DNA of 64,000 nt from Rhodobiaceae bacterium. Lineage in GTDB: Bacteria; Pseudomonadota; Alphaproteobacteria; Rhizobiales; JAKPQE01. The position numbers and the translations under genes were made by a program. Below the pieces are notes generated by a model, which was not told where the DNA came from, made no database searches, and worked only from the letters and a program-made list of their open reading frames with translations. Of the stretch, positions 1-64,000 are shown piece by piece. The DNA is taken from assembly GCA_028278505.1 (NCBI GenBank), contig JANQEG010000128.1, positions 16,047 to 80,046 on the forward strand, read 5' to 3'. Within the stretch, counting starts at the first letter, position 1. The number at the start of each line of letters is the position of its first letter.

Positions 1-755
1 CGATTGCCGTCGATGCGCTGGGGTCCGACCGGGTGCATTGCGTGATGCTGCCCTATCGCTACACCGCCGAAGACTCGATCGCCGATGCGGCGGCTTGTGC
101 CGATGCGCTCGGGGTGCGCTACGACACCGTGCCGATCGCCGCGCCGGTGGAAGGCTTCGACCACGCCTTGACGCCGCTCTTCGACGGTCTGGCGCCCGAC
201 GTGACCGAAGAAAATCTGCAGTCGCGGGCCCGCGGCACCATCCTGATGGCGGTCTCCAACAAGTTCGGCGCGATGGTGGTGACGACGGGCAACAAGTCGG
301 AGATGTCGGTCGGCTATGCGACGCTCTACGGCGACATGAATGGCGGCTTCAACCCGATCAAGGATCTCTATAAGACCGAGGTCTATGGGCTGGCCCGCTG
401 GCGCAATAAGAACCGGCCCGACGGCCTGCTCGGGCCGGCCGGAACCGTCATCCCGCAGAACATCATCGACAAGGCGCCGAGCGCGGAGTTGCGCGAGAAC
501 CAGACCGACCAGGATTCGCTGCCACCCTATGATGTGCTCGACGGCATCCTGCAGTGCCTGGTGGAGCAGGAGATGGGCCATAGCGAGATCGTCGCCGCGG
601 GCTATGACGAGGCCACCGTGTCGCGCATCGAACACCTGCTCTACATCGCCGAATATAAGCGCCGCCAGGCCGCACCGGGCGTCAAGATCACCCGCAAGAG
701 CTTCGGCCGCGACCGGCGTTATCCGATTACCAACAGGTTCCGCGACCGGGAGTAA
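1..755 (+). CDS. nadE: NAD+ synthetase, C-terminal part (5' end outside window)
   Basis: The frame is open to the left edge. The translation contains the NAD-synthase core 'VVTTGNKSEMSVGYATLYGDMNGGFNPIKDLYKTEVY'. Confidence 0.85.
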   Translation, partial: IAVDALGSDRVHCVMLPYRYTAEDSIADAAACADALGVRYDTVPIAAPVEGFDHALTPLFDGLAPDVTEENLQSRARGTILMAVSNKFGAMVVTTGNKSEMSVGYATLYGDMNGGFNPIKDLYKTEVYGLARWRNKNRPDGLLGPAGTVIPQNIIDKAPSAELRENQTDQDSLPPYDVLDGILQCLVEQEMGHSEIVAAGYDEATVSRIEHLLYIAEYKRRQAAPGVKITRKSFGRDRRYPITNRFRDRE

Positions 756-838
756 TTGTGCCGCCGCCGCCTCCGACGGCGCGTGTTGTGCTATAGTGGT
801 TCAACGCCATCGCCCCGCCGCTGAGTTGAGCTAAACTA

Positions 839-2683
839 ATGTTTTTCAGATCAAACCTCTGCGTTCTCGCCGTCGCGCTGACGATGGTCGGGACAACGCC
901 CGCTGTTTCCGACGAGACCTATCTTGCGCAGACGGATCAGGTCGAAATCACCTTCTGGGAGAGCGTAAAGGACAGCGCCGATCCGGCCGAGCTCAAGGCC
1001 TATCTGGCGGCCTATCCGGACGGCAAATTCGCAGCGCTGGCGCGGATCAGGATCGAGCGGCTGGAGAACAGCAAGGCAGAAGCGCCGGTCGATGGCGAAG
1101 CGGAAGCGGCAGCATTGCCGCCTGTCAGCCCAACCGATCTCGGCGTTTTGTCGATCGCCCCGCTCAATGAGGCCACCCGTGCTGAATACGGGGTCGACGA
1201 GGCGGCGACCGGCGTTGTGGTGACGGAGGTGGTCGCCGATGACGCGACCACGCCGGTCGATGTAAAAGTCGGTGACCTCGTCACCGAGATCGACGGTGCA
1301 CCGGTTGCGACGCCTGAAGAGGCCGTTGCTTTGGTGAGCGCCGGCAAAGCATCGAAGCGGCGGGTGGCGGTTTTCAGCGTCGTCTCCGATGGCGCCGAGC
1401 CGCGTTTTGCGGTCATTGCTTTTGCGGACCTTAACGTGACGGCACCCCAAGCGGCTGCAGATGCGGCGGCCGAGCCGGCACCGTCAGCCGCCTTAGAAAC
1501 TGGCGAGCGGCTCGCCGTCCCTGTGCGTTTGAAAGGATATACGGACAATGAAGGCCGCGAACGCGGCCGCCTCGGCGTGCAGATTTCGAGTGTCAGCGAG
1601 TTGCTGGGCGAGGCCATCGGCATCGAGACGCAGGACGGAGCCTTAATCTTGGACGTCATCGCCGATGGTGCCGGGGAAGCCGCCGGATTGAAGGTCGCAG
1701 ATATCGTCCTGGCGATTGACGGGCGCAAAGTGGCGGGCATGGCGGATCTGGTGAACATCATCCAAAGCTATTCGCCCGGCGCCGAAATAGAGGTGACGGT
1801 CTGGCGTGGCGAAAAGGGTGCGGAGACGATTATCGACCTAACGAAACGGCTTGCCGAAAGCGGAAACGGCCAGGCCGCTTTTGAGTTGGGTGGACGGTAC
1901 AGCAATGGAAATCTGGTCGAGAAGGACGAAGCGACGGCGGCACGATATTACCGAATGGGCGCGGAAGCGGGACATCCCGCGGCGATGACCGCCTATGGCT
2001 ATGTCTTGGCATTGGGCACGGGTGTTGCGAAGAACCAGCCGGAAAGCGTCGAATGGTACCGAAAGGCTGCCAATGCCGGGGATATGGGTGGCGTGTACCA
2101 ACTGGCTCACGCCCATGATTACGGATTGGGCGTGACCCAGGACCGGGCCGAGGCCACCCGCTGGTATCGAAAGGCCGCCGATGCCGGAAATCAATACGCG
2201 ATGAACCGCCTTGGGATTTTCTATGAGCAGGGCTGGGGCGTTGGACAGGACGCCGCGGAAGCCGCGCGCTGGTTCCAGGCCGCGAGCGACAAAGGGCATG
2301 CCGAATCCGCAAACCGCATAGGATCGGCCTATTTTTCGGGCGTTGGCGTGCCGACGGATGAGGCGAAGGGTGTGGCGTTCTTCCGCAAATCCGCCGAACT
2401 CGGAAATGGCTGGGGCATGTTCAACCTGGCCATGAGCCTCTACAACGGCAATGGCGTGGAGCGGGACCGGCAACAGGCCGCCAAATGGGTCATCGAAGGG
2501 CTACGAAAAGCGGGGCCGGGCCTGGCGGAATCCGTATTCGAAAAGTCCAAAACCTACGATGTAGCGACCCGGAAATGGCTGCAGCGGGTGCTGCGCAACG
2601 CCGGCGCCTATACCGGGCGCATCGACGGTATATTCGGGCCGAAAGTAAAGCAGGCGCTCGAAGCGGTCGCCCGACAGGGATGA
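839..2683 (+). CDS. Secreted multidomain protein: signal peptide, two PDZ-like segments, Sel1/TPR-like repeats, C-terminal peptidoglycan-binding-like domain
   Basis: N-terminal hydrophobic signal '[18 protein letters not shown]'. PDZ-like '[16 protein letters not shown]'. Repeated 'A..WYRKAA..G...A...LG..Y..G.GV' units typical of Sel1 repeats. C-terminal '[18 protein letters not shown]' resembles PG_binding_1. Confidence 0.7.
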
Positions 2684-2699
2684 GCCCTCAGCTTGCGTT

Positions 2700-3188
2700 T
2701 CACATTGCGCGCTTCCGCGGGACGGTGCCGATCCCGTTCCGCTTCAACTCATCGAGGATCATGGTCAGCGCGGTCTCAAGCGCTGCGGCGATGGTGGCCG
2801 TAAGCTCGAGCCCAAGATCGAGGCTCTGCGGCACCACGCCGATGATGACGATCCGGCGCGGGTCTTCGTCCGACAGTCGCAAGCTCGCCAGCACGTCGGC
2901 AAGGCCGATCTGGTGCGGCGACATCCTTGTGCGGAAGAACGCTTTGATCTCCTCGTCGGCGAGGCGGATCACCGTGCCGGGCGCCGCATCGGCGCGCAGC
3001 GCATCGGCGACGATCAGGAGATCGCGGCCGGCGATCTGGTCGAGAAGATCCATGCCCGACGTGCCGCCGTCGAGGGTTTCGACGCTTTCGGGCAGGGCGT
3101 AGCGGTCGTCGAGGGCCTCGACGATGCGCACGCCGACGCCCTCATCGGACAGGAGGATGTTGCCGAGGCCGAGGACGAGGACGTTCAT
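2700..3188 (-). CDS. hybD: [NiFe] hydrogenase maturation endopeptidase (HybD/HupD family)
   Basis: 'MNVLVLGLGNILLSDEGVGVRIVEAL...LDGGTSGMDLL' is the typical HyaD/HybD N-terminus. The gene lies downstream of the large-subunit gene on the same strand. Confidence 0.85.
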   Translation of the reverse strand: MNVLVLGLGNILLSDEGVGVRIVEALDDRYALPESVETLDGGTSGMDLLDQIAGRDLLIVADALRADAAPGTVIRLADEEIKAFFRTRMSPHQIGLADVLASLRLSDEDPRRIVIIGVVPQSLDLGLELTATIAAALETALTMILDELKRNGIGTVPRKRAM

Positions 3189-3238
3189 AGGACCGAATAG
3201 GCCGTGTCGTTCCGTTTGCGAAAGCCGGTGCCGATATC

Positions 3239-3388
3239 GTCCCCTCCCCCTTGTGGGGAGGGACAGGGTGGGTGTCGGAAATTAGCCAGATCATACCCTC
3301 TGGTTCGCTCACCTGATTTCGCGTTCGCTTCGCTCACACGTATTTTTCTTGACCCCCTAACCTAACCTTCCCCCACAAGGGGGGAAGG
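3239..3388. repeat. Bipartite GC-rich hairpin repeat (REP-like), copy 1
   Basis: Two hairpins, 'gtcccctcccccttgtggggagggac' (3239-3264) and 'ccttcccccacaaggggggaagg' (3366-3388), separated by about 100 bp. The same architecture recurs at 25393-25537. Confidence 0.55.
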
Positions 3389-3495
3389 AATTCGGCCGCA
3401 CGACCGGCTCGCCCATTCATCAAATCGCCGACGATGGCGAGATCGGACAGGCGCATGAAAACACGCGCACTGCCAGACCAGGGCAAGATCACGGC

Positions 3496-5202
3496 TCACA
3501 GCGCCTTGACGCTGACGATCGGCCGGTTGTCGGCGTCGGTCATGTGGATCGCGCAGGCCAGGCACGGATCGAAGGAATGCACCGTGCGCAGCACTTCGAG
3601 CGGCTTTTCCGGATCGGCGACGGGATTGTCCATCAGCGAGGCCTCATAGGGGCCGATGGCATCGTTGTGGTCGCGCGGACCCGCGTTCCATGTCGACGGT
3701 ACCACCGCCTGATAGTTCTTGATGCGGCCGTCCTCGACCACCACCCAATGGGACAGCACGCCGCGCGGCGCTTCGTGGAAGCCGACGCCGCGGACCTCGC
3801 CCTTGGGGAACACCGGCCGGTTAAAAGTGTCGAAATCGCCTTTGGCGATGTTGTCGACGAGAAGCTGCCACTGGTTCTGCAGCGCCTCGTGCAGGACCGC
3901 GCAGCGGACCGCGCGCGCGGCGATGCGGCCGATGGTGGAATGCAGCGCGGTCAGCGGGATGTCGGTGCCGGCAACCGCGCTCGCCGCCTTGACGAGCTTG
4001 GTGAGGTGACGCTTGGTCGGCTCGTGGCCGGCGGCATACATCGCCAGCACGTTGGCGAGCGGCCCGACCTGGGCGCGCTTGTCGTAGAAGGTCGGCGATT
4101 TGACCCAGGAATACTTTCCGTCGTCCTCGAAGTCGGTGTAGTTCGGATTGGTCTGGCCCTCGAAGGGGTGCAGCGAATCGGCGCCGCCCTCATAGTCGTA
4201 CCAGGAGTGCTTGACGCTTTCGGCGACGCCGTTGACGAAATAGTCGTCCGTGGTCGAGGTGATCGCCTTGAAGGCGCCGATATCGCCGTCGGGGATGTGG
4301 CCGCCCGGCAGTTCGAAGCTGGTTCCCTTGGTGTCGAGCGGCATGTCGGGCACCGACAGATAGTTGGTGATGCCGGCGCCGTAGCCGGTCCAGTCCGCAT
4401 AGAGCGCACCGACCGCGGCGACGTCGTTGATCATGGCGTTGTGGACGAAATCGCCGAGCTGGTCGATCAGCGCCTTGATGGCGTAGATGCGTTCCAGGGT
4501 CAGAGTCGACTGGCTTTCCGGATTGATCGGATTGGCGACACCGCCGACCGCCAGGTTCTGGATGTGCGGCGTCTTGGAGCCGAGGATGGCGACGATCTTG
4601 TTGGCGGTGCGCTGCACGTCGAGCGCCTGGATGTAGTGGGTCGCGGCCAGGAGGTTGACGTCCGACGGCAGCTTCATCGCAGGATGTCCCCAATAGCCGG
4701 AGGCATAGACGCCGAGCTGGCCGGTGCCGACGAAGCTGGCGAGCTTGTCCTTCACCGCCTTGATGTTGGGAACGCTGTTGGCGCTGTAATCGGACAGGCT
4801 GGCGCCGAGCGCGGCGGTCGATACGGGGTCGCCGGACAGCGCCGAGACGATGTCGACCCAGTCGAGCGCGGCCAGGTGATAGAAGTGGACGATGTGATCG
4901 TGGATGCCGTGGGCGGCCATGATCATGTTGCGGATGTACTGGGCGTTGAGCGGCACCTCCAGGTCGAGCGCGTTCTCGATCGCCCGCACCGACGTGATCG
5001 CGTGCACGGTGGTGCAGACGCCGCAGATGCGCTGGGTAAAGACCCAGGCGTCGCGCGGATCGCGGCCTTGCAGGATCAGTTCGATGCCGCGCCACATGGT
5101 GCCCGACGACCAGGCGTTGGTGACCTTGCCCCCGTCGACCTCGCAGTCGATGCGCAGATGGCCTTCGATACGGGTGATCGGATCAATGGTAATGCGGGTC
5201 AT
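3496..5202 (-). CDS. hybC: [NiFe] hydrogenase large subunit
   Basis: N-terminal 'RIEGHLRI' and 'RICGVCTTVH' (the RxCGxC Ni-binding motif). C-terminal 'DPCLACAIH' (DPCxxCxxH). Confidence 0.95.
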   Translation of the reverse strand: MTRITIDPITRIEGHLRIDCEVDGGKVTNAWSSGTMWRGIELILQGRDPRDAWVFTQRICGVCTTVHAITSVRAIENALDLEVPLNAQYIRNMIMAAHGIHDHIVHFYHLAALDWVDIVSALSGDPVSTAALGASLSDYSANSVPNIKAVKDKLASFVGTGQLGVYASGYWGHPAMKLPSDVNLLAATHYIQALDVQRTANKIVAILGSKTPHIQNLAVGGVANPINPESQSTLTLERIYAIKALIDQLGDFVHNAMINDVAAVGALYADWTGYGAGITNYLSVPDMPLDTKGTSFELPGGHIPDGDIGAFKAITSTTDDYFVNGVAESVKHSWYDYEGGADSLHPFEGQTNPNYTDFEDDGKYSWVKSPTFYDKRAQVGPLANVLAMYAAGHEPTKRHLTKLVKAASAVAGTDIPLTALHSTIGRIAARAVRCAVLHEALQNQWQLLVDNIAKGDFDTFNRPVFPKGEVRGVGFHEAPRGVLSHWVVVEDGRIKNYQAVVPSTWNAGPRDHNDAIGPYEASLMDNPVADPEKPLEVLRTVHSFDPCLACAIHMTDADNRPIVSVKAL

Positions 5203-5216
5203 GAATCACACTCCGC

Positions 5217-6368
5217 TCAGGCGTTCCGGGCCGCCGGTCGGGCATTGGCCAGGACCGGGAAGGCTTTGATGAAGATGAGGAAGAGAAGGATTTCCAACGC
5301 GATGACGCCGATCGTCACCATCAGCTCGGGAACCGACGGGAAATAGTGCCAGTTGCCGACCGGATCGTAGCCGACGAGGTAGGAATCGAGCCGGTAGAGC
5401 GATCCGGACAGAAGCAGCGCCACGGCGGCGAGGAAGCTCGCCCGCTTCGAGGCGCGGCCGGCCGGGACGAGCAACACGATGGCGGCAAACGCCATCAGCA
5501 GGTTCTCGATCCAGAACATGACGGCCTTGAGGTCGCCGACAAGGGCATAGCCGAAATCGCCGCGCCAGATCAGTTCGCCGTAGCGGAAGACGAGCCAGGC
5601 GGCGGCGAGCCCGCCGACCACCGTCGACATCTTTGACAACAGCGAGTGCTCCGAGGGCAGATCGAAGCTCTCCGAAACCACGGTCGCCTCGAAAATCACG
5701 ATGGCATAGCCCATGGCGAGCGCGCTGGTCACATAGAGCAGTGGCAGCCAGACGGTGAACCACAGCGGCGACAGCTTGGTGCCCATGACCAGCAGCGCCG
5801 AGCCGAGCGAGGACTGGTGCATGGTCGGCAACAGCACGCCGAGCGCCAGGACAACGAACATCCAGCGTTCAACGAACCGGCGCAGGCCGCTCCAGCCGAA
5901 CCGCTCCAGGACGGTCGGCGAGAATTCGATCCACAGCACCAGGATGTAGGCCATCACGCAGAGGGCGATTTCCACCATCACCGAATTGAGGTTGGTGTAC
6001 CAGGGCAGGACGAGGTTGTAGGCCTGCCAATAGCGACCGAGATCGAAGAGCACGGCGAAACCGCCGAGGGTGTAGCCGAACAGGGCGCCGAGCAGCGCCG
6101 GGCGGACCAGCGGATGGTATTCGCCGCGGTTGAAGACGTAGACGAGCAGCGCCATGGCGAAGCCGCCGCAGCCGAGGGCGGTGCCGATGACGATATCGAC
6201 CACGACCCAGGTGCCCCAGGGATAGCCCGGATTGATGTTGGTGACGGCGCCGAGGCCGTACAGGTAGCGCTGGACGATGAAGTAGACGGCGATCGCCACG
6301 ATGACGGCGAGCACGATCGTCGTCGGCGTGATCACGGCGCGGGCGAGACGATGCGCGGTGTGGGCCAT
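5217..6368 (-). CDS. hybB: Hydrogenase-2-type integral membrane subunit (NrfD/HybB family)
   Basis: Polytopic membrane protein encoded between the FeS subunit and large-subunit genes. ATG at 6368 is preceded by a GGAGGGGA SD and lies 12 nt after the hybA stop. The ORF-track N-terminal extension was rejected. Confidence 0.85.
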   Translation of the reverse strand: MAHTAHRLARAVITPTTIVLAVIVAIAVYFIVQRYLYGLGAVTNINPGYPWGTWVVVDIVIGTALGCGGFAMALLVYVFNRGEYHPLVRPALLGALFGYTLGGFAVLFDLGRYWQAYNLVLPWYTNLNSVMVEIALCVMAYILVLWIEFSPTVLERFGWSGLRRFVERWMFVVLALGVLLPTMHQSSLGSALLVMGTKLSPLWFTVWLPLLYVTSALAMGYAIVIFEATVVSESFDLPSEHSLLSKMSTVVGGLAAAWLVFRYGELIWRGDFGYALVGDLKAVMFWIENLLMAFAAIVLLVPAGRASKRASFLAAVALLLSGSLYRLDSYLVGYDPVGNWHYFPSVPELMVTIGVIALEILLFLIFIKAFPVLANARPAARNA

Positions 6369-6379
6369 GATCCCCTCCC

Positions 6380-7384
6380 TCAGGCCTGATCTTCGCTGCC
6401 GGACTTGTCGGCGGCGTTTCGACGAACCAGGAAAACGAGGCCGACGAGGCCGATGATCGGCGCCAGCATCCATTTGTAGACGGTGTGCTGGACGCCTTCC
6501 GCCAGCCGCGCATAGGAGATGTCGCCGACCGCGGGCAATCCCAGACTGGTGAACGGCACGCCGGCGAGATAGCGCACCTGGGTGCCGCCGGCCTCGGTCA
6601 GGCCGTAGACGGCCTTTTTGTAACGCGGCACGGCCTGCTCGTGCGGCGGCCGGTCAGAGCCGATCTCGCCGCGCGGGAAGACGAAGTTTGTGCCCGGTTC
6701 GGCAGCGAGCCGGCGGTCGATCTCGCCCTGCAACTCAACGACCGGTCCGAACAGCGAGGCGCCGGTCGGGCAGACGTCGCAGCAGGCCGGGATCTTGCCC
6801 TCCTTCAGGAGGTGATTGCAGAACTGGCACTTCTGGATCCGCCCATAGGGGTCGGAGACATCGAATTGCGGCACGCCGAACGGACAGCCATAGACGCAGT
6901 AGCGGCAGCCGATGCAGCGGTCCGGGTCATGGGTGACGACGCCGGTCTCGGGATCCTTCTGCATGGCCGTGACCGGACACACCGAGATGCAGGACGGGTC
7001 GACGCAGTGCAGGCAGTGGCGCTTGACGAAGGCGTAGCCGTTGTCCTCCGCATCCTTCTGCTTTGCCGTGCCGGAGCGGAAGACCTTGATGACGTTGAGG
7101 GTCTTGCCGGACAGGCTTTCGCCGGTGTCCCAGGTATTCTCGTTCCAGGCGGCGAGTGTCGACGGGATCTCCGCCGGCATGCCATTGGCCGATTTGCAGG
7201 CGTCGACGCAGGCCTTGCAGCCGATGCAGAGCGCCGAATCGTAGAGCATGCCGATGGCTTTCTCCGGCATGTCGAGCGGCGGCCGCATCACCGCCGCGGC
7301 TTCGCCGCCGGTCGCCACGGTTGCCGCGCCCGCAGCACCCGAAAACGCGGCGCCCTTCAGAAATTGTCTGCGATCGAGGGTCAT
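6380..7384 (-). CDS. hybA: Hydrogenase-2-type 4Fe-4S ferredoxin subunit with Tat signal (HybA family)
   Basis: Twin-arginine signal 'MTLDRRQFLKGAA'. Multiple CxxCxxCxxxC ferredoxin motifs ('CIGCKACVDAC', 'CLHCVDPSCISVC', 'CIGCRYCVYGC'). C-terminal TM helix. Confidence 0.85.
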   Translation of the reverse strand: MTLDRRQFLKGAAFSGAAGAATVATGGEAAAVMRPPLDMPEKAIGMLYDSALCIGCKACVDACKSANGMPAEIPSTLAAWNENTWDTGESLSGKTLNVIKVFRSGTAKQKDAEDNGYAFVKRHCLHCVDPSCISVCPVTAMQKDPETGVVTHDPDRCIGCRYCVYGCPFGVPQFDVSDPYGRIQKCQFCNHLLKEGKIPACCDVCPTGASLFGPVVELQGEIDRRLAAEPGTNFVFPRGEIGSDRPPHEQAVPRYKKAVYGLTEAGGTQVRYLAGVPFTSLGLPAVGDISYARLAEGVQHTVYKWMLAPIIGLVGLVFLVRRNAADKSGSEDQA

Positions 7385-7406
7385 CGTTCCCACCCCTTGT
7401 CGCGGT

Positions 7407-8585
7407 TCACGCCTGTTCGCCGCCTTCAGAACCGTCCTTCTTGCCCATCTTGGACAAGAGCACCGCGCCGGCGCCGACCGCGACACCGACGGCGCCGCCG
7501 ACGACTGCCGCCGCGCCCGGGCTCATGCCGGTGCCGAGCGCCATGTCCACGTCGGGGAAGGCGGCCGGGGGCGCATAGGTCTTGACGGTGGCCAGCGAAT
7601 GGATCGGCTTGGTGAAGGCGGTCTCCTTCTCCACGCAGCCGAAGCAGGGATGGCCGATGCCGACCGGCCATTGGCCCTCGCCGACATCGCCGAAGCCGAT
7701 CGCCGGGCAGTTGGCGTAGGTTTCGGGGCCCTTGCAGCCGAGCTTGTAGAGGCAGAAGCCCTGGCGGTGGCCGTAATCGCCGAATTCGAGCGCGAAGCGG
7801 CCGGCGTCGAAATGCGGCCGCCGCTCGCAGTTCTCGTGGATCAGCCGGCCATAGGCGAATTTCGGCCGGCCCTCCTGGTCGAGCTCGGGCACCTTGCCGA
7901 AGGTCAGCACGTAGATGACGGTCGACAGGAAATTATAGGGATTGGGCGGACAGCCGGGAATCTTCACCACCGTCTTGTCGGGGATGATCTCCTGGGTGCC
8001 CTTTGCTCCGGTCGGGTTGGGGTCGGCCGACTGGATGCCGCCCCAGGAGGCACAGGAGCCGATCGAGATGATGGCGGCTGCGCCTTCGGCCGCCTCCTTG
8101 ATCAGCTCGATTTGCGTCTTGCCGCCGACCTTGCAGTGGATGCCGCCATCCTTGGTCGGACAGCCGCCCTCGGTGACCAGGACGTACTTGCCCTTGTGCT
8201 TCTCCATCATGGCGTGCTTGTAGTCGAGCGCCTGGTGGCCAGCGCCGACGCACAGCGTGTCGTGATAGTCGAGCGAGATGACGTCGAGGATCAGGCTTTC
8301 CAGCGTCGGGTGGTAGGAGCGCAGGAGCGATTCGGAGCAGCCGGTGCATTCCTGGCCGTGCAGCCAGATCACCGGCGGCCGCTCCTTGGCCTCCGCCGCT
8401 TCCGCCATTCTGACGCCGGCCGCCGTCGACAGCCCCATGGTTGCCGCCACCCCGGCGCAGAACTTCATCAGCTCGCGCCGGCTGAGCCCGATCCCGGCCT
8501 TCACCGGTTCGTCGAGATCGCGGGAGAGCACTTCTTCGAAATCTATTCTGCGGGACGAGCCCGCCTGATCCCTGGTCGCAGCCAT
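7407..8585 (-). CDS. hybO: [NiFe] hydrogenase small subunit with Tat signal and C-terminal membrane anchor
   Basis: 'SRRELMKFCAGVAATMGL' Tat leader. 'WLHGQECTGCSESLL' proximal-cluster motif. 'GCPPNP'. C-terminal hydrophobic 'GAAAVVGGAVGVAVGAGAVLL'. Confidence 0.9.
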   Translation of the reverse strand: MAATRDQAGSSRRIDFEEVLSRDLDEPVKAGIGLSRRELMKFCAGVAATMGLSTAAGVRMAEAAEAKERPPVIWLHGQECTGCSESLLRSYHPTLESLILDVISLDYHDTLCVGAGHQALDYKHAMMEKHKGKYVLVTEGGCPTKDGGIHCKVGGKTQIELIKEAAEGAAAIISIGSCASWGGIQSADPNPTGAKGTQEIIPDKTVVKIPGCPPNPYNFLSTVIYVLTFGKVPELDQEGRPKFAYGRLIHENCERRPHFDAGRFALEFGDYGHRQGFCLYKLGCKGPETYANCPAIGFGDVGEGQWPVGIGHPCFGCVEKETAFTKPIHSLATVKTYAPPAAFPDVDMALGTGMSPGAAAVVGGAVGVAVGAGAVLLSKMGKKDGSEGGEQA

Positions 8586-8647
8586 GACCCACCTCTTGCA
8601 CCGAAAGCCCTTGGACGAAGCTTACGACCGGGCGGCGGCGGGCAATG

Positions 8648-8661
8648 TTGACGCCCGTCAA
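8648..8661. promoter_or_regulatory. FixK/FNR-type box TTGAC-N4-GTCAA upstream of the hydrogenase operon
   Basis: Perfect palindrome 'ttgacgcccgtcaa' centred about 70 nt upstream of the hybO ATG at 8585. It matches the TTGA(T/C)-N4-(G/A)TCAA consensus. Confidence 0.5.
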
Positions 8662-8906
8662 TTTTTGACGGCTTGGCGGCCAGTCGAGGGTTCACAAGTT
8701 ATTGAAATTAAATATATAAATATATGAATGTTTGCTACGCAGGGTAGAATAGACAGGTTAGTCGGGTGATGGGCGAGGATTTGCCGATAGCAAGTCATGG
8801 GTGTAAAGGGCGGGGAGTGTATGTTCCCGTCGATCCCAAGCGTGTTTAAAACTGCCTTTGCTGCAGGATTAAGTCGTATGAAACCTTTTCATTAGCGCTA
8901 CATGCC

Positions 8907-11900
8907 ATGACTCTCGACGAATACGAACAGGCCGGAAAAATCCTTTATGCGGAATTTGCCGATGCGGTTGCGTTGATCCTTGATGCAGCGCTGAAGGAGA
9001 ACGACAGCGTTCGCGTTCAGGTCATTCAGAAGCGCGCGAAGGCGGCCTCTGAAGTGCGCAAGAAACTCGACGGTACGGTCAGCGACATTGAGGCAAAGGT
9101 CAAAGATCTCGCGGGTGCGCGCATCGTGGTTTACACGAATAGCGACGTCGACCGACTGATCCGATCCGGCATTCTACCGGACAATTTCGAGATTGTGTGG
9201 GACCGAACCAAGTTCCACTACCCACGTGCAAGCGACGGAGCCGATCAATCACAATTCGTCGGGCAGAACTATGTCGTACGCTTGAAGGATAGCCGCACCG
9301 CACTCACCGAATATAAGCGGTTCGTGGGGCTCCAATGCGAGGTGCAAATCCAGACGATCCTTGATCACGCTTGGTCCGAGACAGCTCACGACACAATCTA
9401 CAAGAGCCCGAAGCTCTATGGCGTTGGTGCGGCGCATATGGCGAAGATCAAGGAACGTATGCGCGATATTCAGCAGAAGTATCTGTTACGCGCGGGCTAT
9501 GAATTTCAGCAGGTACTAAACGATTTCGAGCACATTGTCAGTGGCCAACGCCTCGTAGATAGCAATATCTTGGGGGCCATCCGCGATGCTCTAGACAACA
9601 ATGTACGCGTCGAATTGTTGGAACAATACACGACGGTCGTTTTGCCGATCATCGATGACTTGGCCGCTGCAGCTCCAGAAGTCCGGTCGACGCTTGTCGA
9701 GGCTGCACGAAAGGCGCAATCCATTTCTGTGATGCCTATAGAGACGCCTTACGGATCGTTGCCGGGGCGAACGCAAGAGGACGTACTTGAGAAGATCATT
9801 AGCATACTCGTCAACATTCGCTTCGTCGAACCGGCAGATGCCTATACCGCTTATGCCGATCTGTATCTGATTTTCGACGAACCGAAACTGCAGCAAAAAA
9901 CAGTGGCCGCCGTGGGCGAGCTTTCGCAATACGAGTTGGATGTGTGGCGTCGTTTCGGGCCAGCCGTGCAAGAAATACTGCTCGATGCCATTGCGGTGAC
10001 GCCGATGGATCGGCTCGTTTCCACCCGCCCGCTGATGATCGAGATCCTAGGAAAGTGTCTGGAATCGGAGGTGACTGGCACGTCGAGCACGTCGACAGCC
10101 TTCGTTTGGGAAACTGGCCCGATAGCAGTCTCGGATCGCATACACAATGTCCGCGATCGCGCGATAGACATGCTCAAGAACTTGTTCAATTCATCGCAAA
10201 GTGAAGGTGAGCGGGGTGACATCTACCATGCGATGCAATTGTCGACCGGATTACCGCGTCAGGGACGTTACAATGATAAGTTGCTCGAACGGGTGCTCGT
10301 TGATACTGCGGCCATCACGACTTTCTTCGCTGAGCGGGCTGATGATCTGGGTGGCTTGCAGAAAGAGAAGATCGAGCATGGCGCACTTTTCCACTATCGC
10401 CGTGCAAAGCACATGCCGGCAGATTCATTTAAGAGTGAAGGTGTTCGATCCGCGCGCAACGCAGTGATGAGTGCGGCAAGAGTTCTGCGCGAGCGGTTCA
10501 ATGCTGATGACGATTTCGTGATCTTCAAGACGCTCGTCGGGTTCGACTCCGTCTTTGCGTATGAGTGGGACGAGGCCGAAGCAGAGATCGGTTTTGCGGC
10601 AAAAGAAGCGTATCGCGAGGAGAAAGCGACCGAGTATCTGGCACAGGTGACAGAAGCAACCGCCGATGCGTGGTTTGATCGCCTCAACAGTTACGCGTCG
10701 ATCGAGTCTGATGATCGCGCGATGTTTCCGCAGCTCGGCAGCTTCATAGCGAGCGTTGCGGAGAGATTCCCTGCGATTGCGGCTTCATGGCTTGATCGAA
10801 GCCGGGATGAGCCGCTCGCGCAGTTCACACCGGGTATGTTACGCGGTTTTTATACAAGTGATCGTGATGCTGCGCTTCGATGGACCAGCGCCGCGATCGA
10901 TCGAAGAGATGACCTCAGCGGTATCGCGCACTTCATCAGGTTCGCCGAGCCTGCCGTTCCTGACCTCCTGAAGAAAGTTGCAAAAGAGGGTTTAGCAGCG
11001 AAAGACGGAGAAGCCGTATACAAGGTTCTGGAGGCGTGTGCAGCCCGGCCGTCGGAATTCGGTTTTCCACTAGCTCGCGGGCTTGCGATTGAAGCATTGA
11101 CGTTCCTAAGTAAGAATGGTCGTTTTAGCTGGACCGAACCGTTGTGGATTTGGGGAAAAGATTCCGGGCTGCTGGCGCAGTTCGACGAATCGGACCGCAC
11201 AGTTTTGTTCGCGGCCGTCCGCAAGCTTCCGAATATCGATTTCCGTGCAGAAGGACTCCTCGCGTCCCTCGCTGAGGCGCATACGTTAGAGATTATTGAT
11301 TTATTTGGCGCGCGCCTAGAGCGGGCGCGCAAGGAAAAGGGTGATATCTTCGCTGATGAGCGTTTCGAGGCGATTCCCTATGACTTCAACCAGCTTCACA
11401 AATCGATGCAACACGCCGGACCATTACTGCTACCCAAGGCGTTGGAATGGCATCGCGCCGATCCGCTTTTAGGGAAATACAAGAGTGCTTATCTGGTGGC
11501 GATTGTTTTTCCAGAATTGCCGGAGAATGTGATCTCGCAGTTGATTGACTACGCTAAATCCGGAGATCGGGGCGCGCAGGATTTTGTCATCGATGTGATG
11601 TCGAACTACGAAGGCGCGCCCATTGCTTTCACCGTATTGAAGGAACTAGTCGCAGTTCTTCCCGCCGATGATGAAATGCTCGGCCACGTTCGCGCAGCGC
11701 TTGGCGAAACCGGCGTGATGGTCGGCGAGTTCGGCCATCGTGACGCGATTGCCAAGGAGCGGGAACAACTCGAACCATGGCTTACGGATGAGCGTGAATC
11801 TGTGAAGAAGTTCGCCGAGACGCACATCAAGTCTCTGGACAACGCTATAGCTGCTGCGCAAAAGGATGCTGAGACTGACATTGCGATGCGCAAGCTCAGG

Positions 11901-11960
11901 TATGGCGAAGACCTCGGCGACGAGAAGTCGGAGCCGGATAAAGGCGAAAACGAAGACTAA
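8907..11960 (+). CDS. RelA/SpoT (alarmone-synthetase-like nucleotidyl/pyrophosphokinase) domain protein fused to a long uncharacterised C-terminal region (1017 aa)
   Basis: Uninterrupted 1017-codon ORF in visibly AT-richer DNA. The N-terminal ~190 aa carry 'KRAKAASEVRKKL', 'DLAGARIVVY' and 'CEVQIQTILDHAWSETAHDTIYK', which resemble the RelA_SpoT synthetase signatures RxKxxxSxxxK, DxxGxR(I/V) and E(I/V)QIRT..H.WA...H...YK. I recognise no motif in residues ~200-1017. Confidence 0.8.
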   Translation: MTLDEYEQAGKILYAEFADAVALILDAALKENDSVRVQVIQKRAKAASEVRKKLDGTVSDIEAKVKDLAGARIVVYTNSDVDRLIRSGILPDNFEIVWDRTKFHYPRASDGADQSQFVGQNYVVRLKDSRTALTEYKRFVGLQCEVQIQTILDHAWSETAHDTIYKSPKLYGVGAAHMAKIKERMRDIQQKYLLRAGYEFQQVLNDFEHIVSGQRLVDSNILGAIRDALDNNVRVELLEQYTTVVLPIIDDLAAAAPEVRSTLVEAARKAQSISVMPIETPYGSLPGRTQEDVLEKIISILVNIRFVEPADAYTAYADLYLIFDEPKLQQKTVAAVGELSQYELDVWRRFGPAVQEILLDAIAVTPMDRLVSTRPLMIEILGKCLESEVTGTSSTSTAFVWETGPIAVSDRIHNVRDRAIDMLKNLFNSSQSEGERGDIYHAMQLSTGLPRQGRYNDKLLERVLVDTAAITTFFAERADDLGGLQKEKIEHGALFHYRRAKHMPADSFKSEGVRSARNAVMSAARVLRERFNADDDFVIFKTLVGFDSVFAYEWDEAEAEIGFAAKEAYREEKATEYLAQVTEATADAWFDRLNSYASIESDDRAMFPQLGSFIASVAERFPAIAASWLDRSRDEPLAQFTPGMLRGFYTSDRDAALRWTSAAIDRRDDLSGIAHFIRFAEPAVPDLLKKVAKEGLAAKDGEAVYKVLEACAARPSEFGFPLARGLAIEALTFLSKNGRFSWTEPLWIWGKDSGLLAQFDESDRTVLFAAVRKLPNIDFRAEGLLASLAEAHTLEIIDLFGARLERARKEKGDIFADERFEAIPYDFNQLHKSMQHAGPLLLPKALEWHRADPLLGKYKSAYLVAIVFPELPENVISQLIDYAKSGDRGAQDFVIDVMSNYEGAPIAFTVLKELVAVLPADDEMLGHVRAALGETGVMVGEFGHRDAIAKEREQLEPWLTDERESVKKFAETHIKSLDNAIAAAQKDAETDIAMRKLRYGEDLGDEKSEPDKGENED

Positions 11961-12045
11961 CCGTTTTCGTTTAATAGCGGATCTCTGGCGTCCTTTGCCC
12001 GTATCCAATTTCAGCACGCCGTGGCATCTGCCAGTTTTTAAATAA

Positions 12046-12170
12046 ACGCCGATGCGACAGCCTCTTGTCCAAATCGTAAATCAACACGTCGATGCGCGGT
12101 ACGTGGCCGTGGCCTCTGGAGAACTCGGTGAGGTCCACTTGTTGTCGGCCGAATATTGACAGCCGCGATA
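12046..12170 (-). pseudogene. 3'-terminal remnant of a crp/fnr-family regulator gene
   Basis: About 70-75% nucleotide similarity by eye to the 3' end of the intact regulator (19410-19530). The minus-strand translation 'LSIFGRQQVDLTEFSRGHGHVPRIDVLIYDLDKRLS' aligns with 'LSRIIGRLESEGLAEFSGRHVHVPRIDALMRDLDQRLPQ*'. The stop codon is lost and no upstream part is present. Confidence 0.6.
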
Positions 12171-12286
12171 AAAAACTGCCGTTTCAGACGAATCGCCCAC
12201 CGGAAGGTCCACACCGGCCCTCCTAGGCGGCCGGAATTAACGATTATTATTGCGATTGTTTCGGTTTATCGGCAAAATTAAACATC

Positions 12287-12973
12287 ATGGATGCAGTGAA
12301 CGACACACAATCGGGTTCGTCGACGTCGGAGACCAACCGCGTCTACGGCGAACTGCGCGACCGGATCATCTCCGGCCGGATTCCGCCGGGAGAACGATTG
12401 AAGGTCGAGACCCTGAAGGCCGCCCTCAATGTCGGCGCCTCGCCGATCCGCGAGGCGCTGAGCCTGCTGACCTCCGATCAGCTCGTCGAGCGGATCGACC
12501 GGCGCGGCTTCCGTGCCGCGAAGGCCGGGGCCGACCATTTCGCCGAAATCCTGCGTCTGCGCTGCGCGCTCGAAGACCTCGCGCTCCGGGAAAGCATCGA
12601 AAAGGGCGATGATCGCTGGGAAGAGGAACTGGTGCTTTCCCACCACCGGCTGGCGCGCGCCGACCGGACCGAGATCGCGGGCTTTGAGGAAAAGCACAAA
12701 GCCTTTCACATGATGCTCTTGAGCGCGTGCGGTTCACCGATCCTGTTGAAGTTCTGCAGCCAGCTCTACGATTTGAACATCCGCTATCGCTACCTGGCCA
12801 AAAGCGCCGTCTCCTATGCCAAGCGCGATATCGCCAAGGAGCACGCCGAGATCCTCGAAGCCGTCGTCAGCCGTGACGCCGAAACTGCTTCGGCGCGGCT
12901 GATGGCGCATTATCGCAAGACCGGGGATTTCCTTTCCGGCATCCTCAAAAAAGACGGTTCATTCACCGATTAG
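12287..12973 (+). CDS. GntR-family transcriptional regulator (FadR/FCD subfamily)
   Basis: N-terminal wHTH 'RVYGELRDRIISGRIPPGERLKVETLKAALNVGASPIREALSLL' followed by a helical FCD-like C-terminal domain. Confidence 0.85.
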   Translation: MDAVNDTQSGSSTSETNRVYGELRDRIISGRIPPGERLKVETLKAALNVGASPIREALSLLTSDQLVERIDRRGFRAAKAGADHFAEILRLRCALEDLALRESIEKGDDRWEEELVLSHHRLARADRTEIAGFEEKHKAFHMMLLSACGSPILLKFCSQLYDLNIRYRYLAKSAVSYAKRDIAKEHAEILEAVVSRDAETASARLMAHYRKTGDFLSGILKKDGSFTD

Positions 12974-13825
12974 CACGAAGTCGAAATCGACGCGGGAATA
13001 GGCGTCCTCGACCTTGCCGGAGAGTTCGAATCCGTCGGGAAAGGTGCCGGCGGGCTGCGGCCTGTAGCGGATCACCAGGTCGTCGCGCACGCCGAACACC
13101 GTGTCTTCGTCGAGATAGGGGTCGTCGTCGGGGAAGATCTCGGTGACGAGCGTGCGGTACCCTTCCGCCTTGATGATGAAATGCAGGTGCGAGGGCCGCC
13201 AGGGATGGCGTCCGGCCGCATTCAGGATCGCGCCGACCGGGCCGTCGGACGGCACGGTGTAGCTCACCGGCCGCACGGTGGTCAGCGCGTAGCGGCCGTC
13301 GGCGCCCGTCGTGATGATGCCGTGAAACGAATAGGTCTCCTGATCCGGGTCCTGGCTGGAATACATGCCGTTCGGCGCGGTCTGCCAGATGTCGACTTCG
13401 GCGCCGGCGATCGGCTCGCCCTCGACATTGCGCACGAAGCCCTGCCAAAGAACCACTTCGCCTTCGAAGTTCCGTTTCATGTCGCCGCCGACGGCAAGCG
13501 GCGGAGCGCCGGAGATGTGGAAGGGGCCGAGCACGCTGGAACTCGTCGCGCGCGGGTCCGAATTGATCATGTCGACCAGCGAGGACAAGCCCATTACGTC
13601 GGACAGAAGCACGAATTCGTTGCGTTCGGCGGTGGTGATGTCGCCGGCCCAGACGAAGAACTCCAGCGCCTTGCGCCATTCGTCATGGGTCAGCTTCACC
13701 TCCTTGGCGAAGGCGTGCAAATGGCCGGCAAGAGAGACCAGCACCTCGCGAAAGCGCGGATCGGTCTCATCTCCGAAATAGCCGGCAAAAACCTCGGTGA
13801 TGTTGTCTTGGTTCACTTCGCGCAT
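12959..13825 (-). CDS. Intradiol ring-cleavage dioxygenase (hydroxyquinol/catechol 1,2-dioxygenase family)
   Basis: 288 aa. Contains 'RPSHLHF' and 'YTVPSDGP', which are characteristic of intradiol dioxygenases. The size and N-terminal helical domain fit hydroxyquinol 1,2-dioxygenases. Confidence 0.85.
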   Translation of the reverse strand: MREVNQDNITEVFAGYFGDETDPRFREVLVSLAGHLHAFAKEVKLTHDEWRKALEFFVWAGDITTAERNEFVLLSDVMGLSSLVDMINSDPRATSSSVLGPFHISGAPPLAVGGDMKRNFEGEVVLWQGFVRNVEGEPIAGAEVDIWQTAPNGMYSSQDPDQETYSFHGIITTGADGRYALTTVRPVSYTVPSDGPVGAILNAAGRHPWRPSHLHFIIKAEGYRTLVTEIFPDDDPYLDEDTVFGVRDDLVIRYRPQPAGTFPDGFELSGKVEDAYSRVDFDFVLIGE

Positions 13826-13835
13826 GGGATTGTCC

Positions 13836-15143
13836 CTAATTCAATATGCCCAGGCTGAGCACGGGAAAGCGGATCAGCAGGATCAGGACGGCCAGCATGA
13901 CGACGGCGAAGGGCAGTGCGCCGAGAAACACGTCCGCAAGCGAGATGCGGTCGTCGTCAAGCGTCGCCTTGATGACGAAACAGGAGATGCCGAGTGGCGG
14001 CGTCAACAGCCCGATCTCGGCGCCGACGACAGTGATGATCCCGAACCAGACCAGCGACAGCCCCATCGGCTCGATCAGCGGCAGGAAAAGCGGCACCACG
14101 ATCAGGATGATCGATGCGGTATCGAGCAGCGTGCCGAGGAAGAGCATCAGGATCACATAGACCACCATGATCGTGAAGAAGCCGGCCTGGCTGGCGGCCA
14201 GAAGATTGCCCAGTTCGTTCGGCAGTCCGGCAAGCCCGAGCATCCGGCTGTAGATCGAAGCGGCGGTGATCAGAAACAGGATGGCGGCGGTGATGTGACC
14301 GGTTTCCAGGAGCGCTTCCCAGAACACCGACAGGGTCATTCGCCGCCGGGCAAACGCGATGAGGAGCCCGACCAGCGAGCCGACCGCGCCGGCCTCGACC
14401 GGCGTCATCCAGCCGGTGTAGATGCCGCCGAGCACGATCACGATCAGCGCCACGGTCGGAACCGTTTTGGAGAGGATTTCGCCCCAGGGCAGGGGCCGGA
14501 AATCCGAGGCGTCACGGCCCTTGATGAAGCCGGGCGTCAACCTGCCCATGGCCCAGATCGCCGCCACATAGGCCGCCGCCAGCATCAGCCCGGGCACGAC
14601 GCCGGCGAGGAACATCTCGCCGACCGATTGTTCGGCGACGAAGGAATAGATGATCAGCATGGCCGAGGGCGGGATGATCATGCCGAGCACTGACGAGCCG
14701 GCCACGACGCCGACGGCGAAACGCGGATTGTAGTCGTGGTCGAGCATCTGCGGCACGGAGATCTTGGAGAACACCGAGGCCGATGCAATCGATGATCCGG
14801 TCACCGCGGCAAACACCGCATTGGCGCCGACGGTCGCCATGCCGATGCCGCCCTTGACGCGGCGAAAGCCCGAACTCATCACATCGTAGATGTCGGCACC
14901 GAGCCCGGCCTTCGACACGATCAGCCCCATGAAGGTGAACAGCGGCACGGTGGCGAAGGTGTATTCCATGACGCTGTCGCTGACCGCGATCTTGAGCAGG
15001 TTCAGCGCCAGATCGAAATTGTCCCGCATCAGCCAAATCGACATGAAGGAGACGACGCCGAGCGCGATCGGGATATAGACGCCCATATAGATGAGCACGA
15101 CGATCGCGATGACCGAGACGATGCCGATCTCGATCGGGGTCAT
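13836..15143 (-). CDS. dctM: TRAP transporter large permease
   Basis: 435-aa polytopic membrane protein. Its ATG overlaps the dctQ stop (ATGA coupling). Confidence 0.9.
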   Translation of the reverse strand: MTPIEIGIVSVIAIVVLIYMGVYIPIALGVVSFMSIWLMRDNFDLALNLLKIAVSDSVMEYTFATVPLFTFMGLIVSKAGLGADIYDVMSSGFRRVKGGIGMATVGANAVFAAVTGSSIASASVFSKISVPQMLDHDYNPRFAVGVVAGSSVLGMIIPPSAMLIIYSFVAEQSVGEMFLAGVVPGLMLAAAYVAAIWAMGRLTPGFIKGRDASDFRPLPWGEILSKTVPTVALIVIVLGGIYTGWMTPVEAGAVGSLVGLLIAFARRRMTLSVFWEALLETGHITAAILFLITAASIYSRMLGLAGLPNELGNLLAASQAGFFTIMVVYVILMLFLGTLLDTASIILIVVPLFLPLIEPMGLSLVWFGIITVVGAEIGLLTPPLGISCFVIKATLDDDRISLADVFLGALPFAVVMLAVLILLIRFPVLSLGILN

Positions 15144-15697
15144 GACCGGCTCTCATGTTCGGGCGCCCGGATCAGTTCCGGTTTGTGCGCCGGCAACAGG
15201 ATCTTCAACGCGAAGATGACGGCGCAGAGCACGGCGCTGAGAAAGATCGCCAGCTTGATCGGCCACCATGGTGCGGTGAACACGCCCGGCACGCCGAAAT
15301 AGTCCTTTGTGTGCCACATCTCGACGAATTCGGGCCAGGCGGCGATGGCGATCAGGGTCATGAAGATCGCCGAGACCGCTTCGATCAAATGGGTGATCGC
15401 CGCGGTCAGGCGCGGCATGCGCCTGGCCATGACCACGAGGAACCCGTCGGAACGCGTCAGCCGGTTGACCCGCACCACGTCCGGCAATTGCAGGAACACG
15501 ATCAGGACCATCGAGAACTGCACGATCTCGACGGCCCCCAGAAACGGCGCGTTGAAGGCGCCGCGGGCGATCACGTCGAAATTGACGACGGCGACGAGCC
15601 CGAGCACCACCAGGGTCCCGACCGCATTTGCGGCGATCGCGATCCTGTCCGCCGATCGGGCGAGGGCGCCGACAATGTGGCCCGATACGTTCTGCAT
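15140..15697 (-). CDS. dctQ: TRAP transporter small permease
   Basis: About 185-aa protein with 4 TM helices, immediately upstream of dctM. ATG at 15697 is preceded by a GGGGAGGGG SD. Confidence 0.8.
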   Translation of the reverse strand: MQNVSGHIVGALARSADRIAIAANAVGTLVVLGLVAVVNFDVIARGAFNAPFLGAVEIVQFSMVLIVFLQLPDVVRVNRLTRSDGFLVVMARRMPRLTAAITHLIEAVSAIFMTLIAIAAWPEFVEMWHTKDYFGVPGVFTAPWWPIKLAIFLSAVLCAVIFALKILLPAHKPELIRAPEHESRS

Positions 15698-15736
15698 CGT
15701 GTCAGCGCCCCTCCCCAAAGGACCGTTCGTGTCGGC

Positions 15737-16810
15737 CTATTTCGCCGTCCAGTCGCGCACGCCGGTGTAGCCGGCCGCTTTCAGCTTGCCCAGATAGGCC
15801 TGCAGCATGTCGCTGCCCGGCTCACCCTTGGCGTCCAGACCGGCGGCCCATTCGGCGGCGATGTTCGGCATCGCGGCGGCCCAGGCGGCGCGTTCCTCGG
15901 CGCTCGCCTCGACGATCTTGCCGCCGGCTTCAACGAAAGCGTCGCGGCTCGCCGCGGCGCGGTCCATGGCGAGGCCGGCAACGTGATCCCGGTAGAGGAT
16001 CGCCACTTCCTGCAGCACCATCTTCACCTCGTCGGGCAGCTTTGCCCAATAGTCGGCGTTCACGGTCACGGTTTTGGAGTTCACCGCGCCGAGGTCGACG
16101 CGCAGCATGTGCGGTGCGACTTCGGCGATCTTGAAGGTCTTGGCGGCTTCGGGCCACAACATGGCGTGCTCGACCAGGCCGGTCTGCAGCATGTTGTAGA
16201 AATCGGTCAGGCCGCCGCGCACGCCGGCGGCATCCTTGATGCCTTCGAGGTAGCGCAGATTCATGCCGGCGCCGGCAACCTTGTCGCCCTCCATGTCCGT
16301 GACCGAGGCGATCGGGTTGGTGCTGAACACTTGATAAGTGTCGAGAACCACGCCGGTGGTCAGATAGACCTGGTTCTGCGCGGCGAATTCCTTGTGCATG
16401 GTCGGAAATTCGCGGGCGATCTCATCGACCGCCTTGGCCACTGCCCGCGCGTCCGGGGCGACGAAGGGCGTGACCGCGGAGATCGCCTGAGACGGCAATT
16501 TCGAGGAATGGAAGATCGTCGTGACGATGCCGATATCGCCGAGCCCGAGCTTGATGCCTTCGAGCACGCCTTTCGGCTTGACGATCGCGCCGCCATAGCT
16601 TTCCTGCCAGTCGATCTTGTAATTGCCCTTCTCGGCCAGGCGCTTGTCGACTTCGGGGATGAAAAAGGCGGTAAATTCCTTGACCCAGAGCGCGCGGGCG
16701 GGATAGCCGTCGATGACGACCGCCTTGATCGTCTCGACCGCAGATGCGGGCATGACCGAAAACCCGGCCATTGCAGCGGCAAGCGCTGTTGCTTTCCACC
16801 AAGCTGTCAT
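15737..16810 (-). CDS. dctP: TRAP transporter substrate-binding protein
   Basis: Signal peptide 'MTAWWKATALAAAMAGFSVMPASA'. About 357 aa, in an operon with dctQM. ATG at 16810 is preceded by an AGGGAGGAAG SD. The upstream ORF extension was rejected. Confidence 0.8.
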   Translation of the reverse strand: MTAWWKATALAAAMAGFSVMPASAVETIKAVVIDGYPARALWVKEFTAFFIPEVDKRLAEKGNYKIDWQESYGGAIVKPKGVLEGIKLGLGDIGIVTTIFHSSKLPSQAISAVTPFVAPDARAVAKAVDEIAREFPTMHKEFAAQNQVYLTTGVVLDTYQVFSTNPIASVTDMEGDKVAGAGMNLRYLEGIKDAAGVRGGLTDFYNMLQTGLVEHAMLWPEAAKTFKIAEVAPHMLRVDLGAVNSKTVTVNADYWAKLPDEVKMVLQEVAILYRDHVAGLAMDRAAASRDAFVEAGGKIVEASAEERAAWAAAMPNIAAEWAAGLDAKGEPGSDMLQAYLGKLKAAGYTGVRDWTAK

Positions 16811-16847
16811 TGCTTCCTCCCTTGGATAGTCCGGTTGATCGAAGCGC

Positions 16848-17303
16848 TTAAGCCTTTTGCCAGCGCACCTCGACGTCGGTTCCCGCCATCCTGAAGAGCT
16901 TGGAGAGCGGGCAGAATCTCTCGACCTCGCGGCCGACCGCGACGAGCGCCGCCTCGTCGGCGCTGCCGTCGGCACGGACGGTGAGGGTCACGGATTTGAA
17001 CGGCACGTCGATTTCCTCTTCGAGAGTGACGCCGCGCCGGTCGAATTCGCATTCGGCGTCGATGCTCAGATGGCCGATATCGACGCTGAGGCTTTTCGCG
17101 CATTTATGGCCGATCACGTTGACGCAGCCGATGAAGGCGGCAAGCGCGGTGTCGGTCGGCGCCGGCCCGAGATTGGTGCCGCCCCGCGCCGCGGGCTCGT
17201 CGATCGTGAACGCCAGATCGCGCACCTTCACCTCGGCGCGCGAATGGGACGGGCAGTCGGCGCTGGCGCGCAGCTTCACCGTCGTTTTCATCGTGATCGC
17301 CAT
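16848..17303 (-). CDS. OsmC/Ohr-family protein
   Basis: About 151 aa. Contains 'GGTNLGPAPTDTALAAFIGCVN' and C-terminal 'ERFCPLSKL', the two-Cys OsmC signature. Confidence 0.75.
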   Translation of the reverse strand: MAITMKTTVKLRASADCPSHSRAEVKVRDLAFTIDEPAARGGTNLGPAPTDTALAAFIGCVNVIGHKCAKSLSVDIGHLSIDAECEFDRRGVTLEEEIDVPFKSVTLTVRADGSADEAALVAVGREVERFCPLSKLFRMAGTDVEVRWQKA

Positions 17304-17310
17304 CTGGTCC

Positions 17311-17976
17311 TCATGCGAATGAGCAGGCCTTGTCGAAGGGGAAGCGCGGCAGTTTGTGAAAGAGCGCGCTTTCGTCGGCATAGCCGAGATTGCACAGGAA
17401 ATTGGATCTGAGCGTGGTGCCGGCGAAGAACTCCCGATCGACGATCTCGTTGGAGAATCCGGACATTGCGCCGACATCGAGCCCGACCGCGCGCGCGGCG
17501 ATCATGAAATAGGCGCCCTGCAGGGTGGCGTTGCGGAACGCCGTGACCTCGGCATAGTCCGGCTTGCCGTCGAAGTGCGGGCGCCGGTCTTCATGGGGAA
17601 AGAGGTAGGGCAGTTCGCGCCAGAACTCGAGGTCGTGGGCGATGATCGCCGTCACCGGCGCTGTCATCATCTTGTCGATGTTCTTATCCTTCAGCGACTT
17701 GGCGAGACGCGCCTTGCCCTCTTTCGAGACCACGAAGATGAACCGCGCCGGGCAGGAATTCATGCTGGTCGGGCCGGCCGCCGTGATCTCGTAAATGGTG
17801 TGCAGCAGCGCCTCGGAGACCGGTTCATGCTTCCACGCATAATGGGATCTCGCCTCGCGCAGGATGAGATCGATCGCGGTGTCGTCGAGGCGGGGCAGGC
17901 GCGCTTTCAGGTCGCGGAACGCGGCTTGCGCCTCGGCCCGTGCAGCAGACAGTGCTTCGCCGGTCAACGCGCTCAT
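17311..17976 (-). CDS. Nitroreductase-family protein (RutE/YdjA-like)
   Basis: 'ILREARSHYAWKHEPVS' and 'SMNSCPARFIFV' are typical of RutE-like nitroreductases. The start overlaps the upstream gene's stop (ATGA). Confidence 0.75.
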   Translation of the reverse strand: MSALTGEALSAARAEAQAAFRDLKARLPRLDDTAIDLILREARSHYAWKHEPVSEALLHTIYEITAAGPTSMNSCPARFIFVVSKEGKARLAKSLKDKNIDKMMTAPVTAIIAHDLEFWRELPYLFPHEDRRPHFDGKPDYAEVTAFRNATLQGAYFMIAARAVGLDVGAMSGFSNEIVDREFFAGTTLRSNFLCNLGYADESALFHKLPRFPFDKACSFA

Positions 17977-18854
17977 TCGGCGGCCTTTCCGCCGATCAGC
18001 TCGGCCTCGGCGACGACCGGGTTGGCACAGATGCCGATCCCCTCGATTTCCACCTCGACCACTTCGCCGGGGCTGAGCCAGCGCGGCGGCGTTTTCGCGT
18101 GGCCGACGCCGGGCGGCGTGCCCATGGCGACCTGGTCGCCCGGGTTCAATGTGGCGAATTCCGAGATCGCCGCGATCGTCCGGGCGACCGACCACAGCAT
18201 GTCCGAGGTGGTCGCGCTTTGCAGGATTTCATCGCCGATGCGGGACTCGATCTTCAAACCCGCTCCGCCGGCCGGCAATTCGTCCGGGGTGACGACGACC
18301 GGGCCGATCGCGCCGGTGGCGTCGAAATTCTTTCCCGCCGTCCACTGATGGGTCTTGCGCTGATAGTCGCGCACCGAGCCGTCGTTGAAGAGCGTGTACC
18401 CGAAGACGTGGGCAAGGGCATCGGACTCGTCGATGTGCTTGCCGCCCTTGCCGATGATCACCATCAATTCGGCTTCATAGTCGAGCTGCTCGGAGCATTC
18501 CGGCCGCACCATCGGCGCGCCGGCCGGCGTCAGCGAATTCGGGCCGCGGATGAAGAAGGTTGGATATTCGGGAATGTCGTAGCCGCCCTCCTTGATGTGA
18601 TCCACATAGTTCAGCCCCAGGCAGATCGTCAGCCCGGGCGCGGCGACCGGCAGAGCCGGGACGATCGTCGACACCGGGACGGCCGCGCCGGAGCCGGCCA
18701 GCGCCTCAATTTCGGCGCGCGTTCTGCCGGCCTTGATCAGACCTTTGAGGTCCGTCCCGATCGCCGGATCGAGCGCGGTCAAATTGACGGCGGTCTCACC
18801 GGCAACAAGAAATACGGCCGTGTCGTCCGCAACGGTCCCGACTGTGAATCGCAT
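17973..18854 (-). CDS. Fumarylacetoacetate hydrolase (FAH)-family protein
   Basis: 'ICLGLNYVDHIKE', 'DYEAELMVIIGK', 'GYTLFNDGSVRDYQ' and 'ATLNPGDQVAMGTPPGVG' are FAH-fold motifs. ATG at 18854 is preceded by a GGGAGGGA SD. Confidence 0.85.
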   Translation of the reverse strand: MRFTVGTVADDTAVFLVAGETAVNLTALDPAIGTDLKGLIKAGRTRAEIEALAGSGAAVPVSTIVPALPVAAPGLTICLGLNYVDHIKEGGYDIPEYPTFFIRGPNSLTPAGAPMVRPECSEQLDYEAELMVIIGKGGKHIDESDALAHVFGYTLFNDGSVRDYQRKTHQWTAGKNFDATGAIGPVVVTPDELPAGGAGLKIESRIGDEILQSATTSDMLWSVARTIAAISEFATLNPGDQVAMGTPPGVGHAKTPPRWLSPGEVVEVEIEGIGICANPVVAEAELIGGKAAE

Positions 18855-18942
18855 TTGGTCCCTCCCCATCCACGTCTTTATTTTTGTCGATAAAATCGCT
18901 AAACGTCAAATTATTTCGATTATATCGAGGAAGGAAATCGAA

Positions 18943-19329
18943 ATGGTCGCCTGGTCCGAATATAAAAGCGCCGCCAAGGAGCGCGGCGCGCTCGCGCTCG
19001 AACTCTATGTCGTGATCAGCACGCCGGTCGCCCCGCCGGAGCGGCTCAAGCAGGTGCTGCCCGATCATCTCGATTATCAGGCGCGCCAGGAAGAAGCCGG
19101 GTTTCTGGCGTTTGCCGGACCGCTCTCCGATGAAACCGGCGAACACATGCAGGGCCGGGGCCTCATCATCTACCGGGCCGAGACGCTGGAGCAGGCGCGG
19201 GCGATCGCCGAAGGCGATCCGATGCACAGCTCAGGCGTCCGGGAATTCACGATCAGGCGCTGGCTGGTCAATGAAGGCTCGTTCTCGCTGAACGTCGGCT
19301 TGTCGTCCGGCAAGGTCGAATTCTTCTGA
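18943..19329 (+). CDS. YciI-family protein
   Basis: 128 aa. Contains 'HLDYQARQEEAGFLAFAGPL' and 'AEGDPMHSSGV', typical of YciI-like proteins. Confidence 0.7.
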   Translation: MVAWSEYKSAAKERGALALELYVVISTPVAPPERLKQVLPDHLDYQARQEEAGFLAFAGPLSDETGEHMQGRGLIIYRAETLEQARAIAEGDPMHSSGVREFTIRRWLVNEGSFSLNVGLSSGKVEFF

Positions 19330-19407
19330 CGGCCGAGAACCTGTTCCGGTGAAGGGCAGACGGGGGCGCGTCGTCTGCACCCGATCGCGAGACGGCGATG
19401 CCCGCGC

Positions 19408-20148
19408 CTATTGCGGCAGCCGCTGGTCCAGATCGCGCATCAGCGCGTCGATGCGCGGCACGTGGACGTGGCGGCCGGAGAACTCGGCGAGGCCTTCGGA
19501 TTCAAGCCGGCCGATGATGCGCGACAGGGTTTCGTGGCGGGTGCCGATCATCGAGGCGAGGTCGCGGCGCGACAGCGGCAGGTCGATCCGCCGGGCGCCG
19601 TCGTCGTCGATCTCGCCATGGTGCTTGATCAGCAGCAGCAGCACGTGGATGAAGCGGGCGCGATTGCACAGCGTCGCGTTCTTGATCAGCGCGTCGTGGG
19701 CCTTTTCCACGTCGTGGGTGGCGCGCCGGAAGAACCGGCGGCCGAGTTCGGGGTGGAGCTGCAGCAGCCGGCTGATGGTCGCGGCATCGATGAAACAGAT
19801 CACCGTCGGCCCCAGCGCCTCGGCCGAGGTCTTGTGGTCCTCGTCACAGAGGAACGAGCGATAGCCGAGCGTGTCGCCGGGATAGGCGAGGCCGAGCAGC
19901 ACCGAATTGCCGTGTTCATCGAGCTTGCGGATGCCGACCATGCCGCCGGAAATGCAGTGGATGCCGCGGTTCGACTCGCCCATGGCGTAGACGCTCTCGC
20001 CGGCGCCGAATTCGCGCCGGACAATGGCGTCTGACAGCGTCCGCAGCGCCGGCGCGGGAAGCGCGCTCCACTCCGTTCGTGTCAGGATATGGCAGATACT
20101 GCAGCTCACAGTACCCTGCCCCGTGCATCCCGGGCGCATCCCTTCCAT
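19408..20148 (-). CDS. Crp/FNR-family transcriptional regulator (FNR/FixK-like recognition helix)
   Basis: cNMP-binding-like beta-roll followed by a C-terminal HTH 'RHETLSRIIGRL', which carries the E--SR motif of FNR/FixK-class proteins. The N-terminus is Cys-rich ('CTGQGTVSCSIC'). The start could be 20148 or 20139. Confidence 0.85.
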   Translation of the reverse strand: MEGMRPGCTGQGTVSCSICHILTRTEWSALPAPALRTLSDAIVRREFGAGESVYAMGESNRGIHCISGGMVGIRKLDEHGNSVLLGLAYPGDTLGYRSFLCDEDHKTSAEALGPTVICFIDAATISRLLQLHPELGRRFFRRATHDVEKAHDALIKNATLCNRARFIHVLLLLIKHHGEIDDDGARRIDLPLSRRDLASMIGTRHETLSRIIGRLESEGLAEFSGRHVHVPRIDALMRDLDQRLPQ

Positions 20149-20318
20149 CCCCTACCGGCCTCGGTTTTTTAAGAAGCGGCCGGATTTTTGATGAATCTAC
20201 AGGCCGCAGCCGCCAAAGGCCAATATCGAAAATCGTCGTACCCGGTCATCCGCCGCGGGTTCGCGGCTGGCGAACGCCGCGGCACGGTTCACTACAGCAG
20301 TTCGCGCGGCATCGAAAA

Positions 20319-20332
20319 TTGACAATCGTCAA
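20319..20332. promoter_or_regulatory. FixK/FNR-type box TTGAC-N4-GTCAA in a divergent intergenic region
   Basis: Perfect palindrome 'ttgacaatcgtcaa'. It lies about 177 nt from the fnr-like start (20148) and about 178 nt from the cytochrome c start (20504). Confidence 0.5.
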
Positions 20333-20503
20333 CTGGAGAAGGCCGAATTTACCTATAGGATTTGGTGGAATGGCGGCGTCCGCTTCAGCGGCGCCGGAGA
20401 ATGAACAGGCGCGGCCGCCCCGCAATCCGATCCCGCGCAAATGGGGGAGTTGGCGGGCGGATTGCGACATGATGCCGCGCAAACCGGCGGAGGAGATCGT
20501 AAA

Positions 20504-20959
20504 ATGATGGCTCGGTTGATCTCCTATGCGGCGGCGCTCCTGGTGATCGTCGTCGTTGCCGCCGGGCTCTACTGGGCGCTTGGAACCGAGCCGGCGGAGA
20601 CCGGTACGCTGGTTGAAAAGGCGTATGGTCCGGGCGGCGCCCAGTTCACTTTCAAGGAGGATGTTATCGGCCGCGACGGGGCGCTCGGCGGCTGCGTCGT
20701 CTGCCATTCGCTCGAGGCGGGCGGGCCGCGCCGCGTCGCGCCCAATCTCTACGGCATCGTCGGCGCAGCGAAGGCGCGGGACCGCTCCTACAATTACTCG
20801 ACGGTGCTCGCCGAGGCCGGCGGCGACTGGACCGAGGGTGATCTCGATTCCTATCTGAAGCGGCCGGCCGCATTCCTGCCGGGCACCAAGAAGACGCTGA
20901 TCGGCATTGCCGACGACGCCGCGCGCAGCGAGATCATCGATGCGCTGAAGGCGGAATAG
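20504..20959 (+). CDS. Membrane-anchored c-type cytochrome
   Basis: N-terminal TM helix 'LISYAAALLVIVVVAAGLYWAL'. Haem-binding 'CVVCH'. 'APNLYGIVG' and 'PGTKK' are typical of class I cytochrome c. GGAGGAG SD upstream of the ATG. Confidence 0.8.
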   Translation: MMARLISYAAALLVIVVVAAGLYWALGTEPAETGTLVEKAYGPGGAQFTFKEDVIGRDGALGGCVVCHSLEAGGPRRVAPNLYGIVGAAKARDRSYNYSTVLAEAGGDWTEGDLDSYLKRPAAFLPGTKKTLIGIADDAARSEIIDALKAE

Positions 20960-21045
20960 GGCGCGGGGCGCGACGGCAAGAGGATCACGTCTCCGGGATC
21001 ACATAGTGCTGGCCCATTGAGGCTCTCGCGCTCCGTTCCGAAGCC

Positions 21046-21092
21046 GTTCTCTCCCGTCATCACCGGGCTTGTCCCGGTGATCCATGAGGCCT
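21046..21092 (-). repeat. Partial copy of the composite hairpin repeat (hairpin 'caccgggcttgtcccggtg')
   Basis: The reverse complement resembles the 'ccaatggaccacccggacaagccgggtgg' core of the elements at 35452-35618 and 59311-59482. Confidence 0.45.
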
Positions 21093-21627
21093 AACAGTTT
21101 GAAAACAAATCAGCTTGGATTGCCGGGACAAGCCCGGCAATGACGCCGGTGGTGGGGCAGCGTCATTCGCGCAGGCGCCCACACCACCCGCCGTTCCCGC
21201 CTGCGCGTTAGGGGATGCACAGATCTCAAAAGCCTCATACCAGCACGACATCGATCGATCGCCTGACGCGTCGGATTTCAGGAAATATCCCTGTTCGAAG
21301 GTCGCCGAATTGATGCGATGGTCAGTTGGCGCGGCCTTGCCTCTGCCCACCGTTCCCGCGAAAAGCCTGTCCCCGCGCAGGCGGGGACGGGAATCCAATT
21401 ATCCCCTCAACACGCTCCGTCCTCGGCTGTTGCGGATTGAAGAGTCGACTGACAAAACGAGCGCCAATAGGGTCGGATTGGCCAATGGGCACCCGCTTCC
21501 GCGGGTGAGGTGCCAAGAGGCTGTCCTTACGCGCAGATTTCTCGCGCCCAGAGCGGCGCAAATCGGCAAGAAGTGTGCATCCCCTAGCGCTTCACGCGGG
21601 GAAGGTGCGGATCGGGAGGCAATTGGG

Positions 21628-21744
21628 CAATCCAATCGCCGTCCGACCCCCGGAAGCGCCCGGATAGAACGCATTGATCAAATCGACAAGCCAATGGACC
21701 GCCCGGACAAGCCGGGCGGTGACGAAGACGGGAAAGGTGGTGAT
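21628..21744 (+). repeat. Degenerate copy of the ~170-bp composite repeat
   Basis: 'gggcaatccaatcgcc...gcattgatcaaatcgacaagccaatggaccgcccggacaagccgggcggtgacgaagacgggaaaggtggtga' is collinear with 35476-35600. Confidence 0.5.
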
Positions 21745-21856
21745 ACCCGGGCGAAGCGTGGAACCCGTTGTCCCGCGACAACTCCGGCCGCGAAAGCGTC
21801 ATTGACATGATCGCCTGCGGCAACGGCGCCGAATTGGACCCGACAGCAATCGGCGA

Positions 21857-22723
21857 TCACACGAAGGCGGCGCCGTCCGGGTGCTCGCGCAGAAGCGCGG
21901 CCTTGAGCTTCTCCAGCGCCCGGTTCTCGATCTGGCGGACGCGCTCCTTGGAAATGCCGAGCTTCTGGCCGAGCGCCTCGAGCGTCACCGTTTCGTCGGA
22001 CAGGCGGCGTTCGCGGACGATGTCGAGCTCGCGCTCGTTGAGCACGCCAAGCGCCGCCTTGAGCCAGGCCGACCGGCGCTCGCCGTCGATCGCCTCGCCG
22101 ATCGTCTCGTCCTGCAGCGGCCGGTCGCAGACCAGGAAGTCCATGCGGTCGGCACTGGTGCCGTCGGACTCGTTGACCGGAATGTTGAGCGAGGCGTCGG
22201 GGCCGGAAAGCCGCGAATCCATCTTCGCCACCTCGTCGGGCGAAACACCGATCGCGGCGGCGATCTCGGTGTACATCTGCGAGGCCGGCATCGGTTCGCT
22301 GCCCTGGGACAGGCGCGCCCGCAGCCGGCGCAGATTGAAGAACAGCGCCTTCTGCGTCGAACTCGTGCCGCCGCGCACGATCGACCAGTTTCGCAGGATG
22401 TAGTCCTGGATCGAGGCGCGGATCCACCACGTCGCGTAGGTGGAAAAACGGACATTGCGCTCGGGCTCAAACCGGGCGGCCGCCTCCAACAGGCCGACAT
22501 GGCCCTCCTGGATGAGATCGCTCATCGGCAGCCCGAAATTGCGGAACCGCGCGGCCAGCGCGATGACCAGCCGCATATGCGCCGAGGTCAGGCGATGCAG
22601 CGCCGCATCGTCATTGTTGCTGCGCCAGCGGACGGCCAAATCGTGCTCCTCATCCCGCTCGAGATAGGGGGCCTCCATCGCCGCCTTGACGAACATCCGC
22701 CGCGTGCTCATCGATCTGGACAT
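21857..22723 (-). CDS. rpoH: RNA polymerase sigma-32 (heat-shock sigma factor)
   Basis: Contains the RpoH box 'QKALFFNLRRLR' plus sigma-70 regions 2 and 4 ('DLIQEGHVGLLEAAARFEP', 'ISKERVRQIENRALEKLK'). Confidence 0.9.
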   Translation of the reverse strand: MSRSMSTRRMFVKAAMEAPYLERDEEHDLAVRWRSNNDDAALHRLTSAHMRLVIALAARFRNFGLPMSDLIQEGHVGLLEAAARFEPERNVRFSTYATWWIRASIQDYILRNWSIVRGGTSSTQKALFFNLRRLRARLSQGSEPMPASQMYTEIAAAIGVSPDEVAKMDSRLSGPDASLNIPVNESDGTSADRMDFLVCDRPLQDETIGEAIDGERRSAWLKAALGVLNERELDIVRERRLSDETVTLEALGQKLGISKERVRQIENRALEKLKAALLREHPDGAAFV

Positions 22724-22976
22724 CTCAGGCCTCGCTTAATCGTTAATGATCCCTCTTCACCGGCTTACTACGGCCGTCCGTGCCGATCGGATCATATTTT
22801 ATAATTCTTATAATGTGCAGTTTTAACGGCTGCCGGCAGTGAAGGCAATACACGAGCGCGTGTACGAAAAAGGCCCGGCGCTGAACCGGGCCTTCCTCGC
22901 GTCTCTTTATGGTCTCGTTATGGTCTCGCGGGAGCGGGGAATCCTGCGCCTTTTCAGGCGCTTGCCGCTCCCGGCG

Positions 22977-23549
22977 TCAGGCCGCCTCTTCCTGGGCTTC
23001 GTCGGTTTCGTCGGCCGATTTCTGGTTCCGCTTCGGGCTCTTTTCCAGGTTCTGCTCGATCTTGCGGATCACCTCGGTCTCGGTGATCTTGGCGACCGCG
23101 GCGATCTCGCGGGCCATCCGGTCGAGCGCCGCCTCGTAGAGCTGGCGTTCGCTGTAGGACTGTTCGGGCTGGGTGTCGGACCGATAGAGGTCGCGCACCA
23201 CTTCGGCGATCGAAATCAGATCGCCGGAGTTGATCTTGGTCTCGTATTCCTGCGCCCGGCGGCTCCACATGGTGCGCTTGATGCGCGCGCGGCCGCGGAC
23301 GATCTCATAGGCCTTTTCCACGAGATCCGGCTCGGACAGCTTGCGCATGCCGACGGTCTTGATCTTGGCGATCGGCACCCGTAGCGTCATCTTGTCTTTT
23401 TCGAAGTTGATCACGAACAGCTCGAGCTTGATCCCGGCGATCTCCTGCTCTTCGATGTCCACGATCTGGCCGACTCCATGCGCCGGATAGACGATGAATT
23501 CATTCGTCTTGAAGCCCTGACGCTGTGCGACCTTCTTTGCGGTTGCCAT
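22977..23549 (-). CDS. carD: CarD-family transcriptional regulator
   Basis: 'FKTNEFIVYPAHGVGQIVDIEEQEIAGIKLELFVINF' is the CarD/TRCF RNAP-interaction domain. The long upstream ORF extension was rejected (ATG at 23549). Confidence 0.9.
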   Translation of the reverse strand: MATAKKVAQRQGFKTNEFIVYPAHGVGQIVDIEEQEIAGIKLELFVINFEKDKMTLRVPIAKIKTVGMRKLSEPDLVEKAYEIVRGRARIKRTMWSRRAQEYETKINSGDLISIAEVVRDLYRSDTQPEQSYSERQLYEAALDRMAREIAAVAKITETEVIRKIEQNLEKSPKRNQKSADETDEAQEEAA

Positions 23550-23981
23550 ACTCCGGTATACTCCTGCATCTGGTCCGGCACCCGGGCGCGGCCCGGTCCG
23601 GCTCATTGTTTGCCTCCGCCGCTGAGGCGCGCCTGTCTCGTGCGCCCCTTCCAGCGAAGCGCAATCGCCGTCGGTCATTGCCCGGCGCCCGAGGTTTTCA
23701 GTCGAGGTGAGATGTGCTTCCGTTTTGCAGCAACGCAAGGTCTTGCGTCATTCAAATTTCCTGCCGAGCCGTTTCGAACAAAAATACTGCCCCCGGGATG
23801 GGGGCGCTGCGGTGCGGCAAGCACAAATCGACTGTGTCGTGCCTTATACCACGAATCAGTCGATTTTCAAAGGGATAACGGAATAAACCTTAATGCTCCG
23901 GCGGGTTTGCCCGGGAATATGACGATCTTATTGCATTGCAACATATTCACCGGCGACGGTGTTGCGCCGCCGGTCACCACC

Positions 23982-24320
23982 TCAGTCGCCTTCGCCGGGC
24001 GCGGCGGAGAAATATTTCTCCATCTTGCCCTCTTCGCCGTCGAACTCCGCGGCATCGGCGGGCGGTTCCTTCTTCTGGGTGATGTTCGGCCACTTGCCGG
24101 CATATTCGGCGTTGATCTCGACCCAGCGCTCCAACCCGTCTTCGGTATCCGGCTTGATCGCTTCGGCGGGACATTCCGGTTCGCAGACGCCGCAGTCGAT
24201 GCACTCATCCGGGTGGATGACGAGCATGTTTTCGCCTTCATAGAAGCAGTCGACCGGGCAGACCTCGACGCAGTCCGTATATTTACATTTGATGCAGTTG
24301 TCGGTGACGACATAAGTCAT
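23982..24320 (-). CDS. fdxA: 7Fe ferredoxin (FdxA type)
   Basis: '[51 protein letters not shown]' is the canonical [3Fe-4S][4Fe-4S] ferredoxin sequence. Confidence 0.9.
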
Positions 24321-24551
24321 CGTTGCTCTCCAGGACGTCTCACGCAATGCGACCGGCGCGGCGCCCCGAGAGCGCGGCCGGCCAACACGGCAGGTTAGCT
24401 AGCCGGTTTAGACGCCGGACGCAACCACCTGCGGCATCGCGTCCGACTGCATTTTCGCGACAATGCGATTGTCCTGATTTATGACGATACGTGACACGAC
24501 TCTTTCTGTACAAAAGGTCGGAATACAATCATAGGGCATTGGGATGGGTCC

Positions 24552-25262
24552 ATGTTCGAGATCTTCAAGGTTATGGGCCGGGAGCTGAAAGAACCGGACT
24601 TCACACCGATCGTCGACAAGGCGATTACGCTCTTTGCCGTCTATACCGGCGCGACGCTGACATTCTTTGTCAAAGGGTTTCTGTTTTCGGAAAAGAATTT
24701 TAATGATTTCAATAGCCTGTCGGACTGGATAGAGAATTGGCATCTGTATGCGACGATTGCCGTCGCGGCTCTGCTGCTGCGCTACATCATCGGCAGCGCA
24801 GCACATTTGCGCCACACCTATATTCCCAAAACGATCAAAGAGACTGCAGAGGACGGAACGATAACCGAAAGGAAAGGACCCTACTCGAAGGACATCTCAT
24901 CATTATTCTTCGACCTTCTATATCTATTCGTGTTCGGTTTGCTCGCCATATTTATAACGATCAGCACCGACAACATCAGTGATTTGATGCACGCATCGCT
25001 CTATCTGCTCGTGGCGGGGGCGGTATGGTCGGTGTTCGGACTGGGTCGACCCGGCCAGGGTTGGATCGCGCGGGCATGGCTTGAAATCGACGCGGTACAA
25101 ATCGTGCTCACCCTCGGGATCATCTTCCTTCCGGACGTGGTCCCCGGCGTCACCGAGGTGTTTCAGGCGGTGCTGCTCAGCGCCCTCTTTCTCGTCGCCC
25201 TGTTCATCGACATCAAGATCGTCACGGCCATGGTCAGTGAGAAACCGCCCAAGGACGCTTAG
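24552..25262 (+). CDS. Hypothetical polytopic membrane protein (~6 TM), no recognisable family
   Basis: 236-codon ORF with six hydrophobic segments. It has visibly lower GC and more A/T-ending codons than its neighbours. Confidence 0.55.
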   Translation: MFEIFKVMGRELKEPDFTPIVDKAITLFAVYTGATLTFFVKGFLFSEKNFNDFNSLSDWIENWHLYATIAVAALLLRYIIGSAAHLRHTYIPKTIKETAEDGTITERKGPYSKDISSLFFDLLYLFVFGLLAIFITISTDNISDLMHASLYLLVAGAVWSVFGLGRPGQGWIARAWLEIDAVQIVLTLGIIFLPDVVPGVTEVFQAVLLSALFLVALFIDIKIVTAMVSEKPPKDA

Positions 25263-25392
25263 AATTTATCGTCTGCGTTCTGAGACCAAGCGGAATTGAC
25301 CGCAATTCACGATAAGCTGACGACCGAACGGTATCGTCGTCATCGATTCAGTCCGGGGCGGCAAAAAGAACACTGCCGTGCCGGCAGGCTTT

Positions 25393-25537
25393 ACCCTCCC
25401 CCTTGTGGGGAGGGTGGACGGCGCGTTAGCGCCGGCCGGGTGGGGGTAAAACCGAAACAGCGACAATCACCCGAAGGTATTGTTTTTCTTTTCTTTCTAA
25501 CCCCCACCCCCGACCCCTCTCCACAAGGGGGAGGGGA
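25393..25537. repeat. Bipartite GC-rich hairpin repeat (REP-like), copy 2
   Basis: Hairpins 'accctcccccttgtggggagggt' (25393-25415) and 'cccctctccacaagggggagggg' (25515-25537). The spacing and T-rich spacer end match the copy at 3239-3388. Confidence 0.55.
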
Positions 25538-25711
25538 GCGGTGCTGCAATCTCGTTATTCTTTCGCGGCCGTCATTGCGAGTGGAACGTGGCAGCCCAGT
25601 TCATTGATTTGTTTCACGGGATTGCCGCGGCGCCTGTCGGCGCCTCGCAATGACGGCGCCGGGTTCGCCTGTAATGCCAATCGGCCGTTGAAAGCGCCGC
25701 TTGGTATGACG

Positions 25712-26149
25712 TCACGTCCGGCGTTCCAGCGCCGCCAGTTCGCCGAGCAGGGCGTCGACGACGCCATCCATATCGGCCGCCGAAAAATCCAGGGGCGGCC
25801 GGCTTGCCGAGGCCGAGAGCATCGGGTTGAAGCTCGCCCGGCCCTCCTTGTCGGCGGCGCGGAAATCGGTGCGGAAGACGAGACAAGGCTTGTCCCGGCC
25901 ATAGGCGTAGCCGCATTCCCATGCGGTGCCGGAATCCGGGTCCGGCCCGTCCATATTGGCGACCACCACATCGGCGCGGTCGATCGCGGCGACATCGTCG
26001 ACGAAGATGTCGCGGGCGGTCTTGTCCGCGGTCTCGAACTCCTGGGGCAGCAGCACCTCGTGGCCCGCCTGGCGCAGGCGGTCGGCGAGGTCCGCGTTAA
26101 AGCGGCGTTCGGCCAGGGTGAAGAGCGGTCCGGCAAGATAGATGATCAT
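25712..26149 (-). CDS. Nucleoside 2-deoxyribosyltransferase-family protein
   Basis: 'MIIYLAGPLFT' N-terminus and 'DSGTAWECGYA' (catalytic Glu context) are typical of the family. The start overlaps the S4 gene's stop. Confidence 0.8.
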   Translation of the reverse strand: MIIYLAGPLFTLAERRFNADLADRLRQAGHEVLLPQEFETADKTARDIFVDDVAAIDRADVVVANMDGPDPDSGTAWECGYAYGRDKPCLVFRTDFRAADKEGRASFNPMLSASASRPPLDFSAADMDGVVDALLGELAALERRT

Positions 26150-26556
26150 GGCAACAGGTCCTTGTCGACAGCATCGCGCAGCCGGTCGATCCGGCGCCGG
26201 TCGCGCTTGGTCGGGCGTCCGGTTCCGGCGTCGCGCCGGCCCGGCTCGGCGGGCAGCGGCGGCGGCAGCGGCGGCGGCGACAGATCGGTATAGAGCCCTT
26301 GCGCCTCCGCCGCCGGCCCGCGCCGCTTGCCGAGGTCCTCGATCCGAAGCACCAGGACCCGCCGGCCGAGGCCGATCGTCAGCACGTCGCCGATCCTGAC
26401 CGGGCGGCTGACCGTCGTGGTCTTCTCCCGGTTGAGGCGGACGCGGCCCTCGGCGATCAGCTTCTGTGCGCGGCTGCGGGTCTTCGCCACCCGGGCGTAC
26501 CACAGCCATTTGTCAAGGCGCTGCCGAGGGCCCGCCATGGCCGGTGCATCAGCCAT
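26146..26556 (-). CDS. RNA-binding S4-domain protein (Hsp15-like)
   Basis: 'QRLDKWLWYARVAKTRSRAQKLIAEGRVRLN' is an S4 domain. It is followed by a Pro-rich basic tail. The alternative start is 26538. Confidence 0.8.
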   Translation of the reverse strand: MADAPAMAGPRQRLDKWLWYARVAKTRSRAQKLIAEGRVRLNREKTTTVSRPVRIGDVLTIGLGRRVLVLRIEDLGKRRGPAAEAQGLYTDLSPPPLPPPLPAEPGRRDAGTGRPTKRDRRRIDRLRDAVDKDLLP

Positions 26557-29500
26557 CCTTGCCGCGCGATTCCAGGTCCTTCTTCAGGGCGGCCAGTGCG
26601 GCGAACGGGGAATCCGGGTCCGGTCCGCGCCGCTCCGGCTTGGCCGGCCTTTGCGGCTTGCCGCCATGGGTCTTGGCGGCATGGTGCGCGCCGTCCTTGC
26701 CGCGGTCCTTGCGGCCGCGCTTGGTCGCCCGACCGCCGGCCGGACGGCCATTGTTTTTGTCCTCGCCGGCCGAAGCGACCCGCGCTGCCGGCTTGCGGCC
26801 GCGGTGACCATGGTCGAAACGGCCGGGCCGCCAGACATCGATCTCGACCTCTTCTTCTGCAGCCGACGCGGCTTCGGGAGCGGCTTCGGCTGCAGGCGCG
26901 GCTTCGCCGTCTCCAGCAGATGCGGTTTCGGCTGCGCCGCCCGGCGCAACTTCATCCTCTCCCGCGGGCGCGGCAGGGGCAGCGGCATCGCCGGCTTCGG
27001 CGCTTTCGGTCGGCGTCGTATCGGTCGCGACATCATCGGTTACTGCGGCCGGTTCCGGCGCGGCAGCCGGCTCTGCCTCTGCAGCCGGTTCCGGTGCGGC
27101 GTCCGCCGGCGCGGTTTCCGCGAGCGCGGATTCCGCAAGCGCTGCCGGTTCGGGCTCAGCGATGGCTTCCGCGACGGGTGGTGCCGCTTCTGGCTCAGAC
27201 GTGACCTCGGCGACGGGTGCCGGTTCGGCCTCGCACGAAGTCTTATCGTCGCTCGCCGCCGCTGCGGTTTCCGTTTGGGCTTCCGGCTTTGCGTCGGCGT
27301 CCGCCGCGCCCGGCTGCGGCGCCGCGTCGCCGCGCCCGGTGACCGGACGCTTGACCTTGCGTTTCTCCGACCGGTAGCCGAGCGATTTCAGGATCGAGGC
27401 GAAATCCTCGCCGGCACAGCCGACCAGCGAGGTCATCGCCACGGTTGCGGCGAAGCCGCGGCCGTCGACGGCGCCCTCGGGCGGTGCCTCGCCGCCGCTC
27501 GGCCGCCACGCGAGGAGCGGCCGGATCAGATCGGCGAGCCGTTCGAGAATGTCGACGCGCACGGCGCGTTCGCCGCAGATGCGGTAGCCGACCAGGCGGT
27601 AGAGCAGCTTCGGCAGATCGTGGTCGATGGGGATCGAGGTGCGGCCGGAATGGGCGAGATGGGGCAGTTCGTCGAGTCCGGGCTGGTCGAGGCCGCCATT
27701 CTGCAACGCCCAGAGCATGACGATGAGGCCGCGCGGCCCCGGCTTCATCAGCGCCGGCAGGTAGATGTGGTAGGCGCCGAAACGGACGCCATATTTACGC
27801 ATGCCCGCGCGCGCGGTCTGGTCGAGCGCGCGAATGTCCTCGGCCACGGTCTTGCGGTCGAGGATGCCGAGCGCCTCGACAATCCGGAAGGCGACCCCGC
27901 GGGCGATGCCGTCGAGATTTTCGGCCTTGGCCAGATCGACCAGGGGCCCGAGCAGGCCGGCGACATGATGGCCGATCCAGGCCAGGAGCCGCGCCTCGAC
28001 GCGTTCGCGGGCGACGCCGGTGAGCTGTTCGTCGGCGAGCAGCACGATGGACGGCGCCAGCGTGTCGGCCCCGGCGGCGAGCTTGGCGACCGCCTCGCCG
28101 CGCCAGCGCAGGCTGCCGTCGGAGCCGAGCACCAGATCCTCGTTCGGCGCCACGGCGACCCGTTCGGCGCGCCGGTCGATCTCGCTGGCGAGCGCCTTCT
28201 GCGCGGCCGCCCGCAGCGCCTTCGCCTCGGGCCCGTCGGCGCCGGCATCGGGCGCGAACCGAAAGCCGTGCAGATGACCCACATGCTGGTTCTCGACCAG
28301 CACGTCTCCCGATGACGTCACTTCCGCTTCAAGCATGGCGTTTTCTCTCAACCGCCTCATCAATACACTGGTGCGCCGATCGACGAAACGTTGCATCAGC
28401 CGCTGGTGCAGGGCGTCGGACAATTTGTCCTCGATCTGCCGGGTCCGCTCCTGCCAATGGCCGGGATCGGCGAGCCAGTCGGGCCGGTGGGCGAGGAACG
28501 TCCAGGTGCGGATATGCGCGATCCGGTTGGCGATCGTATCGATATCCCCTTCGACCTGATCGCAATAGGCGACCTGCCGGTCGAACCAGTCCTCGGCGAT
28601 GACGTCGTCGCGCATGAGATAGGTGTAAAGCTGGGCGACCAGATCGGCGTGGTTGGCCGGCGCGATGCGGCGGTAGTCGGGCACCTGACAGACTTCCCAC
28701 AGCAATGCCACATGGTTTTCGCCGACCGCCAGTTCGGCGATTTCGCGGTCGCGGGCGAGGATCTCCAGCGCCTCGACGTCGATCGCCGGCGGCGCCCGGG
28801 TCAGCCCCGGGTCCTTCGGGATCCGCTCCAGGCTCCTGCGCAGCGCCGCAAGGCTCGACGCGTCGATCTCGCGGTTGCGCCATTGCAGCACCCGGACCGG
28901 GTCGAAATGATGGGTCTCGAGGGTCTCGACCAGCTTGTCGTCGAACGGTTCGCCGCGGGAGGTGACGCCGAACGTGCCGTCGCTCGTGTGGCGGCCGGCG
29001 CGGCCGGCGACCTGGCCGAGTTCGGCCGGCGTCAACTGGCGATGCTGGAAACCGTCGAACTTCCGGGTCGAGGCAAACGCGATATGGTCGACGTCGAGAT
29101 TGAGGCCCATGCCGATGGCGTCGGTGGCGACGAGGAAATCGACCTCGCCGGACTGGTAGAGCGCCACCTGGGCGTTGCGGGTGCGCGGGCTGAGCGAGCC
29201 GAGCACGACGGCGGCGCCGCCGCGCTGACGGCGGATCAGCTCGGCGATGGCGTAGACCTCGTCGGCGGAAAACGCGACGATTGCCGAGCGGCGCGGCAGC
29301 CGGGTGAGCTTTTTGGAGCCGGCATAGGCCAGTTGCGACATGCGCGGCCGCGTCACCACGTCGACGCCGGGCAAGAGCTTTTCGATGATCGGTTGCATGG
29401 TGGCGGCGCCGAGCAGCAGGGTTTCCGAAACACCGCGCAGATGCAGCAGCCGGTCGGTGAAGACGTGGCCGCGCTCCAGATCGCCGGCGAGCTGGATTTC

Positions 29501-29815
29501 GTCGATGGCGGCGAAGTCCGCGTCGGTCTCGCGCGGCATCGCCTCGACGGTGCAGACCGAGAAGCGCGGGTTTTCCGGCTTGATCTTCTCCTCGCCGGTG
29601 ATCAGCGCGACCTGATCGGCGCCGATGCGCTCGACGATGCGGCCATAGACCTCGCGCGCCAAGAGGCGCAGCGGCAGGCCGATAATGCCGGTCTCGTGGC
29701 CGAGCATGCGCTCGATCGCCAGATGGGTCTTGCCGGTATTCGTCGGGCCGAGCACGGCGGTGACGTTGCGGGCCCGCTGGCGCGGCACGGCGATGGTTTT
29801 TTCGGAGGTGTTCAT
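26549..29815 (-). CDS. SUV3-like superfamily-2 helicase with long low-complexity C-terminal tail
   Basis: Walker A 'GPTNTGKTH', 'AIDEIQ' (DExx box) and 'GRAGR' motif VI. The C-terminal ~280 aa are an Ala/Pro/Glu-rich acidic region followed by a Lys/Arg-rich tail. Confidence 0.85.
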   Translation of the reverse strand: MNTSEKTIAVPRQRARNVTAVLGPTNTGKTHLAIERMLGHETGIIGLPLRLLAREVYGRIVERIGADQVALITGEEKIKPENPRFSVCTVEAMPRETDADFAAIDEIQLAGDLERGHVFTDRLLHLRGVSETLLLGAATMQPIIEKLLPGVDVVTRPRMSQLAYAGSKKLTRLPRRSAIVAFSADEVYAIAELIRRQRGGAAVVLGSLSPRTRNAQVALYQSGEVDFLVATDAIGMGLNLDVDHIAFASTRKFDGFQHRQLTPAELGQVAGRAGRHTSDGTFGVTSRGEPFDDKLVETLETHHFDPVRVLQWRNREIDASSLAALRRSLERIPKDPGLTRAPPAIDVEALEILARDREIAELAVGENHVALLWEVCQVPDYRRIAPANHADLVAQLYTYLMRDDVIAEDWFDRQVAYCDQVEGDIDTIANRIAHIRTWTFLAHRPDWLADPGHWQERTRQIEDKLSDALHQRLMQRFVDRRTSVLMRRLRENAMLEAEVTSSGDVLVENQHVGHLHGFRFAPDAGADGPEAKALRAAAQKALASEIDRRAERVAVAPNEDLVLGSDGSLRWRGEAVAKLAAGADTLAPSIVLLADEQLTGVARERVEARLLAWIGHHVAGLLGPLVDLAKAENLDGIARGVAFRIVEALGILDRKTVAEDIRALDQTARAGMRKYGVRFGAYHIYLPALMKPGPRGLIVMLWALQNGGLDQPGLDELPHLAHSGRTSIPIDHDLPKLLYRLVGYRICGERAVRVDILERLADLIRPLLAWRPSGGEAPPEGAVDGRGFAATVAMTSLVGCAGEDFASILKSLGYRSEKRKVKRPVTGRGDAAPQPGAADADAKPEAQTETAAAASDDKTSCEAEPAPVAEVTSEPEAAPPVAEAIAEPEPAALAESALAETAPADAAPEPAAEAEPAAAPEPAAVTDDVATDTTPTESAEAGDAAAPAAPAGEDEVAPGGAAETASAGDGEAAPAAEAAPEAASAAEEEVEIDVWRPGRFDHGHRGRKPAARVASAGEDKNNGRPAGGRATKRGRKDRGKDGAHHAAKTHGGKPQRPAKPERRGPDPDSPFAALAALKKDLESRGKDG

Positions 29816-30365
29816 CGGGCTCGGGCGAACTCCGTCGTCCGGCTGGTGTCGCGATCGTCCGCCAGTTTCGGCAGGTGCCGGACGGCGTCTCGGCGCCCGT
29901 GTGTATCACAAGGGAACGGCCGGTGCGCGGTTTTTTTAACCGGCAGAACACGGCACGAACAAATCCTGTCCGAATCGCTGACTTGGCGATTTTCGGACTC
30001 TGTTCGCTACGATATCTGGCAAAAAAATCCGAGCGACCCCAACATGTTGAATCAGGCAATGCGCGCCTGCGGCGTCTTGCCCGGGCGCGGTTAACCGATC
30101 GGCATGTTCGGGAACATGCGGCGGTCCTGGCGGCGGTTAACGGCGCCTTGCCGGGCCCGTTCAATACGTGTTGCGGCGATTAACCTTTCCGGCCGGAACG
30201 GGAACAGAGCATCGACGAATCAGTGCTTTAGCGATGTTCCGTTTCCGGTCCACCACGATCTTGTGGCCGGCGGGCCGGGCGATACCAGATCGGGCCGGCC
30301 GAACGCTGCCGCCGAGGCCGGCCGCTTCTGCCGAATTAACCGATCCGTCCGATTGGGGGACACCC

Positions 30366-31187
30366 TCAATTGATCTCGGTGAGGAACTCCTCGGCTTCGG
30401 CCACGGCCGGTCCGAAAGCCGTTCCCACATGGACGCGGATCGGGGCGAAGAAACCAGTGTTGCCGAGCGGCGCGATCCAGATCTCCATGTCGCGGTTCTT
30501 GATCATGTACTGAATCGCCTTGCGGCCGGGCCGATAGCCCGAGATCGGCCGGAACCGCGCCTTGCAGACATAGGCCGGGGCGGTGTAGCCGTTCATCTTG
30601 GCGGTCACCCGCACGGTGTGGCTGTAGTTGAGCGCAAGGTCGAAGCGCTGCAGCCCGTCGAAGATCGAGACGGTGCGGTTGCACACGCCCTGGCCGGTCG
30701 CCGATTGCGGCTTGCCCATGAAGGCGCTCATCGGATCGAGCACGTTCTCCAGGTGCGCCGGTTCGACCGGAATGCGGTCGGGACGGTCCGGTTGCGGCGG
30801 CGCGTGGACGACATTGGTGACCTTGCCGGCGGCGAGGTTGATGTTGACGCTCTCGGCGCCCTCCTTGTCGGTGATCGACAGCGCATAGCCGTCGGATTTC
30901 AGCCGGCCGTCGACGATGGTGCCGTTGCTTCTTGCGTCACCGCGGGAATCGGTGAAGAACTTTGCCACGCCCGCCACCACGCCGGTGCTTGCCAGCGCGT
31001 AGGCATCGTTGGAAAAACTGGCGATGATACCGGCCTTGCCGATTTTCACGCCGGCGAAATAGACGCGGTAGAAGCCGCGAAATTTGGCGTCGGCGGCGGC
31101 CTGGCTGCCGGTAGCGACGGCGGCGGCGAAGACGCCCGCGGCGATTGCGAGGGACGGAATCGAGGTTTGAAATCGAATTCGGGGCAT
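30366..31187 (-). CDS. Secreted protein, DUF3108-like (tentative)
   Basis: Signal peptide 'IPSLAIAAGVFAAAVATGSQAAA' and a beta-rich sequence. The family assignment is from memory only. Confidence 0.5.
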   Translation of the reverse strand: MPRIRFQTSIPSLAIAAGVFAAAVATGSQAAADAKFRGFYRVYFAGVKIGKAGIIASFSNDAYALASTGVVAGVAKFFTDSRGDARSNGTIVDGRLKSDGYALSITDKEGAESVNINLAAGKVTNVVHAPPQPDRPDRIPVEPAHLENVLDPMSAFMGKPQSATGQGVCNRTVSIFDGLQRFDLALNYSHTVRVTAKMNGYTAPAYVCKARFRPISGYRPGRKAIQYMIKNRDMEIWIAPLGNTGFFAPIRVHVGTAFGPAVAEAEEFLTEIN

Positions 31188-31377
31188 CTATGGTGAAATC
31201 CTGTTTTCGAGCTGACGGAACGCGTCCCGACCGCGCGATTAACGATGGAATTGGACAATAGTAAGATTGGCAAACACCGAAGCCGCGGCGTGAACTAGAC
31301 GTCAAGCGATCGCGGGGGTGTCCCGCGATATTGCCGGCGGAATTGCTCGGACAGATTAGGCCAGTGGAAGGACCGGA

Positions 31378-33153
31378 ATGTCCACCGAACAGATCATTCT
31401 CTTCGGCCTTTTCGGCATCGTTTTCGCCGCACTCCTCTGGGGTCGCTGGCGATACGATCTCATTGCCTTTCTCGCCCTGGTGGTCGCGCTTCTGCTCGGC
31501 GTGGTGCCCAAGGAGGCGGCGTTTTCCGGTTTCGGCCATCCGGCGACGGTGATCGTCGCCCTGGTGCTCGTCGTCTCGCGCGGCCTGATCAATTCGGGTG
31601 CCGTCGAATTCATCACCAGGCGGCTGGTCGATGTCGGCCGCGGGCTCGCCGCCCATATCGGCGTCATGGCCGGGATAGGCGGCGCGCTTTCGGCGTTCAT
31701 GAACAATGTCGCAGCACTTGCGCTGTTGATGCCGGTGGAACTGCAGGCCTCGGCCAAGGCCGGGCGCAGCCCGTCGCTGTCGCTGATGCCGCTTGCGTTT
31801 GCCACCATTCTCGGCGGCCTCGTCACGCTGATCGGCACGCCGCCCAACATCATCATCGCCGCGTTCCGCGAAACCGCGCTCGGCGAACCGTTCCAGATGT
31901 TCGATTTCGCGCCGGTCGGCTTCGTCGCAGCACTGGCCGGCATCGCCTTCATTGCGACCATCGGCTGGCGGCTGATCCCCGGTGACCGCGCCAACAAGGA
32001 CACGACGAAGGAGCTGTTTTCGATCGACGACTATATCGCCGAACTGGTGGTGCCGGAGAATTCGCCGGTCATCGGCAAGCTGGTCTCCGAACTGGACGCC
32101 CAGGCCGACGAAGCGGATGTGGCGATCATCGGCCTGGTGCGGCGCGGCAAGCGGCTGCCCGGCGGCGCGCGGATGGTGGAAATCCGAAAAGGAGACATGC
32201 TCGTCGTCGAAGCCGCGCCGGCGGCGATAGACCGGGTCGTCGGCGCCCTGAAACTTCGCTATGACGGCGGCGAGAAGCACCAGGCCGCGGCCGGCGGCGG
32301 CATGTCGCTGGTCGAGGCGGTGGTGCCGAAGGATGGGCGCATTGCCGGACGCTCGGCGATGTCGGTGCGGCTGCTCTCGCGCCGCGGCGTGACGCTGCTC
32401 GGCGTGTCGCGCCAGGGGCGGCGCTTTCGCGACCGGGTCCGGCGGCTCGAAATCCGCGCCGGCGACGTGCTGCTGCTGCTCGGGCCGACCAGCCATATCA
32501 GCGACACGATCTCCTGGCTGGGGGCGCTGCCGCTCGCCGATCGCGGGCACTCGGTCACCCAGTATCATCGCGCCGCGCTCGCGGCGGGCGTGTTCGCGAT
32601 TGCGGTTGCGCTCGCCAGTTTCGGCATCGTCTATCTGCCGGTGGCGCTGGCCGCCGTCGTCGCGCTCTATGTCGCCACCGACATCGTGCCGATCCGGGAG
32701 GTCTACGAGAACGTCGAATGGCCGGTCGTGGTCCTGCTCGGATCGATGATCCCGCTCGGTGCCGCGCTCGAGGCGTCGAACGGCACGGCGCTGATCGCCA
32801 ACGGCATCGTCGATCTCACCGAAGGCTTCGGGCCGGTATTCGTGCTGACCGTGCTGATGGTGGTGACGATGACGCTGTCGGATGTGCTCAACAACACCGC
32901 GACGACGGTGATCGCGGCGCCGATCGCCGTCGACATCGCCAATCGTCTGAACGTCAACGCCGATCCGTTCCTGATGGCGGTGGCGATCGCCGCCTCCTGC
33001 GCGTTCCTGACGCCGATCGGGCACAAGAACAACACCTTGATCATGGGACCGGGCGGCTATTCCTTCGGCGATTACTGGCGCATGGGGCTGCCGCTGGAGA
33101 TTCTCATCGTCGCGGTCTCGGTGCCGATGATTACCGTGGTCTGGCCGTTTTAG
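31378..33153 (+). CDS. SLC13/DASS-family anion permease with two central TrkA-C domains
   Basis: Membrane domains flank two soluble repeats, 'IAELVVPENSPVIGKLVSEL...' and 'LVEAVVPKDGRIAGRSAMSV...RAGDVLLLLG', which are TrkA_C-like. Confidence 0.85.
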   Translation: MSTEQIILFGLFGIVFAALLWGRWRYDLIAFLALVVALLLGVVPKEAAFSGFGHPATVIVALVLVVSRGLINSGAVEFITRRLVDVGRGLAAHIGVMAGIGGALSAFMNNVAALALLMPVELQASAKAGRSPSLSLMPLAFATILGGLVTLIGTPPNIIIAAFRETALGEPFQMFDFAPVGFVAALAGIAFIATIGWRLIPGDRANKDTTKELFSIDDYIAELVVPENSPVIGKLVSELDAQADEADVAIIGLVRRGKRLPGGARMVEIRKGDMLVVEAAPAAIDRVVGALKLRYDGGEKHQAAAGGGMSLVEAVVPKDGRIAGRSAMSVRLLSRRGVTLLGVSRQGRRFRDRVRRLEIRAGDVLLLLGPTSHISDTISWLGALPLADRGHSVTQYHRAALAAGVFAIAVALASFGIVYLPVALAAVVALYVATDIVPIREVYENVEWPVVVLLGSMIPLGAALEASNGTALIANGIVDLTEGFGPVFVLTVLMVVTMTLSDVLNNTATTVIAAPIAVDIANRLNVNADPFLMAVAIAASCAFLTPIGHKNNTLIMGPGGYSFGDYWRMGLPLEILIVAVSVPMITVVWPF

Positions 33154-33215
33154 GGAACCGTGAAGAAAAGTCCTTCGCTGCGCTCAGTGTACTTTTCTTC
33201 ATTTTGGAAAATTGA

Positions 33216-33292
33216 GTTGGCGCATCTTGAGGCGGCTCTGCGATGCGCCAACACATCATTGTTTTCTGATCATGGCCGATGGCCATGATCAG
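33216..33292. terminator. Two perfect hairpins between convergent genes (putative bidirectional terminators)
   Basis: 'gttggcgcatc'/'gatgcgccaac' (33216-33252, 15-nt loop) and 'ctgatcatggcc'/'ggccatgatcag' (33266-33292, 3-nt loop). There are no clean U-tracts. Confidence 0.35.
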
Positions 33293-33351
33293 GCCGAAGA
33301 CATGTCAAATCAGCGGCCGATGTTTAAACGGAAACGCCGCCGCGGATGCGC

Positions 33352-34131
33352 TCAGTCGCGCTGCAGCAGGTAGAAGGCGTAGCCGTAATCGTCGCTGAAG
33401 GCCGCGAAAAGGCGCATTTCCTGCAAAGTATCGGCGATGACGGCGGCAATGACCGGCGCTTCCGCCGTCTCCCGATCGAGCGCGTCGATGCGGGCCTTGA
33501 GCGGATCGAAATAGCCCTCCCACCACGCCGATGCCGGCAGCTTGAAGGTGTCGAGCGTCCGGTAGCCGGCGGCTGCGGCGCGGGCCGTGTTTTCGGCGAT
33601 CGTCCCCATTCCGGGATATCCGGTCTTAAAATAGCTATTCGCTTCTGCGGCCGGAGCGTCGGTGAACCAGGAGAGTTCAGAGGCGACGAGGACGCCGCCG
33701 GGGCGGAGAAGTTTTCGCCATTGCTCCAGCCCCGCCTGAAACCCGAGCAGGTAGATCGCGCCCTCCGACCAGATCAGGTCGGCGCCGGCTTCGGCCAGGT
33801 CGAGCGCCCCGAAATCGCCGACACGGGGCGCGATATGGCGGCTCAGTCCCCGCTCGGCCGCGGTCCGGCGCAGCAGATCGATATAGGGCGCGTACATGTC
33901 AACGGCGATGATCGGCGCGGCCAGGGCGTCGCTCAAGGCTTCCGCCAGCGTCAGCGTCGAGGCGCCGGCGCCGCAGCCGAGATCGACAACGCGCGGATTT
34001 GCGGGGAGGAGACCGCGGACGCGGTCGAGCGCGGTGCGGGTCGCGGCATCGCTGCCGGGGCCGAGCCGGTGCAGCCCCTCATGCAAGGTGCAGAGCGCGG
34101 CGATATAGGCGTCTTCTTCGCTATCTGTCAT
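33352..34131 (-). CDS. Class I SAM-dependent methyltransferase
   Basis: SAM-binding motif I 'VVDLGCGAGASTLTLAE'. 259 aa. Confidence 0.8.
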   Translation of the reverse strand: MTDSEEDAYIAALCTLHEGLHRLGPGSDAATRTALDRVRGLLPANPRVVDLGCGAGASTLTLAEALSDALAAPIIAVDMYAPYIDLLRRTAAERGLSRHIAPRVGDFGALDLAEAGADLIWSEGAIYLLGFQAGLEQWRKLLRPGGVLVASELSWFTDAPAAEANSYFKTGYPGMGTIAENTARAAAAGYRTLDTFKLPASAWWEGYFDPLKARIDALDRETAEAPVIAAVIADTLQEMRLFAAFSDDYGYAFYLLQRD

Positions 34132-35248
34132 TGCTGCGCTGAATGGTCCCGGTGAATTTCGGCTTCTTGGCGGCGCGCCGCGCGGTCTGCCAGCCGGTAA
34201 TCGGCTTGCACCAGGATTTGGGTTCGCCGAACCCGTAGCGCTTTCCGCAGGCGCTTGCCTGCGGCGGAATCCGCGTCTTTTCGAAAATGTCGTAGCCTTG
34301 CTTGAGGTTGCGCCAGAAGCCGATCCACTGGCTGCCGGGGTGTTCCCTGAACGCCTTTTCGGTCATCCGGAACGGAAAGATGTGGACGGGAATGCCCGGC
34401 TGTCCGTCGATCAGCGCCTTCTCGACGATGCCGTAGATTTCCTCGATCGCCGGATCGGTCATCGCGTAGCAGCCGACCGAGGCGCAGGCGCCGTGCACCA
34501 TCAGGAACGACCCGGTGCGGTCATGGGCTTTGTCGAAGGCGTTGGGATAGCCGACATTGAAGGCGCGGTGATAGTCGCTGTTGGGCTTCAACTGGCTGCG
34601 GTCGACGACGTAGAATCCCTCCGGGCTCTGGAAGTCGCCCTCGCGTAGCTTGGGGCCGAGCGAGCCGGACCAGGCGCAGATCGGGTAGGTGCGGGCGAGC
34701 TTGAATTCGCCGCCGCGGCTGTACCAGAGTTCGAGCGCGCTTTCCTGCTTGAAGATGCGGACAAAGACGTGGAACGGCCCGTCTTCGAAGAGGTGGGTGA
34801 TCGGGCGCGGCACCGGCAGCGGCGGATCGACGAGCGGAGACGTCATGACGGGTGCGGGCGCCGCGGCGGGCTCGGTTGGGGTCGCCGCGGGCTCGGTCGG
34901 TGCCGCGGCGGGCTCGGTCGGCGTCGCGGCGGGCTCGGTCGGCGTCGCGGCGGTTTCGGCGGGGGCGGCTGCGGCACCGGCGTCTTCAGCCGCTTCAGCG
35001 GGTACATCCTCGCCGTCGGCTGCGGGCGCTGTGCCGGAGACTTCGGCGGAATCGTCTTCTGAAGCGACAGCAGGCGCGGGTCTCGGCGTCGGTTCGGGGA
35101 ACGTATCGGGCGCTTGTTCCGCGGTTGCGGGGGTCGGGACCGAAGGCTTCGGCGGCGGTGCGGTCTCGGCCGCTGCCGGCAGCGCCGGTGAAAGCCCGAA
35201 CACCAATAGTCCGGACATCAGTATCAGCGTGGCGCGAATGCCGATCAT
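34121..35248 (-). CDS. L,D-transpeptidase-family (YafK/YkuD-like) secreted protein with PTEPAA repeat linker
   Basis: Signal peptide 'LILMSGLLVFGLSPALPAAA'. Catalytic-type 'FLMVHGACASVGCYAMTD' (His...GC). ATG at 35248. Confidence 0.8.
   Translation of the reverse strand: MIGIRATLILMSGLLVFGLSPALPAAAETAPPPKPSVPTPATAEQAPDTFPEPTPRPAPAVASEDDSAEVSGTAPAADGEDVPAEAAEDAGAAAAPAETAATPTEPAATPTEPAAAPTEPAATPTEPAAAPAPVMTSPLVDPPLPVPRPITHLFEDGPFHVFVRIFKQESALELWYSRGGEFKLARTYPICAWSGSLGPKLREGDFQSPEGFYVVDRSQLKPNSDYHRAFNVGYPNAFDKAHDRTGSFLMVHGACASVGCYAMTDPAIEEIYGIVEKALIDGQPGIPVHIFPFRMTEKAFREHPGSQWIGFWRNLKQGYDIFEKTRIPPQASACGKRYGFGEPKSWCKPITGWQTARRAAKKPKFTGTIQRSNDR
34860..34964. repeat. Tandem 21-bp coding repeat (~5 units)
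   Basis: Units 'gccgcggcgggctcggt(t/c)gg(g/t/c)' repeat head-to-tail. On the minus strand they encode 'PTEPAA(A/T)' heptads inside the L,D-transpeptidase-like gene. Confidence 0.75.
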
Positions 35249-35451
35249 GTCGTCTTCCGTCGTTCTGCCGCCGCGGCATCGTTCGGGCCGTGTGCACATC
35301 GGCCGTCATCGGTGGTGCCGCGAATCCCGCGGCTGAGACTGACATATTAATCTAAGCGAAGATTAACCGCGTCCGGTAGGGGCCGGTTCGGCCGATAAAG
35401 ATATCGTGAGCCGGTGCGCGGTTGCCGCGGTTCATCGAACCGTTCTCTTTG

Positions 35452-35618
35452 GTCATTGCCCGCTTCATGCGGGCAATCCAATGGCCTTTCAGTGCCTGGA
35501 AGCGTTTGAATTTCTTCACCAAGGCGTTGGTCACGCGGATAAGCCAATGGACCACCCGGACAAGCCGGGTGGAGACGAGGGAGGGGGCGGTGGTGACGGA
35601 GGGGGCGGTGATGACGAA
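35452..35618 (+). repeat. Composite ~170-bp intergenic repeat, copy A
   Basis: Module order is hairpin 'attgcccgcttcatgcgggcaat', then 'ccaatggcc', a ~55-bp spacer, 'gccaatggaccacccggacaagccgggtgg', then 'ggagggggcggtg(g/a)tgac' tandem units. It is collinear with the reverse complement of 59311-59482. Confidence 0.6.
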
Positions 35619-35657
35619 TGTGTCGGGGAGTGTGGTCGATTACTAATACCGCGGGTA

Positions 35658-36962
35658 TCAGTCGGTGGAAGAAAAGACCGAGAGGACAGAGCCGACGATC
35701 CCGCCTTTCTTTTTCGGCGGTTCGGCATCGGCCGTGTTTTCGTCCGTGCGCCGCGGGTTCGATTCCGGCAGTACCGCGGCCCCATCGCCGGCCGGTTCGG
35801 GGTTCTCGGCGGCCGCGGCCTCGCTGCGCCGGAACAGGCGGCGGAAGAACGGCCGGGTCTTTGCGTCCTGATCGGTTTCGGCGGTCGGGCGATACGCGGT
35901 CGCGGCGTCGATCGTTCCGGTATAGGCGACCGTGTCGGGATTCTCGGCCGGGAGCGCCTCGGCGGTGACGGTGGTTTCGGCGCCGGTGTCGTCGTCCGCT
36001 TCGTCGCTCCGGCTTGTGCCGATTTCGGCCAGGCCGTCGAACACGCCGGCAATGGCGGCGGTCGTCTTTTCGATCTTCTTCTGGCGCTCTTCGCGGCGCT
36101 CGGCGATCTGCTGCTTGCGTTCCGCCTCGGCCTTGCGCTCGGCGATGATCGTCTCGACCGCCTGATCGTCGCTGCGGGCCTTTTCGGCGACGGCGAGCGC
36201 GATCGCATCCGGCACCTCATAGGCCGGGCATCTGCCGCCCGGATTGAACGCCCTGACCCCGTCGGGAAGCGAGGCGTTGAAGACGTAGCGCCGTTCGCAC
36301 ACATCGACCGACGGCGCCCGCCGGCTGATCTCGAAATGGTCGTGGCCTTCCTTCAGATTGCGCCAGAACGGCATGTTCGGATTGTCCTGGTGGCGGACCA
36401 GGTTTTCCGGCGTCATGCGGAACGGAAAGGCGTGGACGTGGAAGGCGCGCTGGCCGCCGTTGAAGGCGTCGCGGGCGATCGAATAGATCTCCCGGATCTG
36501 CTCGTCGGTCATGGCGTAGCAGCCGGCCGAGGAGCAGGCGCCGTGCACCATCAAATGCTTGCCGGTGCGGCCATGGGCGCGGTCGAAAGTGTTCGGATAG
36601 CCGAGGTTGAACGACAGGTGATAGCTCGACTTCGGATTCATCTGCGCCGGGGTGACGACGTAGAAGCCCTCCGGCGCCTGCTTGTCGCCTTCCCTCAGCT
36701 TGGGGCCGAGCTGGCCGGACCATTTGCAGATGTCGTAGGTCTTGAGCAGGGCGTAGCTGCCGTCCTTGGTCTCTTTCCATATCTCGAGCGCCGATTCCTG
36801 CTTGAACACCCGAACCAGGATCGGCGCGTGCTTGCCCGAGCCGATGTCCTTCATCTTGTCGACGATCTCGGCGCTGAGCGGCGCCAGATGCTTGGGCCCG
36901 TAGCTGTCGGTGTTGCAGCCGGCGACGAGCGCCGCCAGCAGCAAAGGCGCCAATATCCGCAT
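35658..36962 (-). CDS. L,D-transpeptidase-family (YafK/YkuD-like) lipoprotein, paralogue of 34121-35248
   Basis: Lipobox 'LLAALVAGC'. 'HLMVHGACSSAGCYAMTD'. Block-wise identity with the neighbouring paralogue. Charged, low-complexity C-terminal extension. Confidence 0.8.
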   Translation of the reverse strand: MRILAPLLLAALVAGCNTDSYGPKHLAPLSAEIVDKMKDIGSGKHAPILVRVFKQESALEIWKETKDGSYALLKTYDICKWSGQLGPKLREGDKQAPEGFYVVTPAQMNPKSSYHLSFNLGYPNTFDRAHGRTGKHLMVHGACSSAGCYAMTDEQIREIYSIARDAFNGGQRAFHVHAFPFRMTPENLVRHQDNPNMPFWRNLKEGHDHFEISRRAPSVDVCERRYVFNASLPDGVRAFNPGGRCPAYEVPDAIALAVAEKARSDDQAVETIIAERKAEAERKQQIAERREERQKKIEKTTAAIAGVFDGLAEIGTSRSDEADDDTGAETTVTAEALPAENPDTVAYTGTIDAATAYRPTAETDQDAKTRPFFRRLFRRSEAAAAENPEPAGDGAAVLPESNPRRTDENTADAEPPKKKGGIVGSVLSVFSSTD

Positions 36963-37186
36963 AAGGGCGCCGGGCCGGCACCCCTCAATCATGGTGACGA
37001 GAGCTGAACGCAAAACCAATCCCAACCCCACTGCGGGACATCGTCCCTGAACGGCCGCGTCGAAACCGACGCCGCTGGTGTTTCCCGTGAAACGCAGAAC
37101 GCCGCAGTCTCCATTACTTCGGATTCTGGCGAAAGCGTGGCGGAACGCCGAACTGACGTCGGAAAGGTAGATTGTGCGACGGTAAT

Positions 37187-38140
37187 TCACAAGTTTCGGC
37201 CGATCGCCAGGAATTTGCGCCGTCTTTCGCGGCGCACGGCCTTGGCCTCCAATTCGTCGAGTTCGGACAGCGCCCGTCCGATCGCCGCGCCGGTCGCCGC
37301 AATCGCCGCCTCCGGGTCGCGATGGGCGCCGCCGAGCGGTTCATCGATGATTTCGTCGATGGCCTTGAACTTGATCAAATCCTGGGCGGTGATCTTCATG
37401 TTCATCGCCGCGTCCTGGGCCCGGGCCGGGTCGCGCCACAGGATCGAGGCGGCGCCTTCCGGCGAGATCACGCTGTAGATCGCGTGTTCCAGCATCAGCA
37501 CGCGATTGGCCGTGGCGATCGCGATCGCACCGCCCGAGCCGCCCTCGCCGATGATCACCGCGACATTGGGGACGCGGAGCGCCAGGCAGCGTTCGGTGGA
37601 GCGGGCGATCGCCTCGGCCTGGCCGCGTTCCTCCGCGCCGATGCCCGGATAGGCGCCGGCGGTGTCGATGAAGCTGATCACCGGCAGGCCGAAACGGTCG
37701 GCCATGTCCATGATGCGGACCGCCTTGCGGTAGCCCTCCGGCCGGGCCATGCCGAAATTGTGCTTGATGCGGGCCTCGGTCGAGGCGCCCTTCTCGTGGC
37801 CGATAACCGCCACCGGCACGCCGCCGAAGCGGCCGAGCCCGGCGATGATTGCCGCGTCCTCGGCAAATTTGCGGTCGCCGGCGAGCGGGGTGAACTCGTC
37901 GATAAGCCGGCCGATATAGCTCAGCGTCTGCGGCCGGTCCGGATGGCGGGCGACCTGGGTCTTCTGCCACGGCGTCAGCTTGGCGTAGATTTCGCCGAGC
38001 GTCTGTTCCGCTTTGGCCCGCAGCCTGCCGATTTCCTCCTCGATCGCGGCCGAATCGCCGTCTTCGGCGATCGCCCGCAATTCCTGCACCTTGCCTTCCA
38101 GGTCGGCGACGGGGCGTTCGAATTCGAGATAGCTGCGCAT
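37187..38140 (-). CDS. accA: Acetyl-CoA carboxylase carboxyltransferase alpha subunit
   Basis: 'MRSYLEFERPVADLEGKVQELR' and 'FIDTAGAYPGIGAEERGQAEAIA' are canonical AccA sequences. ATG at 38140; the ORF-track start at 38149 is a TTG. Confidence 0.9.
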   Translation of the reverse strand: MRSYLEFERPVADLEGKVQELRAIAEDGDSAAIEEEIGRLRAKAEQTLGEIYAKLTPWQKTQVARHPDRPQTLSYIGRLIDEFTPLAGDRKFAEDAAIIAGLGRFGGVPVAVIGHEKGASTEARIKHNFGMARPEGYRKAVRIMDMADRFGLPVISFIDTAGAYPGIGAEERGQAEAIARSTERCLALRVPNVAVIIGEGGSGGAIAIATANRVLMLEHAIYSVISPEGAASILWRDPARAQDAAMNMKITAQDLIKFKAIDEIIDEPLGGAHRDPEAAIAATGAAIGRALSELDELEAKAVRRERRRKFLAIGRNL

Positions 38141-38184
38141 TGCGGGCAAGAATCTTTCGGCTAGAGCGCTTCTCGTTCGAACTT

Positions 38185-38244
38185 ATACCAACCGTCGTGG
38201 GATTTGACCCCATCAGATGAGTCAAACTCCGCGACGGTTGGTAT
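38185..38244. other. Long imperfect hairpin in the accA upstream region
   Basis: Outer arms 'ataccaaccgtcg'/'cgacggttggtat' and inner arms 'tttgac'/'gtcaaa'. It lies 45-104 nt upstream of the accA ATG on the minus strand. Confidence 0.4.
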
Positions 38245-38480
38245 TCGTCACTTGGAAGCGCTCTATCTATTTTATTGTCGCGTATTCTTATCCCAAAACC
38301 GGTTCCCACTTTTCGGGAATACGCTCTAGCGCACGGAAATCGCCCGAACGGACAATCTTCCGTTTCGGCGGCGGCACATTTGCCTTTCGGCCCGGTGCTG
38401 TCAAGCGCGGGGCGCGACATCGGCCAAGCGATGGAGGACGATGGGGTCTGCCGGCTGCGGTCGCGGCCGCGCGGACAAGC

Positions 38481-38523
38481 CCAAAAATTAAGCGCCCAGT
38501 CCCGGGGGAGAGACTGGGCGCTT
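38481..38523 (-). terminator. Rho-independent terminator (minus strand)
   Basis: Perfect 12-bp stem 'aagcgcccagtc'/'gactgggcgctt' with a 10-nt loop. On the minus strand it is followed by 'AATTTTTGG'. Confidence 0.5.
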
Positions 38524-39151
38524 GCGCCTGTCGTGCGCGGAGCGCTGGGAGGGAAATCCAGCGCCGGCAGGACCGTCCGCGGCAAGACGGGGGGCACTGC
38601 CGTTTGAAAGGCCGGCCCTACCTATTGGCGAGAAATGGTGGACGTTGAGAACGAATCAAGCCCCACCTCTCGATTTCTTGAAAAAGATTTGCATATGCAG
38701 TCGCGAAAGTAAATGAGCGTTTATCCGGCGTACTGATTTGCGTCGCCGATGATGGGGAAAACTGCTTCGGTGTGTCTGGTTTCTTACGGAAATAAGGATT
38801 TCCGCGGGGCCGCAATGGGGTTCGGTTTATTCGGTTTTGGGATGGCTTCGACAACTTGTCCGTCGAGTTGCCCGCCGCGAACGGCCCGGATAGACCATCT
38901 GCCGTCCAATCCGCACATCGCCTGCGAAAGCGGGGAACCATTGGCATTGGCGACAAATTCCAGATTCAGTTGATAATTTCGAGACATCGCCCGGATCGCA
39001 ACCGAAATACCGTGTAGAGCGGGGCAATAGGCTCCCGCTTTCGCGGGAGCGGTGGGTGGTGTGGGCGCTTGCGTGAACGACGCCGAGAGGAACTGGAAAT
39101 CGGAGCGCAAGAGCCTGCACCAGACAGGAACACGCGCGCTCCCGAAACTCG

Positions 39152-39802
39152 CTACCGGTCGCCGTTGGTGCGGCGGGTCATATGGTCGATCCAGAACCAT
39201 TTCGGATTGGCCGGCTTGCCCGATTCGACCTCGTAGAGGGCGATCGAGGTGGCCAGCCCCTGCGCATCGGTAATGGTCCATTCCTTCAGTTCCGACGAGT
39301 TGCGATCGAAGCGCAGGGCGATCCGGCCGGTGCCGAGCGGCGTCTCCTCCTCGACGACGACTTCGAGGCTGTCGCTGTCCGGCGTCACCGACAGCACCTT
39401 GGTGTCACGGGCGAGATCGATATCGTCGGTGAGCAGGAACCGCAGCGGCGTCTTGGACAGCGGGTAGAGGTCCTGGGTCTTCAGCTTCTTGTCGCGGATG
39501 ACGACCGCCTTGCCGTCGGCGACGATCTCGATCGGCACCGGATTTTCATAGCGGAACAGCAGCCGCCCCGGGCGGCTGATGACGAACACGCCGCTGACCT
39601 GGCGGCCGTCGGGGCCGGTCTGGGTGAACCTGCCCTGCAGCGTGGTAATCGCATTGATGTAGGCGGTGACCTGCTTGATCGCGTCGCGCTGCTCGGGATT
39701 GAAGGCGGCCGCAGTCGCGGCCGGCACGGCAACGGCGACGGCAATGGCAACGATCGCGGCCAGGGGCAGGCATTTCCGGTAGAAGGGTTTGGCGCGGAAC
39801 AC
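39152..39802 (-). CDS. lolA: Outer-membrane lipoprotein carrier protein LolA
   Basis: Signal peptide, then 'VTAYINAITTLQGRFTQ' and 'GRLLFRYENPVPIEIVADG', typical of LolA. GTG start. Confidence 0.75.
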   Translation of the reverse strand: MFRAKPFYRKCLPLAAIVAIAVAVAVPAATAAAFNPEQRDAIKQVTAYINAITTLQGRFTQTGPDGRQVSGVFVISRPGRLLFRYENPVPIEIVADGKAVVIRDKKLKTQDLYPLSKTPLRFLLTDDIDLARDTKVLSVTPDSDSLEVVVEEETPLGTGRIALRFDRNSSELKEWTITDAQGLATSIALYEVESGKPANPKWFWIDHMTRRTNGDR

Positions 39803-39941
39803 GGGTCGTTGATCCTTTCACATTGGCTTTCGGAGACCGCCGGGTTTGGCGCGGTCCTCTTGCGATTTTCTCACCGTCATGCGCTTTCGCCGATCCTGTC
39901 CATGCTGGCATCGCGTTGTGGCGAAAGCGCGGCTTCAATCC

Positions 39942-42419
<2,478 letters not shown>

Positions 42420-42426
42420 GGGGGGC

Positions 42427-43656
42427 TTACGTGTTCCGATCGGGGTTCGCGGGGCCGAGGCAGTCGACGAGACGGCAGAGCGCCGTCTCGGTCGTCGCCA
42501 GATCGTTGACCATGGCGAGACGCAGGAAGGGCAGGCCGGGATTGCGGCCATGCCCGTCTTCAGAGGCGAGGAAGCCGCCGGGAACGGCGCGAAGGCCGGC
42601 CTCGGCCCAGAGCCGGCGGGCGACCGCCTCGCCGCCGCCATAATCGGCGACGTCGAGCCAGACGAAGAAGCCGCCGTCGGGCGTGCGATAGCCGAAGCTA
42701 TTACCGATATGCCGTTCGGCGGCGGCGAATTTCTCGTTATAGAGGCGGCGGTTCTCGACCACGTGAACCTCGTCGTTGAAGGCGGCAATCGCCGCGCGCT
42801 GCACCGGGATCGGCACTTGCGGCGCGGCCATGTTGCGGAAGGTCGAGAGGAAATCGAGAAAGTCGGGATCACCGGCGGCGAAGCCGCAGCGCAGGCCGGC
42901 CAGGTTCGACCGCTTGGAGAGCGAGTTGAAGACCAGCAGATGGCCGAAATCGCCGTCGGCGAGCGCCGCCTGCAGGGCGCCCGGCGGCGGCGCCTCGCGA
43001 TAGATCTCCGAATAGCATTCATCGGCAAAGACGAAGAAGCGGTGGCGGCGGGCGAGCGCCAGAAGCTCGTGCCAGAACTCGACCGGGGCGACGGAGCCTT
43101 GCGGATTGGCCGGCGAGGCGACGTAAGCCGCAATCGTGCGGTCGAGCAGGGCCGGATCAAGGCCGGCGATATCGGGCAAATCGTCGGCCTCGGCACCCAT
43201 CAGCACCGGTTCGGCATCGGCCATCACCGCGCCGGCGGCATAGGCCTGGTAGAACGGGTTCGGCAAAAGCACCGCGGGCGGGCCGGGTTTTTCCGCGAAA
43301 TAGCGTCGGGCGGCAAGGGCGGCGAAGAAGAGCCCTTCGCGCGAGCCGCTCAAGGCCACGACCATGCGCGCCGGATCGATGCGGCCGGCCAAAGCATAGC
43401 GGCGGTCGAGCCAGGCGGCAATGGCGGCGCGGAAGTCGTCAATGCCGCGGATCGGCGGATAGCGGCTGAACTCGGCATTGGCTTTTGCGAGCACCGGGGC
43501 GATGAAATCGGGCACGGCGTGGCGCGGTTCGCCGACGGAAAGGTCGATCGGGTCCGCGCCGGGCGCGATGTCGGCCAGCATCGCCGCCAGCCGCACGAAT
43601 GGCGAACCGGCGGAGAAGATCATCGCATCATATGCGCCTTGCGCGTTGCCCTGCAT
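42427..43656 (-). CDS. Class I/II PLP-dependent aminotransferase
   Basis: '[12 protein letters not shown]', 'YPPIRG' and '[16 protein letters not shown]' (PLP-Lys context). The start is uncertain (43656 or 43623). Confidence 0.8.
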
Positions 43657-43721
43657 CGCTGCCCGCACTGCCTTTCCGGTGTCGGAGGCGCACGCCTCCA
43701 ATCTGGACCGAACGGTAGCGG

Positions 43722-43750
43722 CCTTTGGTTAAGCCGGCATTAACCAAAGG
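43722..43750. promoter_or_regulatory. Perfect 11-bp inverted repeat containing a TTAA-N7-TTAAC (CtrA-box-like) core
   Basis: 'cctttggttaa-gccggca-ttaaccaaagg'. It lies 20-95 nt upstream of the candidate aminotransferase starts, at the junction with the AT-rich island. Confidence 0.35.
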
Positions 43751-43785
43751 GGGTGGGGGGAGGCGTGTTTGAGATGATGGCTGGG

Positions 43786-43884
43786 TAGGGTGCGATAGCG
43801 AAGCGTATCGCACCGTTTGGGATTTACGGGTGATGAATGGTTGATTGGTGCGTTACGCCGCTTGCGCGACTAACGCACCCTACT
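43786..43884. repeat. Pair of REP-type hairpins ('tagggtgcg.ta...ta.cgcacc')
   Basis: 'ggtgcgatagcgaagcgtatcgcacc' (43789-43814) and 'ggtgcgttacgccgcttgcgcgactaacgcacc' (43847-43879) have outer 'gtagg'/'cctac' ends. A related copy is at 45553-45589. Confidence 0.55.
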
Positions 43885-44028
43885 TGCTTCTGTTTCCAAT
43901 CAATTGCAGTTCAGCAAGTGCGAAAATTGAGCGTCTTTACGAAATTTGATTGCAACAAGTGAGTAACTAAATTAAATTTGAATCATTCGATCTCCACTGA
44001 ATCAGTAAACCGACAGAAAATCAGAACG

Positions 44029-45189
44029 ATGAACAACAATAAAACTCTCGATTTGTGTGATAAACTCGATATCGCAAGATGGATACTTCTCCAAATATTG
44101 TTGACTACATTTTTGTTAATATTGCTAATGAGGTCATGTTATTCTTTCGAGTCGAACTCATTCTCTGATATTATTCAAAACGCTAAAGACGGCGTGGTCA
44201 GCGTTACAACTACTGTTGAAGTGCCCAGGAAAATCGCAGCACCGAATCTCCAAGCTGATTCTCAGTTTCAACAATTTTTCGATGGTTTTCATAAAGAAGA
44301 AAATCAACCCCAAACAATACAATCACTAGGATCAGGATTTGTAGTATCTAAGAACGGATATATAGTTACAAGATACAGTCTTATTAAAGACATGGATGAG
44401 ATAGATATCAAAGCAATAACTGTGGTATTTTCCAATAGAAAAACGTATTTCGCAAATATTGTTGGTTATGATAGAAAAATGAATATTGCACTTCTAAAAA
44501 TTAACTCAGGCGACCCGTTCCAACCGCTGAAGTTCGGAAATTCGGATCAAATCCGTATTGGGGATTGGGTCGTTTCAATGGAAGTCGACGTCGAATACGA
44601 AGTCTCAGCGTCCCACGGCATAGTTTCCGGGCTTCACCGAAAAGCAAAATTTGGTCCCTATGACCGGTTTATTCAAACCAATGCGCTGATCAAACGAAGC
44701 GGACTGGGTGGACCACTTCTGAACGATCGAGGAGAGGTTATTGGCATCATTTCGATGATCCGCTCGCGTTCGAGCATGTGGGAGGGAACGGGATTAGCGA
44801 TCCCATCAAATCTCGCGGTTATAATCATTGAGCACCTTAAATATCGCGGCAAGCTTCGCGGCGGATGGACGGGGATGCGGATTCAGCCTGTCACCGAAGA
44901 AATCGCGAAAAAATTTGGTCTAGACGCACCTCGTGGTGCACTCGTCGCTGGTCTCTCCTCCGACGGACCCGCAGACCGCGCTGGCATAAAGCGCGACGAT
45001 ATCATTCTAGCAATTGATGGTGCAGACGTTGCTGAGATGCGTGAATTACCAAGGATGACTGCTGAAATTCCTCCTGGTAAGGAGGTTGATTTCGTTGTTT
45101 TTCGCAATCGTCGGAAGGTTACCGTGAAGGTGGTGCTTGGAGAACTAAAATCAGTTGAATCACCGAAATTACCAATAAAAAAACCGTAG
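44029..45189 (+). CDS. HtrA/DegP-like protein (trypsin-fold + one PDZ) with all three catalytic-triad positions substituted; predicted pseudoprotease
   Basis: Signal-anchor 'ARWILLQILLTTFLLILLM'. 'SLGSGFVVSKNGYIVTRYSLI' aligns with GSGFIIS.DGYIVTNNHVI. 'KMNIALLKI' aligns with TDLALLKV. 'IQTNALIKRSGLGGPLLN' aligns with IQTDAAINRGNSGGPLFN. PDZ 'RGALVAGLSSDGPADRAGIKRDDIILAIDG'. The ORF is intact but AT-rich. The alternative TTG start is 43978. Confidence 0.75.
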   Translation: MNNNKTLDLCDKLDIARWILLQILLTTFLLILLMRSCYSFESNSFSDIIQNAKDGVVSVTTTVEVPRKIAAPNLQADSQFQQFFDGFHKEENQPQTIQSLGSGFVVSKNGYIVTRYSLIKDMDEIDIKAITVVFSNRKTYFANIVGYDRKMNIALLKINSGDPFQPLKFGNSDQIRIGDWVVSMEVDVEYEVSASHGIVSGLHRKAKFGPYDRFIQTNALIKRSGLGGPLLNDRGEVIGIISMIRSRSSMWEGTGLAIPSNLAVIIIEHLKYRGKLRGGWTGMRIQPVTEEIAKKFGLDAPRGALVAGLSSDGPADRAGIKRDDIILAIDGADVAEMRELPRMTAEIPPGKEVDFVVFRNRRKVTVKVVLGELKSVESPKLPIKKP

Positions 45190-45303
45190 AGGTTCCGCGG
45201 AATGAGAATGTCTAAGATAACATCAATTTCTAGGAAGGAACTCGCTATCAACAGAGGTGTTAAGGGTGTTTTAATAACAGATGTTAGAGCCTGATTCAAA
45301 AGT

Positions 45304-45549
45304 TTATGAGACATAGCAATATGTTGCGAGCCTGCGGATGATGATCCTGATGCTGGCGATGTTTGCCCAAGCCGTAGAGCTTTCGATCGATCGCTCCCAA
45401 TCCTTGGCCAGTCTCCGGCAGCGTCCGAGCCAGGCGAATGTCCGTTCGACAACCCAGCGGCGCGGCAAGACCTCAAAGCCCTCGGCCGTGTCGGAGCGTT
45501 TGATGATCTCGATCGTCCAGTGGCCTTGGCCCTTGAGAGCGGTCTCCAG
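45304..45549 (-). mobile_element. IS5-family transposase gene remnant (C-terminal ~80 codons only)
   Basis: 'WTIEIIKRSDTAEGFEVLPRRWVVERTFAWLGRCRRLAKDWERSIESSTAWANIASIRIIIRRLA' is a typical IS5-family DDE C-terminus. The N-terminal ~2/3 is absent, and the upstream part of the ORF is REP sequence. Confidence 0.75.
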
Positions 45550-45552
45550 AGC

Positions 45553-45589
45553 GTAGGGTGCGTTAGCCGTGCCAGCGGCGTAACGCACC
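45553..45589. repeat. REP-type hairpin, same family as 43786-43884
   Basis: 'gtagggtgcgttagccgtgccagcggcgtaacgcacc'. Confidence 0.55.
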
Positions 45590-45828
45590 GTTCGGGCGCC
45601 GTTTCGATCAGCCCTCTACAGGTCCGTTACGCTGCGCTAATACGCCCGACCATTCGAACTGTGATGGAATTTCCCGAAATGCCCGGCGGCACCCCCTTTG
45701 CGATCACCGGTCAATGGCGCGGAACCTATACGGAAAAGCTGACGGTTATCGCCGTTTGCGGTGAATTGACGCCTTATTCTCCGCAATTCATGCGGTGAAT
45801 AATCTTGCATTTGCGGTGAATAACAAAC

Positions 45829-45857
45829 ATAATCTCCGCAGAAGGTGCGGAGATTAT
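45829..45857. promoter_or_regulatory. Perfect 12-bp inverted repeat overlapping the Fic start codon
   Basis: 'ataatctccgca-gaagg-tgcggagattat'. The right arm includes the first 2 nt of the ATG (45856). The loop 'gaagg' is the only SD-like sequence. It is preceded by the direct repeat 'tgcggtgaataa' at 45791 and 45812. Confidence 0.4.
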
Positions 45858-46965
45858 GTCCTATATCCATGAACGAGACGATTGGCCTGCCTTCCGCTGG
45901 GATGAAAGCGCGATTGCCGCAAAGCTGGCTGCCGCGCGGCATCGCCAGGGCCGGTTGCTCGGGCGCATGGAAGGGCTCGGCTTTGATCTGCGCAATGAAG
46001 CGATGCTGCGCACCCTGACGCAGGATGTCGTCAAGTCCAGTGAAATCGAAGGCGAAATCCTCGATATCGATCAGGTGCGCTCATCGATCGCGCGGCGTCT
46101 CGGCATCGACATCGGCGCGCTGACGCCGGCGGACCGCGATGTCGAAGGCGTTGTCGAGATGATGCTCGATGCGACGAGGGGCTTCGACAAACCTCTGACC
46201 GCAGACCGCCTGTTCGATTGGCATGCGGCCTTGTTCCCGACCGGACGCAGCGGGATGAGCCGTATCATTGTCGGTGCATGGCGTGATGATAGATCGGGGC
46301 CGATGCAGGTCGTCTCCGGTCCGATCGGCCGTGAAAATGTTCATTATCAGGCGCCGGACGCGGGTCGTCTCAACGCAGAGATGGCGGCGTTTCTGGAGTG
46401 GTTTGATCGGAAGGCCAAGATCGATCCGGTGCTGAAAGCGGCCATCGCGCATCTCTGGTTCGTCACCATCCATCCCTTCGCAGATGGCAATGGCCGGATA
46501 GCGCGCGCGATCGCCGATATGGCCCTGGCGCGCTCGGAGGGAAGCGCGCAGCGCTTCTACAGCATGTCTGCGCAGATTCGGCACGAGCGCAATGCCTACT
46601 ACGATCGGCTGGAAGCAACGCAAAAGGGCGATCTGGATATCACGCCCTGGCTGGACTGGTTTCTGAGTTGCCTCGGTCGTGCCTTCGAGGGTGCAGAAGC
46701 CATTCTTGCCAATGTGCTTTTCAAAGCCCGATTCTGGGAAAAGCATATTCAGGCGCCGTTCAACCCGCGTCAGCGCGATATGCTCAATCGCCTTCTGGAC
46801 GGCTTTGAAGGCAAGCTGACCTCTTCGAAATGGGCGAAGATCGAACAGTGCTCGCCCGATACGGCGCTGCGGGACATCACCGAACTGATCGATCAAGGCG
46901 TTCTGCAAAAGGACCCCGGCGGCGGCCGCAGCACCAGCTACTCGCTGGTCGAGAACATCGCCTGA
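45856..46965 (+). CDS. Fic-family protein (AMPylase-type motif, N-terminal inhibitory helix motif, C-terminal wHTH-like region)
   Basis: Active-site 'HPFADGNGRIARA' (HxFx(D/E)GNGRxxR). N-terminal 'SSEIEG' matches the (S/T)xxxE(G/N) auto-inhibition motif. The 'WPAFRWD' N-terminus resembles DUF4172-type Fic proteins. Confidence 0.9.
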   Translation: MSYIHERDDWPAFRWDESAIAAKLAAARHRQGRLLGRMEGLGFDLRNEAMLRTLTQDVVKSSEIEGEILDIDQVRSSIARRLGIDIGALTPADRDVEGVVEMMLDATRGFDKPLTADRLFDWHAALFPTGRSGMSRIIVGAWRDDRSGPMQVVSGPIGRENVHYQAPDAGRLNAEMAAFLEWFDRKAKIDPVLKAAIAHLWFVTIHPFADGNGRIARAIADMALARSEGSAQRFYSMSAQIRHERNAYYDRLEATQKGDLDITPWLDWFLSCLGRAFEGAEAILANVLFKARFWEKHIQAPFNPRQRDMLNRLLDGFEGKLTSSKWAKIEQCSPDTALRDITELIDQGVLQKDPGGGRSTSYSLVENIA

Positions 46966-47114
46966 TATGCGGTCCTTTCGGTCGTGACGTGGGGATGTTT
47001 CAAAGCGCCGCGTGCCTCAGTGCCGAAATCAATCGAGGCAATGCGCGTGAGGGCAAAGACAAGCGGCGCACGACTTGTCGCCCTGCGCCGCCGGTCGGTC
47101 TTTAGAATTTGCTC

Positions 47115-47138
47115 GCCCGGAGGGTGCTCCCTCCGGGC
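47115..47138. terminator. Perfect GC hairpin downstream of amtB (putative terminator)
   Basis: 'gcccggaggg-tgct-ccctccgggc', 45 nt after the amtB stop. There is no clear U-tract. Confidence 0.35.
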
Positions 47139-47182
47139 GCCGCGGTTCGGGGCGGACGGGACAGCCGTTCCCGAAACCACGG

Positions 47183-48529
47183 TTATTGCACGACCTCGCC
47201 ATGCAGATTGATGTCGAGGCCCTCGATCTCCACGTCCTTGGTGACCCGGAGCCCGATCGTCCAGTCGATCAGCTTGAGGATCACCAGCGAGGCGACGGCG
47301 GTCCACACGATGGTGGCGACGATGCCGTAGACCTGGGTGAAGACCTGGCCGGCATTGCCTTCCAAGAGGCCCGGCGCGCCGCCGATCGCCTCGACCGCGA
47401 AGACGCCGGTGAGGATGGCGCCGACAATGCCGCCGATGGCGTGGACGCCGAAGGCATCGAGCGAGTCGTCATAGCCGAGCATCGGCTTCATCCAGACGAC
47501 GGCAATCAGGCAGACGATGCCGGCGGCAATACCGATGATCAGCGCCCCCATCGGGTCGACGAAGCCGGAGGCCGGGGTGATGGCGACGAGGCCGGAGACG
47601 GCGCCGGAGACGATGCCGAGCACGCTCGGCTTGCCGCGGGCGACCCATTCGCCGAACATCCAGGCCAGCGCCGCCGCGGCGGTGGCGATCTGGGTGACGG
47701 CCATGGCCATGCCGGCAGCACCATTGGCGGCCACCGCCGAACCGGCGTTGAAGCCGAACCAGCCGACCCACAGCATCGAGGCGCCGATGACGGAGAGCAC
47801 CAGATTGTGCGGCGCCATGTTCTCGGAGCCGAAGCCGTTGCGGCGGCCGAGCACCAGCGCGGCGACGAGACCGGCGACGCCGGCATTGATGTGGACGACC
47901 GTGCCGCCGGCGAAATCGAGCACGCCGGCCTCGGACAGGAAGCCGCCGCCCCACACCCAGTGGGTCACCGGCGCATAAACGATGATGCTCCACAGGCCCA
48001 GATACCAGAGCATCGCCGAAAACTTCATGCGGTCGGCAAACGCGCCGGCGATCAGCGCCGGGGTGATGATCGCAAACGTCATCTGAAAGGTCATGAACAC
48101 GGATTCGGGGATGGTGCCGCTCATCGCGTCGGCGCCCATGCCGGCGAGGAACATCTTGGAGAAGCCGCCGACATAGGCGTTGAAACCGCCGCCGTCGGTG
48201 AAGGCGAGCGAATAGCCGACGACCATCCAGATAATCGTCATCAGACAGGCGACGGTGAAGCTTTGCATCACGGTGGCGAGCACGTTCTTCTTGCGCACCA
48301 TGCCGCCGTAGAACAGCGCCAGGCCCGGTATCGTCATCATCAGGACCAGCGCGGTGGAGGTCAGCATCCAGGCGGTATCACCGGTGTCGAGCGTCGGCCC
48401 GGCCTCTTCCGCTGCGGGCGCGGCTTCCGCCGCGGGTGCGGCGGTGTCCTGGGCAAGGGCCGGGTCAATCAGTGCGACGATGGCCGGTATCGCCAGGCCC
48501 AGCGCCGCAAATCGTTTCAGTTCAAACAT
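47183..48529 (-). CDS. amtB: Ammonium transporter
   Basis: Signal peptide, then 'DTAWMLTSTALVLMMTIPGLALFYGG', 'VVHINAGVAGL' and 'DDSLDAFGVHAIGGIVG', the Amt signatures. ATG at 48529 with a GGAG SD. Confidence 0.9.
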   Translation of the reverse strand: MFELKRFAALGLAIPAIVALIDPALAQDTAAPAAEAAPAAEEAGPTLDTGDTAWMLTSTALVLMMTIPGLALFYGGMVRKKNVLATVMQSFTVACLMTIIWMVVGYSLAFTDGGGFNAYVGGFSKMFLAGMGADAMSGTIPESVFMTFQMTFAIITPALIAGAFADRMKFSAMLWYLGLWSIIVYAPVTHWVWGGGFLSEAGVLDFAGGTVVHINAGVAGLVAALVLGRRNGFGSENMAPHNLVLSVIGASMLWVGWFGFNAGSAVAANGAAGMAMAVTQIATAAAALAWMFGEWVARGKPSVLGIVSGAVSGLVAITPASGFVDPMGALIIGIAAGIVCLIAVVWMKPMLGYDDSLDAFGVHAIGGIVGAILTGVFAVEAIGGAPGLLEGNAGQVFTQVYGIVATIVWTAVASLVILKLIDWTIGLRVTKDVEIEGLDINLHGEVVQ

Positions 48530-48626
48530 CAAATCCACTCCTGAATTCAGCGGAGGTTCGGGCCGGTGGCGTTCCGACGGTTTCCTCCGGTCATGGGATC
48601 TCCCGGATCGGGGGTTTGCGTCGCGT

Positions 48627-48965
48627 CTAGAGCGCCTGGGCGTCGGCCTCGCCGGTGCGGATGCGCACCGCGCGCTCGATGTCGAAGACGAAGACCTTGC
48701 CGTCGCCGATCTGGCCGGTCTTGGCCGCCCCGACGATCGCCTCGACGGCGGCGTCGGCGCGGTCGGCGGGAACCGCCGCTTCGATCTTGATTTTCGGCAG
48801 AAAGCTCACCGCGTATTCGGCGCCGCGGTAAATCTCGGTGTGGCCCTTTTGACGCCCGTAACCCTTGACCTCGGTCACGGTTATGCCCTCGACGCCGACA
48901 CTGGTGAGGGCGTCGCGCACCTCGTCCAGCTTGAACGGTTTAATGATCGCCATCACGATTTTCAT
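48627..48965 (-). CDS. glnK: Nitrogen regulatory protein P-II
   Basis: 'MKIVMAIIKPFKLDEVRDALTSVGVEGITVTEVKGYGRQKGHTEIYRGAEY' includes the T-loop Tyr. 112 aa, immediately upstream of amtB. Confidence 0.95.
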   Translation of the reverse strand: MKIVMAIIKPFKLDEVRDALTSVGVEGITVTEVKGYGRQKGHTEIYRGAEYAVSFLPKIKIEAAVPADRADAAVEAIVGAAKTGQIGDGKVFVFDIERAVRIRTGEADAQAL

Positions 48966-49089
48966 TGTGTCCTTCCTCTTGCGGGGAGCGGCGATCCGCC
49001 GGCTTCGAAGTCCTGCCGGCGGATCACGCTCGTTTAAGCGCATGCTTCGACGGCCGATGGCGCCGGCCGAAGAGACTGCGACGGTTAAT

Positions 49090-49104
49090 TCAAGCCTTGT
49101 GCCA
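49090..49104 (-). promoter_or_regulatory. Candidate sigma-54 (-24/-12) promoter for glnK-amtB
   Basis: The minus strand reads 'TGGCACaaggcTTGAa', about 125 nt upstream of the glnK ATG. The -24 GG is intact, but the -12 element is GA rather than the consensus GC. Confidence 0.35.
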
Positions 49105-49260
49105 GTTTTGGTGCGGCGCGATAAAAGTCTGCTGTAATTGAGGAATTCGGAACCGCGAGAGGAAATTCCGACGGGAAATGACGACGCGGAAGCTCAAAAA
49201 ATAGGCAATATCGGATTGTTGTCTAATATTTGATCAAAGGCGGCGCGCCACCCGCGCCGG

Positions 49261-50124
49261 TCAGTCGCCGTCGACCCGGCGGATCAGCCCTTCCTGGGTG
49301 ACGGAGGCGACCAGAATGCCGTCGCGGGTGTAGACCGAGCCGCGGTTGAAGCCGCGGGCGGCCGCGGTGCTCGGGCTGTCCTGGGCATAGAGCAGCCAGT
49401 CGTCGGCGCGGAACGGCCGGTGGAACCAGATCGCGTGGTCGAGGCTCGCCAGCCGCAGATCCTTGTCGAAGATGCTGCGGCCGTGGGCGAGCAGGGAGGT
49501 GTCGAGCAGCGTCATGTCGGAGGCGTAGCCGAGCACGCATTGGTGGATGCGGACATCGTCGGGCAACGGCCCGGTGGCGCGGAACCAGATGTTCTGCAGC
49601 GGCGGCCGCTCCGAGCGCACCAAATGGCGGGAGAGGTCGACGAAGCGGAGCTCGATCGGCCGCTCGCGCTCCCAATAGCGGCGCACATTCTCCGGCACCT
49701 TGTCGATGAACTTCGCCTTCAGTTCGGCCTCGCTCGGCAGCTTCTCCGGCGGCGGCACGTCGGGCATGTCGATCTGGTGGTCAAGGCCGTCCTCGGCGAT
49801 CTGGAACGACGCCGCCATGGAGAAGATCGCCCGCCCGTGCTGGAGCGCGACGACGCGGCGGGTGGTGAAGCTGCGGCCGTCGCGGATGCGGTCGACGTCG
49901 TAGACGATCGGCGCTGCCGGATCGCCGGGGCGCAGGAAATAGCCGTGCATGGAATGCAGGCCGCGGTCCTTGACGGTGCGCGCGGCCGCCATAAGTGCCT
50001 GACCGATAACGAGGCCGCCATAGACGCGCTGCCAGCCGACTTGCGGGCTGATGCCGCGAAAGAGGTTGTGTTCGAGCACCTCCAGATCGAGTATCTTCAA
50101 AAGAGTGTCGATGGCGGACGGCAT
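49261..50124 (-). CDS. tesB: Acyl-CoA thioesterase II
   Basis: 'LDLEVLEHNLFRG', 'VYGGLVIGQAL' and 'HSMHGYFLRPGD' are typical TesB double hot-dog motifs. Confidence 0.85.
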   Translation of the reverse strand: MPSAIDTLLKILDLEVLEHNLFRGISPQVGWQRVYGGLVIGQALMAAARTVKDRGLHSMHGYFLRPGDPAAPIVYDVDRIRDGRSFTTRRVVALQHGRAIFSMAASFQIAEDGLDHQIDMPDVPPPEKLPSEAELKAKFIDKVPENVRRYWERERPIELRFVDLSRHLVRSERPPLQNIWFRATGPLPDDVRIHQCVLGYASDMTLLDTSLLAHGRSIFDKDLRLASLDHAIWFHRPFRADDWLLYAQDSPSTAAARGFNRGSVYTRDGILVASVTQEGLIRRVDGD

Positions 50125-50240
50125 GGTATCGACTTTCGCAAACGGTCCGGCGGCGCGGGCGCCGGTCGGCATGACGGGCCGTTTGCAGCAGTCGGCCGAA
50201 GTGAAGTCAAGCCGTGACGCCACGTCACCCGGGAGAAAAA

Positions 50241-51482
50241 ATGTCGGACATTGATAATCGGGACGCCGAGCCGCGCGATGTCGTCATTGCCGGCGGCGGC
50301 TATGTCGGCCTGTCGCTGGCGCTTGCACTGAAGACGGCCGACCCGGCGATCAGCATCACCGTCGTCGATATCCGGCCGGCCGAAGTGGTCGACCGCGATC
50401 TGCGCGCCTCGGCGATCGCGGCGTCCGCCTGCCGCATGCTGACGGCGCTCGGCGTGTGGCCGGAAATCGCGGCCGAAGCGCAGCCGATCACCGACATGGT
50501 GATCACCGATTCCCGCACCAGCGACGTGGTCCGGCCGGTGTTCCTGACCTTTGCCGGCGAGGTCGAGGAGGGCGAGCCGTTCGCCCATATGGTGCCGAAC
50601 GGCAGCATGGTGGCGGCGCTGAGGAACCAGGCGCTTGCCGTCGGCGTCGAACTGGTGGCGCCGGACGCCGTCACCGGCTTTGAGAGCGGGCCCCATGCGA
50701 TCCGCTGCAGCTTGCGGTCGGGCATCGCCTATTCCGCCGCGCTGCTCGTTGCCGCCGACGGCGTGCGCTCGCGGCTGCGCGATCTCGCCGGCATCCGCAC
50801 CATCGGCTGGGCCTACGGGCAGGCGGGCATCGTCACGACGGTCGCCCATGAGCGGCCGCATAACGGCCGCGCCGAAGAGCATTTCCTGCCGTCCGGACCG
50901 TTCGCCATCCTGCCGCTCACCGGCAACCGCTCGTCGCTGGTGTGGACCGAGAGCGAGCGCGTCGCCCGGCGGCTGGTCGACGGCGACGACTTCACCTTCC
51001 AGCTCGAACTGGAGCGCCGCTTCGGCCGCCATCTCGGGGCGCTCGAGGTGATCGGCGGCCGCCACGCCTTTCCGCTGCAATTGCGGCTGGCGCGCCGCTT
51101 CGTCAAGCCGCGCTTCGCGCTCGCCGGCGACGCCGCCCACGGCATCCATCCGATCGCCGGCCAGGGCCTCAATATGGGCTATCGCGACGTCGCAGCACTG
51201 GCCGAGACGCTGATTGCGGCGCGACGCATCGGCGTCGATATCGGCTCGCTCGAAGTGCTGGAGCGCTATCAGCGCTGGCGCCGTTTCGACACCGTGCAGA
51301 TGGGCCTCGTCACCGATGTCATCAATCGGCTGTTCTCCAATGACAGCGATGCTTTGCGGATATTCCGCGATGTCGGCCTCGGCATCGTCGACCGGCTGCC
51401 GCCGCTGAAGGATATGTTCGTGCGCGAGGCGGCGGGCGTGAACGGCGACCTGCCGCGGCTGATGCGCGGCGAGCCGATCTGA
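50241..51482 (+). CDS. UbiH/UbiF/VisC/COQ6-family FAD-dependent hydroxylase
   Basis: 'DVVIAGGGYVGLSLALAL' (GxGxxG). 'LVAADGVRSRLR'. 'ALAGDAAHGIHPIAGQGLNMGYRD'. Confidence 0.85.
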   Translation: MSDIDNRDAEPRDVVIAGGGYVGLSLALALKTADPAISITVVDIRPAEVVDRDLRASAIAASACRMLTALGVWPEIAAEAQPITDMVITDSRTSDVVRPVFLTFAGEVEEGEPFAHMVPNGSMVAALRNQALAVGVELVAPDAVTGFESGPHAIRCSLRSGIAYSAALLVAADGVRSRLRDLAGIRTIGWAYGQAGIVTTVAHERPHNGRAEEHFLPSGPFAILPLTGNRSSLVWTESERVARRLVDGDDFTFQLELERRFGRHLGALEVIGGRHAFPLQLRLARRFVKPRFALAGDAAHGIHPIAGQGLNMGYRDVAALAETLIAARRIGVDIGSLEVLERYQRWRRFDTVQMGLVTDVINRLFSNDSDALRIFRDVGLGIVDRLPPLKDMFVREAAGVNGDLPRLMRGEPI

Positions 51483-51510
51483 GCGGGTTTGCGCCCGCCC
51501 TATTCGGCGC

Positions 51511-53580
51511 TCAGCGCAGCGCCGCCTCGATATTGCCGCCGTCGACGGTGGTGATGTGGGCCGTGGTCCGCTCCGAGCGGGCGAGCGCCACGAAGGCGTC
51601 GGCCACGTGCCGCGCCTCGACCTCGGCCTTCAAGAGATTGCCGGCCATGTAGTCGGCCTCCGACACGCCTCTCGCCTTGGCGCGGCCGCTGATGAAATCG
51701 TCGGTCAGGAGGCCGGAACGGATGCGGTCGGCATTGACGCCGTTGACGCGGATGCCGTCGCCGCCGAGTTCGAGCGCCAGCTGGCGGACGAGGAAGAAGG
51801 TCGCCGCCTTGGGCAGGCCGTAGGCGCCGAAACCCTTGCCCGGATTGACCGCCTGCTTGGAGACGTTGAAGAGCATCTGGCCGCCATGGTTCTGGGCCTT
51901 CAAAACGGCGCCGACCGCCCGCGCCATCGCCAGATGGGAAAAGAAGTTGAGTTCGAAGCTCTGGCGCAGTTCGGCCTCGTCGAGATCGAGCAGATTGCCC
52001 TGGAGCGCCGAACCGGCATTGGAGACGAGCACGTCGACGCCGCCGAACCGGCGGATGATGCGCCGGACCACGTCGGCCGCGGCGCCAGGCTTGGTGAGGT
52101 CGGCGCCGATCGCGAGGCAATGCCGCCCGACGCTCGCGGCCGCCTCGGCGCAGGCCGTCTCGTTCAGATCGACAAGGGCGATGGCGGCGCCCTCGGCGGC
52201 GAACGCCCGCGCGGTGGCAAGACCGATCGTTCCGGCGCCGCCGGTGACGACGACGATCCGGCCGGCCATCGGTTTCGCCGAGGATTTCTTGAGTTTGGCC
52301 TGTTCCAGCGACCAGTATTCGATGTCGAAGAGATCGTCGGCTTCGATCGGGCGGAAGCCGCCGCTCGCCTCGCCGAGCGTCATGACTTCCACCGTCTGCT
52401 CGGCGAGGTCGGCAATCGCCGACGCCGCGGCCGCATCCTTGCCGGCGCCGACAATGCCGAGCCCCGGCACCCAGATGACGCAAGGGTGCGGTTCGAGCAT
52501 GATCTTGCCGCCGCCGATGCGGCCGTTCTGGTTTTCGAATTCCGAACGGTAGCGCGCCGTGTAGTCTTCGACCTTGCGCGCGATCGCGTCAGCGCCGGCG
52601 GCGACATCATCATTGGTCAGGATCAGCATCCGGCCCTTGGTGCGGATGACGTGATCGGGGGAGGCGACGCCGCGGCCCGACAGTTCGTCGAGATCGTCGC
52701 GTTTCAGAAAGGCGTCGATGGTCTCGCCGGCACGGGTGTCGAGTACGACGGGCAGGGGATCGCCGCCGCCATGATCGCCGCGGATTTTTGCGATGGCGCC
52801 GCGCAGCGCCGGAAGCACGGTTTCGGCAACGTCCTCCCGGCCGCTGCGCATGGCGTGGACCGTTGAGGAAAACCGCCTTCCAGCCGCGTTTCCGGCCAGA
52901 TAGTCCTCGACCAGATTGGTATGGTCGATCATCCGCTCATAGCTTTCCCTTGCGCTCGCGCCGAAGGTGAAATGGCCATGCTTGAGCAGCACCAGGCCTT
53001 CGACGGAAGGATCGGCCTCGAACACTTCCGCCGCCTTCTTCGCCAGCGCAAAGCCCGGCATGATGTAGGGCACGACGCCGACGCGGCCGCCGAAAATCTC
53101 GCGGATCACCGACACCGCATCGGGCAGATTGCCGAGCGCCAGGAATGCGGTCGCATGGGTGTGGTCGACGAAGACATGGGGCAGATAGGCGTGCAGCAGC
53201 GCCTCGACGGAGGGGTTGGGCGCGGTCGAATCGATGAGGCTTGAGCGCTGCATGTTGACCATGTCCTCGTCGGACAGGGCATCGAGGGCACGCAGCCGCA
53301 GCAGCGGGTCGATGCGCACGCCCGGCAGGCCGGGCGCTTCGAGCGTATCGAGATCCCAGCCGCTGCCCTTGACGTGCAGGACGTCAATCTCCTCACCGAG
53401 CAGGTCCCTGCGCTTGACCTTGACCGAGGTGTTGCCGCCGCCATGCATGACCAGATCGGGGTCGGCGCCGATCAGCCGCGAAGTGTAGACCCGAAGCGCG
53501 AGCGCCTGATCGGCGGGATCGCTGCCGGCCGCGGCGATCCACTTCTGCGCCTCGTCGTCGTTCCACTTGTTCTGTCGCAT
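51511..53580 (-). CDS. Bifunctional class II aldolase / short-chain dehydrogenase (rhamnulose-1-phosphate aldolase/SDR-like)
   Basis: 689 aa. The N-terminal aldolase part has 'GGGNTSVK' and 'HVFVDHTHA'. The C-terminal SDR has 'VVVTGGAGTIGLA' and 'YGLPKAA' (YxxxK). Confidence 0.85.
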   Translation of the reverse strand: MRQNKWNDDEAQKWIAAAGSDPADQALALRVYTSRLIGADPDLVMHGGGNTSVKVKRRDLLGEEIDVLHVKGSGWDLDTLEAPGLPGVRIDPLLRLRALDALSDEDMVNMQRSSLIDSTAPNPSVEALLHAYLPHVFVDHTHATAFLALGNLPDAVSVIREIFGGRVGVVPYIMPGFALAKKAAEVFEADPSVEGLVLLKHGHFTFGASARESYERMIDHTNLVEDYLAGNAAGRRFSSTVHAMRSGREDVAETVLPALRGAIAKIRGDHGGGDPLPVVLDTRAGETIDAFLKRDDLDELSGRGVASPDHVIRTKGRMLILTNDDVAAGADAIARKVEDYTARYRSEFENQNGRIGGGKIMLEPHPCVIWVPGLGIVGAGKDAAAASAIADLAEQTVEVMTLGEASGGFRPIEADDLFDIEYWSLEQAKLKKSSAKPMAGRIVVVTGGAGTIGLATARAFAAEGAAIALVDLNETACAEAAASVGRHCLAIGADLTKPGAAADVVRRIIRRFGGVDVLVSNAGSALQGNLLDLDEAELRQSFELNFFSHLAMARAVGAVLKAQNHGGQMLFNVSKQAVNPGKGFGAYGLPKAATFFLVRQLALELGGDGIRVNGVNADRIRSGLLTDDFISGRAKARGVSEADYMAGNLLKAEVEARHVADAFVALARSERTTAHITTVDGGNIEAALR

Positions 53581-53771
53581 GTCGGTCTCCGCTGGCGTGG
53601 CCGTGTCGGCTCAAGAAATGTTCGGTACGCCCAATCGATGCACACGGCAAGCTGATCGTCGCATCGGCGCTTTTCTGAGAATGCAAGTAAAGAGAATTTT
53701 CAAGTTTTTCGCGGACACTTGCTGCAGAACCGGATTGGCAGTCACCGCAATTTCCGAGACTCCTGCTCGGA

Positions 53772-56096
53772 TTGCGCAAAAACAGTGGTTGCGTTTGGGT
53801 GAATTCGGTGGGAGGTGTTGTGCGTAAGAACCGAAACGCGGCGGTGCGAGGAAGGCCATCCTATGCACACCTGCCGGCAAATCCCGACATTGATGAGACG
53901 CAGACCGAGCGGATCTGTTCGGCGATAACGGCGCTTGCGGCAGCATCGTCGCCGGCCAACAGAACCTGCGATTTCTTCAGGGACTGCGTTCGGCATCTGG
54001 CGACCGCCTACCGCACCAAATTCGCGTTCATCGGTGTTTTCGCCGACGACGAAAAGACCAAGATCCAGACGCGTGCCGTGTGTGCCGACGGCGAGATCGT
54101 CGACAACTTCACTTACGATCTGGCTGCAACACCGTGCAACGACGTCATGGACACCGGCAGTGTCTTTATTCCCGACAGCGTCGCTGCGGCCTATCCGGAC
54201 GACGAGTTGCTCGTCGAAATGGGGCTGGAAAGCTATTTCGGCACGACGCTGATTGTGCCGTCGGGCGAGGTCATCGGCCTTGTGGTGGTCACCGATGTTG
54301 CCCCGATGAAGAAAGACCCGTGGGTCGATCCGGTGCTCGGCCTGTTTGCCGACAGGATCGCGTTCGAGCTGGAGCGCGAAACGGCGGAACAGAACACCCG
54401 CCTCGCGGCCAGCGTCTTCGGGGGCAGCAACGAAGCGATCATGATCTACGGCCGCGATCTGAAGATTTGCGCGGTCAACGACGCCTTCACCAAGATCACC
54501 GGCTGGGCGCGCACCGACATCGAAGGGCAGCCGACCACGGTAATGTGCTCGCACCGTCATGACGAAGCGTTCTATGGCGAAATCGACGCCGCGTTGGAAC
54601 GGGACGGCCACTGGGAAGGCGAGGTCTGGACCCGGAACCAGGCCGGCGGCGTATTCCCGGCGCAGCTCAAGGTCGACGCCGTCCGCGACGCGGCAAGCAA
54701 TGAAATCAACCACTATGTCAGCGTTTTCGCGGACATTTCAGAGCGCAAATACTCCGAAAAGCGCATCTATCGGCTGGCCTATTACGATCAGCTCACCGAT
54801 ATTCCCAACCGGATGTTTTTCCAGGAGAAGCTTGCGGGTGTCATATCCGAAGCGCGACGGGACGGCAGCCGGTTCGGGCTGATCACGCTTGATCTCGATC
54901 AGTTCAAGACGGTCAACGACATGTGGGGGCACGCGGTTGGTGACCGGCTGCTGCGCCTGGTCGCGCAGCGGCTCCTGCAACTGCCGGCGGACAGTTTCTT
55001 CCCGGCGAGGCTCGGCGGCGACGAGTTCGCGATCATCTGGCGGGACATCGACGATCTCATCGATGACCGCACGGCGTGCCAAAGGCGACTTCTGGATATC
55101 ACCGAGTATCTGTCGCAGCCGCACATGATCAACGGCGAGGCCATTCACACATCGGTCAGCCTCGGTGTCGGGTTCTTTCCGGCCGACGGCAAGGATGCGC
55201 AAAGCCTGATCAAGTGCTCCGATCTGGCCGCCTTCTCGGCCAAGAAGAAAGGGCGGGACCGTTGCGAATTCTATAACGCGACGATGGCCAACAAGGCGGG
55301 AAACCAGGTCGCGCTGATCGCCATGCTGCGCAAGGCGATCCGTGAAGAACAGTTCGTCCTGCACTACCAGTCAAAACACGCCGCGGACGATCACCGGGTC
55401 GTCGGCTATGAGGCGCTGCTGCGCTGGACCCCGGAGCAGGACGTGATCGTCGGCCCCGGCAATTTCATTCCGATCGCCGAGGAAACGGGTCTCATTGTTC
55501 CGATCGGCGCCTGGGTGTTCCGCAAAGTCTGCGAACAGGCCGTGCGCTGGCAGGCGGAGGGATTCGAATTCGGCCGGCTCGCGATAAACATCTCCGGACG
55601 GCAATTCATCGATTCCGGTTTTCTCGATTTCGCGCGCGCAATCATCGAGGAGACGAAGGTCGATCCCTCGAGGATTGAGCTGGAGATCACCGAAACCTGG
55701 TTGATGGAAGATCCCGATCTCTCCGCGACCGCCCTGTCGATACTGCGCGACATGGGATTCTACCTGTCGATCGACGATTTCGGCATCGCCTATTCGTCGA
55801 TGAACTATCTGAAGCATTTCCCCGTCACCAAGATCAAGATCGACCGGGCGTTTACGCGCGACGTCTGCACCGACAAGGACACCGCGGCGATCATTGCGGC
55901 GGTCGTGGCGATGGGGCAAAGCCTCGGCATAACGATCCTTGCCGAGGGCGTCGAAACCGCCGAGCAGTTAGAGTGCTTGACGTCGGTGGGCTGTGAGGAA
56001 GTTCAGGGCTTCTACTTCTCCAAACCCGTGCCGGTCGATGAGATCTTCGACTCCGAACGAGAGGGCCCGGCGCGGAACGCCCGGGAAATCGCATAA
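53772..56096 (+). CDS. GAF-PAS-GGDEF-EAL signalling protein (c-di-GMP turnover)
   Basis: 'RLGGDEFAII' (GGDEF), 'YEALLRW' (EAL), 'DDFGIAYSS' and 'EGVET'. A PAS-like segment lies upstream. The start is uncertain because 53772 is a TTG. Confidence 0.85.
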   Translation: MRKNSGCVWVNSVGGVVRKNRNAAVRGRPSYAHLPANPDIDETQTERICSAITALAAASSPANRTCDFFRDCVRHLATAYRTKFAFIGVFADDEKTKIQTRAVCADGEIVDNFTYDLAATPCNDVMDTGSVFIPDSVAAAYPDDELLVEMGLESYFGTTLIVPSGEVIGLVVVTDVAPMKKDPWVDPVLGLFADRIAFELERETAEQNTRLAASVFGGSNEAIMIYGRDLKICAVNDAFTKITGWARTDIEGQPTTVMCSHRHDEAFYGEIDAALERDGHWEGEVWTRNQAGGVFPAQLKVDAVRDAASNEINHYVSVFADISERKYSEKRIYRLAYYDQLTDIPNRMFFQEKLAGVISEARRDGSRFGLITLDLDQFKTVNDMWGHAVGDRLLRLVAQRLLQLPADSFFPARLGGDEFAIIWRDIDDLIDDRTACQRRLLDITEYLSQPHMINGEAIHTSVSLGVGFFPADGKDAQSLIKCSDLAAFSAKKKGRDRCEFYNATMANKAGNQVALIAMLRKAIREEQFVLHYQSKHAADDHRVVGYEALLRWTPEQDVIVGPGNFIPIAEETGLIVPIGAWVFRKVCEQAVRWQAEGFEFGRLAINISGRQFIDSGFLDFARAIIEETKVDPSRIELEITETWLMEDPDLSATALSILRDMGFYLSIDDFGIAYSSMNYLKHFPVTKIKIDRAFTRDVCTDKDTAAIIAAVVAMGQSLGITILAEGVETAEQLECLTSVGCEEVQGFYFSKPVPVDEIFDSEREGPARNAREIA

Positions 56097-56211
56097 AATC
56101 GCCGCCCGTGCCGACGGCGCGGCATTCCCCTTCATCGTATCCCTGCTTGATTGCGGCGCGCGAATGGCTTTGAGTGCGTGCCCGCAACCCTTGCGGCGAT
56201 GGAGGCGAAAC

Positions 56212-56994
56212 ATGGATCTTGGACTGTCGGACAAGCGGGCGCTGGTGCTCGCCTCGACCAAGGGGCTCGGCCGCGGCATCGCCGACGCGCTGGCCGCCGA
56301 CGGCGCGACCGTCACCGTCTCAGGGCGCTCGGGGGCGGAAGCCGCGGCAAGCGACATCGCCGCGGCCACCGGCGCAACCGTTTACGGCGTCGATTGCGAC
56401 CTCTTCGACCGGGCGGCGGTGGACCTTCTGGTCGACGCGGCGCTTCACAAGATGGGCGGCGTCGACATTCTGGTGCTCAATGGCGGCGGTCCGCCGCCGG
56501 GCCCGGCGGCCGGCTTCTCGGCGGACGACTGGCGGCTCTGGTTCGACCGCATGGTCGCCACCAACATCCACATCGCCGGGCGGCTGTTGCCGGCGATGCG
56601 GGCGCGCGGCTGGGGCCGGCTGTTGACGGTCGCCTCGATATCGGTGGTCGAGCCGATACCGATCCTTGCGCTCTCCAACGGGCTGCGCTCGGCGCTGCTT
56701 GCCTGGAGCAAGACGCTGGCCGGCGAGATTGCCGGCGACGGCGTCACCTGCAATCTGATCCTGCCGGGGCGGATCGACACCGATCGGGTTGTCGCGATCG
56801 ACAATTCCGTGGCCGAGAGCAGCGGCAAATCGGTCGATGAGGTCAAAGCGGCGGCAAGCGCGGCGATCCCGGTCGGGCGCTACGGCACGATCGCCGAATT
56901 CGGCGCCGTCGGCGCCTTTCTCTGCTCGGAGCGGGCCAGCTACGTCACCGGCAGCGCGATCCGGGTCGATGGCGGGGTGATCAAGACGGTCTGA
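56212..56994 (+). CDS. SDR-family oxidoreductase
   Basis: 'ALVLASTKGLGRGIADAL' (TGxxxGxG variant) with a Rossmann-fold layout, about 260 aa. Confidence 0.8.
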   Translation: MDLGLSDKRALVLASTKGLGRGIADALAADGATVTVSGRSGAEAAASDIAAATGATVYGVDCDLFDRAAVDLLVDAALHKMGGVDILVLNGGGPPPGPAAGFSADDWRLWFDRMVATNIHIAGRLLPAMRARGWGRLLTVASISVVEPIPILALSNGLRSALLAWSKTLAGEIAGDGVTCNLILPGRIDTDRVVAIDNSVAESSGKSVDEVKAAASAAIPVGRYGTIAEFGAVGAFLCSERASYVTGSAIRVDGGVIKTV

Positions 56995-57047
56995 GGTCGT
57001 GCGTTCTCCGTGACACCTCCCCCCGGTTTGTTCGGACGGCCATCGGA

Positions 57048-57069
57048 TTGCCCGCTTGGGAGCGGGCAA
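57048..57069. terminator. Hairpin between convergent genes (putative terminator)
   Basis: 'ttgcccgct-tggg-agcgggcaa', nested inside a longer-range repeat 'gtttgttcgg'/'ccgaacaaac'. Confidence 0.35.
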
Positions 57070-57124
57070 GGACGACAAAGCGGGGTCGAAGTCCTTCGGG
57101 GCAATCAGGCCAGCCGAACAAACT

Positions 57125-58321
57125 TCACTTATGGGCGATCTTCAGATCGAAGCTGACGCAAGGGTCGAGCGCCATCAGCAAAAGCGAGAGGCCTTCGTGG
57201 AGCCGTTCGCGATTGCTCACCGGCGCGCCGCAAAGACCATGGTAAAGCGGGCCGTGGCCGTGAAAATTCCATTCGGTCGGCGCCAGCACCCGGTATTTCG
57301 TCACACGGCCGTCGGCGATCGCCACATGGTGGAAGAGCCGGCCGCGCGCTGTCTCGACGACGCCGGTGCCGCTGCCCGAGCCTGTCAATGCCGCAGCAGC
57401 CGCGTCCTCGTCGGCAAGCCGGTCGATATCGCTGCGCAGAGCGGCGGCGAAATCGACCAGATCGATGAGCCGGGCGGCGAATCGCGTAGTCAGGCCGGTG
57501 CCGAATTCGGCGCGCAGTTCGGCGATCAGCGGTGCCTGCCAATGGCGCGCGAGCGGCCCGGTCTCATAGACGGTGCCGTCGATCTCGGGCCGGGCGCGGA
57601 AGGCGCCGTCATCGTCACTGTCGAGCCTTTGGCCGATCACGGCGGCGTCGAGCGCCGGCATCGGCACGGTCGGGCCGTCGCCGAAGCGGGCGAGGCGCCG
57701 GGCGCCGAGCGAACGGAACAGCCGCGCGGACAAGGTATCGGCCTCGGCCATCCAGAACAGGAACCGGTCGGCATCGGCAAGCGGCGAACCGTCGAGGCCG
57801 GAGAGGCCGAAGATCTCGTCTTCGATCAGTGCATCGATACGGTCGGCGAGCGCCAGCAGGCCTTTGCGGTTGACCTTGAGCGCGGTTCCGCCGGGCACCG
57901 TCCAGGCGCTTTTCTGAAAGATCAGCCGCGGTACCCTGGCGATCGCGGCGCGGGCCGCGCGCAGCGAATCGAAGGCCGGGTCGCGGCCGATCGCGGTCGG
58001 CACATCGAGCAGCAACCGCCACAGGATCTGGCCGATCGCCTCGGTGCCGACGAGCACATTGCGGGCGGCGGCTGTCGCCGGCGACACGGTAATGCCGAGC
58101 GCCGCTTCCGCCGCCCGCAGCCCGGCGATCCCCTGCGCCTCGCCGCACAGGCTGAACAGCGTCGGCAGCAGGGCGACGGCTTGCGTTACCCCGCGCCCCT
58201 CGAGAATGCGGCTTGCCGCCGGCGCCCGGGTCGAGCCGATGTCGACTTCGGCGATGCGGTCCGCGGCGATCGTCACGGTGACGGCGATCGTGCCTTCGGC
58301 ATTCTGTGCGTTTTCCGCCAA
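57125..58321 (-). CDS. hupK: HupK/HoxV-like [NiFe] hydrogenase large-subunit-related maturation scaffold
   Basis: Large-subunit-like fold. The N-terminal RxCGxC is replaced by 'LFSLCGEAQG'. The C-terminus is 'LDPCVSFDLKIAHK', where only the first Cys of DPCxxCxxH is retained, as is known for HupK/HoxV. TTG start 5 nt after the upstream stop. Confidence 0.7.
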   Translation of the reverse strand: MAENAQNAEGTIAVTVTIAADRIAEVDIGSTRAPAASRILEGRGVTQAVALLPTLFSLCGEAQGIAGLRAAEAALGITVSPATAAARNVLVGTEAIGQILWRLLLDVPTAIGRDPAFDSLRAARAAIARVPRLIFQKSAWTVPGGTALKVNRKGLLALADRIDALIEDEIFGLSGLDGSPLADADRFLFWMAEADTLSARLFRSLGARRLARFGDGPTVPMPALDAAVIGQRLDSDDDGAFRARPEIDGTVYETGPLARHWQAPLIAELRAEFGTGLTTRFAARLIDLVDFAAALRSDIDRLADEDAAAAALTGSGSGTGVVETARGRLFHHVAIADGRVTKYRVLAPTEWNFHGHGPLYHGLCGAPVSNRERLHEGLSLLLMALDPCVSFDLKIAHK

Positions 58322-58325
58322 GGGG

Positions 58326-58823
58326 CTACTCCGGCGCCCGCCCGCGAAAAAGGTCGCGCCGGCTCATGCCGGCCTTGCCGGCGTCGGCGTCCTCGGGCGG
58401 CGGCGTCATCAGCGCCTTCAGCCGGGCTTCGGCCGCGGCGCGGGCGGCATCCTGGCTGTCGAAGCCGAACATCGGCGAGAACAGCGAAAGCGATTTAAAG
58501 GCGCCGACCGCCTCGTCGCCGCCCCATTTGAAACGCTGCGGCCCGGACGGCAGCACGATTTCCGCCTTCTTTCCCATCCGGTTCATCTCCATCGGCTCCG
58601 CCGCAACGGGCAGCGCGATGACGTTCATGAACCAGGGCGTGATGACGACGCCGATCAGATCGTCGCCATAGCGGCGGAACCCGAGCGCCTCGACGACAAG
58701 CGCTTCGTTATAGAGCGGCAGGTCGCGCATCGCCGTCTCGCCGATCTCGACAAACCGCGCAACGAGGGTGTCGATGCGCGCGGCATCGGCCGGCGTCATT
58801 GCCTGGTCCGCCTGGTCGCTCAC
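58326..58823 (-). CDS. hybE: HybE/HupJ-family [NiFe] hydrogenase assembly chaperone
   Basis: 'GVVITPWFMNVIALP', 'LPSGPQRFKWGGDEAVGAFKSLSLFSPM' and C-terminal 'SRRDLFRGR' parallel E. coli HybE. The GTG start overlaps the hypC-like stop. Confidence 0.75.
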   Translation of the reverse strand: MSDQADQAMTPADAARIDTLVARFVEIGETAMRDLPLYNEALVVEALGFRRYGDDLIGVVITPWFMNVIALPVAAEPMEMNRMGKKAEIVLPSGPQRFKWGGDEAVGAFKSLSLFSPMFGFDSQDAARAAAEARLKALMTPPPEDADAGKAGMSRRDLFRGRAPE

Positions 58824-59068
58824 CGGGGTTTCCCGTCGGCGGCGTCGAGCGTGTCGATGATCTCGTCGAACAGGCGCAGGGATTCGGCGGCTGTTTCCGC
58901 ATCCATCCGCTCCACCGCGAACCGGCGCGCCTGGATGATGACGTAATCGCCGACCACCACGTCGTCGGCCAGCAGGGTGAGGTCGACGGTAAGGCGCTCG
59001 CCGTAGCGCTCGACATCGGCGGTCATGCCGTCAAGCGAAAGCACCTTTGCGGGTATGGCGAGACACAT
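58820..59068 (-). CDS. hypC: HypC/HybG/HupF-family hydrogenase maturation chaperone
   Basis: Canonical N-terminus 'MCLAIPAKV'. 82 aa. ATG at 59068. Confidence 0.85.
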   Translation of the reverse strand: MCLAIPAKVLSLDGMTADVERYGERLTVDLTLLADDVVVGDYVIIQARRFAVERMDAETAAESLRLFDEIIDTLDAADGKPR

Positions 59069-59310
59069 ATGGGGCGTCCTCAGGAAAAATGCGCCGGTCG
59101 AGGGCATCGCAACCGTTCAAACGGCCGCGCCGCATCTTAGCAGCGCGCGATTGTCGGCGCGAGGCCTGCCGGCCGGCTCAGGGTCCGCTGCTATCCGGCT
59201 TGGTTGGCCAAGGTCGTCACAGGCTATTGTCGTGATGGCATTTTTCGACTGAAGTGAGGCTTGGACACGGGGGCCGGCCTTTCGTCTCGATGCCATCACC
59301 CGATCGCTCC

Positions 59311-59482
59311 CTTGTCACCGCCCAACGCCTCCCTCGTCACCGCCCAACCCCTCCTTCGTCACCACCCGGTTTATCCGGGTGGTCCAATGGCCTGTCGACT
59401 TGTCAACGCATTGGTGAAGAAATTCATGCGCTTCTGGATGCCGATAGGCCATTGGATTGCCCGCATGAAGCGGGCAATGACG
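59311..59482 (-). repeat. Composite ~170-bp intergenic repeat, copy B (inverted relative to copy A)
   Basis: The reverse complement reads 'gtcattgcccgcttcatgcgggcaatccaatggcc...gaatttcttcaccaa.gcgttg...ggccattggaccacccggataaaccgggtggtgacgaaggagggg...'. This is collinear with 35452-35618. Confidence 0.6.
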
Positions 59483-59532
59483 ACGGAGAGAGGTGAGATG
59501 GACGGTTGAAACTGTAACCGGACGCCAGTGGC

Positions 59533-59865
59533 TCAGGGCCGCAGGCTGACGATATAGGCGATGATATCGGTGATCTGCTGCCGGCCGAGCCCTTGCGTCG
59601 GCATGGTGGCGTGCGGCGCCGTCAAGTAATTGCTCAGCCGCTGCGGCGACGATGCATACATGGCGGCGATGCCGGCGAAGCTCGGCGCATCGGCAAGTGC
59701 CGTAACCTGGACCGGATTGACCACATGGCAGGCGCTGCACCACATCGTCGACAGGCGCAGGCCGTTGACCGGGTCGGGCTTGCGCTTCTGCGCCGATGCG
59801 ATCCCGGCCGCCGTGGCGATCAGCGCGATCGCGAGGATCGAGGCGGTGAAAACCCTGCGCATCAT
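59533..59865 (-). CDS. Periplasmic class I c-type cytochrome
   Basis: Signal peptide 'ILAIALIATAAGIASA'. Haem motif 'CSACH'. A distal 'TMP' Met. GGGGAGG SD. Confidence 0.8.
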   Translation of the reverse strand: MMRRVFTASILAIALIATAAGIASAQKRKPDPVNGLRLSTMWCSACHVVNPVQVTALADAPSFAGIAAMYASSPQRLSNYLTAPHATMPTQGLGRQQITDIIAYIVSLRP

Positions 59866-60134
59866 GGCGACCTCCCCTTATTGCGGACGGCGGAGGAAGG
59901 CTAACGCCTGCCGCGGCCCCGACCAAGAGGCTCCGCCCATGCAAAATGCCGCAACGTTCCGGTTAGAGTTATGAAATTGGAGGGAATCACCGCGACGCTG
60001 CCGACAATACACGATATGTTGCCGGCCAACATCGCCGCCCGTGTTTCGATGCGTTTTGCCGAAACTCAAGCTGCGGCGCCTTCAAATCAAGTCCAGTTGA
60101 GGCGGGCGGGCGGCCCGCCACGGGGAGGTCAGAC

Positions 60135-61475
60135 ATGAACATGCTCGTCGAGCCGTTGCAGAAATTCGCCACAAATTCGCTGGAGCAGCATTGGGCGCCG
60201 TTCACCGCCAATCGGGATTTCAAAGCCGATCCGCGGCTGATCGTCAAAAGCGAGGGCTGTTCCTTATGGAACCACAAGGGCGACCGGGTGATCGACGGCT
60301 CCTCCGGGCTCTTCAACGTTGCCGCCGGCCACGGCCGCCGCGAGATCGCCGATGCGGTGTTCGCGCAGATGCAGGCGAACGACTACACGCCGCATTTCCA
60401 GATCGGCCATCCCGGCTCGTTCGCGCTCGCCGCCAAGCTCTCGGCGATCCTGCCGGAGCCGATCAACCACGTCTTTTTCACCAATTCCGGATCCGAATCG
60501 ATCGACACGGCGCTGAAGATCGCCATGGCCTATCACCGCGCCCGCGGCGACGGCCAGCGCATCCGCTTCGTCTCGCGCGAGCGCGCCTATCACGGCGTCA
60601 ACATGGGCGGCGTGTCGCTGTCCGGCATGGTCAAGAACCGCGAGACCTTCCCGGTGGTGATGCCGAACGTGGTGATGATGCGCCACACCTGGACGCCGGA
60701 GAACACATTCGTGCGCGGCCAGCCGGAAACCGGCGCCGAACTCGCCGACGATCTGCAGCGTGCGGTCGACACCTATGGCGGCAGCACGATTGCCGCGGTC
60801 TTCGTCGAGCCGGTCGCCGGCTCGACCGGAACGCTGGTGCCGCCGAAGGGCTATCTGGAACGGCTCCGGGAAATCTGCGACGCGCACGGCATCCTGCTCG
60901 TCTTCGACGAAGTGATCACCGGTTTCGGCAGGATCGGAAAGCCGTTCGCGGCCGATTTATTCGGCGTCACCCCGGACATCATGACCATGGCCAAGGCGCT
61001 GACCAATGGCGCGCTGCCGATGGGTGCGGTCGCGGTCCGCGACGAGATCTACGAGACGGTCACGGGTGCTGCGCCCGACGAGGCGATCGAATTCTTCCAC
61101 GGCTACACCTATTCGGCCCATCCGGCGGCTTGCGCGGCGGGTCTCGCCACCCTCGACATCTACGAGCGCGAGGGGCTTTTCGAAAAGGCCGCGGCGAACG
61201 CCGACTATTTCCTCGACGCCATATGGAGTCTGAAGGACCTCGACGCGGTGTTCGATCTGCGCGGCATCGGGCTTCTGGCCGGCGTCGAGGTGCATCCGGT
61301 GCCGGGCAAGCCGGGCGTCCGCGGCACGGCGCTGCAGAAAAAGCTGTTCTGGGCCGGGCTGCACGTGAAGTTCACCGGCGACACCGGGATCGTCGCGCCG
61401 CCGCTCATCGCCGAGCGCAGCGATATCGACGAGATCGTCGATATTCTGCGCAAGGTGCTCGGCGCGGAAGCCTGA
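60135..61475 (+). CDS. Class III (omega) aminotransferase, beta-alanine/pyruvate transaminase-like
   Basis: 'FTNSGSESIDTALKIA', 'VFDEVITGFGRIG' and 'DIMTMAKALTNG' (PLP-Lys). GGGGAGG SD. Confidence 0.85.
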   Translation: MNMLVEPLQKFATNSLEQHWAPFTANRDFKADPRLIVKSEGCSLWNHKGDRVIDGSSGLFNVAAGHGRREIADAVFAQMQANDYTPHFQIGHPGSFALAAKLSAILPEPINHVFFTNSGSESIDTALKIAMAYHRARGDGQRIRFVSRERAYHGVNMGGVSLSGMVKNRETFPVVMPNVVMMRHTWTPENTFVRGQPETGAELADDLQRAVDTYGGSTIAAVFVEPVAGSTGTLVPPKGYLERLREICDAHGILLVFDEVITGFGRIGKPFAADLFGVTPDIMTMAKALTNGALPMGAVAVRDEIYETVTGAAPDEAIEFFHGYTYSAHPAACAAGLATLDIYEREGLFEKAAANADYFLDAIWSLKDLDAVFDLRGIGLLAGVEVHPVPGKPGVRGTALQKKLFWAGLHVKFTGDTGIVAPPLIAERSDIDEIVDILRKVLGAEA

Positions 61476-61653
61476 GGCGAATTTGCGGACAAGCCTGCAT
61501 CCCGCCTGAACCGGGGCGGGGACCGGTTGTCGTGCGGGAACAGATACGCTCCGATACCCAACGGCCCTCGGTTTCGGGCGCTGCCGCGCGGGTGTCCGGT
61601 TCAATTCGACGCGGTCGCCGCAGGTGAAAGAGTCGGTGCAGTCCCATAGCCCC

Positions 61654-62940
61654 CTACCCGGACGATGGCGGCTTCATGCGCGCGGGGCGGACGAGAATGG
61701 CCCGGAAGTCGTTGACGTTCGTCAGCGTCGGCCCGGTCACGACCTGGCCGCCGACAGCGGCAAAAAAGCCATGGCTGTCATTGCGGCGCAGCGCTTGCGC
61801 CGGATCGATCCCGGCGTCGCGCGCCCGTGACAGGGTCCGCTGCGTAACGATCGCGCCGGCGATTTCGGCGGCCCCGTCGACACCGTCGGTGTCGCAGGCA
61901 ATAAGCGAAATTCCGGGCCTTCCGGCCAGGGTGATCGCCGCCGCGAGGGCGAATTCGGCATTGGGGCCGCCGACACCGCCGCCCCATCCGGTCACGGTGC
62001 ATTCGCCGCCCGAAAGCAGGGCGACCGGTTGATCGTCTGCGCGCAACCGGGCCTGAACATCGAGCGCAAGCCGCGCCTGGCGCGCACCTTCCTCGCGCGC
62101 CTCGCCGTCGATCGCATCGCCCAATATCTCGACCGCATAGCCTTCCCGTTCCGCCAGCTCCCGTGCCGCATCAAGCGATTGCGACGGCGCTGCGACGACC
62201 TGGTTGGACACACGGGCCAGCATCGGATCGCCCGGAGCGATCACCGGACGCCCAGCGTCAAGCACTTCGCGCGCACGTGCCGGAAGCGCAATGCCGTATT
62301 CGGCGACGATCGCCAGCGCGTCGGCCGCGGTCGTCGCATCGCCGACCGTGGGCCCCGATGCGATATCGGCGGGGTCGTCACCGGAAACGTCGGAGATCAG
62401 AAGGGTGCGCAATTTCGCCGGATAGACCGCCGCGGCAAGCTTGCCGCCTTTCACCCGCGACAGATGTTTCCGCACCGTGTTCATCTTTTCGATCGGCGCG
62501 CCGGAGTTCAGCAATGCGCGGTGCATGGCCTGCTTGTCTTTGAGCGTCATCGGTTCGGCCGGCGCGCATAAAAGCGCCGAGCCGCCGCCCGACATCAGGG
62601 CGAGGACCGTATCGGCTTCGTCCAATCCCGCGACCATGTCGAGCATTCTTTCGGTGGCCTGATGGCCGGCGGCATCGGGAACCGGATGGCCGGCCTCGAC
62701 AATCTCGATGCCTTGGCAGGGGCGGGCATAGCCATAGCGGGTGATGACCAGGCCGGCGCACGGCCCCCAGCGGGATTCGACGGCTTCGGCCATGCGCGCC
62801 GAGGCCTTGCCGGCACCGATGACGATCAGGCGGCCTTCGGGCCGTTCGCCCAGCACCGCCGGGATCACCTGCATCGGGTCGGCGACGGCGACGGCCGCGT
62901 CGAAAAGGCGTCGAAGTAGTTCGGTGTCCGAGAACGACAT
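61654..62940 (-). CDS. Glycerate 2-kinase / hydroxypyruvate reductase family (DUF4147 + MOFRL)
   Basis: 'VIGAGKASARMAEA', 'LMSGGGSALL' and 'LLSGGECTV...LIACDTDGVDG' are typical of TtuD-type glycerate kinases. Confidence 0.85.
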   Translation of the reverse strand: MSFSDTELLRRLFDAAVAVADPMQVIPAVLGERPEGRLIVIGAGKASARMAEAVESRWGPCAGLVITRYGYARPCQGIEIVEAGHPVPDAAGHQATERMLDMVAGLDEADTVLALMSGGGSALLCAPAEPMTLKDKQAMHRALLNSGAPIEKMNTVRKHLSRVKGGKLAAAVYPAKLRTLLISDVSGDDPADIASGPTVGDATTAADALAIVAEYGIALPARAREVLDAGRPVIAPGDPMLARVSNQVVAAPSQSLDAARELAEREGYAVEILGDAIDGEAREEGARQARLALDVQARLRADDQPVALLSGGECTVTGWGGGVGGPNAEFALAAAITLAGRPGISLIACDTDGVDGAAEIAGAIVTQRTLSRARDAGIDPAQALRRNDSHGFFAAVGGQVVTGPTLTNVNDFRAILVRPARMKPPSSG

Positions 62941-63164
62941 GACGGTATTCGATCAGTTCGCGGTGACCGATCAAGCGATTGCTCGACCGGTCGGCACGGA
63001 AACCGACCTATTTCCCCTCAATTTCGGCAACCGGGGCATGGCGGATTTGCAGCTTCTTCACGTTCAATTTCTGCCCCAAAGCTACTCACCCTCACCAAGC
63101 GGCTTGCTTCACCGCGCAGTCCGCATAGATTTCGACGGCGGCATAATGTATCTGAAGTCGTCAT

Positions 63165-63241
<77 letters not shown>

Positions 63242-63299
63242 TTTTTCATCGGTCACAATGCTGCGCAGTTCAATGCCGATGTCGTGCCAGGATGCGCCG

Positions 63300-64000
63300 C
63301 TACATCGAGGGCGGCCAGGGCCTCGTCTTCACGACATTGAACTCGTCCAGAGCGTTTTCGAGCCAGCGGATGTCATCGATCATCAGCCGCCGGCTGAGTT
63401 CGCCATCCCGGTTCATCATCGCGTCGAGAAGATCGGTATGAAAGTGAATCTGGGTCTTTGAAACCGATACCCCCGATATATCGCGCAGATAGTCGACGAG
63501 AATGGTCAAAACGGTCTCGCCGACCGCGCCCAGAATAGCGTTTCCCGACATGCGGACGATCAGGCGGTGAAAACGGAAATTCAGCGCCCGCGCCATTTCG
63601 CCGGCCGCGACGGTTTCCTGCGCTTCGTGGAGGGTTTTCGACAGTTCGGCAAAGTCCTCGATGGTGCCGCGCTCGGCGACGCGCGCTGCGGCATAGGGTT
63701 CGATGAGGTAACGGACGGCAAACAAATCCCCGATCGGCACCTCGCCGCCGGCGACGAGATGTCTGATCGAATTGATCAGAGGTCGATCATAGTCCTGCGC
63801 AACGAAGACGCCGCCCTTGGCGCCGCTCTTGACGTTGACAAAACCGGTAAGCTCCAGAACCCTGACCGCTTCGCGAACGGCGACACGGCTGACACCGAAC
63901 TGGTCGGCCATTTCACGTTCCGGAGGCAGGCGGTCAAGGCGCTTGAGTTCACCCGCGAAAATGCGATCTTTGATCTGCTCCGCGACCTCCTCGTAGGCTT
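63300..64000 (-). CDS. GntR-family regulator (FCD subfamily), 5' end beyond window
   Basis: 'EREMADQFGVSRVAVREAVRVLELTGFV' wHTH. The frame stays open upstream of the ORF-track Met to the window edge ('...KAYEEVAEQIKDRIFAGELKRLDRLPP'). Confidence 0.8.
   Translation of the reverse strand, partial: AYEEVAEQIKDRIFAGELKRLDRLPPEREMADQFGVSRVAVREAVRVLELTGFVNVKSGAKGGVFVAQDYDRPLINSIRHLVAGGEVPIGDLFAVRYLIEPYAAARVAERGTIEDFAELSKTLHEAQETVAAGEMARALNFRFHRLIVRMSGNAILGAVGETVLTILVDYLRDISGVSVSKTQIHFHTDLLDAMMNRDGELSRRLMIDDIRWLENALDEFNVVKTRPWPPSM

Follow-up and report, generated by a model that had tools for sequence, protein, structure and literature searches.

HtrA pseudoproteases are already known, with MamO and plant Degs as examples. 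To our knowledge, MamO is the only characterized member of the small known set of bacterial HtrA pseudoproteases. Such proteins evolved repeatedly in the HtrA family. Alongside active HtrAs, duplication or acquisition gave rise to MamO and the inactive MamE duplicates, which have non-catalytic roles; MamO itself binds metal and serves as an activator of MamE (PMC4794232). Among plants and algae, AtDeg16, AtDeg6, and the second protease domain of DEG7 have mutated triads or truncated domains (PMC3473262, PMC3194040), and the degenerated domain of DEG7 is specialized for oligomerization (PMC3194040).

Here, we analyze an HtrA-like gene found in a stretch of 64,000 nucleotides from a Rhodobiaceae bacterium (contig JANQEG010000128.1, positions 16,047 to 80,046; hereafter, the window, with coordinates counted from its first nucleotide). 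This gene is probably the remnant of a foreign two-PDZ HtrA that was catalytically dead before its recent truncation by an IS5-family element.

A foreign gene in a low-GC insert

The gene lies within a low-GC insert of 3.4 kb (43750–47182), located between an aminotransferase gene and amtB/glnK and delimited by the synteny of relatives and the GC profile. In the relatives L007 and L008, the gene order is glnK-amtB-amtB-aminotransferase-ftsK-lolA; the two nearest relatives lack the insert at the syntenic position and carry a second amtB paralog there instead. The window keeps amtB1 (84.6% identity) and, up to ~43745, the motif that is conserved upstream of the aminotransferase gene. No remnant of amtB2 was found in the window, and neither RNA elements nor a tRNA integration site were found at the insert. 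GC content in the low-GC region is 0.34–0.53 compared to ~0.66 in the flanks, so that the first-pass annotation of this DNA was right in placing it far below the host value; at third codon positions (GC3), the HtrA-like ORF stands at ~0.40 (0.23–0.55), the host genes at 0.82–0.88, and the neighboring Fic gene at 0.71. Enrichment of a native gene in AT in situ was considered and rejected, because a shift from a GC3 of 0.85 to 0.40 would need saturating synonymous change in one gene only; moreover, the relatives have no such gene at this locus. The HtrA-like gene is foreign and was probably acquired horizontally. It had been described as a paralog, a label that finds no support here: the composition is foreign, and no other HtrA protease gene was seen within the window.

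The gene and the adjoining IS fragment are bracketed by an inverted pair of REP-like 37-nt palindromic elements (inverted repeat I1), the arms of which are 92% complementary. The left arm occupies 43847–43883, and the inverted right arm, which truncates the IS fragment, occupies 45553–45589. A variant copy of the REP-like element (repeat families D3, D7, and I5) is located at 43785–43821, where the Logan contig L005 starts; this contig ends at 45550. The AT-rich leader of the foreign fragment (43884–43977, plus strand), identified by reading the sequence, precedes the ORF. A SoFic-like DUF4172-Fic gene (45856–46965, plus strand; Pfam; PADLOC SoFic, E = 4.5e-47) lies in the same insert, separated from the HtrA-like ORF by the IS fragment and the repeat. 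The REP-bracketed setting next to an IS remnant and a Fic gene is as originally described (37-nt repeat, DDE_Tnp_1, and Pfam matches, respectively). The accessory or conflict-related role that had been suggested on the strength of this setting fares less well: the neighbors are real, but the functional link is weak, the GC3 values of the two genes being 0.40 and 0.71. Membership of the degQ-like ORF in a defense system was also considered and rejected, since PADLOC yielded only generic trypsin-domain matches of ~30 bits (RT-Protease_XI).

Domain architecture and predicted fold

The ORF (43978–45189, plus strand), delineated by its domains, homology, frame-0 stop count, and NCBI annotation, encodes 403 amino acids when read from TTG at 43978. 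The NCBI-annotated form starts at ATG 44029 and comprises 386 amino acids, and the Logan call starts at ATG 44128 and comprises 353. Because the first match to the ORF came from Logan only, it was considered whether NCBI treats it as a pseudogene; this idea was refuted, the 386-aa form being a normal NCBI CDS. A scan of the leader for sigma-70-like promoters returned no sites where 3.0 were expected. A Shine-Dalgarno check was also made at the ORF; in this respect, the host genes themselves are variable.

Residues 27–54 (44056–44139, plus strand) form a hydrophobic N-terminal helix in the AlphaFold2 secondary structure (pLDDT ~90), a predicted signal anchor or signal peptide that might serve as a membrane anchor. 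It is followed by a degenerate trypsin-fold protease domain, residues 61–292 (44158–44853, plus strand), recognized by Pfam Trypsin_2 (residues 118–257, E = 3e-26), Foldseek, and column deviations, and by PDZ1, residues 293–392 (44854–45153, plus strand; Pfam PDZ_2/PDZ/PDZ_6), which is the one complete PDZ domain in the ORF. The Do-family model TIGR02037 matches with E = 1e-85 and 288 bits, below its cut-off of 416 bits and across only positions 2–332 of 434, and the DegP-like protease 22kg_A in the PDB is matched by phmmer with E = 8e-63. The AlphaFold2 model (pLDDT 86.4, pTM 0.76) is a confident HtrA fold, and its best PDB match by Foldseek is the protease and PDZ1 part of Escherichia coli DegQ (3stj_A; E = 8e-32, TMt 0.83); DegS structures are also among the fold matches. 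These searches agree with the initial description of an ORF of 386–403 amino acids with an anchor, a trypsin fold, and one PDZ domain.

Replacement of the catalytic triad and remodeling of the active site

All three catalytic positions are replaced, at exactly the codons initially reported: Ser134 (AGT, 44377–44379) takes the place of His, Asn169 (AAT, 44482–44484) that of Asp, and Leu243 (CTG, 44704–44706) that of the nucleophile Ser, turning GNSGG into SGLGG (all on the plus strand). In the phmmer alignment to 22kg_A, the respective segments are YIVTRYSLI against YILTNNHVV, DRKMNIALLKI against DPRSDVAVLKI, and KRSGLGGPLL against NPGNAGGPLL, the Ala in 22kg_A being an engineered mutant of the Ser; the other formal alignments give the same result for the whole triad. 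His, Asp, and Ser occupy these columns in all 57 close homologs and in 141 of the 149 nearest cluster representatives. The changes extend beyond the triad, with the His strand, the Asp strand, and the loops LD, L1, and L2 all remodeled: the oxyanion-hole L1 motif is KRSGLGGPL in place of NRGNSGGPL, the LD loop changes from AIGNPFGLGGSVT to SMEVDVEYEVSAS, with 11 of 12 conserved columns altered, and L2 differs at 9 of 14 conserved columns. The protein is thus predicted from its sequence to be a catalytically dead HtrA. With the triad replaced, it would, if made, be unable to cleave and able to act only by binding.

Truncation within a second PDZ domain

The frame is closed by a TAG stop codon (45187–45189, plus strand) located in what was formerly the linker between PDZ1 and PDZ2, and the frame-0 translation runs on beyond this codon into a PDZ2-like sequence. 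This in-frame remnant of ~30 residues (…GMRMSKITSISRKELAINRGVKGVLITDV; 45190–45286, plus strand) was detected with hmmsearch, using a profile of PDZ2 derived from 31 canonical homologs (E = 1e-5, 22 bits, model positions 5–34 of 98) and keeps 4 of 4 conserved columns. At 45287, it meets an IS5-family fragment (45287–45550, minus strand), recognized by the Pfam DDE_Tnp_1 match and by comparison with a Microvirga element. The terminal inverted repeat of the IS, GAGCCTGATTCAAAAG, occupies 45287–45302, directly after the TTA (TNA) target, the two together spanning 45284–45302; the full-length Microvirga element, with its terminal repeat and TNA duplication, served as the reference for placing this end. 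Position 34 of the 98 in the PDZ2 model is where the IS terminus cuts the domain. The fragment has 79–82% DNA identity to the Microvirga IS5 transposase gene and retains only the C-terminal ~75 residues of a transposase of ~275 amino acids (ORF 45304–45588), in accord with a DDE_Tnp_1 match that covers the C-terminal part only.

A stop codon followed by an in-frame PDZ2 remnant that is itself cut by an IS5 end indicates that the ancestor was a two-PDZ Do/DegQ gene. Hence, contrary to the initial claim, the gene is not intact, although the ORF seems so; more generally, a seemingly intact ORF can hide a truncation, in this case, one that is revealed only by reading beyond the stop. The PDZ2 remnant and PDZ1 show nearly the same ratio of identity (0.82 and 0.84, respectively), and because the sequence past the stop is as conserved as the domain before it, little time would have elapsed since the disruption; judging from these ratios, the truncation is most likely recent. 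PDZ1 itself is 52% identical to canonical proteins, compared to 62% among canonical pairs, and its carboxylate-binding loop is GWTGM instead of the canonical GWLGV, with Thr replacing Leu at a 100%-conserved position.

Absence of close relatives

Apart from a copy in the same strain, no relative with more than ~46% identity was found among ~15 billion proteins. The best non-self match in a search of 5.8 billion clusters has ~46% identity and is local, the best match in an exhaustive scan of 1.84 billion representatives has at most 43%, and genome, metagenome, and plasmid collections yielded nothing closer than ~46%. The other copy, on the Logan contig L005, is 100% identical at the DNA level and comes from the same strain. 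Accordingly, the search for orthologs sharing the Ser, Asn, and Leu substitutions, which had been proposed as a check, produced none in any collection searched, and degenerate-site orthologs across lineages of the kind that mark the retention of MamO were not found. The host lineage, within Hyphomicrobiales, is very poorly sampled, the nearest housekeeping ortholog being only 71% identical, so that the absence of orthologs is weak evidence against retention.

Selection history and alternative explanations

Frame 0 contains no internal stops in 403 codons, compared to 13–28 in the other frames and ~25 in shuffled sequences, which upholds the initial claim of an uninterrupted frame as far as the TAG; codons 1–403 are also free of frameshifts and align colinearly with canonical proteins. 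In a simulation of neutral substitution (a simple substitution model that ignores indels), loss of the entire triad together with the gain of no more than one stop had a joint probability of at most 3.5e-4, whatever the divergence level. The ORF deviates at 19 of 55 conserved columns, where the median is 2, and exceeds in this respect all 149 nearest family representatives. The deviations at near-invariant columns are clustered (p = 7e-6), affecting 33 of 51 (65%) in the catalytic and activation segments, as opposed to 10 of 51 in the remaining scaffold and 8 of 35 in PDZ1 (20–23%); the PDZ and scaffold motifs are, as noted in the first-pass annotation, well kept. The open frame, the simulation, the clustering of deviations, and the AlphaFold2 fold jointly suggest that the protein became dead while the frame and the folded scaffold remained under selection. 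For this single sequence, the pattern argues, indirectly, that the degenerate state evolved under purifying selection and not by neutral decay. Even for a sequence that has no orthologs, it can thus be shown from the openness of the frame, from simulation, and from where along the protein the substitutions fall that catalytic loss preceded disruption.

The original interpretation went beyond this, portraying a one-PDZ, triad-less protein that is kept by selection and serves as a holdase, a peptide sensor, or a regulator or decoy of HtrA; the holdase would be anchored to the membrane in the periplasm, and the regulator or decoy would co-assemble with active HtrA trimers. Such a protein would explain the complete lack of stops over 403 codons of AT-rich DNA, the selective remodeling of the catalytic loops with the scaffold and PDZ1 kept, the confidently modeled fold, and the NCBI CDS annotation, and it would have non-catalytic precedents in MamO (PMC4794232) and the degenerated DEG7 domain (PMC3194040). 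However, the IS5 insertion in PDZ2 and the nonsense codon upstream of an in-frame remnant, the confinement of the foreign fragment to only ~1.4 kb between a REP-like element and the IS end, the lack of orthologs in every collection searched and of a sigma-70-like promoter in the leader, and the change of the invariant Leu to Thr in the carboxylate-binding loop of PDZ1 make this possibility, while a serious one, rather unlikely. What stands of the claim that the gene is selected and not decaying is the non-neutral loss of the triad, attested by the stop counts, the simulation, and the deviations; its intactness does not stand, and its retention in this host is doubtful. Quite unlikely, in our judgment, is a further version, whereby the product is still made as a membrane-anchored, binding-only HtrA subunit, with the capacity either to bind a ligand or metal at a new site or to co-trimerize with active host HtrA, and the TAG is an adaptive trim that followed the IS insertion. 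The site would be formed by the remodeled, strongly acidic LD hairpin (EVDVEYEV) together with the altered L1 and L2, and the co-trimer would damp or redirect proteolysis; if true, a dominant-negative or regulatory subunit of HtrA would here have been gained by horizontal transfer.

The truncation and premature stop, the singleton status on a junk-like insert beside an IS fragment, and a number of column deviations above that of any of the 149 nearest representatives could also be expected if a formerly active DegQ gene were simply decaying as a pseudogene, its triad and loops having changed neutrally after inactivation. We give this explanation little credence in view of the neutral simulation (P ≤ 3.5e-4), the absence of frameshifts, the strongly non-uniform deviations (p = 7e-6), and the PDZ2 remnant past the stop that is as conserved as PDZ1. 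Finally, a protease kept active by shifted or non-canonical residues, for example, Ser241, which lies in the L1 motif two residues before Leu243, and His213, in a protease region with four His, is extremely improbable, because every alignment places other residues at the three canonical positions, the oxyanion-hole GNSGG reads SGLGG, the conserved columns of LD (11 of 12) and L2 (9 of 14), the loops that build the active site, deviate, and no homolog shows such a shifted arrangement.

Proposed history and present status

Under the preferred scenario, a dead two-PDZ HtrA that was subsequently truncated, we infer the order of events, the donor, the periplasmic localization, and any binding role. 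The source would be an AT-rich gene of a two-PDZ, Do/DegQ-type HtrA, acquired horizontally from a putative donor. Before the truncation, its product would already have been a dead pseudoprotease, the frame and folded scaffold of which were still under selection: remodeling would have affected the whole triad and the loops around it (oxyanion loop L1, S1/L2, and the LD activation loop), with the beta-barrel scaffold and PDZ1 kept. Later, an IS5-family element would have inserted into PDZ2, either in this genome or in that of its immediate ancestor, and deletions then presumably removed the rest of the gene downstream together with most of the IS, leaving a frame that is closed by the TAG in the inter-PDZ linker. 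The surviving product would consist of an N-terminal membrane anchor, the dead protease domain, and PDZ1, a DegS-like layout reached via truncation. It might act through capture of C-terminal or unfolded peptides by PDZ1 or by trimerizing through the protease domain, perhaps, with active HtrA subunits.

Most likely, then, the ORF encodes a pseudoprotease of long standing whose truncation is recent, and on balance, we regard the present copy as a relic that does little or nothing in this host; continued function of the truncated protein is doubtful. Given that all 1.2 kb of the frame before the TAG are undamaged and annotated as a CDS by NCBI, the shortened protein may nonetheless be made and be of use. 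The protease domain with PDZ1 is a foldable unit, as in 3stj, an observation that counts against the relic view, and the TAG could be a tidy-up mutation that removed an unfoldable PDZ2 stub. The locus is a one-of-a-kind foreign gene already cut by a mobile element, a modest curiosity and not a demonstrably retained new function, and its main value at present is methodological. If functional, the protein would extend the few known bacterial HtrA pseudoproteases by a free-living alphaproteobacterial example, and dead HtrA subunits would, perhaps, be able to move horizontally.

Comparison with known HtrA proteins and pseudoproteases

The closest known proteins are those of the Do/DegQ/DegP family (TIGR02037; MEROPS S1C), with which the ORF shares homology over its whole length (41–46% identity to alphaproteobacterial DegQ), the trypsin fold with PDZ1, and an N-terminal segment for export or anchoring; like them, its ancestor had two PDZ domains. 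Unlike these endopeptidases, the foreign, AT-rich ORF has the fold but lacks the triad and a score above the family cut-off; the GNSGGPL motif and the LD and L2 loops are remodeled, and PDZ2 was lost to IS insertion. The comparison with a pseudogene is also mixed, in that the truncation by a mobile element and the premature stop are present, but there are no frameshifts or multiple stops in the remaining frame. With DegS, a stress sensor anchored in the membrane, the ORF shares an N-terminal transmembrane helix followed by a protease domain and a single PDZ domain; however, DegS is catalytically active and natively one-PDZ, whereas the one-PDZ state of the ORF is secondary, and the TIGR02038 score is 170 bits against a cut-off of 423.

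Like MamO and the inactive MamE duplicates (PMC4794232), the ORF belongs to the bacterial HtrA family and combines a degenerate site with a kept fold. In contrast, the features specific to MamO, namely, the TauE transporter domain, the di-His metal site, and the conserved magnetosome island and clade, are all missing (NF040961, 74 bits against a cut-off of 800), and unlike MamO, the ORF is truncated, has no orthologs, and resides in an unrelated genomic context. The plant and algal Degs resemble it in their mutated triads or truncated domains but are eukaryotic, conserved across species, in some cases fused to an active domain, and not close in sequence; the oligomerization of DEG7 is, by analogy, a plausible model for a binding-only role of the ORF.

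Other triad-degenerate proteins exist within the Do family itself (P0195 with YAA at the triad positions, P0157 with SDA, P0135 and P0156 with HDA, P0264 with ENS, and P0131 with HGD), and we know of none that has been characterized. They differ from the ORF in that the majority retain two PDZ domains and a much larger share of the conserved loop motifs, and they are no closer to it than canonical proteins are (33–39% identity), which points to independent origins. That such proteins make up ~4% of the 149 nearest cluster representatives suggests that loss of the triad among Do-family proteins is a recurrent and under-studied phenomenon.

An HtrA fold with a replaced catalytic triad

The ORF at 43978-45189 (+) encodes 403 amino acids, numbered here from the TTG at 43978; the NCBI-annotated protein is a 386-aa form that starts at ATG 44029, and a 353-aa form is called in the Logan assembly of the same strain. 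Pfam detects Trypsin_2 at residues 118-257 (E = 3e-26) and a single PDZ domain, and the Do family model TIGR02037 (NCBIfam) matches with E = 1e-85 at 288 bits, below its cut-off of 416, covering model positions 2-332 of 434. The catalytic positions were read from a phmmer alignment to solved DegP-like, MucD, and HtrA structures: Ser134 occupies the position of the catalytic His (YIVTRYSLI/YILTNNHVV), Asn169 that of the Asp (DRKMNIALLKI/DPRSDVAVLKI), and Leu243 that of the nucleophile (KRSGLGGPLL/NPGN[S]GGPLL). The corresponding codons, AGT 44377-44379, AAT 44482-44484, and CTG 44704-44706, are exactly those named in the first-pass annotation; in 57/57 close homologues these columns hold H/D/S. 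An AlphaFold2 model produced from a 58-sequence alignment (pLDDT 86.4, pTM 0.76) consists of an N-terminal helix (residues 27-54) followed by the HtrA fold, and among PDB structures it most resembles 3stj_A, a piece of E. coli DegQ comprising protease+PDZ1 (E = 8e-32, TM 0.83 normalised by target length). The claim of an HtrA-type ORF with all three catalytic residues replaced is thus borne out by Pfam, the phmmer alignment, and the structural comparison.

Truncation of the gene

The same annotation described the gene as intact, which it is not. Translation in the same frame beyond the TAG at 45187-45189 yields RFRGMRMSKITSISRKELAINRGVKGVLITDVRA followed by a stop; this sequence aligns with the start of PDZ2 in 31 canonical two-PDZ homologues (…LGLTLSRLTPELRAKYKLREDLRGVVITAV…) and keeps 4/4 near-invariant columns of that alignment. 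A profile of the canonical PDZ2 region, run over the six-frame translation of the whole window, matched the 34-residue piece after the TAG (E = 1e-5, 22 bits), over model positions 5-34 of 98 only. The PDZ2 homology ends at 45286; from 45287, GAGCCTGATTCAAAAG matches the terminal inverted repeat (GAGGCTGACTCAAAAAG, flanked by a TCA duplication) of a full-length Microvirga IS5-family element, and TTA, a TNA target, directly precedes the IS end. The transposase is reduced to the C-terminal ~75 residues of ~275 aa, and a 37-nt palindromic repeat in turn truncates the IS fragment at 45553. The PDZ2 remnant and the IS5 end at 45287 show that the ancestral gene was protease-PDZ1-PDZ2. The IS probably inserted into PDZ2, the distal part of the gene being deleted, and a nonsense codon, the TAG, now ends the frame in the inter-PDZ linker.

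A foreign gene in a low-GC insert

The host falls in a sparsely sampled lineage of Hyphomicrobiales, and the closest orthologue found for its aminotransferase has only 71% identity. The two nearest relatives share the locus order glnK-amtB-amtB-aminotransferase-ftsK-lolA, with the second amtB adjoining the aminotransferase gene in both. The window keeps amtB1 (84.6% identity), and no remnant of the second amtB was detectable when 43702-47182 was compared with the syntenic loci (L007 6617-7843, L008 6633-7859); its place is taken by a 3.4-kb low-GC insert composed of REP-like repeats, a 1.4-kb AT-rich fragment (43884-45286) that is almost solely the HtrA gene, an IS stub, and a SoFic-like Fic gene. 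The GC3 of the HtrA ORF is 0.23-0.55 per 40-codon block (~0.40 overall), compared with 0.71 for the Fic gene and 0.82-0.88 for the flanking aminotransferase, ftsK, and amtB; the HtrA gene is foreign by composition. Within 43978-45294, GC3 is uneven, ~0.5 in codons 201-360 (L1, L2, and most of PDZ1) and ~0.34 in the remainder, which could be a trace of old recombination or chance.

The palindromic element (GGTGCGTTACGCC…GGCGTAACGCACC; ~37 nt, GC-rich) is present in three copies (43785-43821, 43847-43883, and 45553-45589), which in the 64-kb window are confined to the surroundings of the insert. Two independent Logan short-read contigs (L005 and L006) end exactly at these repeats, which suggests that they are multi-copy in the genome, that is, a REP-like family; if so, "REP-bracketed" is a reasonable description. 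The neighboring DUF4172-Fic gene (45856-46965, +) matches the PADLOC SoFic anti-phage defence model over its full length (E = 4.5e-47) and scores 49.5 bits against the NCBIfam SoFic equivalog, far under the 550 cut-off; the protein was found in records of the source strain only. Just upstream, TGCGGTGAATAA is present twice (45791-45802 and 45812-45823), and a perfect 14-bp palindrome (45827-45840/45846-45859) overlaps the Fic start codon.

Searches for orthologues retrieved none beyond the source strain's own copy. A word-indexed search of 5.8 billion clusters yielded that copy and otherwise no close relative, the next matches being two-PDZ alphaproteobacterial DegQ proteins (37-48% local identity; best near-full-length match, 46%). 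Exhaustive phmmer against 1.84 billion representatives gave none above 43%, and no orthologue was found in 185,579 species genomes (best 43%), JGI metagenome contigs (best 35%), or PLSDB plasmids (best 43.7%); the Logan contig L005, from the same strain, is 100% identical at the DNA level.

Selective history and present function

Three arguments from this single sequence favour selection. First, all 403 codons of frame 0 are free of internal stops, against 13-28 in each of the remaining five frames; mononucleotide shuffles of the ORF contain 24.6 on average (minimum 9 in 2000). Second, in neutral-substitution simulations seeded with the ORF after its triad had been reset to H/D/S (own composition, kappa = 2, indels ignored), the probability of replacing all three catalytic residues with <=1 stop in 438 codons was <=3.5e-4 for K of 0.02-0.5. 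Third, where canonical homologues are >=90% conserved, the columns at which this protein deviates are unevenly distributed: 33/51 (65%) in five catalytic and activation segments combined, namely the His strand (5/8), the Asp strand (2/5), and what we take, from DegP/DegS structures, to be loops LD (11/12), L1 (6/12), and L2 (9/14), against 10/51 (20%) in the remaining protease scaffold (Fisher p = 7e-6). PDZ1 (8/35, 23%) does not differ from the scaffold (p = 0.79). In LD, the glycine-rich IGNPFGLGG is replaced by MEVDVEYEVSAS (44578-44616, residues 201-213), an alternating acidic/hydrophobic pattern that is typical of an amphipathic beta-hairpin and unlike random sequence.

Identity ratios relative to canonical pairs are 0.82 for the PDZ2 stub, 0.84 for PDZ1, and 0.61 for the protease domain; the stub is no more diverged than PDZ1, and therefore the disruption is recent relative to the divergence. 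Together, the frame, the simulation, the deviation pattern, and the stub indicate that the protein was for long translated and folded as an HtrA homologue devoid of catalysis, with truncation probably coming only lately. Of the proposed retention under selection, the selective history stands, and current retention of the truncated copy in this host is doubtful.

The best explanation, which we consider probable, is a foreign two-PDZ pseudoprotease, lately truncated by IS5 and now likely a relic. Alternatively, the truncated product could still function as a binding-only protein: the frame up to the TAG is undamaged, and protease+PDZ1 is a foldable unit. However, a promoter scan found 0 sigma-70-like promoters against 3.0 expected, and we regard this alternative as possible but distinctly less probable than a relic; PADLOC returned only generic matches for the ORF. 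Plain neutral decay is improbable, given the open frame, the simulation, and the concentration of deviations in catalytic segments. Formal mapping places S/N/L at the H/D/S columns, and a cryptic active site is the least credible reading, with very little likelihood.

Relation to known HtrA pseudoproteases

Non-catalytic HtrA homologues are already established: inactive MamE duplicates have three independent origins (PMC4794232), several Deg proteins of plants and algae have mutated triads (PMC3473262), and DEG7 trimerises via its degenerated second protease domain (PMC3194040). Among the 149 nearest Do-family cluster representatives (50% identity), ~6 (~4%) have degenerate triads, apparently of independent origins (YAA, SDA, HDA twice, ENS, and HGD; P0195, P0157, P0135, P0156, P0264, and P0131; loci L013 and L014); some sit on megabase-scale contigs and are therefore not assembly artefacts.

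A GC-rich host ORF (839-2683, +; 614 aa) encodes a signal peptide, two DegQ-type PDZ domains, the first like DegQ PDZ2 (E = 1e-20) and the second like PDZ1, five Sel1 repeats, and PG_binding_1, with no protease domain. In the unrelated genome GCA_017792465.1 (L014 5001-7326), a Sel1/PG_binding_1 gene is preceded, 14 bp upstream, by the gene for a Do-type protein of 394 aa that has one PDZ domain and carries GNAGG (Ser to Ala). The two cases hint that non-catalytic HtrA-type modules are repeatedly associated with Sel1/peptidoglycan-binding proteins.

Compared with the 149 representatives, the window protein is the most deviant, at 19/55 conserved protease columns (median 2), and its scores lie far below the cut-offs of the MamO, DegS, DegQ, and DegP equivalog models. 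We class it as a further, damaged HtrA-family pseudoprotease.
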